This document shows, in pieces, positions 1 to 64,000 of a DNA stretch of 64,000 nt. Origin of the DNA: Mustelus asterias. Lineage: Eukaryota. The notes under the pieces were generated by a model, which saw only the letters and a list, made by a program, of their open reading frames with translations, ran no database searches and was not told the origin of the DNA. Each line of letters opens with the position of its first letter. Positions within the stretch are counted from its first letter, which is position 1. The position numbers were made by a program, and so were the translations under genes. The stretch spans positions 7,936,001 through 8,000,000 of the forward strand of contig NC_135822.1 of the NCBI RefSeq assembly GCF_964213995.1, written 5' to 3'.

Positions 1-504
1 ATAGTTTATTTGTTGCATGTTGGAATGCAAGGCTAAACGAGTGTAACTGTTGTCATGAACCGAGTCTCATATCGCCACTGTTTCCTCTAGATTTATAACT
101 AAAACATTCAATTCTCTCGTTGCAATGAGCAAGTTCCCATCGAAACATACAATACGTGTTTTATAAAGTGCAAAGTACTTTCTTTAATGTAAAGTGAACT
201 GCTGCATAGCTACGCTGATGAATAATCTGTCAGGTCTAACATTATTGCACATATAGTAAGCTACCTGTGCAGTATATTTGATCTATTGTTCTAATTGAGT
301 CCATAGAGTCGAGATGGCTTAGCATTGCATTCATCTTTTAACTGTCCTATTCTGTACAAAATTGAACCTTGCATTTAATCAGCCCTGGTTGTCCATCTGT
401 GCCACCCACGGTTCTGGTTTGGGTGAAATGTGATGTTGCATGGTTAAAATATAAAGTTTCATGAACGTGTTAGTACCAGCTAGCTCCATGGCTACTCTGT
501 CTGC

Positions 505-702
505 TTTAACTGTCAGACTCAACTCAGTAGGAGCTCTCTTTCCTTTGAGATAGAAGTTCATGGATTGGACAATGCAGCCCAGAGAATTGAGTGTGCAATA
601 TAAACTGATACGTCAGACCAGTATTGAGGAAATGTTGAATTGTCAGAGGTGCCATATTTTGGATGGGATGTTAAAACATGACCAGCGTCTGTCTGTTGAG
701 GG
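505..702 (+). mobile_element. Deu-domain SINE (SacSINE1/AmnSINE1-like), degraded fragment
   Basis: cagtattgaggaaatgttgaattgtcagaggtgccatattttggatgggatgttaaa resembles the Deu core CAGTACTGAGGGAGTGCTGCACTGTCGGAGGTGCCGTCTTTCGGATGAGACGTTAAA. Confidence 0.7.
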
Positions 703-779
703 GTATCATAACTGACTAAAAATTTAACTTGTTAACTCTGGTACTCTGTGATGTGCAGCCCACATTCTGGCTCCTTCAA

Positions 780-1190
780 GCCATGCTACTATCTTCAGGG
801 TTTAAGTCAGGACTATGGTGGAAAACTCAACATGTACCTGGATGAGTGTGGTTGCAATGACAAGCTCTGTAAGACAGTGAAGTTGGCTTGATTAGAACTC
901 CAGGTAGTGGATTTAATATTCACTTGCTCCACCACCAGTGGGAAATGTTTGTAATGTGCAGTATCTACACTAGTTCAACAACAACCCCAGTGACCTCCGC
1001 CAGTAAACAATGCAAGGCAGCCATGTGGGATTTTGTCTTAATTGTCATCAGGTTGGTGCCTGGAATTTCCTACCTTGTGGGAGAGAGTTTCATCATAGCA
1101 AGAATTGTAACAGTTCAAGAAGGCCCTGGCACTTAAGGGCAACTCAGTGTAGGCCATAACTGCATCCTTTTCACTCTTGTGAACTTTTCA
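780..1190 (+). mobile_element. Old CR1/L2-group LINE 3' fragment
   Basis: Decayed ORF2 C-terminus (NIHLLHH...VMCSIY, cctggaatttcctacc) and tail ttaagggcaactcag; related to 34795-34980 and to the tail of 14062-14232. Confidence 0.55.
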
Positions 1191-1199
1191 GAAACAAAA

Positions 1200-1920
1200 T
1201 CTTAGAATGATTACGTTGCAGAGGAGGCTTTTTGGCCCATTGTGCCTGCACTGGCTCTCTGAATGAGCATTATAACTTAGTGCCATTTCCCTGCCTTTTC
1301 TCCGTGGCTCTGCATATTGTTTTTATTCAAATAATCATCTAATGCCCTCTTGAATGTCTGTGTTGAACCTGCCTCCACGATACATCCAGGCAGTGCATTC
1401 CAGACTTGAACCACTCACTGTGTGAAAAGATTTTCACATCACACTTGCTTCTTTTGCAAATCACTTTAAATCTGTGCCCTCTCATTGTTGATCCTTTTAC
1501 AAACAAGAACAGTTTCTCTCTATCTTGTCCAGCCATCTCATGATTTTGAACGCCTCTATCAAATCCCCTCTTCGGCTTCTCTCCAAGGAGAACAACCACA
1601 ACTTCTCCGCGTTATCTGCATACCTGAAATTTCTCATTCCTGGATCCATTCTGGGAAACCTCTTCTCCTGTCCAAGCACTTTCTAAATGCAGTGAGAATT
1701 TCTTCCTCTACCATCCTTTTAGGCAGTGTGCTCCAGACCCCCACTACAATCTGGGTGAAAATGTTACTTTTCAACTCCCCTCTGAGCCTTTTACCAATTA
1801 CTTGAAATATACATTTTCTGATTATTCATCTCCTTGCCAAGGGAAACAGGTCTTTCTTAGCCAGTCTATCTCGGCCCCTCAATTTTACACAACTCAGTTA
1901 AATTTTCCCTCAACCTCCTC
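1200..1920 (-). mobile_element. CR1 LINE 3' ends (two decayed fragments)
   Basis: Minus-strand RFPRMDPGMRNFRY...LFSLE..RRGDLIEAFKIM and TMRGHRFKVICKR match the CR1 ORF2 C-terminus; stem-loop tail near 1205-1260. Confidence 0.85.
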
Positions 1921-2469
1921 TTGAGAGAGGGAGCAATCAGCTTGAACTCATGGAACGTCCAAAGGAAGCATTTGGCGGGCACACTTCATTTGACTTTTTC
2001 TTGCTGGTAAGAGTTCATTTAATGATTCCGAAATCGTGAACTATACTTTTCACTCATCCTGTTGATTCCATGAGAACAGGGAAATGTGAAGTGCAGGAAG
2101 TATGGAGAGGAAGACTTTGTCATAGTGTGTCTATAGATGCACTGCATTTGAACTATGTTGGCAAATGTTTTTACATTTGGATTTATTTTTTATGGCAAGC
2201 ATATGTTTTTCTAAAGTTCTGATGGCAGATAACTATTACTGTCCGGAGTCGGACAGAAGGTCAGACTTGTATAATGCCTTAATTGCATATTGTCTATCAA
2301 ATGTAGTGCTTTGTATATTTGGAAACCCTAAGCCTTGTTTGAGGGAGGGGGGAAATCAGCTTGAATTGATAGAAAGTCTACAGGAAACATTTGGCAGACA
2401 CATATCATTTGGCTTTCTGTTGCTTTTAAAGATTCATTTAGCGATTCCAAAACCATGAACTATACTTTT
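1921..2469. repeat. Diverged ~130-bp direct repeat pair (1921-2050 and 2339-2469)
   Basis: 1935-2050 aligns ungapped to 2354-2469 with about 24 differences in 116 nt. Confidence 0.9.
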
Positions 2470-2661
2470 TTATTGGATAACTTAATGTGTAAATCTTACT
2501 AAATTTTGCTATTTCTTTGAAGTTGTGTTTGAATGGAGAAGAAATAAGAGCCAGGTTTTCATTTTTTTTCAACAACGAGGGTCAAGCAATGAGGCTGGAA
2601 ACATCTCCGTTCCCTTGAAACTTAAACCCTTCTTCCCTTGAAGTGACGTAACCGAGTCAGT

Positions 2662-2768
2662 AAGAAGTCTCACAACACCAGGTTAAAATCCAACAGATTT
2701 ATTTGGAATCACGAGCTTTCGGTGTTGTGAGACTTCTTACTGTACCCACCCCAGTCCAATCTCCACAT
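2662..2768. mobile_element. Penelope-like family B mini fold-back insertion (pLTR fragments)
   Basis: Inverted arms cagtaagaagtctcacaacac / gtgttgtgagacttcttactg plus a tail ending ctccacatc; TSD cgtaac(c/t)ga(g/a)tcagt at 2647-2661 and 2769-2783; same pLTR as 52151-53205. Confidence 0.85.
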
Positions 2769-4019
2769 CGTAACTGAATCAGTGTTGCATTTTGGCAGCT
2801 TATCTGTACTGTTGGTCAAGAATTGTGTTATTTTAACAGTACTTTTAATTGTTTTAAAAATCTTGTGATGTATTGCTGACTTTGCAGCTTATTAATGGCG
2901 TTCTGGAGGTATTTGGTAAATTTGCACAGAAAAAAAATCAAATTGTGGAAGGTATAAGTACTTGAAAGAAATTGTATGTTTGAATTTACGACTCAAAATC
3001 TTGCTGGTGTCAGTTGACAAAAGAAAGCATTGCTCATGTTAAAATAGTTTTGAATCATGGTTGCTTTAAATGACCTTATTAACTGGATTCTTGAGTGACC
3101 ATATTGGCTTTCATGCTGATTGGATACAGTTGGTGGTTGATCATGTTTGCATAATCTCTAAGTTGCTTTCTTGAAACTTGCCCGCATAACCTTGTTGAAT
3201 TTACCCAGTGAAGGTACAGAATATCTGAGGGATTCAGGGGCCATTGTTTATGTCTAGCTGGACTCCTGAGCTGTGTAGCTCAGTCATCCATGCACTCCTC
3301 TTTTATTTACCTACAATGGTCCACTGAGTGAGCCATCACCCTTCCTGTGTTCTTTCAAAGCTTGTTGATTCTCTTGAATCTTCCCCCCCCCCTTTTAATG
3401 TTCTAGCAGACTTCAGCGAGTTTTATAGACTGAGTTAAAATAGAACATAACTGTCTGATTTAATCAGTCACTAAACTATCTCTACTATTCTTGCTTATCT
3501 TTCATTCTCCGAGGCCGTCCCATAGCACAATGCCCACTGTTACTGCAAAACAGTTCAAACAAAAGGTGTTTTCATTCAGGAAAAGTAAAGTTTTATTGTT
3601 TCAGTTACAGAGACTGTTAAGTGTCTAGGATATTCAGCTGAGGCTGTCAGCTCCCCAGCTACATGCTTAGGCCTGTAGAATGCAGAGTACTTTGCTTGTA
3701 ACTGCACCCGTTGTCTCCTTTCATTATCTGTTAATGGTGCTCAACATGACAGGGTTGTGTGATAAATGGAAGCTGCAGTGAAACCCGGAGCTGGATTCTT
3801 TGTCACTGAAAGCAGTGTTTGTGCTTGCAGTGTAGCCACAGATACATGTAGTCACTTTTAACAAGACATTGTAGGATGCATATTAAATAACTTGCTCACA
3901 ACCACTAAACCGAAGCTCTTTAATAGAAAATTGTGTTGCGCTTTCAGCAAAGCCTGCGATGACTTTCTAATACATTGTTTGTTATTGGTCTCTGTGGAGG
4001 CACAATGTAATAAAGCAAA

Positions 4020-4480
4020 AGAAAGGACTTGCATTTAGATAGCACCTTCCAAAGTATTTCACAGCCAATTTTGAAATGTAGTCACATGTGAAACATAGGG
4101 AAGTGTAGCGGACAAAAAAGCAATGAGATACATGACCAGATAATCCTTTTTAGTGATATAGGTTGAACTCCGCTGGTTTACTTCAAATATTGCCATGGTA
4201 CCTTTTACATCCACCTGAGAGGTTAGATGTGTCTCGGTTTGACATTTCATCCACCTCTGACAATGCAGCACTCCCCCAGTACTGCACCGAGAGCACAAAG
4301 AACGCAAAACAGTTATTTGAGGAAGCAATGAAATGAAGACGCTGGCACTCATAGAATATTCAATCTGTAATGTGATAAATGCATTGATGCCAGCTTGGAT
4401 TTTGTGCTCAAGTCTCCAAACTGAGGTGCGAATCCAAGACTTTCTGACTCAAAGGAAGAGTGCTACCACCAAGCCAATTG
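4020..4480 (-). mobile_element. Deu-domain SINE (SacSINE1-like) with ~95-nt internal insertion
   Basis: Tail aaggacttgcatttagatagcacc, Deu core ctgacaatgcagcactcccccagtactgcac and tRNA-like head at 4420-4480. Confidence 0.8.
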
Positions 4481-4543
4481 CAGGCACTTTACCCACATGG
4501 ATAAATATATAGTACAGTATAACATGGATAAATACCTAACTCA

Positions 4544-4679
4544 AAAATAAAAGCAAAATACTGCGGATGCTGAAATCTGAAACAGTCGTCAGTTCTGATG
4601 AAGGGTCATCTAGACTCGAAACATGGGCTCTCTTCTCTCCCCACAGATGCTGAGATTTTCCAGCATTCTCTGTTTTTGT
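4544..4679 (+). mobile_element. Penelope-like family A mini element with hammerhead motif
   Basis: Perfect 15-bp TSD taaatacctaactca (4529-4543, 4680-4694); inverted tail followed by pLTR body. Confidence 0.88.
4590..4632 (+). ncRNA. Minimal type I hammerhead ribozyme motif (PLE family A), probably degenerate
   Basis: CTGATGA (4595-4601), stem II GGGTC/GACTC, GAAA (4618-4621); the stem III palindrome AACGTT is mutated to AACATG. Confidence 0.75.
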
Positions 4680-7600
4680 TAAATACCTAACTCATTTGCT
4701 GAGCGAATGTTATACTTGGATCAGAGTTTTATTAGCTGCAGATAAAAATAGCCAGATGGGTATATTTACGACATAAAACCGTTAAATAATGTATTTATAT
4801 TTGACACTATAAATAGAAAGTGTTAGTATTTTTCTTCCCACCCACTCAAAAATAGAGCATGGCATTAAATTGTTGCTATTCAGTCTGTAGAACAGTAAAT
4901 AATTGAAAGAAATGTCCTACTTGAAACAAATCTTATGCATTCAGGTGTTTGAAACTGAGTTATTGCATTTATTGGAATGTAGTAATCTTGCACGTTTTTA
5001 AAAAAAAAACATTGTTTCCCATGTGAATGCATTGCAGCATCATTCAGGCTTATTTACTTCAAAGATTGAAATTTTAAAATCATCTTCACTGGTGTAAAAG
5101 GGCCTTCACCTTCAATCGGTTGTTGTGTTGTTGCTATTTTATGTCTTGCTGGTGGGAAGTGACTTGAATTCAGTTCTTTGGAACGCAGGATCGATTTAAA
5201 AAAAAATATTAACTATTGAGTTTGTCACCTCTCTTTACAGTAAAGGGTTAATATGTAGTTGCAATTGATTTGTATAGCTCTGCTATTGTTGTGCCCAATT
5301 TACTAAAACACAGCTGCACAGCTGAATATGGCTGTTGCAGTGTTCGCCTGAAGAATATCGTCTAAAATCCCGCTTTTAAAATATATTGGCTCAAACAATG
5401 GGAAACGGCGTGGTTAGAAACAAAGTATATTAATGCTAATTTAGTCAAGTGGTTCTGTTTGCTGACCTGGTGAAAGGTTATTTAAAAACCCAACGCAAAC
5501 TACTTTGGAGCATTTCATGTTACCCTCTCTAGTGAGCTTCAATCATAGTCCTCAAGAATTAATGAACGCTTTGTTGTTGGGAATAATAGTATTCATTGCT
5601 GTTTTCTTATTCCCCATGTACATCCATAGTTGATTAGAAAAATTGTCTTTGATTAATTCACGGTTGAAAATGGCATGCCTGCTTCTGTGGTTTTGGGAAT
5701 TTGGGATTGATTTCATCTATGACAGGTGTGGAACACTTACAAAGACACTTGGTTATGGAGCTTATTTTCAAGCAGTGTTTTTCCCATGAGGCGCCTCTTA
5801 TTGAGAGGCTAATGTACAGTGTGTCTCAGCGCAGCAAGCTAAAGCTACGTGGTGTTCAATTTTTATTGATCTGTCATGCTTTCAGGACGAGAGAGGCATA
5901 ACTGTTGATAAGCTAGCCTGATAAAAATAATATTTTTGTCTTTCATTTATAGTCACGAATTTTGGTGACATATTTTAATTAACTGCCATCTAAATGCTTG
6001 CTTTGAGTTCTTTTACAGTCTAAGGCACAGAAACATTTCCTGGCCTGCTGCTTTGAATTGTCAAAAGACACTTGACAAACAGTTCTTTTTCCTGTCGATC
6101 CCTTTTTTGATCTGCTTGTGTTCATCGGAGCTGTGCATTTATATTCCATGCGATAGCTATGGATCTGAGATGCAGATGACTCTAGGGATACTGTCTCTAA
6201 TATCTTGCTTGCTGATGCATTTTCTGGCTGACCATGCCATTAAGAACAGTCATCAATCACAATCCAGCTCCTTTGTGTATTAGACTCCAGTCCTGGTTTT
6301 TCCTGGTGCTTGTTGTTGGAGGTTTGTTCTCCTTCACTGGTGTCTGGATAAAGAAGACTACGTCAGGCATGTGGAGTGTCTGCAGCACAGCTGAGCGTAG
6401 TGTGTGAAAGAAACCACAATCTGCACTGACTCCGGTAACCATTCAGCTCTGATTTCCTTTGCTGTACATGTACAACGGTGTGCTCTTTTTAACTTGGCAG
6501 CTCTGTCCTGGCCAAGCTTGACTGAGAAGCAAAGCAGCAGGCCTCTTTGTTAGCAAGTGCCTTCTCTCCATGGGCTGTGGCTGTTAACGGATACAGCAGC
6601 GCTGACATTGTTTAGCCTGGTTGTTGGATTAGGCCCAGGCCACGGAGAAGGTCCACTGGGGTCAGCTGAACAGCTGCTAGAATTGCGGTAAAGTTGTTGC
6701 TGTCTCCTCCAGGAATTCTGAAGATTAACAGATTGTACAGACTAGGCTGAGAGGAAGGGCTGGCATGAAAAAAATGAAAGCTGAAACAAAAACCTTTTCC
6801 TTTCAGTTATCTCTTTTATCACTATTTTTCTAATGTGGCAGAACTTGTGTGGGAGTGTCTGAAAGTGGAATGCCTTTTATGTTTTTGTCTGGTAACTGTA
6901 CAAAGTATGTGATTAGCTTTTCATCATGTGTTTACACAATGCCTTAGATCTAGCAAACACTGACCACTAAAGTAGGACCTGCTTGACCTGTTAATGTATA
7001 AGGTTTGTTTTGTGGAGAAATCCAAAAGCTTTATTGCCTTTGTCTCATTATCATCTCCATGCTACTGTGTTGCACATGTGTCTCCGATCACCTCGGAGCA
7101 CAGCGTGCCTAGTCAGCCACCCAGCAGTCTTAATTATACACAAAGAGAAAATTAAAAAGACAAAAAAAGTGTTTAATACACATACACACACAAAAAAACA
7201 CTACTCTGGAACTGTTGATAGAAAAGCTTCCGAAACCTAGAGTACTTGAGTGATTATTGTACTTTGGCAATTGGTGCTTGGCAGGCAGCTCCAGGAATGT
7301 CATTCGATCTGACTGCATGATAGAATTGGCTAGGATTACATTAGTATTTTCTATGGCTGTTGAAAGTGATGCATCAGCGAGTGGTCTTCAGTAACAAATT
7401 TTAATGACTTGGTGTGTTTGTTTTAGTGGGTTTATGCATTAGTGTGTTTGCTTGAGTTTTGTTTCATGTTTCTGAGCTTCAACTCTTCATTCAATGTGTC
7501 TGAGATTACAGCAAGCAGGATCTGAATATACAGTGCACAATTTCCTCTGTTATCTTTGTTTCCTTATTCCCCAGTGACCAGAACAAAATACCACAATACG

Positions 7601-8920
7601 ACTACAATGGCAAGCTCCTAATTACTGCTGTAAAATGAATTTTGTCTGTATTGGTTGAGTACACTGTAAAACATCTTGCACTATTTACGTCTTTTTTTCT
7701 GTTTTGATGTGTTGCACTGTTATGTTTACAACAGCTGTGCTATTGTCCACAGGAAGCAGAGATCAGAAAGAATTTGTGTAAATTTGACAAATGGATTTAT
7801 AGCACCAACGTGCACTATGCTTGGAAACAACATATTCTTTGAATTCTGGAACCAATTCATCCATATCTCACAAGCTGTAACTTTTATCTTTTTATACTAC
7901 GTGCAGCAAATGCAAGTGTGGGAAGAAATGTGAATTGTACATACAATACTCTGATTTGTTGTACATTTAGGGGAGACAGTGTTTCAATGAACAAACACTT
8001 AAAACATAAAACTACTTGTGTTATCTCCTTTAAATTCTGCATTTTTAAATTGGGGTACTCAAGTATCATCAATACTTCTGATATTTTAATGAAATAAAAA
8101 TCTCTCAGTTCCTTACATTTCTGTTAATTCCACTTTTTTTGCAACATGTATAGCAAGGGAGGTAACAGAGAATTGTTTCAAAAGGAGAATCTAAATGAAA
8201 CTATTTTTGACACTGATTATTCAGTGTTAATCTTGACCTGCAGAGTTCTCATTGGGGGCTGTTAATAGCAGTACAATGCTGCAGCTTTAAAGTGTAGCAC
8301 CTTTTAAGGCTGCTTTTAGCTCCATGATTAATAATTTCACAACAAGGGATACTTCTGGCAATGCAATGAAGTTTTAGGAAAAGTAATTTGTGGGCTTTTA
8401 CAGCATCCACAGTTTTGGTTGTAAATATAGCGCCTTCTGAAATGGGGGTCATGGTCATGCCAGCTATTGTGTCAGTGAACGACAAATGGGATGAATCATC
8501 CATTTTACAGTGGCAGTTAAAAGATCATTTCATTACTCGTTCTTCAAATGAATTAATGCTAAACTTTTGTTATTATAAGCTTATAAATGACTTCAAAGCT
8601 CTTTGTTTAACTTGTACGTGAACTGCATTTTAAAGGCTTAAAATAATAGATTCTGGGATAACATGGGCCTGGACCAATTTAAATTTAGTTGAACCAGGCA
8701 GATGCTTTTTGCCATTTAAAGACTAGACCTATTTTAAAGCACAATTGCCCAAAATGTCACTGATCTCATGAGATCACATTCATGAGTCAACAAGCCTGAA
8801 GTAACCCAAGTCAGTAAGCTGAAGTAACGATGGTGGAAAATGGATCAAAGTGCAAATGATTTCATTTAAACCTGGAAAATGAATCAAAACAATATTTAAC
8901 TGAGCCATGAGCACCTAACT

Positions 8921-8968
8921 AGTTCTTACTGTGTTTACCCCAGTCCAAAGTCGACATCTCCACATCAT
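8921..8968 (+). mobile_element. Penelope-like family B tail-only insertion (48 bp)
   Basis: ttcttactgtgtttaccccagtccaa...catctccacatcat flanked by c(a/c)cctaact. Confidence 0.8.
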
Positions 8969-11229
8969 CCCCTAACTTGGAAGCAGTTAAGGTGCGTGGC
9001 TGTATTTCTAGCAGTTTTCAAAGCAGCCTAATTTCTCAGAGCAGTTTGTTAAATACACCCTGTTGAAACACCATAAATGTTGACCACCAGACGTAAGTTG
9101 TGAGTAATGTGCACATTGTATCTGCAGAATGGCTCCTTTTCGGGCAAACTTTTCATGATTTGTGGTGCTAAGTAAGATCAGTGAAGCATTAGTGTCATCA
9201 CCAGCTTCACGGTGCACAATCTGCTTGTAGTTCCAACAAAGTCCATAATGCAAGTGGCAAGGTTTCAAACATTTCTTTTTGGCCTTTACAAATATTATCA
9301 AACTGAGTCTTTGACCCCAAGAGGATCTGTTTTGAACGTGCAAGTTTAATTTCTTTTAACCTATTTGTATATAATTAAAGAATAGCACAACAGCCCTGGC
9401 ATTTGATAACCCAGAATGAGGCATGTTCTTGTGTAGAATTAGAGGAGTTGTGGGGTATTCTATTCTAGAATTGAATTACTTTAAGGCTTATGCACTGATT
9501 TGAGTGCACTTACAAAAGAAAATATTCCGGTGCTTTAGATAAAACATGATTTCAATTTTATTACAACAGTAATTTTTTCCATATTGGTTGAGATCACTTG
9601 GCATGACATGTTGATGCGAATTCTTTGTGTTGCTTCAGTTATGACATTTAAACTGCAGTAAGGTAAAATTCACTTTCTGAAGAGGTGACATTTGAAGAAG
9701 TGAATGGTAAAAAAAAAATTATTCTAGAAACTTAAACCTCGCTGTCACTCTTATAAATATTTGAATGCCGGTTGAAATGTTTTCTACATACAATACTTGG
9801 TGTAGAGAAATGATATTTATCAAATAGACTGATGTAAAGTTTAGGTCAGAGCTGTTAGTGTGGCAAGTGGGTAAGTAGTTTACCTCCATATATAACAATA
9901 GAAAAGGAAGTGAAGGTTGTAAAATTTATACCAGCCTCACGGGAATCTGTAAATGTGTTTGTTTTTTTTAGTGCTATACTATATGCCATGGTACACAAGT
10001 GAAAATTTCTGCAATAATGTTGACTGTAAGTCCTGAGTTTGAAGAAAAACAAATGTTGTGACCTTTTAAACCTGTTCCAAGCAAAGTATGTCTCATTTTA
10101 TGAAGGCATTTATAATAAAAATTGAGGAAATAATATTCACCAAAGGATGCTAAACCAGCCCAATTTAAACCATGGAGGACTGTTCTAGACATAAGCCATA
10201 AAAATGAATGTTTATCCATTTTAGATTTTATTTATGTGAAATATAATATCTGAAAAGAATTGCTGGCAGTCTGTGGTTTTTGAAATCATTTGACTCTTAC
10301 AGATGCCAGGTTAAGATAGAATACTGGTGTTTTGAACTTTTAAAATAATTAAGAAGTGTAAAAAGTATTAAGACATGCACTGGTTTTTGGAATGAAAGGT
10401 AAAATTAGAAAGTACTTTGTTCCAAGATTATGTGATGTGGATACAGGGAAATAATCATGTGATTGTTTGTTTGGTCTCATGATTGAGTAACTAACATCCA
10501 TTTTGAAAACCAAACTATTCAAATTTAAATTAAACCCAGGAATTGGGTTCAAATTTAAATTGAACCCAGGTAAACTGTAGCAATTTTTCTTCTGTCACTA
10601 CACATGTGATGCCCATAGTTTTGATATAGGTTTTGGGAAAGATTCAGACATTTGTATATCGTGAACATTATAATTAAATAAGCAGTTCAGATTCAAACAT
10701 CACTCATGGAATGAGCGTTCCCAGAAATCTGAAGCTGTGATTGCAAACTTTGTGTTCAGTAAACAAACATTTTAATTTTTATTTCAGGAACAATGCCATT
10801 GGATTTTAATCTGCTCGTTACTTTTAGGAAATTAATTATTTTCCTCAAATGAAAGCAGAGGATAGTAAATTCATTTTTGGTAAAGTAAAATTTCAAATTC
10901 ATTTAAGAACTTCGTGCAGGTTTCATTTTTTCAAACAGTGATTGAAATTTTATGTTCTTTTTTCTGCTTTGGTGTAAAGAAGGAATTAATAAACTTTTTG
11001 TGGCAGTAAACCTCCGCTTTCAACAATCTTATTGGACCACTTCAGATACTAATTTCAGTGACTGTTGAGGTCTCAAAATGTCTGAAAGTTATGACGCACC
11101 AAATGGGGAGCTTCTAAAATGTTGAGATGTTACGTTTTTCTGTTCCTTTGATATTGGCCTGTAATCTTAACTCCAAAGTGCAGATTAGAGTGCTGATTGA
11201 GGGCATGTGGGTTGCTATAATAGTTGAAT

Positions 11230-11590
11230 TGAACTGATTTGATTTGATTTATTATTGTCACGTGTATTAACATACAGTGAAAAATATTGTTTCTTGCGTG
11301 CAATACAGACAAAGCATACCGTTCATAGAGAAGGAAAGGAGAGAGTGCAGAATGTAGTGTTACAGTCATAGCTAGGGTGTAGAGAAAGATCAACTTAATG
11401 GAAGGTAAGTCCATTCAAAAGTCTGACAGCAGCAGGGAAGAAGCTGTTCTTGAGTCGGTTGGTGCATGACTTCAGACTATTGTATCTTTTTCCTGATGGA
11501 AGAAGGTGGAAGAGAGAACGTCCGGGGTGCGTGGGGTCCTTAATTCTTTGCCGAGGCAGCGAGAAGTGTAGACATGGATGGGAGGCTGTT
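11230..11590 (-). mobile_element. Rex1/Babar LINE 3' end
   Basis: Minus strand encodes IKDPTHPGRSLFHLLPSGKRY..LK..TNRLKNSFFPAAVRLLN; (TCAAA)n tail. Confidence 0.85.
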
Positions 11591-11974
11591 AACTGTTTGT
11601 CTTAGAATTTAAATAAATAGTTATTTTGGAAGAAACCTCCAAGGTGCAAAACTCCCATGTTATACAGAGAAAGCTCCTTCAACATCATCTTGCCACTAGT
11701 TATTTCACCTACATGAAAAAAAACCATCATTTTGGAAGTATATGTTTATGATACGTGGATGGTCATTGATTACTTCTTAATTTCTCGTGCAATACTGGAT
11801 TTCCACTGCTGGCTAAAATGAATTGGAAAAACTGCGGCAATCAGTGTACAAATGTTTGGTTTTCAAATATTGGACAATTCTATCCAGCTCAAATTTGCAA
11901 CTGATTTGAAAATGGATTTTTTTGCATTGCTGGACAGGAAAAGCTCACATTCCACTTTGTACAATAACAGGCTG

Positions 11975-12172
11975 TATCAGACAGTTTGAAGAAAAACTTT
12001 GCACAGATGGTCGTTAAGATCTAGAATATATTAAGAGCAATTGGATGTTGGACAGGTATTTGAAGAGGACTAATTTGCAGGGTTATGTGGAAAACATTGG
12101 CGTACGGGACTAATTTGAAGAGCCGATGAATGGCCTTCATCTGTGCTGTAAAAACCTAGTATTCTACGATTA
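11975..12172 (+). mobile_element. Old CR1 3' tail
   Basis: tttgcacagatggtcgttaagatctagaat...gaatggccttcatctgtgctgta...attctacgatt. Confidence 0.6.
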
Positions 12173-12486
12173 TTCTTGTGGCAAAAAGACTGTTAACTAT
12201 CCTTCTGTGTTACAAGGCATTTAATCACTGCCTTTGGATAAATGAAGAATTGCTGCCTAGAAGGCTAAAATAGATGTGAATTTGTGTGAGGAGTTGGATA
12301 CTGTCCTGCTTTCAAATTAAATTTGTTTGGAGTTTTTATTTAAGGAATGTTCAATTATAATGGTATTTTGTACAATTTGAACCTCAAACATTAGGCTCAA
12401 TTTGTGTCAAGTTTGCATTATTGTCATAAGAAAAGGTTACCATGCCACTTCTCCCTTGAAGTAATAATTCAGCCGGTGTTGGAATA

Positions 12487-12799
12487 TGGTTAGCATTGCT
12501 GCCTCACAGCGCCAGGGACCTGGGTTCAATTCCGCCCTTGGGTGACTGTCTCTGTGGAGTTTGCACATTCCCCTTGTGTCTGTGAGGGTTTGCTCTGGCT
12601 GCTCTGGTTTCCTCCCACCATTCAAAGATGTGCAGGTTAGGTGGATTGGCCATTCTAACTTGTCCCTTAGTGTCCCAAGATGTGTAGGTTAGGGGGATTA
12701 GTGCGATAAATGTGTATGGATAGGGTGGGGGTGGGCCTGAGTAAGATGCCGGAGAATCAGTGCAGGCCGCCTCTACTCTAGGGATTCTATGATTTTATG
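12487..12799 (+). mobile_element. HE1-like V-SINE with CR1-type tail
   Basis: tRNA-like head (tggttagc; gggttcaattcc), V domain and gattctatgatt tail. Confidence 0.9.
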
Positions 12800-12859
12800 G
12801 ACCACCCCTCCACCTTCAGTACCATGCCCAATGGCCATTATCCACATATGTTTTTTAAA

Positions 12860-13375
12860 ATGAGTTTGATGGGACAGGAACAGGCTGACTCAATGGGCCT
12901 ACCGGGGTAGTCCTTTTTGTGACTTTTGGGAAGGAGGTAGAAGCAGGCTGTCCAGGGTTGGAAGACTGAGGTTGAAGGCTGTGGAGGGAAGATCTCCTGA
13001 GGAGATAAGGTCATTGACAGTCCTGGAAACAGTGGCTTGATGTTCGGTGGTTGGGTCGTGGTCCGGGGGAGGTAGGAGGAAGTATGCGAGAGTTGGCGCT
13101 CAGCCTCTACAAGGTAAAGGCTCTTGTGCCAGACAACTGCCCTCGTCGGCGGGTTTGATAACCAGGTCAGGATTGGACGTAAAAGAGTGAAGTGCAGCAA
13201 GTTTGGAAGGAGATAAGTTAGTGGGTGAGAGGAGCGGAGAAATTGTTTCATGCCGCCAATTCGCGATGAAAAGATCAAGAGCAGGTAAGAGGCCAGAGGG
13301 AGGGGTCCAGGTGGAGGGGGAATGTTGGAGGTGGGTGAAAGGATCTGCTGAATGGGGGGAGGACTCCTGCCCAAA
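12860..13375 (-). pseudogene. Penelope-like element reverse transcriptase N-terminal fragment (frameshifted)
   Basis: AVVW...LYLVEAERQLS.TSSYLP and FYLLPKSHKKDYPGRPIESACSCP are PLE RT motifs (Y.LPK.HK...P.RPI.S). Confidence 0.88.
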
Positions 13376-13387
13376 GAAGTGAGCATG

Positions 13388-13505
13388 CAGACTCGAAACG
13401 TTGGCTCTATCCTCTCCCCACAGATGCTGTCAGACCTGCTGAGATTTTCCAGCATTTTCTGTTTTTGTTTTTCCGATTCCAGCATCTGCAGTATTTTGCT
13501 TTTAT
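13388..13505 (+). mobile_element. Penelope-like family A pLTR 3' part, inverted relative to the adjacent RT
   Basis: gactcGAAACGTTggctct (3' half of the hammerhead), cacagatgctgtcagacctgctgagattttccagc and tail. Confidence 0.85.
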
Positions 13506-14061
13506 CCACGTGTTATTTAATGGTGAATCTTGGCATATTATTCACCCACGGGGTATTATCCCAGTTGAATCTGGCCCTTTCCCTGCCCATTAGTCACAAA
13601 TGTGCACTTTTAGGATGGATAGCTGGGGCAGGAACAAGATCTGGTTGATTTTCTTTCTGCTTAAAATTCATTAACTTGGCAGAGATTAGACTTTGAACTT
13701 GGGGCCGTCTTTGACTGTAGGTCTCAGCTACCAATTGGATGAACTTGGTTATTGGTTACCTAGATAATTTATCAAGTTTTAATCCATTCCTCTTTTAACA
13801 AAAGTAAAAAAATTGCTTTTGCAGGCCTTGGTCGGTGTAGGATTTTTGAAATTTGGGATTTTCCTTTATTATGACACAATTGTGATTACATACATATTAA
13901 CTAAGAGTCAGTTAAATATTTAAAGCTGAAGATGGCATGGATTTTTGTTGGATGCCTGTTTTTGAGCAGAGTTCTAGTATATACATGTCCTACACAATGA
14001 CTTTTGTTATTCTGCCAGCTGGTAATGTTTTACCTTGCAGGAATCACAAATCATTATAATT

Positions 14062-14232
14062 CGTGTCCTTGAGGGAAGGAAATCTGTCATCCTTACCTGG
14101 TCTGGCCTACATGTGACTCCAGACAGCAATGTGGTTGACTCTTAAATACCCTCTGAAATGGCATTACAAACCATTCAAGGGCAATTAGGGATGGACAATA
14201 AATGCTGGTCTTGCCAGCGACGCCCACAAATA
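14062..14232 (+). mobile_element. SINE fragment (MetaSINE-like central domain with LINE-derived tail)
   Basis: gggaaggaaatctgtcatccttacctggtctggcctacatgtgactccaga...tgtggttgactctta; tail aagggcaattagggatggacaataaatgctgg. Confidence 0.65.
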
Positions 14233-15292
14233 AAACAAAGCTTAAAATTTATAGTAATAAACAGGCATAATATGAAGTGTGGAGTTAGTTTTCATGTTCA
14301 TTAGTCCTTTCCTAAAGTCCTGAAAAGGTACGAAATGGACATGTCTGACATGCTTGTTTTTGCTTTGTACATGGCGGTTTTGAGAGCTCAGGGATGATAT
14401 GAGTCTGTTGCAACCTAATGAACTAAAGATGTCAGGAATCCCCATTCTTGAATCTGATGCATACAGATATTTGCAGACAGGTTTTCTTTTGTAGTAAATC
14501 TTCACTGTATGTACATTTTTAAATGCTCATTTAGATATTGTAACTGTCAATATTATTTTGCCTGCCTATATTTCCATAATGATTCCTGCTGGCAAACACA
14601 AATTACCTACTGAATAGTTTTGTATTTGTTGCAAAAGAATTTTGTTTGAAAACATTGATCACTTTGGCAGATGTGTATAAATATTTAATGACCAAAACAT
14701 CCAATAATAGCACCAATTGAGGCAAGATGATGCTTCATTCTGCTGAAATAATAAAAATGTTAAAGCACTTAGGTGGCTATTTTATAACCTGGTGCTATAT
14801 TCTCAAGTGTGTAGATTTTTGCTTTTGGACATTATGTACAAAATGATGTAAATTAATTTTTTTGATTTTGACATATATGTAGTACTTACATACATAGAGA
14901 ATATTATACACACGGGACTAAACACAAGGTAATATCTAAAAAGGATTTACAAAGTAGGAAAGCAAAAATTGAATCATTAAGTAAGTCATGCAACGTGAGG
15001 ATTATTTGACTAATGGTGTTTAGCTCCCCTTTTTAATTGAAGAGTCTCTTCCATTAGACTTTTATAGGGGTTTGTGGTAATCAATGTTGATGTCATGAAT
15101 GTCACTGCATTGATTCAGCAAACATAAAGAGCATTAGTGGTCAGCTGAAATGCATATAAATTGGACAAGTTACCTTTTTGATCTTCCAAGGTGGGACTGT
15201 CTCTTGTTTTGCAACCACAATTCATAACCTATTGTGCCTGAACCAGGCAAGTCCTATGTTGCTTATGTTATGTTAGCCAGAGTTGCAACATT

Positions 15293-16250
15293 GGGCTGGA
15301 TTTTAATGCAGGAAAATATGGCGGCTGGGCCCAGTTAATTGTGGGAGAGGCTGTCTGTCAGTCCACTGGGGGGGGGGGGGGGGGGCTCCCATGATTAAGT
15401 TGGCTCATTATTGAGCCAGTTTGATACCAATTATCCTTGAGTCCACTGGAATTTGGCGGCGGCTCAGGGATTACAGGCAAGAGACGAGGCTTTTCGGTGC
15501 CTTCCAAAGGCAGCCCAGCAAACCTTGTCGGGTTTGCCTGTGGCTGTGGAGAGGAGTGCTCTTTCAAGGGCGTGGAGCCTGATCAAGGGACTCTGTATTA
15601 GGAAGGGGATGGACTGACCCCCTTGTTTCCCCAACGATCTCCTCTCCACGATCCACATTCCACCCTCACTTGTGTCCAGGGATCTCTGCTGAAGAGCCTG
15701 GAGCAATACTGGCAGTTCAAGGAGGTCATGCTGGCCTCCTATTGACTGACAGCTCTCAGATTGGATTTCTGCTCCCAGCATCCTGATTCCCAAGGAATGC
15801 CCAACACTGGCCAGTCAAGTGCCTGATCATCACTTAATTGAGTTCGGCCTTCTCTCAGAAGCTACGTGGATTTCCCAATGACTCTGGGGCTTCTGCGGGG
15901 GAAAGGTCTGCAAGGGGTAGGAGGAGTGCGATGTCGGGTGCCCACCATGGGGACTCATCAGGAAAGTCCTGGTGCCCCAATGCTGGCGACCCTTGTTGTT
16001 GTGGGAGAACATGCTACCGATGAAGGTGGTGGGGGAGGGTGGTCTAATGTCCATGGGGGTGTGAGAGGAGGTCTCCCAGTTCAGTAAGAGATTAGGACAC
16101 CCCGTGCAATGGCGTCCCAATCAGTCAGCTTCACCAGCGTGCTTAGGCATTGGACAGTGTGAGGGAACTCAGCCAAAAAATAGGTCTGGAACATTCCCCT
16201 TTTCAGACTTTTTTGACACTCCAAAAAATGTTCTTGGGAAGATTGCGCCC
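15293..16250. mobile_element. PIF/Harbinger-like non-autonomous DNA transposon(s), possibly nested
   Basis: GC-rich block starting gggctggatttt and ending aagattgcgccc (imperfect GGGC...GCCC termini); no ORF. Confidence 0.5.
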
Positions 16251-18289
16251 AATATCTCTGACAGTGTAGCACTCCCTCAGTACTGCACTGGACTGTCAGC
16301 CTCATGTCATGCTTCAATAAATTATAAAATTTCAGCTGATACTTTAAAATTGTGAACACAAGTAGACTATTAAAAGATGCCTCACTGCTCAGTTTAAAAT
16401 CTTCTGCATTACAAGACCTTCACTTCATCTAAATATTAATGTGTCTGCTATGAAAGCGACTGAGACAATCATAAATTGTATTTGTATTGTGCCTCCTCCT
16501 TCTGTATCTGACCTTTGTGGGTGGAATAGTGTGTATGAGTCGAGTGAGTTGAGACATTGAGCTTCAAACATCAGCAGAGGTGTATAATAATTAATATGCT
16601 TTTTTTAAAATGCAAAAGATATGCTGATGGGATTCAAATCGGGGCAATCACTGAGGATAAGACGACGCACGTTTTACCAACACGCATATTGATCATGAGA
16701 AATAAGAAGGAACACACAAATTTTGTCTGTGTTACTTGATTATTATGCTCAAGTGTGGACTTTGAATCAGAGGACTGTGGATTCAGTCGCAAGAATGCTA
16801 CCAATGAAGCCATGGCTGACATTGGATATAGTTGTGGATCCGTTGAGGGATATGGCCCTAATTTTAATGGTATGTTGTGGTTGGCAACAGTATTCAACTG
16901 AGATAGGAGCAGCCTGTTTCTAACTAGTTCAATTTTATTTTAATTAGCTGTTAGCAGCAGCAAATGTGTTAGTTATTTTGATGACAATATGGAATGTCAT
17001 TATCTCCATGTTATCAACAGAAATGCATCTGTTGGCCTATCTTAAATTTTAAAACTATTATCGTCTGCTCCATTTGTCTTTGTTAAGTTGTTTGCATTTG
17101 CTTAATATGTGTTCAAATTATATCTGTTTACTCATGGCCTCCCTAACTTAGTAAATGGAGATTTCAGCTTTGGATTGCGCTCAGCTGAATATTTTGAGGC
17201 ATGCAGGCAATTTACTTTTGTAGTTCCACTGTTAGTTATGGATTACATCTGGATTTGACTTGCTGAAGATGCTTTATAGGGTTATGTTCTTTTAAATCAA
17301 AGGCTTTTTTCCCTGGGTAGTGATTGGTAATTCAGATTCTGTTTACTATAGAAATCATTTTATGTTTTCTTTCAAGTCACTTCAATAAAGAATACAAGCA
17401 TTTTACATGTCGGCATTTTAAATTGCTGTTTTGGTTCTTAATAGGGCCTATTAAATGAGACTCACAGTTTTAGCCAATGAATTTGCAATGAGCTGACATT
17501 TTGGTGTACTATAAATGAATCTTTTCCCATCAGTTCTGGATTTATGAATCACTTTTCACAGGTTTGAGGGAGAGGGAAAGAGACGGGTGGTGTGGATGTT
17601 TTAAGTAAAAATAATTTCTGTGATGATCCTGACAGTTAATGTTGACTAGTCACGATAATTTCCATTATAGATGTTTCGATTAGTTCATTGTTGCTAATTA
17701 GTGGACAAGTTGCATCTGAAACATGTCCTTTTGATGGGATTAGTAATTGAATGAATAGAAATCCTGAAATTTCAAGCTTTATTGAACTTTTTAATGGGAT
17801 TCATTAAAAAGGAGATGAAAAGCTACTCTGCCATTTCTGTACTTTATATACAGTAATATAGCTGCATAATTTATAACTAGATTATAGACCTCTTTGAAAT
17901 GTGCATAGTCTAGAGCTTTTGCTCATGAAGTGTCCTTTACTCCATTAAGATTGAAAAAAAACTGATTTTCACATTGAGAGATTCTACTGATCTGTTCCAG
18001 TGTTTTAGTGGACTTATGAGTCTGCTTGTCGACAATGATGGTACACTGTTGTCCATGAAATTATTCCACAACCACTATAATAGTGAAACCTGGGTGGGGG
18101 ATGTTTGGTATACGTGAATTGGGTTGCATTCATTATTAGCATTGTACCATCAAAATGGCCGGACCACATCATGTCATACATGGAGATAAATATCTGGCAA
18201 GATAGTTTTTTTTCCCTTTTTTGCCTCTTCCAACAATTCACACAGTAATGTAGTGAGCCATTGGTGTACATGGTTGTATACTACTTCAA

Positions 18290-18870
18290 GACACACCATT
18301 TTAATGCTGAGACGTTAAGCCAAGTCCCCAGCTGCTCTCTCAGGTGGACATAAACGATCCTGTGGCAAGAGTTAGAGAAATGCACCCCAGTACTGTGGAC
18401 CATATTTGTGTCTCAACCAGTATCGCTAAAACAGATTATTTGATCATCATTACATTGCTTTGTATGGGGCATGGCCATGCAAATTGGCTGCCATCTTTTC
18501 TATAATACAGTAAGTTTATTTATTAGTGTCACAAGTAGGCTTGCATTAAACTGCAATGAAGTTGCTGTAAAAATCACCTAGCCTGTTTGGGTACACTGAG
18601 GGAGAATTTAGCATGGTCAATGCACCTAACCAGCAACGTTTTTTGGACTGTGGGAGGAAACTGGAGGAAACCCACGCAGACATGGGGAGAACGTGCAGAC
18701 TCTGCACCGACAGTGACCTAAGCAGGGAATCGAACCTGGGTCCTTGTTGCTGTGAGTCAGTAGTGCTAATCACTGTCCCGCCATTCCAAAACTGTCTTGT
18801 TAGCTGTAAAACCTTTCCAGTCATTCTGAGATATTGAAAGGCATTATATAAATGTAAGCATTTCCTTTCT
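18290..18870 (+). mobile_element. Deu-domain SINE interrupted by a V-SINE
   Basis: gagacgttaagcc...ctctcaggtggacataaacgatcc...aaattggctgcc; resumes at ~18785 and ends gaaaggcattatataaatgtaag. Confidence 0.8.
18512..18784 (-). mobile_element. V-SINE with alternative (Rex1-like) tail
   Basis: HE1-like head and V domain joined to the tail ...tacttgtgacactaataaataaactt. Confidence 0.88.
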
Positions 18871-19299
18871 TCAATCCATCCATCCCTCCTCTCGCCCAGG
18901 ATGGGATGGACTTGATCTTTTCTTCTCACCATGGCCATATGATTGACTTCAAAAAATGACGCAAGAAATTTTGTTGGTGCACAGCGGCAAAGAATGAGTG
19001 GTAAGGAATATTTTGATTGCTGTAGTTTGTTGTCTTTGTGCTACCTCAAGGGTGAAGGAGAGGAATTTGAACAAAACTTTATTTCTGGGTTCTGCTCGTG
19101 TCTTCTGATGGTTATGTAGAATGCTTTCATACTGTGACTATGTTTGGCTTTTGCCTACATGCCGTTTCAATAGTGCATGGAAGCTGAAATTAAAAGTGAA
19201 TGATATGAAAGATGGAGAGTATTTAATAATTGCATTCCAGAAGAGAAGAAAACAAATTACATTAAGAATTCTGGTGCTGTGGTGCATTACAAAGTAACA

Positions 19300-19440
19300 G
19301 CAACAACTTGTATGGCACCTTTAACATAACAAAACAACCTGAGGCACTTCACAGGAGCATCATAAACTTTGTATGGCACTGAGCCACATTGGGAGATTTG
19401 GGGCCAGATGAGTAAAAGCTTGGTCAAAGAGGTAAGTTTA
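19300..19440 (-). mobile_element. L2-like LINE 3' tail
   Basis: caacaacttgta...gagccaca...aaagcttggtcaaagaggta is the reverse complement of the tail type seen at 39800-40325. Confidence 0.6.
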
Positions 19441-20641
19441 ATACATTTCCAACTGTCAGGTAGGCTCAGATTTGGGGGTCAGCTTTACTATATATGTTGA
19501 CACACATCCTTCCCTTTCCATCAACGCATTGAATTTCAAAACCAACTTTATCAGGCTGCTGATTTGACATCGAATCGTAGATCAGATGGTTGAGATAAAT
19601 TAATTTGTTACTCAACTATCCCATATGAACTCTGTAATCTTGTCCCTTGACGCTTTCTGCTTGCTTAGGTTACACCAGTTGGTGCACAGTTTTGGTGTCA
19701 TGTTTTACTGGAAGGCAAGCTTTAAACTCCATGTTCTATCTATTAGCAAGACCTCTTGCTTTGCTTTCCACAGTGTTTCTTGTTGTCCTTTGCTGCCACT
19801 CCAAACTTATCCATGAGTTTATCACGGGCTTTATTTCCTCAAATACTTTGTTTAGTGGTCCGTTTGAGCTTCTCCCCACCCAAACTCCAACTTGTCTAAA
19901 CCTTTGGTGAATATTCTCACCCACACCAAGTCCTGCTTGCTCAGGGTTCTAATCTTTCTCAGCCTTTGTTCCCTGCCTGTCTACACACTGATTTCAAAAT
20001 TATTTCTCAAATGTCTCCATTTCTTTGCTCCTTCTGGAACCCTATAATCCCAGCTCGTATTCTCCAGTTCTCTTGCTTCCTGTGCACACATATTTGCTTT
20101 CCCTTATTAGCAGAACTGTCAGCTGTCTTGGCCCTACTCTTTGAAACACTACTCTCCTAAACCTTTTTGCCCTTCTTCCTTTTTTTCTCCAGCCATTAAC
20201 ATCCTCCTGAAGAGAGAATTTCTAGGTATGGCTTCATCCGCGTGTCATTCCTTTGTATTGTGGGCTACGTTGTGGACACCATGTGAAAGAATGATTTTCT
20301 CAGAAACGTTTTAGTTCATATTTTGGCATTGTACAAAGTGTTTACTAATGATTCATGCCCTTCTCATCAATTGTGTTTCAGAAGTTAAATTAATGTTCAA
20401 AGTAATTACCACGGGTGAACATGCGATCTTGCTGAGCCAATTAAAAAATTCTTTGGAGCCGTAACCTAATAACTGCAGCATTAATATTTTTTCTTCCTCC
20501 ATCCTCCTTGATGCTTCCACGTAGTTTGGTGACAGCCAACCCATGTACTCCAAAATCTGACAGATTTTGTGTTGTAAAGTATTAAATCTATTTATTCCCA
20601 TAGCGAGGACATTTATCCAAATGAGCAGATCCTGTATCAAC

Positions 20642-22068
20642 AACAAAGAACAAAGAACAATACAGCACAGGAACAGGCCCTTCGGCCCTCCAAGCCCGCG
20701 CCGCTCCCCGGTCCAGGATTGAATCCTGAATCCAGGATCCCCGCCAAATTTTCCAGCCTATCTACATACCAATATCCTATCCACCGAGCTGTCCCCCACA
20801 GCTACGATGCTTTGTTCATTACAACCTATTAACTCACCCCCACCCCCCCATTCCAGACCATGTGATCTCCAGGGAGAGGCGAAAACCCAGAGTGAAAAAC
20901 CCCAGGGCCAATATGGGGAAAAAAAAATCTGGGAAATTCCTCTCCGACCCCCTGAGGCGATCGAAACGAGTCCAGGAGATCACAATGGCCCTGATCGGAA
21001 AATGCTTCCCAACCCTAGTCATTTCCACTTCCACGAGAAACAAGGAACAATTAGCCCGCGCCGCTCCCTGGTCCAAACTAGACCACTCTTTTGTATCCCT
21101 CCATTCCCACTCCGTTCATATAGCTGTCTAGATAAGTCTTAAACGTTCCCAGTGTGTCCGCCTCCACTACCTTGCCCGGCAACACATTCCAGGCCCCCAC
21201 GACCCTCTGTGTGAAATATGTCCTTCTGATATCTGTGTTAAACCTCCCCCCCTTCACCTTGAACCTATGACCCCTCGTGAACGTCACCACCGACCCGGGG
21301 AAAAGCTTCCCACCGTTCACCCTATCTATGCCTTTCATAATTTTATACACCTCTATTAAGTCTCCCCTCATCCTCCGTCTTTCCAAGGAGAACAACCCCA
21401 GTTTCCCCAATCTCTCCTCATAACCAAGCCCCTCCATACCAGGCAACATCCTGGTAAACCTCCTCTGTACTCTCTCCAAAGCCTCCACGTCCTTCTGGTA
21501 GTGTGGCGACCAGAACTGGACGCAGTATTCCAAATGCGGCCGAACCAACGTTCTATACATCTGCAACATCAGACCCCAACTTTTATACTCTATGCCCCGT
21601 CCTATAAAGGAAAGCATGCCATATGCCTTCTTCACCACCTTCTCCACCTGTGACGTCACCTTCAAAGATCTGTGGACTTGCACACCCAGGTCCCTCTGCG
21701 TCTCTACACCCTTTATGGTTCTTCCATTTATCGTGTAGCTCCTCCTTACATTATTCCCACCAAAATGCATCACTTCGCATTTATCAGGATTGAACTCCAT
21801 CTGCCATTTCCTTGCCCAAATTTCCAGCCTATCTATATCCTTCTGTAGCCTCTGACAATGTTCCTCACTATCTGCAAGTCCTGCCAGTTTTGTGTCGTCC
21901 GCAAACTTACTGATCACCCCAGTTACTCCTCCTTCCAGATCATTTATATAAATCACAAACAGCAGAGGTCCCAATACAGAGCCCTGCGGTACACCACTAG
22001 TCACAGGCCTCCAGCCGGAAAAAGACCCTTCCACTACCACCCTCTGTCTTCTATGACCAAGCCAGTTC
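20642..22068 (-). mobile_element. Young 5'-truncated CR1 LINE with long 3' UTR
   Basis: Uninterrupted RT ORF, ~430-nt 3' UTR, terminal stem-loop gggccgaagggcctgttcctgtgctgt and (TTCTTTG)n tail. Confidence 0.96.
20858..20988 (-). ncRNA. Putative structured 3'-UTR RNA element, double-ENE-like (two U-rich internal loops)
   Basis: RNA sense GGAGAGG-AAUUU-CCCAGA-U9-CCCCA-UAUUGGCCC-UGGGG-UUUUUCAC-UCUGGG-UUUUCG-CCUCUCC (20945-20873) inside outer stem GUGAUCUCC/GGAGAUCAC; the stems are seen directly, ENE function is inferred. Confidence 0.65.
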
Positions 22069-22070
22069 AT
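21078..22070 (-). CDS. CR1 ORF2 C-terminal part (reverse transcriptase), 5'-truncated, 330 aa open
   Basis: GVPQGSVLGPLLFVIYINDL, FADD catalytic motif, RDLGVQV and LVRPHLEYCVQFWSP; no stops. Confidence 0.93.
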   Translation of the reverse strand: MNWLGHRRQRVVVEGSFSGWRPVTSGVPQGSVLGPLLFVIYINDLEGGVTGVISKFADDTKLAGLADSEEHCQRLQKDIDRLEIWARKWQMEFNPDKCEVMHFGGNNVRRSYTINGRTIKGVETQRDLGVQVHRSLKVTSQVEKVVKKAYGMLSFIGRGIEYKSWGLMLQMYRTLVRPHLEYCVQFWSPHYQKDVEALERVQRRFTRMLPGMEGLGYEERLGKLGLFSLERRRMRGDLIEVYKIMKGIDRVNGGKLFPGSVVTFTRGHRFKVKGGRFNTDIRRTYFTQRVVGAWNVLPGKVVEADTLGTFKTYLDSYMNGVGMEGYKRVV

Positions 22071-22941
22071 AACTTATTGTTGACTTTTGGTGTTTATTGT
22101 TTGTTCTGGTCTTCCCATTGGATAACTAATGTCATATCTAACAGTTCCCTGTTGTGTATCCTTTCTTCATAACTGGGTTTCCCACCTATCATTCTTTCAG
22201 TTCCAATGCTCACATTCTATTGATAGGAAAGGCAGCAGTGCCTGATCACTTCAAATTTCTAAAGCTTTTATAAAACATTTTTTCTACTTAAACATTGCCC
22301 AAAAAATGGGAAGATGAATTTATGGTGTGGCAATTCTGAAGGTTGAAGCAATTTATTTTCTGTCAGCAAATTAGACTTTTAATCAGCATGGACTGGTGTA
22401 TACTGTAGTTGGGTGTGTGTTGTCATCTTCCATCCAATCCTCGTTGAGGTTCCCCACTCTGTCTTGAATGATTTATAAAATATTAAATATTCATTGTGTT
22501 TGCTGATAGTTTATTTCACAAATTCACAACTCCAATTATGATTTTTTCTCTTTAGGAGGTAACCTCACAATGAGGTGGTTTGCTCACAGTTCAGAGTCAT
22601 TTGATTCCCTTGATTGTGTTACAACCCCAGTGGCATACTATCCAGGTCAGCTATTCTGTGTGATGTAGAGTCTTCTGTTTAGTCTTGAACAGCCTAGTTT
22701 CTGCTGTTCAGGTTTTGCTTTGTTATTGCAACTTGTTTTGTTATTTAGACATTTAGATTTTCCATGTTGTAGCATGTTTCCCTGCTTAAACTTTGTGCTT
22801 AAGAGGACAAATAAATTTGTGATGTGGGTAATACTGAAGATAAGTTACACTTTTAATTATTAAAATTGTGCAGTTTGATGTATGCAACCATCTTGCAGCC
22901 ACCCTTGAGTCAGACGGCTGCGCCCCATCTTATTTCTCCTA

Positions 22942-23414
22942 CTCTGGTGGGCAACCTGTGGCCGGGGACCACATGTGGTCCATCTGGATTCTGAATGCAG
23001 CCCATGAGACATTTGTTGACATTTGTCCACATGCAGGTTGCCACGTTCTGCTGATTTCCGTCCATGCAGTTTTTTTTCTACCAGTATGACTAAAGTGATT
23101 CACACGTAAAGCAATGGCAAGTGAAGTGAGGTCCGTGCTGATCGCCCACAATGTTGACTGAGAGCCGTGCGTTGCGTCCCGAGGGCACATATTTCTTTGT
23201 TTTTAACCATTTGAAATTGATGATGGTTCTATTAATATGCAAGTGATCAGGCGTTTTCTGTAACTTGTTATTAAATATTTAGCGTGTATTAAATGTATTT
23301 CATTTTATTCCTGGGGCCCTGGTTAGTGAACAAGCCTGATTTCAATCTTGCGGTCCACTGAGATAAAGGGAGGCCACTCGTGACCGACTTACTAGCCTAG
23401 GTTGCCCATTACTG
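22942..23414. mobile_element. hAT/Charlie-like MITE
   Basis: Termini ..tgggcaacctgtggcc and aggttgcccattactg (inverted core tgggcaacct); TSD not preserved. Confidence 0.6.
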
Positions 23415-23432
23415 CTCTGACTTATGTACCTC

Positions 23433-23690
23433 GTTTAAAGTTTATTTATTAACGTCACAAGTCGGCTTACATTAACACTGCAATGAAGTTACTGTGAACA
23501 TCCCCTAGTTGCCACATTCTGGCACCTGTTCGGGAACACTGAGGGAAAATTTAGCATGGCCAATGCACCTAACCAGCACGTCTTTCAGATTGTGGGAGGA
23601 AACCCACGCAGACGCGGGGGAGAACAGTGATCCAAGCCGGGAATCAAACCTGGGTCCCTGGTGCTGCACTAACCACTGTGCCACTATGCC
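23433..23690 (-). mobile_element. V-SINE with Rex1-like tail
   Basis: Same head and tail as 18512-18784. Confidence 0.9.
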
Positions 23691-24359
23691 TCCCCTATAA
23701 ACTAGAAAATGGTTTTTGCTTAACCGAGTCTGATTTTAAGATTTTCAGTAATTTGGGTACACTTGTACTGCTTGGTGGAGGAGAGCAGAGATATTGCAGT
23801 ATAGTTTCTGATACTATACTGCAATAAGTATATGAAATTAAATATCAACATCCTTATGGCGTTAAAGACCTCTCTAGGTAATGCATTTTTTCTTCTGTTT
23901 GGTTCATTCCTTTGTTCTGTGCCGAGCTGGTCACAAATTGCTCAAGTTGTTTTCATGGATTGCACTCTGTGGATCATAGATGTTATATTGGTGCTACTGA
24001 CTTATTTAAGCTGAATTTTCCCAATTACAGCAGGTTGTGTGCTATATGGTACAGCAGCATTCGGAGGTTTACAAAGATAAATTCTAAATGCTCTGAGCCA
24101 ATACAATTGATTTCACTGAAAAAGTGTTCATCATCCACTATCTGCAGATATTACCCACAAGCAACAATTTAATCAAGCAACTTGATTGCATTTTCCCTGT
24201 GCAAGGAACTTCAAGGTAAACTTCAAGAAAAAAGTGGAAATTTAATTTCAGACTTCAAGGAATGAGTGGACACTCTCCTGTTTCATAAGAAAATAATGTG
24301 GCTGTTTCTTTAAATATGTAGCAGTGGTTTGAAGGGTGCGTTTACGCTATAACTATTGA

Positions 24360-24702
24360 ATAGAACATAGAACATAGAAAAACTACAGCACAAACAGGCC
24401 CTTCGGCCTACAAGTTGCACCGGTCATGTCTCTACCTACCTAGGCTTATATATAGGCTTACTTGTAACCCTCAATCCTATTAAGTCCCATGTACTCATCC
24501 AGAAGTCTCTTAAAAGACCCTATCGAGTTTGCCTCCACCACCATTGACGGCAGCTGATTCCACTCACCCACCACCCTCTGAGTGAAAGACTTACCCTGAC
24601 ATCTCCTCTACCTACTCCCCAGCACCTTAAACCTGTGTCCTCTCGTAGCAGCCATTTCAGCCCTGGGAAAAAGCCTCTGAGAATCCACCCGATCTATACC
24701 TC
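24360..24702 (-). mobile_element. CR1 LINE 3' end
   Basis: GIDRVDSQRLFPRAEMAATRGHRFKVLGSR; (TTCTATG)n tail; same subfamily as 32872-33470. Confidence 0.92.
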
Positions 24703-25219
24703 CCAACTCAATCTGTGAAGTAATTTTTCCACTTGCACCAACTCTCTCTTTGTGTATAAACGCAAATTTAAAACTCAACCTGGTTCTGGATTTAAACTGC
24801 ATTTATCCTAACAGTAGATTAGTACTGAAAGTTGACCTTAAAAGTCGTAATTTTTAAGATCTCTTCATGTTCTTTACTCCAAAATAAAAGCAGATGATGC
24901 TGTAAATACACCTCTGTCTCATCAGCATCTGGAAAGGTAGATGTTTTGGGTGTAGATCCTGCTACAAAACAGGAAGCAGCTTTGACAAATGGTCTGTGCT
25001 TTTTCTGACCGTCTTTGTACTTAAGATGTTGACGGGCCAGCAATGTTAGTGTCATGGGATTTTCAGAATGTTCTGCCTTTTTAGAATTTAATCTCTCATG
25101 CATAATTTATGCTGCTCCATTCAGTGAGGGCATAGTTTAAGTTACTTTGTGTGAAATATTTGATCTATTGAACTCTCAAACCCCCTATTTCACAATGAAC
25201 ACAAGCAATAGAAACAACC

Positions 25220-25450
25220 AAATAAAAACAGAAAATGCTGGAAATACTCAGCGGATCCAGCAACATCTGTAGAGAGAAACACACACAGCTAGTGTTTTAG
25301 ATTGACGACCTTGCGCCTGGAAAGGGGTTGAGATGTAGCCAGGTTTTAAGCAAGTACAATAGACAGACAAAGGAGTTGTTGGGTTGGGAGGGAGGGTGGG
25401 GGGGGGGGAACAAAAGGAATAGCTCCTGTAATAGGATGGCAGACAGAGCA
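25220..25450 (-). mobile_element. Older Penelope-like family A pLTR/3' UTR
   Basis: aaaaacagaaaatgctggaaatactcagc...catctgtagagagaaac followed by a decayed hammerhead region. Confidence 0.7.
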
Positions 25451-27362
25451 GGTTGAGTCCAGCTACTCCAATTGGTAGCTTATCTAAGAAATTCTGGGAT
25501 GCTAAAATCAAATGGCACATAATCAAGAATATGCAATAACATTTCAATCTGTCCACATTGAAAAGCCCAGGAGGGTCTGTAGGAGTGGCACTCTGCATCT
25601 GATTCAATTGTGTTTTTTATTGGTGGATTATAGGTAGAATTGTAACATTAGCAATTTCACTGCCAAATGTGCCAATCGAAGCAAATTGCTCCCATAAATT
25701 GATGCATTTGTATTTCTTGGTTCCTTGTCTTTTATACCCAAGCGAAATCTGTTTGCATATTTATCTGCTGTAGAACTTTTGTATTGGATAAAAATTAGTC
25801 TCTTCATCTTTTTATTTCCATTTGTAGGAGTGCAGACTCTTGCTTCGCAGTAAGGAATTTTCACTAACTTGTTTCAATTTTTGTGTGTGATTTAAAGTCA
25901 TCAAGGTGAGAAATGATAGTGCTGTGATTTGGCTTCCAGTGCATGTTTTGATGAGCAAGTCTTTCTGTCAAGAGCCTCTTTTAAAAGCAAAATACTCGCA
26001 AGTAATTTTGAATTAATTTGAGAACCTCTCTTATTTTTTCTGACTATTTCTGTTTAAAGCAATTAGTGGATCTCCTGGGTATTGATCAGAGTGAGTTGGT
26101 GAATGCACTGTATAATGTGGATTTGTTAAGCACCAATGGCAGCTGTCCTGGCCAACTCTAGGGAGCCGACTACCAGACAACCGGGCAACCTTTTTTTAAA
26201 TTGAGAAACCTGGGGTAAGGGCGAATGATCCACACCGCTGGAAATCAAGACTGAAAAGGTTAGGGTAGAAGATGAGGCAATGAGAATAATTTGTTGGCAA
26301 ACCTGGCATTTTTAAATGTCAGATGTTGACGTTTGAGTGCCACAGTTTTAAGGATCTGGAACTGAATAAGTTAGAGCAGAAATAAATGACTGCAACATGG
26401 GCCAAGAAACCGGGAGTAGGGAGAGCATTTATAATACATTTAGAGCTTGGAGAAAAAAATAGCAATTTGAGACAAATAATGAACATAGCAATATTGACAA
26501 AATAGAGCTGTGAAAAGCTGTTTGACATTGGCACTAGATCAATGCCTATGTTGCTGGCTCCTCACCTTGTGCAGCTTGCGACATCCTCAAAATAGAATTA
26601 TTGAAGCTTGGTTGATGGAAATGGTTGCTAACTTTGGTCAATCTAGCAAATTTTCTTTGGGACAAAAATGGGAAATCCTTGAAATATTCAGTGGAAGATT
26701 AGTATCCGTGGTGAGTGCACAGACAAGTTAACCTTTTTGGTGTGAACTCGATATCGGGTGAAAACCTTTACAGGGTTGCTGTATTTTGCATGAATGTTGG
26801 ATGACCGAGCTAACTTAGCCCAGTAAGTACCAATCGAAAAGAAGGTCGGATGCTACTCACGAAGGGATTGTCCGTTAGGTGACTTTACTTTTCTCTAGCT
26901 ATCCTGTCCAGGGGAACAGAAAGTGTGAAGAGACTCCCCAACAATTGGAACAAAATTCCACCAGCTTTCTATAAAGTTAACAGTTGCTGAAGGTGGAGAT
27001 TGTTGGCACAAAAGGGAGATGCTTCGTGGAGTGAACATTCAGAGTTGAAGAGAATTGGGAAAGAGGCAGCAGGGAAGTCAATAATGTTAGTGGATGAAGA
27101 CCTCCGAGCAGAGCCATCAAAAGTAAAGAGGTGGCATCTGTTGCCTGGACTTGTAGGAGATATAAACTGCAAACTACTGAGACTCCAAATATAAGTGAAT
27201 ACTCTTTATTCAAATTATTACTGAAATGCAGATGCAACATTAGCGGAATAAGTTAAATTCCTGCAGGATTCTTCAGCTGTAAGGAAATGGGCATTTACAA
27301 AGAGAGAGATGGGGGCAGGGTGGAGAATCAAAATCGCCTTGATACAACCTTAATTCTTTTTA

Positions 27363-27509
27363 TAAAGGCAAAATACTGCGGATGCTGGAATCCAAAACAG
27401 AATGCTGGAAAATCTCAGAGCGCTGACCGGGGGTCATTCTGATTCAAAACGTTGGCTTTATTCTTGCTCCTGAGATGCTGTCAGACCTGCTGAGATTTTC
27501 CAGCGTTTT
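27363..27509. mobile_element. Penelope-like family A mini fold-back insertion
   Basis: Perfect 14-bp TSD cttaattcttttta (27349-27362, 27510-27523); inverted arms gctggaaaatctcag / ctgagattttccagc; decayed hammerhead ctgaccg-ggggtc-attct-gattc-aaaacgtt. Confidence 0.88.
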
Positions 27510-27537
27510 CTTAATTCTTTTTAACTGGTTCATGTTT

Positions 27538-28155
27538 TACATTGAATACAGGAGTTGGGACGTCTTGTTGAAGTTGTACAAGACATTGGTAAGGCCACAC
27601 TTGGAATACTGTGTGCAATTCTGGTCACCCTATTATAGAATGGATATTATTAAACTAGAAAGAGCGCAGAAAAGATTTACTAGGATGCTACCGGGACTTG
27701 ATGGATTGAGTTATAAGGAGAGGCCGAATAGACTGGGACTTTTTTCTCTGGAGCGTAGGAGGCTGAGGGGTGACCGTATAGAGGTCTATAAAATAATGAG
27801 GGGCATAGACAAGGTAGATAGTCAATATCTTTTCCCAAAGGTAGGGGAGTCTAAAACTAGAGGGCATAGGTTTAAGGTGAGAGGGGAGAGATACAAAAGT
27901 GTCCAGAGGGGCAATTTTTTCACAGAGGATGGTGAGTGTCTGGAACAAGCTGCCAGAGGGAGTAGTAGAGGCGGGTACAATTTTATCTTTTAAAAAGCAT
28001 TTAGACAGTTACATGGGTACGATGGGTATAGAGGGATATGGACCAAATGCGGGCAATTGGAATTAGCTTAGGGGTTTTTTGAAAAAAAAAAGGCGGCATG
28101 GACAAGTTGGGCTGAAGGGCCTGTTTCCGTGCTGTAAACCTCTATGACTCTATGA
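27538..28155 (+). mobile_element. CR1 LINE 3' fragment
   Basis: IEYRSWDVLLKLYKTLVRPHLEYCVQFWSP...TRGHRFKVRGER; (CTCTATGA)n-like tail. Confidence 0.94.
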
Positions 28156-28261
28156 CATTTTATCAAAGTAGACTTGATGGGGTGATTTTTTTTTAAATTT
28201 AGAAGTTCAGAGGAGGATCTTCTGCCTTCCCTGACTATGTGACTGAGATCCTGGTTCACAA

Positions 28262-28403
28262 GAACCTGATGCAAGGTCCTCGACATGAAACTTTGACTTG
28301 AACTTTAACTCTTTCTCTCTCCAAGGATGCTATAGAAGTGTTGAGTATTATTAGCCTTTTCTGTTTTTATTCTCCGTTTCCAGAACTGCAGTAATTTGCT
28401 TTC
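28262..28403 (+). mobile_element. Old Penelope-like family A pLTR with decayed hammerhead
   Basis: ctgatgc-aaggtc-ctc-gacat-gaaac ... ttttctgtttttatt...ctgcagtaatttgcttt. Confidence 0.65.
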
Positions 28404-28719
28404 AAAGGAGCACCCTCTACTTACATAAGCCAATCTTTTTGGCTGCTCTCGTTTTCGCGCAGTACCCTGTCCCAGGGTGTTTACAAAACCTTGTTTTGTA
28501 CTTTAAGCCCCTGAGATAAGACTATTCTGTCCTGAAGCTAATTTTCTATGAGTTGTGGCATTCTCTGTCCTTCATTTAAATGAAGATAGCCCAAAGTAGG
28601 TTTGTAGCTCAGCAGTATTCCATTGTGTACAGTTTATGCAGGATTCATCCATTGAAATATCTAAATCTTCAGATTTGCGTCATATTAATACTAAGTATTA
28701 TTAATGTTAATACTATTAA

Positions 28720-28974
28720 TGCTTCACAGCCAGGAACCTGGGTTCGATTCCCGGCTTGGGTCACTGTCTGTGTGGAGTCTGCACCTTCTCCCTGTGTCTG
28801 CGTGGGTTTCCTCTGGGTGCTCCAGTTTCCTCCCACAGTCTGAAAGGTGTGCTGGTTAGGTGCATTGACCCAGATAGGTGCCGGACTGTGACGATTAGGG
28901 GAATTTCATAGTAACTTCATTGCAGTGTAAATGTAAGCCTTACTTCTAACTAATAAATAAACTTCTTAAACTTT
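28720..28974 (+). mobile_element. V-SINE with Rex1-like tail
   Basis: B box gggttcgattcc, V domain and tail gtaacttcattgcagtgt...taataaataaactt. Confidence 0.88.
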
Positions 28975-29099
28975 GCTACTTGTTTAAAATCAGTGGTTAC
29001 ATTTTTATGTTGTTTTCATAAATAACTTTGGAGCAGTGTTCCATGATCAGGTTTTCCTCCGCTATCTTATTCTGAGTCATCTAAGTTCTGAGTACTGAT

Positions 29100-31560
29100 T
29101 GCATTTAATATATAAAGTAAAGGGGGGGGGGGCATTACAGTACAGAATGATCGTTATGTCACATAAACATACATAGAACATTACAGCGCAGTACAGGCCC
29201 TTTGGCTCGCGATGTTGCGCCGACCAGTGAAACCAATCTAAAACCCATCTAACCTACACTATTCCAATATCATCCATATATCATACAGAAAAGATCAATG
29301 AATATTCGTACAAATGATTCAAATTATCAATCATTGCAATTATTGTAGTTGTTGTCTCCTCCCATATGGATAAATAAAGGCTACCAGAAAGAGCGGGGGA
29401 TCTCAGGATAACAGGGTAAAACTGTGAGCACCTGGCCCCATGGCCCCATCCTCCTCCACAGGATAAGACATAGCTACACAATATACGGGATCCTTTGTGG
29501 GGTAATAAACAACCAACTGGGGCCTAACTATCCATCCCAGGACCTCCAGGTAATAAAGGGATAAACCAGAAAAAGGGGAATATCCTGGCATGTAACCAGG
29601 ATAATGCCATTGGTCCAAGGTGTGGTGTGTCAGCATGTACCCTCATACAGGAACCAACAAGCCAAGGATTTGTACACCTTGTCGAGGCTCACAACACAAC
29701 AAGCCTCTCTCCTCTCCAGCCACATCAAAGGCACTGATCAGGCTCCCCATCACCAAAGAATTTAAACCATATTTCACTAAGGAAACCATACTGACAAGGA
29801 GAAGAAGAATGTTATGACGCCCATCAACAGGGTATCTTGGGGAGAGATACGACCCCCTCCTTCCAATAAGATAAAGGGATTGACTATAACAAATAAGAAC
29901 CTATATTGACACCCACATACCCGGATAAAGAAATGAAGCTCCAAAGAGAGAGAGGCATCGGGATTATCCAATAGACATCAGACGTAGTATTTCAGTATGC
30001 ACTTCCACAGGAAGGATACCAGGAACAGACCAGCATAACCTCACAAGGAACGTGATACTGCACCACCAGCCCCCCCCCCCCCCCCCCCCCCCCGCCCCCC
30101 TCCTTTCATGAACCAAGTAATCAAGTAACCATTGCCACGATCCATGCAGCCAAATCAAAAGAGAAGTTCAACGTAACAAAGCCAGATATCCAAGAATTTG
30201 TCAACAATGCCTGGTCGTGAATCAAAACATTCCTCCACTCCACAACTCCAGAGGTGCCAACGACGAAAAAAAAAAGAACCTAGTCTTTTCCAGGATATGT
30301 GATATGTCTGTACTTTCTCAGGAAACGAGCAAGGATTCCTAAATCCCAGAATACTCCGAATCACAAAAAAAAACGTGACCCCAATAGTTCTAATGGGGGA
30401 TTCTCCTCACCAGCAACAAGGACTTATATGTCCATACCAACTAGCTCTGTACCAAACCAACTACCCACCACTCTGCTGTGGTGTTACTCATCCAAAAAAG
30501 TGAAGGGTCCAAAAGGTTGTACTTCCTCAGGGTAAATACAAGGATTACAGCACATGAAACAGAAAAGGTAAATACCGCATGACCCTCATGTCATAAAACC
30601 AACTCAGCATATTCCCCAATGGAAAGAAGGAGACCCACAAACAATTAAACTACGGCCTCCCTCGTTCCACTGTCGGAGCATGCCGGTGGATGAATGCCAT
30701 CAGAAAAACAAAATAAGCAATTCTGATTTTCACAATACAACAGGATGACTGGCAGCAAATGCCTCTGTGCTCCTATATCATACATCCACACTTGTCAGGA
30801 TAAAAGACAGAATCTCAAAATCAGGATTACAATCTCAAGGGAACAAAGTTCCGGATTAATGATGAATTGCAGGATAATGTAACCGTTCATGGAGCTTGAA
30901 AAGGCCAAAGCCATGACAGGATCATCGACCAATATCCAGGATTCACCCAGAGTTTCACTGAAACCTCTGCACCTCCAACATGTCATTGTCCCGAAGCCTC
31001 AGTAAAAAAGAAAGCCTAGGTCCTGGCAGGTGGCAAGGACCCAGAATGTCTGGCCTCTTCCAACCCTTCACGACAAACAGTTAAGGACAAGACAATGTAA
31101 GATCAGTGGTCGGAGTCTTCGACCAATCCCAAGTCTCGAAGAGCAGATGCAATGTGCTTCATTGAACTTGAGATACCCAGCCCTCAAATCAAGATTGTGA
31201 AAGCATGGAGACCAATTCTTAAATTTGGATGTGAATTCATCCTCAGAACCCCCTGGGAGACTGGGCGCTCGTGTACTCCTTGTCCGGCCCCATCTCTGAG
31301 TCAGCCAGGCTGTACGACATACAAGCAGCAGAATTTCCAAGGACTGAACGTGAGCCCCACCCACTGAGGAAACTATCCTGTCCATTGACAGGATTCTGTT
31401 CTCCACTTCAGACATTCTGTTTCGGGTATCTCACAGTTCATCAACGTGAGCACCAATATTCTGTGCCAGAGAGCCGAGACCGTCATCCACACCTTATAAT
31501 GATGGCCATCACCTTGATGTCAGCAGCATCACTGAAGCACGGGCCTGCTCACCAGCGAAA
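29100..31560 (-). mobile_element. Heavily decayed, internally deleted L1-clade LINE (ORF1 and ORF2 remnants)
   Basis: 31068-31415 minus (SLPGGSED.F...F.NW.P...KFNEAH.I...RRLRPLIL) resembles L1 ORF1p; scattered ORF2-like remnants follow. Confidence 0.6.
29163..29283 (-). mobile_element. CR1 3' tail fragment
   Basis: catagaacattacagcgcagtacaggccctttggc stem-loop tail. Confidence 0.8.
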
Positions 31561-31571
31561 CCACCACTGTG

Positions 31572-31839
31572 CGATTCTGGCCATGGGTCACTGTTTGTGT
31601 GGCGTTTACACATTCTTCCTGTATCTGCATGGGTTTCCTCCGGGTGCTCAGGTTTCCTTCCACAGTCCAAAGATGTGCAAGTTAGGTGGATTGGCCATGC
31701 TGAATTGACCCTAGTGTCAGGGACTTGGCAGGGTAAATATGTGGGGTTACCGGGATAGGGCCTGGGTGGGATTGTGGTCAGTGCAGACACGATGGGCTGA
31801 ATGACCTCCTTCTGCACTGTAGGATTCTATGTTCTATGA
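31572..31839 (+). mobile_element. HE1-like V-SINE (5'-truncated) with CR1-type tail
   Basis: V domain and gatgggctgaatgacctccttctgcactgtaggattctatg. Confidence 0.9.
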
Positions 31840-32444
31840 ACTGGGCCCACCCTGGCCGTCTCCGACTGCATCCATCATTCAAGGATTTTCTTGACTTAAC
31901 TCGGATCCCTTTTGCCAAAATTCAGCCAGAACCTTCCAGGAACATATATTATACATATCAGGATTGGATAATTATGGGTTGTGCATCTGAATAGAAAGAT
32001 GAGTAGTGCCAGAGCTTGCAAAAATGCAGCCTCTTCTGCGCTTACATCACATGACCTCTCGCTCAGTGAGATTTAATGTTTTGAGGCCGCAAACCACGAG
32101 TACTAGCTCGCTTCATTACTGGATCACTAGATGCATGCTATTTTTTCATGGCGAGACATGACTATTTTAAAGACCGAACTTTTGTTCTTGCATTTCTGTT
32201 GGAAGGTTAAATTGCCAATTTAGATTCTGGCAATAGTTTAAAATCATTCTGAAATGTTTTCCTGTTTGGTTCTCAAAGAGCCCATTATTTAGTCAAGAAC
32301 ACGCAAAGCTTGTGATTTTTTTGGAATCTGATGGTGTTACAGGCTCCATCAGCAGGTTAACTGTCCATTATTGACTTTGTTCTGTAATAAATAAGTTATG
32401 TATGTAGAATAGTAGAGCTTCCCTGATTATTCAGCAGAGTTATC

Positions 32445-32765
32445 CAGCGAGTTGCTGAGCTACACACGCGAGAAAGTTCTAGGTGTAAAAACCCCGGTCT
32501 CTGCTAATGTGGTTGATCTCAGCTGAGATATCGTGAAGGTGTTAAAAATTAGCCTCATCACCTCTGGTTTCAGCTGGGGGAACTTGATGTCTCTTATTTG
32601 TTCATTATCCAATGATACCTGAAGATGATGGAATTAGGATTAGGGGTGAAAACGTTGAAGGCTCATGAGCATAATAGTCACCCGGCTGAGCTAACAGAGG
32701 ACCACCCTTTGCCTGTGGAATCATGCTCCCGCAAGGTACCAATACCTATAGTAGAGGAAAGGGGT
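32445..32765 (+). mobile_element. Ancient tRNA-derived SINE, family unassigned
   Basis: Decayed head (gctgagctacaca...ccccggtctctgct...tgatctcagc); weakly similar segments near 13560-13740, 55890-56060 and 61945-62250. Confidence 0.45.
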
Positions 32766-32871
32766 GGAAAAAAAATGACCATAACAAAATGAAAAAGAAT
32801 GACGTATCTAGTCACTCCTATAAAGTGTAACAGTTGAGCGTTGCAAATGATTTGTACTACGAGAATACACT

Positions 32872-33470
32872 TAGAAACATAGAAAAACTACAGCACAAAG
32901 CAGGGCCTTTGGCCCCACAAGTTGTGCCAAACATCTCCCTACCTTCTAGGCCTACCTATAACCCTCCATCCTATTAAGTCCCATGTACTCATCCAGGAGT
33001 CTCTTAAAAGACCCTATTGAGTTTGCCTCCACCACCACTGACGGCAGCCGATTCCACTTGCCCACCACCCTCTGTGTGAAAAACTTCCCCCTAACATTTC
33101 CCCTGTACCTACCTACCCCCCAGCACCTTAAACCTGTGTCCTCTCGTAGCAGCCATTTCCACCCTGGGAAAAAGCCTCTGAGAGTCCACCCGACCTATGC
33201 CTCTCAACATCTTCTATACCTCTATTAGGTCTCCTCTCATCCTACGTCTCTCCAAGGAGAAAAGACCGAGCTCCCTCAGCCTATCCTCATAAGGCTTGCC
33301 TCTCAATCCAGGCAACATCCTTGTAAATCTCCTCTGCACCCTTTCAACCTTTTCCACATCCTTCCTGTAATGAGGCGACCAGAACTGAGCACAGTACTCC
33401 AAGTGGGGTCTGACGAGGGTCTTGTATAGCTGCATCGTTATCCCCGGACTCCTAAACTCAATCTCTCAAT
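32872..33470 (-). mobile_element. CR1 LINE 3' fragment
   Basis: MQLYKTLVRPHLEYCAQFWSPHYRKDVE...RRMRGDLIEV; short 3' UTR and microsatellite tail. Confidence 0.94.
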
Positions 33471-34794
33471 TCTTACATCTAATTGGAAGATTGAGATTTT
33501 TTTAATGGTGAAAGAGTTTATTTTGTACAAGTTGTATTTGAGAAAATGATACAAGGGGTATGAGTTGCTGGCAGGCTAATTTATAATGGTGTAGAAGTGG
33601 AGTACCTTGCACTGCATTATGACCTTTTTAACTGAAGGGATAAATTTCTAAAGGAGTTAAATTTGTTGTGCTTTTCATACTGGAAGTGCATTAGGCCTTG
33701 TGTATCTGTCGTCCTAACAGGATATCCTTGTTGACTGCCAGTTTATGGTTGATCATGCTTCAAATCAAGTTTATTATTTTTCTGAGAAATATGTGCATTT
33801 TCTGCATGATTTATCTTGTCAGTAGTGATTGTGTTGATTCTCATTAGTACGCGCAGTATTCCAGTGGACCTCATTATTTTCTTCTGATATCCAGCAGCTA
33901 TCCTCTTTTGTAACAGATTGGCTTGAGCCCAGGCCATTTAGATATACAGTAGGTATTATCAGGACCAGTCTATATCTTGTATGTTCAAACAAGATTGCAT
34001 GGTTTATGTTGAATAGTACACATTAGCAATAAAAAGTAATAAGCCGATGTTTGTCTGGAGCTTAACAAAGGATAATTCCTGAGTGGTGGTAGCTTTTCTA
34101 TCTTGTATGGTTCATAATTTCAGTATTAAATTATAAATGGCTAAATACGCAAATCCATTATGCTATATTTATTGGTAATGGAAATGCTTGGGTTGGATGT
34201 TCCGTATCAGCTTACTGGTGCTGCCTCTTCTTAAAAATCCACTAAAACTAAATGTCACCTTTTCTTGGCTAAAGTGGGATTTAGTTAATTATTGGAGAGA
34301 TGCATAATGTTCTTATTTTGTAATTCTGTTGTAACTAATACATTATTTTGAGAAGGAATGTAACATTAGACTGCTTGCACATTTCTTGGTAAGTTCAAGA
34401 GTTCTGCTGTGGTTATAGCTGAGGCATAACTCCATGTAAAGGAAAGATCACAAGGATACTAGGCTTAATTTGCATAAGTAGCTAAGCTACTTTACTGACT
34501 AGAGCCAGATATAACATAAAAGAAATGTGCTGTATCGTAAAGTTTTCAGTTAGCAGTAGTGCTGCTCTCCTTTATCTAAATGAAATGTAATGTTACTTAA
34601 ATTACTCTGCCCAAAACTTCTCATGATCTCAATTACTGACTTGATGAGCTATTCTCACGTTTAACTGTCACATTAATGCAAATCATACCAGGAAATGGGA
34701 AAAATTGGTGCCCCGTGCTGGGTAATGTAATAGGTTTATGAGTGCCTTCAGAAACTTACAGGCCGCAAAACTCGGTTACATAGCTCCTGTATTC

Positions 34795-34980
34795 CATCAA
34801 CAGCGCCTTCCAAACCTGCGACCACTACCACCTTGAAGGGCAAGGGCCGCAGATACATGGGAGCACCACTACCTGCAAGTTCCCACCAAAGCCACTTACC
34901 ATTCTGACATTGGTGTCGCTGGATGAAAATCCTGGAATTCCCTTTCTAACAGCACTGTGATTGCACCTACATGACATGAT
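34795..34980 (+). mobile_element. CR1/L2-group LINE ORF2 C-terminal fragment
   Basis: ccttccaaacc...gcaagggccgcagatacatgggagcaccactacctgcaagttccc...aaatcctggaattccct. Confidence 0.65.
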
Positions 34981-35174
34981 CCATGGAAGAATAGGATTTT
35001 GTTTTGCCTGTCAGTGGTTACGCCACAGGTTGATATGCACCAAGTACAGTTGCATGATCCACTGCCACTGGCTAGGTTATTGTGAGAAGGGACCGAATGC
35101 TTAAGTCTCTCCTGCCAGCATAAAGCCTCTACATCTCCAAGCAGCCAGACACTCTAAAGCCCTATTTATTGTTG

Positions 35175-35466
35175 TTTATTGATTATTAGTGTCACAAGTA
35201 GGCCTACATTAACACTGAAATGAAGTATCTGAAAATCCCCTAGTCGCCACATGCCGGCACCTGTTCGGACGCACTGAGGGAGAATTTAGCACGGCCAATG
35301 CACTTAACCAGCATGTCTTTCGGACTGTGGGAGGAAACCGGAGCACCTAGAGGAAGCCCACGCAGACACGGGGAGAACGTGCAGACTCCACACAGACAAT
35401 GACTCAGGCCGGGAATCGAACCCTGGCACTAAGGCAGCAGTGCTAACCACTGTGTCATGTGCCGCC
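35175..35466 (-). mobile_element. V-SINE with Rex1-like tail, near full length
   Basis: Head, V domain and tail all present. Confidence 0.9.
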
Positions 35467-36965
35467 CCTAGGCTGAACTGCAAGGAATCTCAGAAGAACC
35501 TTGACGCCTTGAAATACGATAAGCTGGCATACGTGCACACCCTGACATATGGGTCAAATAGAATCCACTGCTGTGTTGGTCTAGCTTGGGAGAATCAAAG
35601 GCATTGGAGTGGAATCCTATAGGTTGCTGCTGGTCTCTTTTAAGCTCGCACCTTCCAGCAAAATCTGCACCCGAGTGGGTTCCAGTTTTAGGTCCTCGTT
35701 TTTCTGGATTCAGTCCAAAAGGTTGAGAAGGGGTTGCAGATGTTGGGCGTGTCTATCTTCAAATCCTGCTTAGCCAAAAATAACACAAATGGGTAGGTGC
35801 TGTATTGGTACTAAAATGGTGTTCGCGTTGTGCATGCACACTTTGATGCAGGCTGCACTGGACACTATTTTGGGTAGGTTGTTATTGTGGATGTTGGGAG
35901 CATGTGCCATAAATATGCAACCCTACCAATGTGATGGAGGATAAATTGCTGGACTATGGTGAGACCCATTCAAGCCCCTTTGGAAACTGGTATCCCCAGC
36001 GGACACAGTAGCAGCTGTCTATGAGCCTGTGCAGCAACAAGTGAATCTCGCATGAATTTAGTCTGATCTTCCCTTGCAGCACTCTAATGTTGGGTTGCTT
36101 GTGCTGCAATGAAAACTCAGATATGGAGCTTCAGACACTGCATCCAGGTTGGACCCACAAGGAAGTTGTCCACTGGTCCCACGCTGGAAAGGATTGGTTG
36201 TAAGCTTTGTGCAAAACCATATACAAGGGTGGCGCCAGGCATTTTTATGCTTGTTAACAGTGACTGCAGGCTTTCTGGCAGGCCTGCCAATACACCAGGC
36301 ATTTCTGTGTACGTATACGTTTTCTGTTTACCACTGTACTGAAGTCCTCATCTGAGTACTCCAGCCATGTGCAACCTTGCGTGCTGCCAAGCTAACACCA
36401 ACCTGCTACTATTTCCATCATCCTGGATGTGTGGCCACCTGTGTCTTCCTGCTTGCAAATCCTGCCTAAGTTACCTTTCTGAAGCATGAGTTGGTGACTG
36501 TATGTATGACAGTGCATTGTCATCATGAGTCTCTTTTTATTCTTCCACTTCTTGCTGATCCAACCCTGCCTGACCAGCTTGTAGTCCTTGGTTACCTGAA
36601 AGGAGAACAGCACAAAGATGCATGCTTGGCTCACGTGAAACTTGTGAATCAGAAGGCATCGTGGAAAAGGGGGCATGTGAGAAGTAAGGTTAAGTCTGAG
36701 CATACCATCATCTTTCGTTTTGGCTTTACTGCTGGCCACAGCCTCAGTCATGGTCTGTTCCAATGATAGGAAACAATGTCTCCCCCATTGGGATAAGGAT
36801 ATGCAACTGTGCCTTTGCCTTGCTGTTTATGTATGGCTACTTGCAATTGTGTGCTATGTTGCCTTGTGAGAAAGAGAGAGACTTGTGTCAGTGAGTTTGA
36901 TGCAATCTGTTTGGATGATGTGGCTATCATTGTTGAATAGCTGGCAATTTGTGAAGGTCTGCAGT

Positions 36966-37068
36966 CAGAACTCTGACAAAGGGTCATCCAGACTTGAAAT
37001 GTTAGCTCTGTTCTCTCCCCACAGATGCTGTTAGACCTGCCGTGATTTTCCAACATTTTCTGTTTTTG
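36966..37068 (+). mobile_element. Penelope-like family A pLTR with hammerhead motif
   Basis: cagaact-CTGACAA-agggtc-atcca-gactt-GAAATGTT-agctctg; helix I pairs at 6 of 7 positions. Confidence 0.82.
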
Positions 37069-37334
37069 ATTCTTTTAAGCGGCGCAGGCTAGCTTTAATT
37101 TGTGCTGATCTTGCTCAATATTGAAGAGTTGAACCATCATCTACGTTAATTGCACCGCACAAGCCCTTTTTTTGGGCCATATTGTGTACATCACCCGCAT
37201 TTTATTCCAATAACTTATGTTTGCAAACAAAATGAGTATTTCCAACACTTCCTCTCCTTAATTCAGATTTCTAGCCTCCATCATATTTTTCCGTTGCAAC
37301 AATGTTCTTTTGTCTCATTTTGGAGTTCTTTCAC

Positions 37335-37965
37335 CTGAGTCAGCGGGGTTACGAGTTTGAGCCCAAAGTCAAAACTTAAGCTCAGTATCCAGGGCAGTGT
37401 TCCTGTGCCTCAGTGCTGAAGGAGTGCTGCGTTGTTGAAGGTGCATTTTGTATAAGATACTAAACCAAGGCTCCATCTGTCTTTTTCAATGATTCCAAGG
37501 GCGGCACGGTGGCATAGTGGTGGGAGGCACAGTGGTTAGCACTGCTGCCTCACAGTGCCAGGGACCCGGGTTCAATTCCGGCCTCGGATCACTGTCTGGG
37601 TGGAGTTTGCACATTTTCCCCGTGTCTGCGTGGATTTCCTCCCACAATCTAGAGATGTGCGGGTTAGGTTGATTGGCCACGGTAAATTGACTCTAGTGTC
37701 AGGGGGATTAGCAGGGTAAATATGTGGGGTTATGGGAATAGGGGCTGGGTGGGATTGAGGTCGGTGCAGACTCGATGGGCCGAATGGCCTCCTTCTGCAC
37801 TGTACAATTCTATGATTCCATTGGAAGCTAAAGACCACCTGGACCTGGCACTTTTTAAAGAGATGAGTATTGCCCGTCTACCATTCTTTCCTGAACTGAT
37901 ACCACAGAAAAATTAGACCAGCTGGTCACTAATGTTTGTGGGATGTTCTTGGTGCAGAACAACTT
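37335..37965 (+). mobile_element. Deu-domain SINE interrupted by an HE1-like SINE
   Basis: ctgagtcag...cagtgctgaaggagtgctgc...aaaccaaggctcc; resumes after 37820. Confidence 0.7.
37498..37811 (+). mobile_element. HE1-like V-SINE, full length, CR1-type tail
   Basis: gggcggcacggtggc head (partly duplicated); TSD atgattcca at 37489-37497 and 37812-37820. Confidence 0.93.
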
Positions 37966-38319
37966 ACTTGTTTGCTGGGGCAGCATCCAATGCAGGCCTA
38001 GAGTACTTGTGTTTTGACATAGTGCATTACATAAAAGCAAATATTATAGTTTATAAGTTTTTTAATTTTCCCAGTCCCTATTCTGAAGCTTGTGTTTAAA
38101 ATGTTGCCGTATGTCTGATGGAATGTACGGTCTGATGAATTGCACTGTAATCCAGTAAGAACATAGTTGTAAACATACTTGGTGTGGAGGACACAGGAAG
38201 CAAATTAGTGTCCAATTTGAGTGTTTGCTGCAACAAATGTTAAAAATGGCTTGAAGCCCACACTTTCGAAAAGTCAGCAGAGTTTAGTTAACTTGTTGTT
38301 GTAAACTCATGGAGATCAA

Positions 38320-40325
38320 AACAGAAGAGTTCAACCAGGATTCTCATTCCTGTTCCCCAGCCAATAGCTCTTGCCAGAGTTTACATCGTTCTCTAGTTTC
38401 GCTCTTATCCCTCTCTCACACCCTCCCCGAGCTCATCTGTCTAAGACCCACCACCTGCTGCTTTGACCCTATTGCCACTAAACTGCTAACCGCCCAGCTT
38501 CCTTTCCTGGCCCCCATGTTAGTTGACATTAGTAATGGTTTTCTCTCCTTGGGTACTTTCTCCCGCTCAAAATCTACTTTCACCATCCCTTCCTCAAAAA
38601 AAAATCCCCGACCCTATCATTCATGCAAACTGCCATCCCATTGTCCACCTCCCTTTCCTCTCCTGTCCTTAAGTTGACACTCAAATTTGTACCCATCTTT
38701 CCCTGTTTGAATCCCTTCAATCAGGTTTCCACCTCTGCTACAATAACAGAATGGCTCTTATCAACTTATAAATGACACCAAGTGTGACTTTGACAAAGGT
38801 ATACTATCCGTCCTTGTTCTTCTCTATCTGCAACCTTTGTCACAGTTGATCATCCTTCTCCAGTGCCTCTTCACTATTATTCAACTGGGTGAGACAGCAT
38901 TGGCCGAGTACCATTTTTATTTGTTTTAGACTGGCCAAAGAAGCCACCTACAATAACGTCACTTCCCACTCCTGTAACATTACCTCTGGTGTCCTTTAGA
39001 CTCTATTCTTGTTTCCATCCTATTCCTCATCTAATGCTTCCCCTGAGTGGCGAGTTCCCAAATGCATGCTGATGACACCTAACTCCAACTCCACACCATC
39101 TTTTCCAGCCCCTCCACTGTCTTTGAATTTCGGACTGTTTGTCCCACATCCAAAACTGGATGAACAGAACTTCCTCCACCAAAAATTGGAAGGACTGAAG
39201 CCATTAACTTTGATCCTTACTGCAAACTCTGTTCCCTAACCATCAACTTATGTCTCTTCCTATCCACAGTTTGAGGTTGAAACATGCTGTTGGCGCCTCA
39301 ATCTCTGTCATATTTGACCCTGAGATGAGCTTTCGACCACTTAGCTGTGCCATCACTGAGACAACCTATATCCACCTCTGTCATTATCTGACTCTGCCTC
39401 TGCCTCAGTTTGTCATGCTGAATCCCTCATCTGAACACTTGCTACTTCTAAGCTTGTCTATTCCAATGGACTCTTGGTCAGCTCCCCATTTTCTAACTTT
39501 CGTAATCCAAAACTGCTACCTGTACCCCCACTCGCACCAGGCTCTCTTTACCCATCATTCTGTGCTTGCTGACCTACAGTGGCACCCAGCAATGTTTACA
39601 TTTTAGAATTCTCACCTTTGTTTTCAAACATCTACCTGGCTGTGCCCTTCCACATATCTGTAATCTCCTCCAACCCAACAATATTCTGCCAATTCTGGCC
39701 TCTTGAACATCCTGGATTTTAATCACTCCACAATTGGCGTCTGTGGCTCTGGCTTCCAAGCCTGAAGCTCTGGAATACCCTCCCTAAATTTCTCTACTTC
39801 TTTCCTCTTTTAAGAGGTTCCTTAAAACCTATCCCTTTATCCAAGTTCTGCCCTAACATTTATTTATGTGGCTTGGTGTCAAGTATTATATTGCTTAATA
39901 TAGGCACGGCATGGTGTCACAGTGGTTAGCACCGCTGCCTCAGTGCGAGGGACCCGAATTTGATTCTCATCTTGGGTCACTGTCTGTATGGAGTTTGCAT
40001 GTTCTCCCCGTGTCTGTGTGGGTTTCCTCTGACTGCTCTCGTTTCCCCCACAATCCACTAATGTGTTGGTTAGATGGATTGGCCATGGTAAATTGCCCCT
40101 TAGTGTCCCAAGATGTGTAGGTTAGGTGGATTGGCCATGGTAAATGTGCTGAGACACATGGTGGGGTGGGCCTGGGTAAGATGCTCATTCAGAGAGTTGG
40201 TGCAGACTCGATTGGCTGAATGACCTCCATCTGCACTGTAGGGATTCTATAATTCTAATGTTTTCTGTAAAGTGATGTGGGATGTTTCACAACATTCAAC
40301 TTGCTATATAAATACAAGTTGTTGT
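38320..40325 (+). mobile_element. Decayed L2-clade LINE (RT region to 3' tail)
   Basis: RPTTCCFDPIATKLLTAQLPFLAPMLVDISNGFLSLG and VIFDPEMSF; tail gctatataaatacaagttgttgt interrupted by a SINE. Confidence 0.85.
39903..40260 (+). mobile_element. HE1-like V-SINE, full length, CR1-type tail
   Basis: Head, V domain, duplicated ggattggccatggtaaat and gggattctat tail. Confidence 0.92.
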
Positions 40326-41740
40326 CGAGTGTGGATTTGTTATAAAAGTGATCAGATCAGGTGCAGTTGCAGTATTTTCCAAAACCAGCTCAACAATGCT
40401 AGTGTTCAGAATGGCCATTTGGATGAGGAATGGAACTTGACTGATCATTATCCCAGTGTCACCTTGAGGAACAGTAAAAAGAAACCTTCTATTAAGAGTA
40501 AATTTATTCGATTGGCAGTCAAGTGCTTTGGAGCATCTTGAGTTTGAGGAAGGCAGTATATACATTGTTTGCAACTTGCATTTTTCTGTCTTTCTAGTAA
40601 TTGTTTTTCCTTGCTTTCTTTTGAGTAAATTCCTTTTGTTTAAGTGAAGGAGTGAATATTTGTTAAGCTTATTTTTTCTTTCTCTTGGTGCTGATGTGAT
40701 GAACTTCTAAGGTTTATCACGCCACCTAAACGCTATGATATATTACGACCATATAACACACTCTAGACTATAAGTAATCCCCTGTAAAGCTGTAGTTCAA
40801 AAATAAATTGAGTTTATATTCTTTGGCTATGGATTTTATGTCCCAAACGCTTCTGAATGAATATTTTATGATTTAAATAATTTTGAGTGGTGCAAATCTA
40901 TTCTGGCAATACCGCTGCCAAGAGAAGACCATCTAAAATGCCCAATAGCTGCGATGGAAATGTTTAAAATGTTGGAGCTTTTTAGAAAGTTCAGTGTAAG
41001 AAAGGAATACGTCTAAAAAAAAAGGTTGCAGGTGGATCCTTTCTGATTGAGGTAGAATTGCAGCTAAGGATAGAGTGGGTTATTGATGTGGTGTACTGCT
41101 TCACTGGCTTCATTAACGTTGTTGGAAATATTCTAAAATTTAAAAGAAAGCACCAGATGTGTTCATCTAAAGTTGAAACCAGTTACTTGAAACCACATTC
41201 TAGATTGAGACCCGTAGAATATTTTAAAACTCTTGTGTGGAATCTGGTTAAAGGTTTTCGGCCCAGAAGCTGACGAAGGCTTTTGTAATAAATTATAAAT
41301 GGCATGAGTATGTGCACCTCTCATCAGTAATTGAAAGACTTGACCTTTCTGGACAATCCTACATGATTTTCATATCAAAGCATTAGCCTGACTTTAATAT
41401 TTTTCAGTGTGTTTTTAGTTTTGTGGTTAATTTGCCACCAATACAATGCAAACTAAAGATACTGTGTATACTTTGGTCTATCAATTTAATTAAATTGATT
41501 AGTCTTCATTAACTGTTAGTGTCTTGTACCATGTTATGGAAACTGTCAATTACTTGCGGTTGATTTTCTGTTTTTTTTTAAAGCTATAACCTTTTTGTAG
41601 AACTGTTGATCGCAGCACCTGTTTCTCATAAACAGATAGCAATAATTTTCTGGATAGAGTTGTAGTTTTAAAAATAAAACATATTGCTTTAAAAAAGTTT
41701 GGATTTCTGTTTTACCTGCTTATGCTGCTGTCTGTGAAAT

Positions 41741-42028
41741 GTTTAAAGTTTATTTATTAGTGTCACAAGTAGGCTTACATTAACACTGCAATGAAGTTAC
41801 TGTGAAAATCCCCTCGTTGCCACATCCGGTGCCTGTTCGGATACACGGAGGGAGAATTTAGCATGGCCAATGCACCTAACCAGCATGTCTTTCGGACTGT
41901 GGGAGGAAACCGGAGCACCCAGAGGAAATCCGTGCAAACTCGACAATGACAATCACCGAAGCCGGGAATCGAACCTGAGTCCCTGGTGCTGTGAGGCAGC
42001 AGTGCTAACCACTGTGCCACCGTGTCGC
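41741..42028 (-). mobile_element. V-SINE with Rex1-like tail
   Basis: Near full-length copy. Confidence 0.92.
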
Positions 42029-42057
42029 TAATGTAGTTGGAAGCATGATATCTTTCA

Positions 42058-42118
42058 TTTTCACAGTAACTTCATTGCAGTGTGAATGTAAGCCTACTTG
42101 TGACTAATAAATAAACTT
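42058..42118 (+). mobile_element. SINE tail-only insertion
   Basis: ttttcacagtaacttcattgcagtgtgaatgtaagcctacttgtgactaataaataaactt. Confidence 0.85.
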
Positions 42119-45100
42119 CATCTATATTAAAATGCAAAGAAGGGCATAATAATAAATCAGAACAAATCCCTAGTTTAAAATCTGACGTCAGCAAATTTTG
42201 GTGTCTATTTTATGGAGAAAGCAAATCAAATTTATTGTTTATCAAAAGCAGATTTCCATTTAAATGCGAATTTTGAGTAGGAATCCAAAACTAGAATGCT
42301 TGGTTTTATGTGTATTTGCAGATTTGTGTTTTTAGTGCACGCTGTTATCAGTTAATAGCATTCTTGTTTCTGAGCAAGTTTCTCATCCATTATCCCTATT
42401 GATGTTTCACTAATCCTGAATTAGTTATTTAACAGCTTACCTCCGTAGTTTTTCACTTTTCAGGAAGCTGCCTGTAAGACTAAGGTTTGTTCATGTATCT
42501 TTTTAAAATATTTTGCCTGATTTTTTTTTAACCCTCCTTTTAATATAACTCATTTCGACATTCCCCTTAAATGATAATCTTCAAGAAACCGTGAACAATT
42601 AAAACTCTATTTAGAGATGGCTGGGTATCATTTAGGATTACAAGTTAACAAAAGAGGCAAAGACTTAAAGCCAGAAAAGGAATCATTATTCAATGAGTGC
42701 TTGTAACAATTTGACATATTAAACAGATTAGACACTTTTACACTTCCAGACCATAACATAGTGATTCTATGCTTGAGTATTTTAAGATGACCAGTGTTTA
42801 TGAAGTTTGTTAAAAGGTTTTGAGTCAAAACCAAATTCCCAAAATAATTTCTAAATAAATCATTTGTCCACCACAATAAAGATTAATTTCGCTAACTAGC
42901 TGCGAATTATTGACTTCTTTGTTTCTTTTTGGGCCTGGTCCTCATAAAAACTGTTGGGAGTTGAGTTTATAACGATGACTATCACTGCTGGTCAATTCAA
43001 AGACATTTTTGCAAAACTACAAAAACAGTTAATGTTGAGAGTAGAGAGCAGTTGACGCTGCAGTCTTATTTATTAAGAAATGCTTATCTGTATGGGAAGG
43101 GTCATGAAGCATCGGCCTTGGGAAGGAGTGGAGCAACACTGAAATAGTGCAATGTGTATGTCTTTGTACAAAAAAAGTCTGGATGGATAGTCTCTGAAAT
43201 TCCCATTTGAATAACCAGTGTAATCTCCAGTATAGTAAACAGGAGCAAATCAAGCGAATATTGCTTCTTGGTCTCTGTCCATTTCTTTGGATTAGGATGT
43301 GGAAGCACTATCAACAGAACCATCTGTTCTGCGAGGCTGGTTAGTCAGTTTCAGTCCCTCCTGCCATTGCCCACTGTAGCCAGCCACTGTGAGGTGTGAG
43401 CCCTTATGAATTGTAAGGTGAGTTGATCAGTGATAGAACCTACATTTTTCAAGTCTGTGACACCGTCTAATGCTCTGTACCACTATTCTAATTTAAAGTA
43501 ACTTTAAATGAGGTCCATTGGATTGATAGCAATTGTACTGTTTATCGTGTATTCCTTCTGCTTACATGCATCTCTTTCCCTGACTGCCTCCCCACTCCCC
43601 CAGGTGCGATGTTTGCTCATGTTTGGTAGTAGCTGAAAAGCTAAGTGGCCATAAATGTTTTTCCTTTTGATGTTATTTGTGTAATTCTTTTATAAATCGG
43701 AGGAAAACCAACCCTGGGATATTCCCTCATTTAGATAACTACGGTTTAACTATTTTCAGTACTTTAAAAAAAATAATAATCTCAGTCCTGCATTAAACTA
43801 ATTGAGCTTTTTGCATACTGTGTGGTTGGAGAACTGGAGGGGGAAAAAAGGCTTTCCATTAAAATCTGTTTTGCATTGCAGGCGCTTAGCCCTAATGAGT
43901 ACCTTTTGGGTAAAGTTTTAAAATGAGTGATTAAAAGGTCATTTTTTTATCTGTTTGGCAGAGACTGTACACAAATGTAACTGCTCAGTGTGTTTGCACA
44001 GCTTGAACAGTGAACTTGAATAGTCAGCAGTCTCCTCCTACTCGTGTCCAATATTGGTCGGAGCCAGGGATGGAAACTATTTCTAAAAATTATGATTGGA
44101 CAGAAATGATAGAAGCGTATTTTTGAAGATCTGTTTACTTTTATATGTAGTGGCATCAGACTGCATGAGACTGAAGCTCTTAAAATGAATTTGTATCACA
44201 TGCTTTGTTCCAAATGTTTTAAAATTGTGTCACGGGGTGGTGGGGGGGGGGCGGTTTCGAAAATCACTGCAACAGCTCTTGCTCTCCATCACACAGTCTG
44301 CATTTATTTTCATGGGAAGATGAGGGGATTTACTGAAATTAAGCTCCTCAGGAGTTACAAGCAACAACCTTTCGACAATTAAAATAACAAGTTATATTCC
44401 AGGTTCAAAAGCAAATTGTGTAATTGTTTGGTATAAAGATCCATTACAGAAGCAAAATAATTGGCTAATTGGAGGCAGCACTGCCCACTGTCTCAAGGGT
44501 GGAGGTTAATGCCACGAGTTTAAATATAGATGGGTTTTCAGGCCCATGTGGTATTGATTATGCTCCCTACATCTGCTTCTAAATATTAAATGAAAAGGAG
44601 ATTACTGTAAATCATTTGGTGAACAAATATTGTGTTTTGGGTTTCCACCGTTGTTAGTAGTTCACATGACTGGTTCAAATTTTAGAATTTCAGATGAAAA
44701 CCTGTGCCTCAATTTGGTAAAAATGCTTTGTGAAAAATTTGCTTCATGGGCTGCCATTTAGTAACTCGAACATGTAGTTAGCATTCTCTTAGACTGCATT
44801 AGTTCTATCTGATGTATTGAAAACAGATAGAATGATGCATTGTCTGGAATCTCAATCACTGGAAGCAATATAGCTTTTTTTGTGCATGTAATTTTCAGAC
44901 GCACTAAATATAGATTTTGTTATTGAACTACGGTTGGAACAGAAATTAGGAAGCTTTGGCTGGAATCAGAAAAAAGCCTTTAAAGGAGTCAGTTAAATTC
45001 AACCCCAGCCACAAAATAGAAAGGGGTTTTGTTCTGCAAGGACTTGGAGCTTAATCACTGCTTTGTGTCTAAATTTTAGATTTGTGCATTTGACAGTAAC

Positions 45101-47163
45101 TGTGCAACCTGTAGATTGAAGCTGTTTTTATACAACTGTTAGACTTCCTGGACATCATACAATGAATGCTTGCACTCCATCCCCCGAAACAAAATGCACA
45201 ATAATAAGCTGCCAGATGTCTTCATTAGTTCTCATAAAATTCACTTTGTGCAGTTGCTGAAAAATAGAGTACGTTTCTTTCTTCCAGTTTAGCACATGGT
45301 CAAGATTCTTGAATTACTTGAAGAAAATTGTATATTTTGATTTGTTAAATATATATTATTTCTTGCAACTACCTGATTTATGACTGCTGTTAATGATAAT
45401 GTGCACTTAAAAAACACAAATGACTAACGTACTGGGCTAACGTTCTGATCCCGAAGGAATATATGATTGAAAACATGTGGTTCTTTAAAAGCTATTGAGT
45501 TCTGTGAAGTGCACTCGTGGTACAGGATTTTTTTTTTGAGACGAGGTTGTTACAGTAATTTTGTTTGTTTTAACATGATTGATCCCATTAAGCAGTGTCT
45601 TTTTGTGCTAAGTAATTGTATATTTACTCAAGTTAAGAAAAATACATCTTGATTTTGCTGTTTTTAATTATGTATCTAAATGATCCATTCTGGATTCTAC
45701 CTTCACCTTTAATCTGCCATGAATTTTATGAGGTGAAGCTTCTTCAAAGCAATGCTTGCCTTTTGTAGGATTAAGAATTTGGTCCAAATTTTAAACTGCC
45801 AGCATTAAATATATTATTGAAATATGCTTTATTAATATAAAAATTAGACCAAGGAACCAGTGTATGTTTTCTGGATGCTGGTTTGAAATTTAAATTGCAT
45901 GCTATGCTGCTCAATAAAACCCTTGGTTCCTGACAGCTGATCAAATTATACCTCTGGGTTGGAGGCATAATACTGTAAAACATACAAACTTCCTGTCACA
46001 TGTTTGGGAATCGCATTGAAAGCATCACAAAGCCACAGTGATAATTAGCAGTGGCGATAGAAGATACAAACTCTGGTGCAATGCCAGAGGAAAGCTCCAA
46101 AAAGGTAACATATTGTTTTATAAACTATGATTCAGAAGGGTGTGTTTTGAAGTTGTAACTCTGCCATTGTCAGCCTATAGTAACTGGGCTTTTGGAGTTT
46201 TTAAGCTTTGTAATACATGTAATGGGATACATTTCCACCCATTCTGTCTTCATTATAGTGTCAGGCCTTCAGAATTGTTTATTATTTTTGGTGGAGATAT
46301 TGAAAAGTTCTGTTTAATGCTGCAAGGATGATTTCTAGCTTGTTTGCATGATGTTCGGACAGTTCTGCAGTTAGCTCAGCAAGCCACCTAAATGGGAGAG
46401 AACCTTTACTGATCCATGTTTACTTCTAACATCCTGATAAGGAATTTCTATTCGGCATAAATGCAAATGAGTTCAGTTGATGAAAAATATGCAAATACAA
46501 AGCAACAGACTGCAACATGTTCAAAACTATTGATGTACATAAAAGGCTTTTTATTGCAAAAATAATTTTATACATGCATTTCTAAAATGGAATCGGAAAA
46601 AGCAAAATAAAACATTACAGGTTTATAATCCTGTCTTGTAACATTTATAAATGTTTATTTGATTTGTTTATGTATTTTCAGTGGAGGGATATTTTTTATA
46701 TAAACCTTTTCTCCAGCTGTGGCTGGGAGAATGAGCACATGATCTACAACTTAAGGCAACCAGGTGACTTTTTTTTCTCTCAACTTTCTGTTCTCAAAGT
46801 AAAAGTTACCATAGAAAGAGTTTTACTGATAAGATCAGGTGAGGAGGGATCAAATGGTTGTCCTTTTTATCCCACTCTTTGTTTGGCCACAACAGTTTTT
46901 TTGTTAAAATGGATGCTCTTGCCAATTCAGCGAGTGTTTAACTGTTTATTCACTTGATCGTAAAGGCAAATGCAAACAGGTTTTCTTTAAGTTTTAACAA
47001 GGAGAAAAAAGATTGCTTTTGTGTGTTTGGTAGTACAGAGCTTGAGTATTGCTGAAAAAAGGGACATGCTGTCAAAGTTTTTGATTTTGCACTCATCAGG
47101 ACAGTTTGTGAGAAATTACCAACAGTAAAAAAGAACAACAATTTATAATGCATGCATGCATAT

Positions 47164-47296
47164 AGCATGGGCATGCTAAATTCTCCCTCAGTGTACCCGA
47201 ACAGGCGCCAGAGTGTGGTGACTAGGGGATTTTCACAGTAACTTCATAGTGTTAATGTAAGTCTCTACTTGTGACACTGATAAATAAACTTAAACT
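47164..47296 (+). mobile_element. 5'-truncated V-SINE (Rex1-like tail)
   Basis: catgctaaattctccctcagtgtacccgaacaggcgcc...ataaataaacttaaactt. Confidence 0.88.
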
Positions 47297-47857
47297 TAGA
47301 ATAGAGTGATGATTGGTTGGCCAGTGGGCTCTGAATGGGTGGAGTTGTTGCCATGGAGAATGCAGCATGGAACAGTTAACTGTTCAGCTTTCTTCACATT
47401 CAAACTGGCCAGGTCAACTCCAGTCAAGACATTGCCCTGGGGAATAGATAAACCAGGGAGTGACTGTTCCTTCAGCCTTTGTTTGGTTCAAAAAGGTGTA
47501 ATGCGTGGGCATGTTCCTTCTGTCTCCACTATACAGTTTGTGAGATGCAGAGGGATGATTTCTTTTTCTGGAAGTAGCAGCTGTAGAGTTGAATTCTTTC
47601 TTTAAAATCTCTGTGGCACATGGCGTGAGTCAAACAGCAGCAGACAGGGTTAAAGATTGCGTGCAAGTTGGGTGGAGAGTGAGAAAGAGGAGGGAACATC
47701 AGATCTTGTTCCTTCAGTGTCTCCGTTGCATGTGTCTTGAAAGTTGGTGCTTAAGACATATAGAAAGTGGCCTTGCCACATTACTTTTTCTCCCAACTGC
47801 CCAATGATCCAAGTAGCTCATGGCCAGTGTATTCCAATTGTGACTTAATCAGATCAT

Positions 47858-49262
47858 GGGTGGAATTCTCTCATTTTGAGACTAGGTGTGGTGGTGAGTG
47901 ATTCTTGTGGCATGTGTCCTACTGACCAGAATGATGACATCCTGCTCCAGATTCTGCACTTGTAATTTCATTAATTATACCGAGGCAAGTTCCCCTCCAA
48001 TTCTCCCGGTGGGCCAGCAGCTGACGGGTTTGAAGGCCCTGGTGCCGTGTTTAAACACGAGTCCAGAACACTCGTATCACTCTCTCCAGCCCGCCTATCT
48101 TCACCAAACTGCAGATGTCAGCAACCAGAGGAAAAAGGCTAACAGCCTCAAGACTTCTGTTCCTCAATTTGGCCACCTTCTTTGTGAGCCCATCACCTGT
48201 GAGGTACTCGTGCCACAAGTGGATCTCTACCCACCACACCTGGAATCATCCATCCCCTTCCAGTATAGAATGTGGTATCCCTTTGACCCTTTTGTGAGCT
48301 ATTCATGCATCCTTGTTGGGGTCCAGCTTCCCTCACCTCTGCCTCCCATTGTTTATCAACTTCTTCAAACCCCTTGCCCCTCTGCATGCTGTTGTGAGTC
48401 CTCACCCCTCTTCCCCCATTCCCCTCCTCGCACTGCACCCCCAGTTGAACTTATTTATTTATTAGTCACAAGTAAGGTGCCTGTTTGGGTCAATGCACCT
48501 AACCAGCACATCTTTCAGACTTTGGGAGGAAACTGGAGCACCCGGAGGAAACCCACACAGACACGGAGAATGTGCCAACTCCACACAGACAGTGACCCAA
48601 GCCGGGAATCGAACCCGGGTCTCTGGCATTGAGGCAGCAGTGCTAACCACTGTGCCACTGTACATTTGGTGCTTCGTTGCGGTGGCTGCATGAACCCCAC
48701 AGCTCACTGTCCAGATAGACACTAGTGTGTGGCACCAGAGGGGCAGGGGATCCCTGTACGCCGAAACCCCAGGTGCAGCACTGAACTGAGATGGTGATAC
48801 GAGAGTCCATAGGTCCAGCAGTATGGTACTGACCATGAAGACCAGCTCGGCATGGAATTGGAAGGCAGGAACCAGTGTGCCCCGGCAGAATGGTGAACAG
48901 TGCATCAGGAGCAGCACAGCACTTTGGCAGAAAGGCTTGCACTCATCTCAAAGTCTCTTGCCAACTGAGGGCCATCTGGTGCACGTGACTCTTTAGTAAT
49001 CGAGTTTGAAGCTGATGTGATTTCCCGCAAGTGATGCAAGAATGAAAGGCCTGATGGGACACCGGTGGGCAGCTGTTTCAATGAGCATTCATGAGATGCA
49101 AATTGCATTCGCACCACTTGCCAGTGGGATGACCAACCCACCACTGGGAGAATTGCAACATAATTTTATGCCGGCAGGTTTCCGACTTCTTGGCTCCTGC
49201 CAGGTTCTCTGTGCCTGTCCTGCTACCAAACCCACTGTGGGTGGGTTGAGAGAATTCCACCT
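47858..49262. mobile_element. Non-autonomous DNA transposon with 16-bp TIRs (PIF/Harbinger-like)
   Basis: gggtggaattctctca (47858-47873) versus tgagagaattccacct (49247-49262), 15/16 inverted match; GC-rich interior. Confidence 0.75.
48449..48658 (-). mobile_element. V-SINE with shortened Rex1-like tail, nested in the DNA transposon
   Basis: Head and V domain present; tail internally deleted. Confidence 0.88.
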
Positions 49263-49983
49263 TCTGTCTGGGAATATCTCTCTCAGCCATTGTTTAAGTG
49301 ATTATTTAGTGGGTTGTCTCTACGTAGGAGATGTGGTTCATTCACATTCCCTGGAAACCATTGGCTTTGGTGGTTTTTGCAGGCAGGTAGACTGCATCTC
49401 AATGGTATTGGAATGTGGAAGGTACAGTGATGCAAATTGTCTCGCCATATTTGACTGAAAGCTCAAATTACTGGAATGTGGCTTTAGTTTCTTTTTCGAA
49501 GAGTTCAGTTAGAGTTTCCAGCACGTTTCCTGATTCAAACATGAGCATTTTTGACAAAGAACATGTTTCACTGAGGTGAAGCTCTTCAATTTTGCTATAT
49601 CATCACAACTTTATTCCATCACCTGCGCATTTCTACAGAAGGCAAACAAAATAAACTTAGACTCTATCCTCTTAAAAACAAATGTTCTTTGTAATCCTTG
49701 AATGCATATGAAGTGATTGTAATTTTTTATCCTGTCAATTACGCTTTTTTTGGGCAGGGAACTGGGATTTTTCAAGCTTGAAAAGAAGCAATTGTGTTGA
49801 GTGACATCAAATAAAGCACTGTGAAATAGAAAAGAATTAAAAATAGACTAATAATGTAGGCTGTTTCCTTCCTGAGTCTCTCTGCTCTTCTCTCCTCAAA
49901 GTTTATCTATGAAAATGAATCGGAATTTTGGTCACTTGTCCTAATATCATCATACGTGACTCATTGTCAAATTATGCCCGATA

Positions 49984-50255
49984 GTTTATTTTTATTTATT
50001 AGTGTCACAGATTAACTGCAATGAAGTTACTGTGAAAATCCCCTAGTTGCCACACTCCGGCGCCTGTTCGGGTACACTGAGGGAGAATTTAGTATGGCTA
50101 ATGCACCAAACCAGCACGTCTTTCGGACTATGGAAGGAAACCCCCCAGACACTGGGAGAACGTGCAGACTCCGCACAGACAGTGACCCAAACCGGGAATC
50201 GAACCAGATCCCTGGTGCTGTGAGGCAGCAGCGCTAACCACTGTGCCACCGTGCT
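49984..50255 (-). mobile_element. V-SINE with Rex1-like tail
   Basis: Same family as 41741-42028. Confidence 0.9.
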
Positions 50256-50954
50256 GCTCCTTTGAAGTACCTTGGACCATTTTGCTATATTTAAGGTGCT
50301 ATACAATGGAACTTATTGTTTGCACTAATCGGGGCAAGATAAATTAAACATGGCTTGGCTCTGATGCCCTCCACAGTGGAATAACTTGTTTACACATACT
50401 ATCTCGCCTTGCATATGTGGTACTCAGAGACTATGCGTATATATCCCAGCAAAAACTAGTGCCTACAGGAGAGGAAATGGACAAATCAGGAAGATGTACT
50501 TCTACCTGTTTGCTACATTTTGAATAGACAAATTAATTTTCAGATAAATTGGGAAAATGAACTTTTCTGCATGGTGATTTTGTAAAAGTTGAAATTTGCA
50601 ACAGCATGGCTAATGTAGTTAGGATGTTTCTTTTATCCTTGGCTGCACCAACTAAATAAACCATAGTTCAGTGAAATGGATCTCAAGCCATTCTGAACTT
50701 AATGCCTAATCAGCCAGATGTTGCTTGAACTTCTGTCAGTTTTGTAATGCACAAGTGCCGTTTGAATGAAGATTTTCAGTTCACTGAAGATACAAATCCC
50801 TGTTCTATACTGCTGTAAATGAATTGTACCAGGTTGGAGCATAATGTTGAGCAGCATTTAATAAATTAAACTGGCAAGACAATGAGATCAGATCATTGCT
50901 CAGTCAATGAACATGGGCAAAGCTGATGTTTATTTACTATAAACCCAGGTCTGG

Positions 50955-51170
50955 CGTTTATATAGCATCTTTTAGCATATCAGGTGCTTCATGGAGGTAA
51001 TGTGACATAGGAATGGAGATTGAGCAAAGGAGACACCAGGAGGGATGACCAAAATCTCAGTCAAAGAGATGAGCTTGAAGGAGGAGGAAAGACTTTGAGG
51101 AGCTCGTGAAGAGAATTTCATCGTGGGGCCTAGATCAATGAAGTCACAACTGCCAATGATGGGGAGAAGG
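50955..51170 (-). mobile_element. L2-like LINE 3' tail, decayed
   Basis: gcgtttatatagcatc...gatgaccaaaatctcagtcaaagagat...gagaatttca. Confidence 0.55.
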
Positions 51171-51349
51171 GCAGATATGCTAGAATTGCAAAAAAATAGT
51201 ACTGCAGCAAATGCTTCTCTTCACATTGGCATTTTCTGCTTAAGGTTTATTTAAATTAATACAAATGAAGCGCACTAGAACAAATTTTAACACAAGTTTT
51301 TTTTTTAGCATTGCCTTTTTATGCTCTGTTTCAAATATTTAAATAAAGA

Positions 51350-51665
51350 AAAGGTTAGCATTTATTTAGCACCTTTCCGATAAGCACCCCAATGTGCTTC
51401 ATGGCTAATGAAGTACTTGTGAAATGTAGTTACTATTCTGATATAGGGAAATGTGGTGGCTAAATTGTGCACAGCAAAATCTCACAAATGGCAATGATAT
51501 AATGATCCAATATTCTGGTTTTAGTGACATTGATGCATAAATATTGGCCAGAATGGCAGGAAAGTCACCTTTTGGTTGAATAGTGTCAAAGGATCTTTTG
51601 CGTCTACCTAAGAGAGCAGAGGAAACCTTGATTTAATGGCCCATGCAGGACTCCCTTATTATTGT
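51350..51665 (-). mobile_element. Deu-domain SINE, decayed
   Basis: gcattttatttagcaccttt...aatgaagtact...aaatattggccag...ggatcttttgcgtctacctaagagagcaga. Confidence 0.75.
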
Positions 51666-52237
51666 ATTTGACAAGTAGATTCTTTGTATTAGTGGCATGC
51701 TAAGTGTACTCTCTATACCAGTTGTTTCGACACTATTCCTTTTTAAGCATGGATGTATCACGTAGTTTAAACTAACTGTTTCCTTGTAGAATCAGTCACT
51801 GCCATGCTATTATAAGCCTGAATGTTCACTCTGCTGTGTGCTACAAATCCGCAATGGTACCAAAAAAAAATCCCACACAGATTACCTACCTCAGGCATAG
51901 AATTCAAAGAGTATCAGTGTGCATTGGTTACCACTTTCTCACTATCTGAGAAAAGGCCCAGCAAATGTGAAAAGGAAGAACAGTTTTAAAATTTAATTGC
52001 GAAGAATGCGCAATGTTGCATAAGTGTGATGTCTTCATTTCAGAAAAATATGTTTAGATATAAAAGTCAAGAGGGGTTACCAAAGCAGTATTTAACGTTT
52101 TGGATTTTTGAAAATAATTTTGAACCTCAAACTTGGGGTGAAATTATGTAGAGATGCCGGCGTTGGACTGGGGTAAACACAGTAAGAATTTTAACAACAC
52201 CAGGTTAAAGTCCAACAGGTTTAATTGGTAACAAATG

Positions 52238-52274
52238 CCATTAGCTATCGGAGCGCTGCTCCTTCGTCAGATGG
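52238..52274 (-). ncRNA. Minimal type I hammerhead motif (family B), GAAA mutated to GATA
   Basis: Minus strand CCAT-CTGACGA-A-GGAGC-AGC-GCTCC-GATA-GCTA-ATGG. Confidence 0.78.
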
Positions 52275-52544
52275 AGTGGATATCTGCTCACAAACAAGGC
52301 ACACAGAGACACAAACTCAAGTTACAGAATACTGATTAGAATGTGAATCCTTACAGCTAATCAAGTCTTAAAGATACAGACAATGTGAGTGGAGGGAGCA
52401 TTAGGCACAGGTTAAAGAAATGTGTATTGTCCCCAGACAGGACAGCCAGGGATTCTGCAAGTCCAGGAGGCAAGGTGTGGGGGTTACCGATAGTGTGACA
52501 TGAACCCAAGATCCCGGTTTAGGCCGTCCTCATATGTGAGGACG

Positions 52545-52919
52545 GCCATCATCTCACGTGAGAACACCATCTACCAGGTACACGGTACCTACTCTTGCAA
52601 CTTGGCCAATGTTGTCTACCTGATACGCTGCAGGAAAGGATGTCCCGAGCCATGGCACATTGGGAAAACCATGCAGACACTACGACAACAGATGAATGAA
52701 CACCGCTCGACAATCACCGGGCAAGACTGTTTTCTTCCTGTGTGGGAGCACTTCAGCGGTCACGGGCATTCAGCCTCTGATCTTCGGGTAAGCGTTCTCC
52801 AAGGCGGCCTTCACGACACACGACAGCGCAGAGTCGCTGAGCAGAAACTGATATCCAAGTTCCGCACACATGAGGGCGGTCTAAACCGGGATCTTTGGTT
52901 CATGTCACACTATCGGTAA
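52545..52919 (+). pseudogene. PLE GIY-YIG endonuclease domain (5'-truncated ORF end)
   Basis: YSCNLANVVYLIRCRKGCPEPWHIGKT...EHFSGHGH...RRVAEQKLISKFRTHEGGLN. Confidence 0.92.
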
Positions 52920-53116
52920 CCCCCACAGCTTGCCTTCTGGACTTGCAGAATCTCACTGGCTGTCCTGTCTGGGGACAATACACATTTCTTTAACCTGTGC
53001 CTAATGCTCCCTCCACTCACATTGTCTGTATCTTTAAGACTTGATTAGTTGTAAGGATTCGCATTCTAATCAGTATTCTGTAACTTGATTTTGTGTCTGT
53101 CTCTGTGTGCCTTGTT

Positions 53117-53149
53117 CAGACGAAGGAGCAGCGCTCCGAAAGCTGATGG
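53117..53149 (+). ncRNA. Minimal type I hammerhead motif (family B), 5' side damaged by deletion
   Basis: CAGACGA-A-GGAGC-AGC-GCTCC-GAAA-GCTG-ATGG. Confidence 0.72.
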
Positions 53150-53954
53150 CATTTGCTACCAAATAAACCTGTTGGACTTTAACCTGGTGTTGTTAAAACT
53201 CTTACTGAAATTATGTAATCATGGGTGAATAAGCTTGCATATTATCAGGGTTTCATCAGTAATGTAGTTTTGCCTTAAGGTAAAGCTGAATGCTACAGTT
53301 ATTACTTGTGTAGTAGAACCTTTGGTATTGGAACATTTTGTTCATTCTGCCATGGATGCTGCTTTCGAGTTGCATATATTAGTGTTTTTAGATTTCAAAT
53401 CCAATAGAGCTAATCCATAAAATGTACTTCAAATGTATAATAACCAATGATCACACCAGGTCTGGGCAGAAAATTCACACAGGAGTGACAAGGGAGCAAA
53501 ATTCAATGAACATTGCAGGAGTTTTCAAACAGTGTAATAGGCAATTATGGTGTTAATAATCTTTCAATCATCTGTAGTCTATTGTAATATTGGAGTCCTT
53601 TGCAAAATTTAATATACACTGAATTTATAGGTTTCATTAGAAGTAGGCACAGGAGAGTTTCTCTCTGCTCCCCATAGTTTGTATAAAACTAAATGTTTAA
53701 TCCCATATTTCTACAAAATACAGCACTGGCTCATTTTTCACTTGCAAATTTTCTTGTTGCTTCAGTCATCCTTAAACGGCTAATTGTAAATGCCTGCAGT
53801 ATGTGTTGGTTACCAAAGAAGGCTGGCATTGATTTTGAAATTCAAATTTCAGTTAGCATTTGAATTTGGAAAGTCCGGCCAAGTGGCTGAAAGTTATGCC
53901 ACCATTGCACTCGATACTGGTACAGTACATATGGTTTTCAGAGTCACAAATTCA

Positions 53955-54825
53955 TTACAGTACAACACAGATGGAGGCCATTCAACCTATTAACTCCACA
54001 TTGACTCTCTGCAGAGCAATCCAGTCGATGCCATTTCCCCGCTCTATTCCTGTTACCCGACAAGTTTATTTGCCTTAAGTGCTCATCCAGCTTCATTGAT
54101 TGCCTTTGCTTCAAACGCCATCATAGGCAGCAAATCCCAGGTCATTACCACTCTCCATAAAAAAAGTTCTTGCTCAATCTCTTGCCCAGAATCTTAAAAT
54201 TTGTGACCCCTTGCCTTTGCACCATCAGCTAATGGGAGCAAGATTTCTTTGTTTACCTGAATATGAACCTGTCAATCACGTGCACCTCTACAAAATCTCC
54301 CCTCAACCTTCTTTGCTTCAGAGAGAACAATAGCAGCTTCTCCAGCCTAACTTTATAGCTAAAATCATCCATCTCTGGAACCATTCTTGTAAATCTCCCC
54401 CTGTACCTTTTCAAAGTCTATTGCACCCTTCCTAAAGTGTGATCAGAGCTGGATGCAATCTCAAATTGTAGCCTAATTAGAACTTTATAAAGGTCCAGCG
54501 TAAGCTTGCTGCATTTGTACCCAATATCTATTTATGAAGCCTGCGATCCCATGTGATTTTCTAACTACTCTCTTAATATGTCCTGCTGCCCTCAAGGATC
54601 TGTACCCACAGACCTCAAGGTCCCACAGTCCCTGCACATTCTTCAGAGCTTTGCCATTAAGTCAGTATTCCCCCTATTCCTTCTGCCAAAATGCACCACC
54701 TCGCACTTCTTTGTTGAATGCCACCTTCCACTTGTCTGCTAGCCCATCTCTGTCTTGTTGCAGCTGATTTATATCATCCTCATTGTATGCCAGAGCTCCC
54801 AACTTTGCTATCATTGGCAGATATG
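53955..54825 (-). mobile_element. Old CR1 LINE 3' fragment
   Basis: Tail tacaacacagatggaggccattcaacc; decayed ORF2 (aaatctcccctcaaccttctttgcttcagagagaacaa, catcctcattg...ctatcattggcagat). Confidence 0.8.
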
Positions 54826-57466
54826 TTTTGATTGAAAATTTATGATCATTTTTTTAACTCCTTTTTTTGTGATAAATTTTGACCTCTGCTTCAGTCCCCA
54901 CTCTGGCCATAACAATGTGTGTATTTGGTCTGGCCATATTGACACTGCATCAACTGACTTGAGGGAAATGTGATTACTAGAAAGAAATGTGTTTGTTTCA
55001 TTGGTTACATAATTAAATTTTCGACTTTAAATTTAATTAAAATAATCTGGTTGGTGTTCCTGCATGCAACCCAAGGGACCTTTTTTAAAGTGGTGAATAT
55101 TTGAACTGATTGACATGAAGGGTAGCTATATAGGTGAATGGCATACCACACACTTAAACATTCAGTCAAGGTCAAGTATTCTTGGGCTTGGTGTAGTGAC
55201 ATAGATGCAGAATAAAGTTGCCTAGTTACTGCCCCTAACAACATGCCCCGCTCCAACATCATAAGAGAACAACCTACTAGAGATTGTGCAAATTGTACTA
55301 TACATGCATTATAAATTTACCTTGTGTCAGCCAATCCACATTAATACTAACTTCTAATGGCCCAGCTATCCATGGTGTGATGTCTTATGATGCTATTATT
55401 GGTTCGGTTGTTAGAAAAAGGACACGTACTGTCAGACCAACTCATTAAGTGGAAGCAGTGCTCATGTTTCACTTGGTATTGTTTTAACAAAGTACTACAG
55501 TTGGAAAACTTTACTATGAAAGCGCTGATAAATGTATAACTACTACCACAAACTGATGTATGCCTATTTTCATAAATTATACAGCACCAGTTTAAAAGCA
55601 ATATCGTTTTCTGTCCTTTCGAGTCTATTAAGCAAGTGCTTTCTTTAGTCGTTTCAATCAATAGGAGTACAATGCCAAAATCATTTGGCACACTGCAAAA
55701 CTATTGCTGCTTATGTGCAAAGCTGCAATCATAAGTGATGGTTCCTGCCAACAGTTTTAATGTGATGCGGCAATACATTGTTTCTTGAAGAATTTGAAGC
55801 ACACACTGTTTCGCTAAATGTATCGTGCTATGTGCTCTGGATGAGGCACTGCCCAGAATCCAACAGTCATCTGCATCAGAATATCCCACATTTGGTTGCT
55901 ATTACTTGATCAGTCAGCAGGAGCAGCAGTGGGGTTAGTATGCCTCAGGATCTCTGGACTAGAATGGGGAAGGATAAACGGATCAGGATTTCCACTCCTG
56001 TTGACAGTGGTCAACTAGCTTCTTGACATAAGTGCGGAATTTTTGCTTGGTAGGGATTGGTTCCTTCAGGAGAGGTTAAAAACTGCGCTGGGGATAATAT
56101 TTTTAAAAATTCTTTTCTGTAGCTTAAACTGGCTTCAATGCAGATGAGATTTAATTGCTCCATAAATACAATGCCATGCAAACTGCACCAACTTTTCAAA
56201 TTGTTATTTATAATTTTTTTTACCTGTTCAATCGAACATTTTTACAACCTTCATTTGTTACGTCATTACAATATTTTTTTCGTGCTCTTGTTTGATTTCA
56301 GTTCTGTTTTCCACGCTGTTCACTTTAACAAGCTTGCTAAGTAACACAGTTTATTTAAATATTAATTTGGTTGACAAATTGAAATATGCTAATGTAAGAA
56401 GTTGCCTGTTACTGAGTTATTGTTTTAGCTCCGCAAGTCAAAAAAACACAAGTATATCTAGTGTTGCGTTTAAAAGCCAGCAACATCAGCCGTACCTTGT
56501 TAAATTTGTGATACTTTCTACGGCCAACCTGAGTAATTTGTAAAAAGAACCACAAATTGCCTAGCTCTGAAATAAATAAAGTAATTTTACCCACAGTAGC
56601 AGTTGTTTTCGCCATCAGTTCAATGAAGTTTTAAATGCTGCACCCTGGTATATATATTTTTTGGTCCTCTTCGAAATTGGCATAACATTCGGCTTACTAG
56701 TGCTCTCCATTTAGAGGATTTTACACCAATCATAATTGCCCCCCCTTTCCTTTCTCCTCCTCCTGCCATCCACCCCTACCCCAGAAGACCAACTTTTACT
56801 ATGCTTAGTTTCCATTATTAAATGTTGGCACAGTATTTGAAAGGCTACAAAGGTTTCCTGCTTTTTGAAATATTTAAGTTATTTAGTAATCATTGATTTT
56901 ACACATAAGTAGTGATGCATTTGTTATTGTAAATCACTTTCTGATGTTGTGAAATATAAAATGGTGCCCAGAAGACTACATTGCATGCCATTTTGGTGAC
57001 TGTTCAGGCATACAAACAACTATAAACTATAGTTTTGGAACAGTAAAGCAATTTTACATTTAGCAATTTCACGGGAATGCTACCAAGATTCTACGAGACT
57101 CACATCAATTCCATCATTTCAGTATGTGTTTAAAATTGTATTGCAGCAAGTGGATTTCTGTGTTGCAAAGTGCTGTGAGCCAGTAATTCCCATCTGTACT
57201 GCCTGTTGGAAAGATCAGGGCAGAACCTTTTCCAAGCAGCAAATAAAGCACTTTCTCGCAATTTGCTTTCACCAATTCTTTTTCTGACCATCAGTACGTT
57301 GAAAATCTTGCAGTTGCAGGTTTGCCCCCAGAAGCTTTTGCATGGCACTGTATCCTATAAACTTTTTTTTCTCTTAAAAGTTCTGAAGTTTTGCCAGAAC
57401 AATTGCATTCCATTTGAAAGTTTTATGGTTGGTGTTAATTGTTTTATAAAGAGTGATATTTTTATT

Positions 57467-57660
57467 CAAAAAGCAGAAAATGCTGGAAAATCTCAGCAGA
57501 TCTGACTGCATCTGTGGAGAGAGAATACAGCCAGCGTTTCAAGTCTGGATGACCCTTCATCAGAGCCCTCGCTCCACAGATGTTGTCAGACTTGTTGAGT
57601 TCCCCCAGCATTTTCTGTTTTTGTTTCAGATTCCAGCATCCACAGTATTTTGCCTTTATC
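57467..57660. mobile_element. Penelope-like family A fold-back insertion with hammerhead on the minus strand
   Basis: Inverted arms; minus-strand CTGATGA(57563)-agggtc-atcca-gactt-GAAA(57537)-cgct; TSD tgatattttt(a/g)tt at 57454-57466 and 57661-57673. Confidence 0.9.
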
Positions 57661-57837
57661 TGATATTTTTGTTAAAGCCTTTTACTTATAATGACAAAGG
57701 ATCAGAGAAAAGTTGATGCATGTAGTCAAACCGTCAGTTTTGCCTCTGTTTTGGTTACTAATGTTGCTACTGGAAACAACTGAGTGTTATGTATATATTT
57801 CTATCTGGAACCAGTCAGTATGTCTGGACTAATGACA

Positions 57838-58416
57838 GTAAGAAGTCTCTCAACACCAGGTTAAAGTCCAACAGGTTTATTTTGCAGCATGAACCTTCGG
57901 AGCGCCGCTCCTTCATCAGGTAAGTGTAGGATTGGGTTCACAAGCCGGACACGTATAGACACAGACTCAATTACAAGATAATGGTTGGAATGTGAGTCTT
58001 AACAGGTAATCAAGTCTTTACAGGTGCAGACAATGTGAGTGGAGGGAGGGTTAAGCACAGGTTAAAGAGGTGTGAATTGTCTCAAATCAGGACAGTTAGT
58101 GAGATTTTGCAAGTCCAGGCAAGTCGTGGGGGTTACAGGTAGTATGACATGAACCCAAGATCCCGGCTGAGGCTGTCCTCATGTGTGCGGAATTTGGCTA
58201 TCAGTTTCTGCTCAGCGATTCTGCGTTGTGTGTCGTGAAGGCCGCCTTGGAGAATGCTTACCTGAAGATCAGAGGCTGAATGCCCGTGACTGCTGCATAT
58301 CAGGTAGACAACGTTGGCCGAGTTGCAAGAGTACGTACCCTGTACCTGGTGGATGGTGTTCTCACGTGAGATGATGTCATCCGTGTCGATGATCCGGCAC
58401 ATCTTGCAGAGGTTAA
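57838..58416 (-). mobile_element. Penelope-like family B 3' fragment (GIY-YIG, 3' UTR, pLTR with hammerhead motif)
   Basis: YSCNSANVVYLI...RRIAEQKLIAKFRTHED; CTGATGA-A-GGAGC-GGC-GCTCC-GAAG at 57919-57895; perfect 13-bp TSD tggactaatgaca (57825-57837, 58417-58429). Confidence 0.92.
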
Positions 58417-59228
58417 TGGACTAATGACACCACTAGGGTTACCCAGATTCAGCAACTTTCAACAGCAAGATGCTGCTGCAATTGGGTCCGTAGAGTAATC
58501 CTGTTATGTTGTTAGTTCACCACAATTGGGGAATACTCTTGATTCAACCATATTGCTTCTGAACTGGAAGGATAACATTTGGCTGCAACTTAGCTATTCG
58601 ACAGATGAAAAGGACAGAATGTACTTTAGAACTTTAATCCTCCAGTTGAAACTATCTTGGCATTTTTTAAAAATACTTTCCCAAAACTCCACTTATTGCT
58701 TAATGGAGAACGTTTGGTTACGATGCGGTTCGATATTTCTGATCTGTCACCTGTTACAATTATCCTGGAGCCCTTCAGTATAAAGCTTCAGGCTTTCATT
58801 CAGCATGTAACATCAGGGTTTGCATTATCATTAACACGACTCATCGTCTTTCAACTGTCATTTCCAGATGACCCTGTCAAGGAAAATGACTGAACTCTAC
58901 CTAATCCTTATCCCTTGGCTAAATAACATAATTTTGGCATTACTTTCATCTCAACAGATTGTTCTTGTTTTGTTCTGCTCAACTCTATGCCTCTGAAATG
59001 GAATGCAGATATGAACTAAGCCCTTCCAACCTATTCATAAAGTGCGGATTTTTAAAGAAGATTCTTTTGGGATATTGAGTAAAAAAGAAAGAAAAACATG
59101 CATTATAAATGGCAGCGTATCACATCCTCTGGACGTACTAAAGTACCGAATGAGTCAAGTCAGTTTATAGTCAGTTTGTTCAGCAGTTTGCAAAATATAT
59201 TTTATTGTATGCATTGGTGGGTGGCACA

Positions 59229-59346
59229 TAGAATCCTACAGTGCATAAGGAGGCCTTTCGGACCATCAAGTTTGCGCTGACCACAAACCCATTCCGGCCC
59301 TATCCCCATAACCCCATGCATTTACCCTAGCTAGTCCCCCTGACAC
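59229..59346 (-). mobile_element. HE1-like SINE 3' part
   Basis: catagaatcctacagtgcataaggaggcctttcgg...tagtccccctgacact. Confidence 0.85.
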
Positions 59347-59981
59347 TACTTTAAGACTAATAAAAAATCCAATCATTTGGATTAAGCAGTGTAAATAACA
59401 CACTGTTTGGACTTAGCACAAAATAATTTAAATTATCAGTGACTTTGAATTCAGAGGTGTGGGATGAAGTTGCCATATAATTTACATGTAAGGCAGTCTC
59501 CTGGACAACAACACTTTTGCTGTGCAGTTCATATATATGGCAGCCTTTCTGCCAGATCAAAGGTAAATGTTTCCCTTCCCAAATTAATGCTTCTAGTTTA
59601 GCATCTTACAGAATATTAAGATTGGCTGAATGATATTACCTGTCTTTGGGTGCACATTATTGACTCTGATCCCAAAATGATTGTAACGATCGTCAAGCAG
59701 CTTGGATTCCTGGTTGTTAATGTGCCATTTGCAGCCTACCTCCCAATATTTTGAATTCTACATGCTATATGTATTTGAACTACTTTTTTGTAGCTTCGGT
59801 AGTCACCGTTCTTTTTCCATTCCTGCAAACTAAGTGCGGTAAACTGAAATTGAGCAGTTGTCTTGTGTTTAAATATTACCTTCATCAGTAAGCTAAGGGT
59901 GAGTGACTGATTTAATAAACATGCAAATAATTAAAATGTCTTCTGTGTTCCTTGCCTTGTTTGGAAAGACAAACTATAATA

Positions 59982-60335
59982 TTCTCTGACGAAGGGTCAC
60001 CCAGACTCAATGTTGGCTCTATTCTCTCTCTGTAAGAAGTCTAACAACACCAGGTTAAAGTGCCGATTCTCTCCACTTGGAGCCGGCAGTTTGCGGTGTC
60101 GATGGTAGTCATGATGTGGAGATGCCGGCGTTGGACTGGGGTAAACACAGTAAGAAGTCTAACAACACCAGGTTAACCTGGTGGTATCAGACTTCTTACT
60201 GTGTTTACCCTAGTCCAACGCCGGCATCTCCACATCATGTCTATTCGCTCTCCACAGACACTGTCAGACCTGCTGAGATTTTCTAGCATTTTCTGTTTTT
60301 GTTTCAGATTCCAGCAACCGCAATATTTTGTTTTT
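59982..60335 (+). mobile_element. Penelope-like family A pLTR interrupted by a family B insertion
   Basis: CTGACGA-agggtc-accca-gactc; outer TSD aactataata (59972-59981, 60336-60345). Confidence 0.88.
60031..60239. mobile_element. Penelope-like family B insertion containing a 130-bp spacerless palindrome
   Basis: Palindrome 60110-60239 centred on GGTTAACC; TSD tctattc(t/g)ctctc at 60018-60030 and 60240-60252. Confidence 0.9.
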
Positions 60336-60879
60336 AACTATAATAGTTTGGTTAAAACCAACTGATAGTGGATTAATGTTCAACTCTGGAATTGCATTGA
60401 CATAATCAGCAGCACAGAAACGGGCTTTGGCCCAATGTGTCTGTACTAATCTTTATGGCCCACCTGAAACTTAAATCACCTTGTTAACACATCCTTCCAT
60501 TCCTTTGTCCATCATGCATTTATTAAGCTTCTCTTTATGTGCATTATGTTTTTCTGCTCAACTGCATAAAGTTATATGTTATTTACAGTCCATAAGCAGG
60601 TTGCCTTGTTCAACTAATGTTGGTGTTTATACTCCAAACAAGGCTGCTCCCTCTCCTCTTCATCACGCTATTCTTCTGTTTATTTCTGCCTTGGGTACGT
60701 ATTTAACCGTCATTTTACTCCACATCAAATTAAGATCCTTATTCTATCACTCTGCCTTAAGAATTTTCTCTTGAATGCCTGAATGGAGTTATTGGTGATT
60801 ATTCCTGGTTTCAGACTCCCACACAATTCATTCTGAATTTTTGCAATTCAATATGCAAAAACAGATCCAGGTATCATAT

Positions 60880-61285
60880 GGCGTGGTACAGTGGTTAGCA
60901 CTGATGCCTCACAGCATCGACTCCGAAAGCTAGTGCCAAATAAACCTGTTGGACTTTAACCTGGTGTTGTCTTCGTACTGTGCTTACCCCAGTCCAACGC
61001 CGGCATCTCCACATCATGCCTCACAGCGCCAGGGATCCAGGTTCGATTCCCGGCTTGAGTCACTGTCTGCGAAGTCTGCACGTCCTCCCTGTGTCTGCGT
61101 GGGTTTCCTCTAGGTGTTCCGGTTTCCTCCCACAGTCCAAAAGGCAATCTGGTTAAGTGCATTGGCCATGCTAAATTCTCCCTCAGTGTACCCGAACAGG
61201 CGCCGGAGTGTGGCGACTCGGGGATTTTCGCAGTAACTTCATTGTAGTGTTAATGTAAGCCTACTTGTGACAATAATGATAAATA
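60880..61285 (+). mobile_element. V-SINE with Rex1-like tail, interrupted by a PLE fragment
   Basis: Head split at gcctcacagc; V domain and tail intact. Confidence 0.9.
60916..61015 (+). mobile_element. Penelope-like family B pLTR fragment
   Basis: ctccGAAAGCTAgtg...ctccacatc; 12-bp TSD atgcctcacagc (60904-60915, 61016-61027). Confidence 0.9.
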
Positions 61286-63431
61286 ATAGTACATTCATCT
61301 GCTTCGATTTCATGTGCCTGATTTTATTGTATGTAGTTACTTCGTGGAGAAACAAAACGAGTCATGGTTTTTGTGTTAAATTCAAAAACATGCTAATTAC
61401 TCACTTCCTGTGTTATCGATGAAGGTTTTGACTTCAACATTAAAGAAGATTTCCTAACAAAGTACCAGAGAAATTTGAAATCATTTTATTTATGATATCA
61501 CATGCACTTGAGAGTTTTATTGTACAGAAAATATCAAAAATGTCTGTTATGTGGAGCAGAGATCTTTGTGTTTGCAAGCCAACCAGAAAGGTCTCCTGGG
61601 AGTAAGATACAGAACTGTGATTGATGTAGATTAAACAAGTATGCTAAAATTTACAGCAATAGTTACATTAAATTGACATATCGATGAAATTGCTACACGA
61701 TGTAGGCAAGGGACTAAATGAATGATAGTTAAATATAATAACAAGAAAAAAAGAAATACCAACTCCTGAAATATATTGAAGAAATATTTAACCTATTATG
61801 TGATTTAATAACAGTATGAATTTGAGACTTAGCTTTTCTTTTCTCATAATTTGTGCCGCCTTTATTCATGAAAATGTTGAGCCTCTGCTGGAGTATGATT
61901 GTGACAGCTATTCTCCTGTACCTTTTCCAGGTGACACTTGGTATGTGAGCCTTAACAGTTAGTATTGGCATACTGTTCTACTGAAGGGGAACCACGTCCA
62001 ACTCCATTCCTATTCCCACAGCCGTGCACTTAGAAGAAGGTTCATGAATTGTGAGCAAGATCGGGAAACCTACCCATTTTATTTCCCTTTCTTTCCTTCA
62101 CTGTCTTCTCATTCTGTTATCCTTCTGCTGCACAGAGGCCAATTATAATATCCTTTTTGCTGCATCAGTTGAGATTATAACCAGTTCATTATAGAATAGC
62201 AATTGAACCCAGGACCTTCCTTGTCAGTGTGGCATAGCCATTCACTGGATAAAATCTTCCAGTTTTAATGAAATCCTGATCAATTTCCTTCACACCCCTT
62301 TTCCCAGTACATGTCATTCAATACACAAGAGTACTTACCACCCAACAATAGTGGAAGGAACACCATTCAGTATGTAATAATAATTGGTATATTTCATCAC
62401 AGGACTTGCCAATAAAGATATGGTTAAACAGAACGTGTTCTGTTGAAGCAATAACTCATAAGAAGAAAACGAGTAGCTAAGAAATGAAGAAAAAGTTTAA
62501 AAAATTCTTCCCTTTGAGGTGGTGTCTGTTTATATTGATCCTTTATTGCACTGGGACCTCTTTCACCAGCTGTACTTCCTCCTGCTAAAATAGATTATCG
62601 GATATTTGAATACTACATAAATCCACGCTTTCATTCATAGCGGTGTCATTTAATTGGCCTTAAAGATTTGTTCCAGGCAAACGTGTGACAAAATGCTTGT
62701 AAAGTATCTTTAACACTGCCTTAAGTAGGATGATTATTTTTGGTAGACCTGCCATGATGATGAGAGCTGCACATAAAATTGGTCTGGATTATATTCAACA
62801 ACACAGCCAGCTGCTTTCTTAGTTATTTTCTGGAATAAAGAGGCTAGGCTGGCAGGGAATAACAGTCACTGGAAACTCTACTACCTTTGTGGATCATTAA
62901 AATTAATGAAAAGATCAGACTTCTATAAACGCGACTTGGCACAGCCATTTCAACTCTGATCAAAACGAACGTGCATCTAATCGCTAAGAACTGGACAATC
63001 ACTAACATTTCATATTGATCCACCTTGCAGTTTGTCCTCGCATTTACTTACCGATAGATGAGGTTGGGACCTTAAACTCCCTGGCTGAACTCTTAGTTTT
63101 CTGAATTGGAGCTTAAGTCCTGTCACTTGCATTGTTCGATAATTACATCGTTACATTTTATAAGGCCTGGCAGTTCCAAAACTAGAACATTGTACTGTTT
63201 CATCCTGATTGCCATTTGTTTCTGGCATTCCCTTTGAGGGTAAATTTGGCTGGAGAGAAGATGATGATTCAGAATGGTTTCTGTTGATTCGAGCTGAGAA
63301 ATGATGTCTTCCAGGTCATTGTTTGATTGGATTACCGTGTTCCCCATGCCAAGTATCATTGGAGAGAAAATATTGTGGTATAATCTTACTACATTAAATG
63401 CGTTGCATAAATATAATGTCATGGACCATTC

Positions 63432-63961
63432 TGTTACCTGAAAAGGGTGTCCCAGTGAAACACCGCTTCATGGTGAGGAACCAGCCCAGTCGTCATATAA
63501 CAATTATTAAATATTTATTAACTTAAAAGAAAAAGACACAACAAAAGGAGCTACATTACTCTTAAGTACATGAATAACTAACCAGGCACGCAGTTTGTCA
63601 GAATCACCCCTTGTTCCAAAAATATATCTACGATCGCTGAACTCCCTCAGACTCTCCTTTCCTAAATAACACCCAAATTAAATAAATATGTTGGTCAAAT
63701 CCCAGCTTTATAGTTACCACACAGTACAGGACTGATCATCAAGGAAATGACATTTCCTGGTCCACTGAAGATATTTAAATTGCCTTTACAAAGGTTTTAT
63801 TGCAGTGTCTTGGCTCTAAGATTTTGATGCAACACCATAACATCTCTGAAAATATGTTACGGGACCACTTGGCTGTGAAATGGGTCCGAGCCTCTGGGTT
63901 GAGTGTGCCCGACTGGCTTCTGACTATGAGGTGTGGACTGGCTTCTGAGAGGGGGGTAACA
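63432..63961. mobile_element. Possible solo-LTR remnants
   Basis: TGTTAC(63432)...ATAACA(63842) and TGTTAC(63855)...GTAACA(63961) termini; TSDs unclear. Confidence 0.35.
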
Positions 63962-64000
63962 ATTATACTGTTTCCCCTTATGTTATTTCAGACTCGAGAA

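What the first reader, a model, noticed from the sequence alone, without database searches (positions are those of the whole stretch)
20858..20988. Double-ENE-like triple-helix element in the 3' UTR of a young CR1 LINE
Seen: in the LINE-sense RNA (minus strand) three perfect helices (GGAGAGG/CCUCUCC, CCCAGA/UCUGGG, CCCCA/UGGGG) are separated by two U-rich internal loops (AAUUU/UUUUCG and U9/UUUUUCAC). The rod sits on a 9-bp outer stem (GUGAUCUCC/GGAGAUCAC) with a possible side arm, giving a three-way junction. Established: U-rich internal loops flanked by short helices define ENEs (KSHV PAN, MALAT1, NEAT1), which clamp an A-rich 3' end in a U-A.U triple helix and slow decay. Double-domain ENEs are known from plant and fungal transposon RNAs. 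Inference: this CR1 subfamily may stabilise its transcript, or position its 3' end for reverse transcription, with a double ENE. No genomic A-tract lies downstream, so the partner would be an added poly(A) tail even though CR1 insertions end in (TTCTTTG)n. I am not aware of an ENE described in a vertebrate CR1 but cannot check the literature here.
Basis: partly seen in the sequence, partly recalled or inferred. Interest (0 to 1): 0.82.

Follow-up and report, generated by a model that had tools for sequence, protein, structure and literature searches.

The report
Poly(A)-clamp-like hairpin in shark-type retrotransposon
The tail of a jumping-gene copy from a shark- or ray-like genome carries an RNA hairpin shaped like the clamps some viruses and plant transposons use to protect their poly(A) tails, but it is known here from one copy only and its function is untested.

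Summary
On the LINE-sense strand, 20858-20988 folds into three Watson-Crick helices separated by two U-rich internal loops on a three-way junction (z -4.8). Both loops have ENE polarity: the U-runs abut a C-G-opened upper stem and the 3' strand has a 2-3 nt linker. This double pattern occurs once in the window and in 0 of 150 shuffled windows under each of four nulls. It lies in a composite 3' UTR of an elasmobranch-type CR1, between a hairpin-less relic tail and a decayed RT fragment plus the working tail. Best reading (about 0.5): a convergent ENE-type clamp for an added poly(A) tail, mainly through the upper loop. Against: no homologue could be obtained, so covariation is untested; a G-U-rich fold is within 0-2 kcal/mol in longer contexts; the lower loop allows at most three triples; plant dENE hallmarks are not evident; five other CR1 copies in the window lack the rod. 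A role in positioning reverse transcription is not supported. My paper searches listed no LINE-borne ENE, but the key 2016 survey could not be read.

The parts
21078..22066 (-). 5'-truncated CR1 ORF2 (C-terminal RT half and C-terminal domain), 325 codons without stop or frameshift, TAG at 21080-21078
   Evidence: RVT_1 E 1.4e-14; nearest named eukaryote proteins are elasmobranch, 64-68% identity; 5' junction near 22066, no target-site duplication seen
21053..21075 (-). first copy of a 23-nt direct repeat (start of the ancestral short UTR)
   Evidence: 22 of 23 identical to 20715-20693
21039..21051 (-). relic of the terminal tail repeat; the RT-recognition hairpin that should precede it is missing
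   Evidence: 12 of 13 match to the terminal tail; 3 such matches in both strands of the window, one being the tail itself
20862..20983 (-). outer 9-bp stem (20983-20975 / 20870-20862) closing a three-way junction
20945..20963 (-). side-arm hairpin of the junction
   Evidence: pair probabilities 0.80-0.98 in the 131-mer
20873..20945 (-). ENE-like rod: lower stem, lower loop AAUUU/UUUUCG, 6-bp central stem, upper loop U9/UUUUUCAC, 5-bp upper stem, 9-nt apical loop
   Evidence: (72-mer alone: z -2.71, 1 of 200 shuffles as stable)
20714..20861 (-). decayed, non-coding relic of CR1 RT sequence, collinear with ORF2 21943-21785
   Evidence: score 53 against 25.6 +/- 3.2, 0 of 500 shuffles; 107 identities, 35 mismatches, 23 gap positions
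20693..20715 (-). second copy of the 23-nt direct repeat
20674..20688 (-). terminal CR1 hairpin (GGGCC-GAA-GGGCC motif), the likely ORF2 recognition site, shared with other CR1 tails in the window
   Evidence: role inferred from L2 elements
20643..20662 (-). terminal (TTCTTTG)2 repeats; no poly(A)

Best explanation
The rod is an ENE-type RNA stability element in the 3' UTR of one elasmobranch-type CR1 lineage, evolved convergently or captured. Shown: the fold, the two U-rich loops, their polarity and their sense orientation in the UTR. Inferred step 1: the parent element's intronless Pol II transcript reads through the repeats and is polyadenylated at a downstream genomic signal, since the UTR has no AATAAA or ATTAAA and no A-tract. 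Inferred step 2: the poly(A) tail folds back into the rod, forming up to five U-A.U triples in the upper loop and up to three in the lower, with A-minor contacts to the G-C pairs under the lower loop. Inferred step 3: this binding tips a near-balanced folding equilibrium toward the rod and slows deadenylation, giving more RNA for translation and reverse transcription. Reverse transcription still primes at the terminal repeats beyond the rod, so the rod is copied and the poly(A) is not. The rod probably entered by 3' capture: the first tail lost its hairpin, which forced priming from a more distal tail and made everything between heritable. This copy lacks its 5' end and promoter, so any function belongs to the parent element.
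For: Architecture far beyond chance. In all three mixed loop strands the U-run abuts the upper stem (about 1 in 36 given contiguous runs; loop boundaries come from the fold, so this is approximate), and both upper stems open with C-G pairs, as in KSHV PAN, MALAT1 and TWIFB1 (by eye). U opposite U on both arms cannot come from a plain inverted duplication, which would put A opposite U (inference). The rod has 0 G-U in 17 core pairs while the adjacent RT relic has 23 gap positions in 165 columns, which suggests selection on the rod in a lineage where neighbouring UTR decayed. G-C pairs flanking the U tracts are required for the Evade triplex (PMC12501189) and flank three of the four loop ends here. 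ENE deletion lowers Evade RNA stability and copy number. The competing fold rests on G-U pairs (32 of 119); without G-U the rod has P 0.99 in 4 of 4 contexts.
Against: One copy only: no homologue in the window or eight fetched loci, GTDB, plasmids or phages, or through translated frames, so covariation and U-run conservation are untested. With normal energy rules the rod is 0-2.2 kcal/mol above the best fold at 37 C and 0.2-4.8 above at 15 C; P(core) is 0.15 or less in every unrestricted context that includes 80 nt or more of ORF2, and 0.01-0.49 with pair span limited to 150 nt. A 4-6 kcal/mol bonus is needed to restore it. The upper loop has the longer strand on the 5' side (9 against 8), the reverse of KSHV and TWIFB1, and is closed below by A-U. 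The lower 5' strand has only three U. No Rfam family matches. Five other CR1 copies in the window and six complete GTDB-borne CR1 tails lack the rod, so CR1s do not need it. Polyadenylation of this family's RNA is assumed. The reverse strand folds almost as well (z -4.06 against -3.89), so energy alone does not fix the strand.
Confidence: 0.5

Rival explanations
1. The rod is a selected structure but works as a protein-binding platform (the element's own ORF1 or ORF2 protein, or a host U-rich or pyrimidine-tract binder) for packaging, export or protection of a long 3' UTR from decay, without a triple helix.
For: Non-random, pure Watson-Crick fold; a three-way junction and side arm that the KSHV and TWIFB1 constructs lack; U9 is longer than the five opposing U can use; L2 tail stems contain functional U-U mismatches without a triplex (PMC1636434).
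Against: Protein binding does not explain why U-runs face each other flush to C-G-opened stems in both loops. The known ORF2 binding site of stringent LINEs is the terminal hairpin, which is present separately.
Confidence: 0.2
2. The rod is a real ENE of another RNA (for example an LTR element, retrovirus or lncRNA end) that was captured into the UTR and rides along without benefit to the CR1, or the composite formed once at this locus by template switching.
For: The UTR is plainly composite: two 23-nt repeats, a relic tail and an RT relic. The rod does not align to ORF2 (1026 of 2000 shuffles score as well). The two repeats are 22 of 23 identical, which fits a recent join. Fish retroviral ENEs exist.
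Against: Loss of the first tail's hairpin and the gapped RT relic beside an intact ORF2 point to changes in a parent lineage rather than in this copy (inference); perfect helices would erode if unselected.
Confidence: 0.15
3. The rod is a chance or minor fold of a G/U-rich strand; the RNA mostly adopts the competing structure and the U tracts are ordinary homopolymer runs.
For: P(core) as low as 0.00-0.15 in long contexts; whole-UTR folding z only -1.35; single U-rich loops are common (18 sites, two of them focal); the finding was picked after the fact from 128 kb.
Against: 0 doubles in 150 shuffled windows under each of four nulls; 0 of 3000 run-preserving shuffles; the competitor is 27% G-U and partly uses ORF2 sequence that ribosomes would clear; P is 0.97 for the UTR alone.
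Confidence: 0.12

Closest known systems
Double-domain ENE of plant and fungal transposons (rice hAT TWIFB1; Arabidopsis Copia93/Evade)
   Same: Two U-rich internal loops on one rod in the 3' UTR of a transposon RNA; added poly(A) as the presumed partner; the 3' strand G-U5 plus 3-nt linker of the upper loop here mirrors the TWIFB1 lower domain (by eye).
   Different: Host is a non-LTR CR1; central stem 6 bp against 10; lower stem not interrupted by a bulge or loop; lower loop U3/U4; no evident adenosine triad or pocket; sits on a three-way junction; no sequence likeness seen by eye.
KSHV PAN ENE (single domain)
   Same: G-C-rich stem below and CC/GG above the loop, with a 2-nt linker on the 3' strand: the lower loop has this frame.
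   Different: PAN has U5/U5 and one domain; here the lower loop has two A in place of two U, and a second loop is stacked above.
MALAT1 / MEN-beta ENE
   Same: U-rich loop flanked by short stems, in a vertebrate.
   Different: [quoted passage not shown] Here there is no A-tract, no tRNA-like gene and no Rfam match.
Canonical CR1 LINEs of elasmobranchs (HER1 is named for sharks and rays in PMC3747384; its sequence was not compared)
   Same: ORF2 C-terminus, terminal hairpin, short tandem-repeat tail without poly(A), 5' truncation. Among CR1-group elements only Zenon has a poly(A) tail (PMC13343379).
   Different: The 3' UTR is about 435 nt and composite, against roughly 70-170 nt without the rod in the five other window copies (by eye).

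Membership tests
ENE (general) | [quoted passage not shown] | tested here: met
   met in the isolated element and the UTR alone, not in all longer contexts
ENE (general) | Upper stem opens with C-G; 3' strand U-run follows G and ends in a 1-3 nt linker | tested here: met
   both loops; the feature was read by eye from KSHV, MALAT1 and TWIFB1 sequences
ENE (general) | G-C pairs directly below the loop (A-minor receptor) | tested here: inconclusive
   met for the lower loop; the upper loop is closed by A-U then G-C
ENE (general) | 3' strand longer than 5' strand | tested here: inconclusive
   lower loop 5/6 met; upper loop 9/8 not met; U9 may be a slippage expansion in this copy (unverified)
ENE (general) | Sense orientation near the transcript 3' end | tested here: met
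   about 90 nt after the stop and 215 nt before the element end; the distance to the real poly(A) site is unknown
ENE (general) | Covariation and conserved U-runs among homologues | not testable with these tools
   no homologue obtained
ENE (general) | Binds poly(A) as a triple helix and stabilises a reporter | not testable with these tools
   bench test
Plant/fungal dENE | Two domains joined by a short duplex | tested here: met
   6-bp central stem
Plant/fungal dENE | [quoted passage not shown] | tested here: not met
   definition from PMC7583470; here a 2-nt linker and a continuous 6-7 bp stem
Plant/fungal dENE | Adenosine triad and 3'-A pocket | tested here: inconclusive
   defined only in a review; primary papers not held; no matching arrangement seen by eye against TWIFB1
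MALAT1-type ENE | [quoted passage not shown] | tested here: not met
CR1 LINE | CR1-type RT, 3' hairpin and tandem-repeat tail | tested here: met
   no tree was built

The most novel reading that the evidence does not exclude
This is the first ENE in a non-LTR retrotransposon: a shark-type CR1 lineage gained, by 3' capture, a two-loop clamp that folds only when its own added poly(A) tail docks. The clamp stabilises the RNA and parks the tail out of the way while reverse transcription starts at the internal repeats, giving a role to a poly(A) tail that never appears in CR1 insertions.
Probability: 0.3. Interest if true: 0.82.

Novelty: new variant of a known kind. Interest (0 to 1): 0.6.

Why it matters
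The reviews I read place transposon ENEs in plant, fungal and slime-mould LTR and DNA elements and in stickleback retroviruses; none names a LINE. CR1-group elements fill 22-34% of elasmobranch genomes (PMC13343379). A clamp in a CR1 UTR would show convergent use of the triple helix in a vertebrate LINE. It would make testable how LINEs without a poly(A) signal or an inserted poly(A) tail keep their read-through RNA stable, and whether rod-bearing families out-replicate rod-less ones in the same genome. It could also add a new two-loop, three-way-junction scaffold for RNA stabilisation. If it fails the tests it is an ordinary structured patch in a composite UTR.

Tried and rejected
Homologue hunting gave nothing. 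Window BLAST and nhmmer found only tail matches. A single-sequence covariance model over the window and eight loci had a best non-self score of 14.6 bits, E 0.27. A 23-nt motif scan of GTDB gave 0 matches. An ORF2 profile scan of GTDB gave 8 loci from 28 candidates, 7 of them CR1-like at 46-53% identity; six have complete short tails, one is cut by the contig end, none has the rod. Plasmids and phages gave no match. Antisense frames over the element gave 0 hits, 2 repetitive hits at 30-33% that I rejected as unrelated and no Atlas hit. A cluster look-up of four hits could not be made. Rfam gave 0 at gathering score and 3 chance hits at E 1.2-6.8. A paper search with a 13-nt motif gave one unrelated plant paper. 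Supplementary Table 2 of PMC13343379 holds catshark CR1 consensuses, but only their first 400 nt are visible, so the 0 motif hits there say nothing. Tycowski 2016, Torabi 2021 (PNAS) and Zhang 2017 are not held. Viral and metagenome contig collections stayed unchecked, and no animal genome collection was available. Rejected ideas: the rod derives from RT coding sequence (a gappy alignment did not survive); a MALAT1-type end; a plain inverted duplication; a role in RT positioning. No host gene was found: 62 of the 143 ORFs of 75 aa or more were scanned against Pfam with 0 hits, which would miss short exons.

Full report
Observation. It folds into a 9-bp outer stem, a three-way junction with a side arm, and a rod of three helices separated by loops AAUUU/UUUUCG and U9/UUUUUCAC. 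MFE is -56.7 kcal/mol, z -4.84, 0 of 200 shuffles as stable. The 17 core pairs are all Watson-Crick with probabilities 0.85-1.0. A double U-rich loop arose in 3 of 3000 dinucleotide shuffles and 0 of 3000 shuffles that keep homopolymer runs; single loops arose in 125 and 140 of 3000. Folding 3194 windows over both strands gave 18 U-rich loop sites, and only the two focal ones formed a double. A stricter descriptor found the two focal loops as the only Watson-Crick hits in the window (four more singles elsewhere when G-U is allowed) and 0 doubles in 150 shuffled windows under each of four nulls. That descriptor was written after seeing the element and was not run on known ENEs; by eye KSHV PAN and the TWIFB1 upper domain would pass and the TWIFB1 lower domain would not.

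Host element. The rod lies in the 3' UTR of a 5'-truncated CR1. ORF2 runs 325 codons unbroken to a stop at 21078. The nearest named eukaryote proteins are from sharks and rays at 64-68% identity, among the 120 hits listed of 5880, so the genome is probably elasmobranch (inference). CpG o/e is 0.54 in ORF2 against 0.34 in the window, consistent with a young copy. The copy has no promoter, so function would belong to the parent element.

The UTR is composite. A 23-nt repeat follows the stop (21075-21053) and recurs before the terminal hairpin (20715-20693), 22 of 23 identical. After the first repeat comes a 12-of-13 match to the tail repeat, with the hairpin missing. After the rod, 20861-20714 aligns collinearly with ORF2 21943-21785 (score 53, 0 of 500 shuffles; 107 identities, 35 mismatches, 23 gap positions). 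Other CR1 copies in the window are 67-71% identical to this ORF2 with few gaps, so the relic may come from another subfamily, but its gaps show long non-coding decay. The rod itself is not ORF2-derived (1026 of 2000 shuffles score as well). The simplest history is 3' capture: an old tail lost its hairpin, priming moved to a distal tail, and the sequence between became heritable. A one-off chimera at this locus is not excluded. Five other CR1 copies in the window have short UTRs without the rod, as do six complete but distant CR1 tails found as contaminants in GTDB. I recall similar long UTRs in other shark CR1 families; this comes from no call and is not counted as evidence.

Comparison with ENEs. 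From the sequences in the PMC10855403 supplement (by eye), KSHV PAN, MALAT1 and both TWIFB1 domains have U-runs flush against an upper stem that opens with C-G, and a short linker at the 3' end of the 3' strand. Both loops here follow that polarity (about 1 in 36 by chance for three strands with contiguous runs). Departures: the lower 5' strand has three U, the upper 5' strand is the longer one, the upper loop is closed below by A-U, the central stem is 6 bp against 10, and the lower stem is not interrupted as the dENE definition requires. The adenosine triad and pocket are not evident. There is no A-tract, tRNA-like element or Rfam match. So the rod plausibly works like an ENE but should not be filed in the plant dENE or MALAT1 families.

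Evidence against the fold. In longer contexts a competing structure is within 0-2.2 kcal/mol at 37 C and is favoured by 0.2-4.8 at 15 C; P(core) falls from 0.95 to 0.02-0.15 as ORF2 sequence is added, and is 0.01-0.49 with pair span limited to 150 nt. The competitor pairs the apical loop with the 5' flank, U9 with GGAGAGGAA, and ORF2's end with the 3' arm. It has 32 G-U in 119 pairs against 1 in 39; without G-U pairs the rod has P 0.99 in 4 of 4 contexts, and a bonus of 4-6 kcal/mol on the loop U raises it to 0.29-0.95. The whole UTR has z -1.35. The reverse strand folds about as well, so the sense reading rests on LINE orientation and polarity.

Mechanism. Most likely (0.5): read-through CR1 RNA is polyadenylated downstream (inferred); the tail docks in the loops as U-A.U triples, chiefly the upper one (inferred by analogy; the upper domain gives most activity in TWIFB1); docking favours the rod and slows deadenylation (inferred from Evade). 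Reverse transcription uses the terminal hairpin and repeats as in L2 elements, independent of the rod. Rivals are a protein platform (0.2), a captured passenger or local chimera (0.15) and a chance fold (0.12).

Homologues. None was obtained, so covariation, the decisive computation, was not run. The catshark CR1 consensuses in the PMC13343379 supplement could settle it, but only their first 400 nt were visible. Viral and metagenome contig collections stayed unchecked.

Literature seen. PMC12501189: part 1 of 5 of the text, passages and supplement passages. PMC13541005: passages and section 9. PMC7583470: passages and section 13. PMC10855403: passages and the supplement text. PMC3747384, PMC10078130, PMC4176376, PMC1636434: passages. 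PMC13343379: passages and supplement rows. Tycowski 2016, Torabi 2021 and Zhang 2017: nothing. Searches listed no ENE in a LINE or CR1; I saw only the top 25-30 titles where more papers matched (104, 66, 47, 80 and 56), and the library lacks most subscription papers. Tycowski 2016 surveyed the eukaryotic genomes then available and may hold a LINE entry that I could not see.

Verdict. A real and statistically unusual ENE-like rod in a composite CR1 3' UTR; a new variant of a known kind if functional, on one copy and with no functional or comparative proof. Interest 0.6.

Noticed in passing
window 60112-60240: Near-perfect long inverted repeat, the most stable hairpin in the window (-113.8 kcal/mol per 130 nt); by eye it sits inside an element whose right end resembles the inverted ends at 57471-57620.
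   Followed up: no
window 57471-57620: About 150-bp element with long imperfect terminal inverted repeats, MITE-like by eye.
   Followed up: no
window 23432-23699 (-): SINE-like repeat with more than ten partial copies across the window at 72-92% identity.
   Followed up: no
window 20596 (-): AATAAA about 50 nt past the CR1 tail in the flank; it would polyadenylate a read-through RNA of this copy close to the rod if the copy were transcribed.
   Followed up: partly
window 20991-20986 with 20910-20905 (-): The apical loop is complementary to the 5' flank of the rod (6 perfect pairs) and forms part of the competing fold; this could be a switch or chance.
   Followed up: partly
P0001, P0003: Best protein hits are labelled Klebsiella pneumoniae and Proteus mirabilis on 1.6-1.7 kb contigs at 69% identity; probably elasmobranch CR1 contamination in bacterial assemblies (inference).
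   Followed up: no
L001-L007: Seven short GTDB contigs carry animal CR1 3' ends, six with tandem-repeat tails, i.e. contamination in bacterial genome records.
   Followed up: partly
window 52494-52919 (+) and 12838-13512 (-): Open frames that look like Penelope-type retroelement fragments (GIY-YIG-like and RT-like motifs, recalled, from no call); Pfam gave no hit at E 0.001.
   Followed up: partly
window 20740-20712 (-): Small palindromic hairpin with a local duplication at the join between the RT relic and the second repeat.
   Followed up: no
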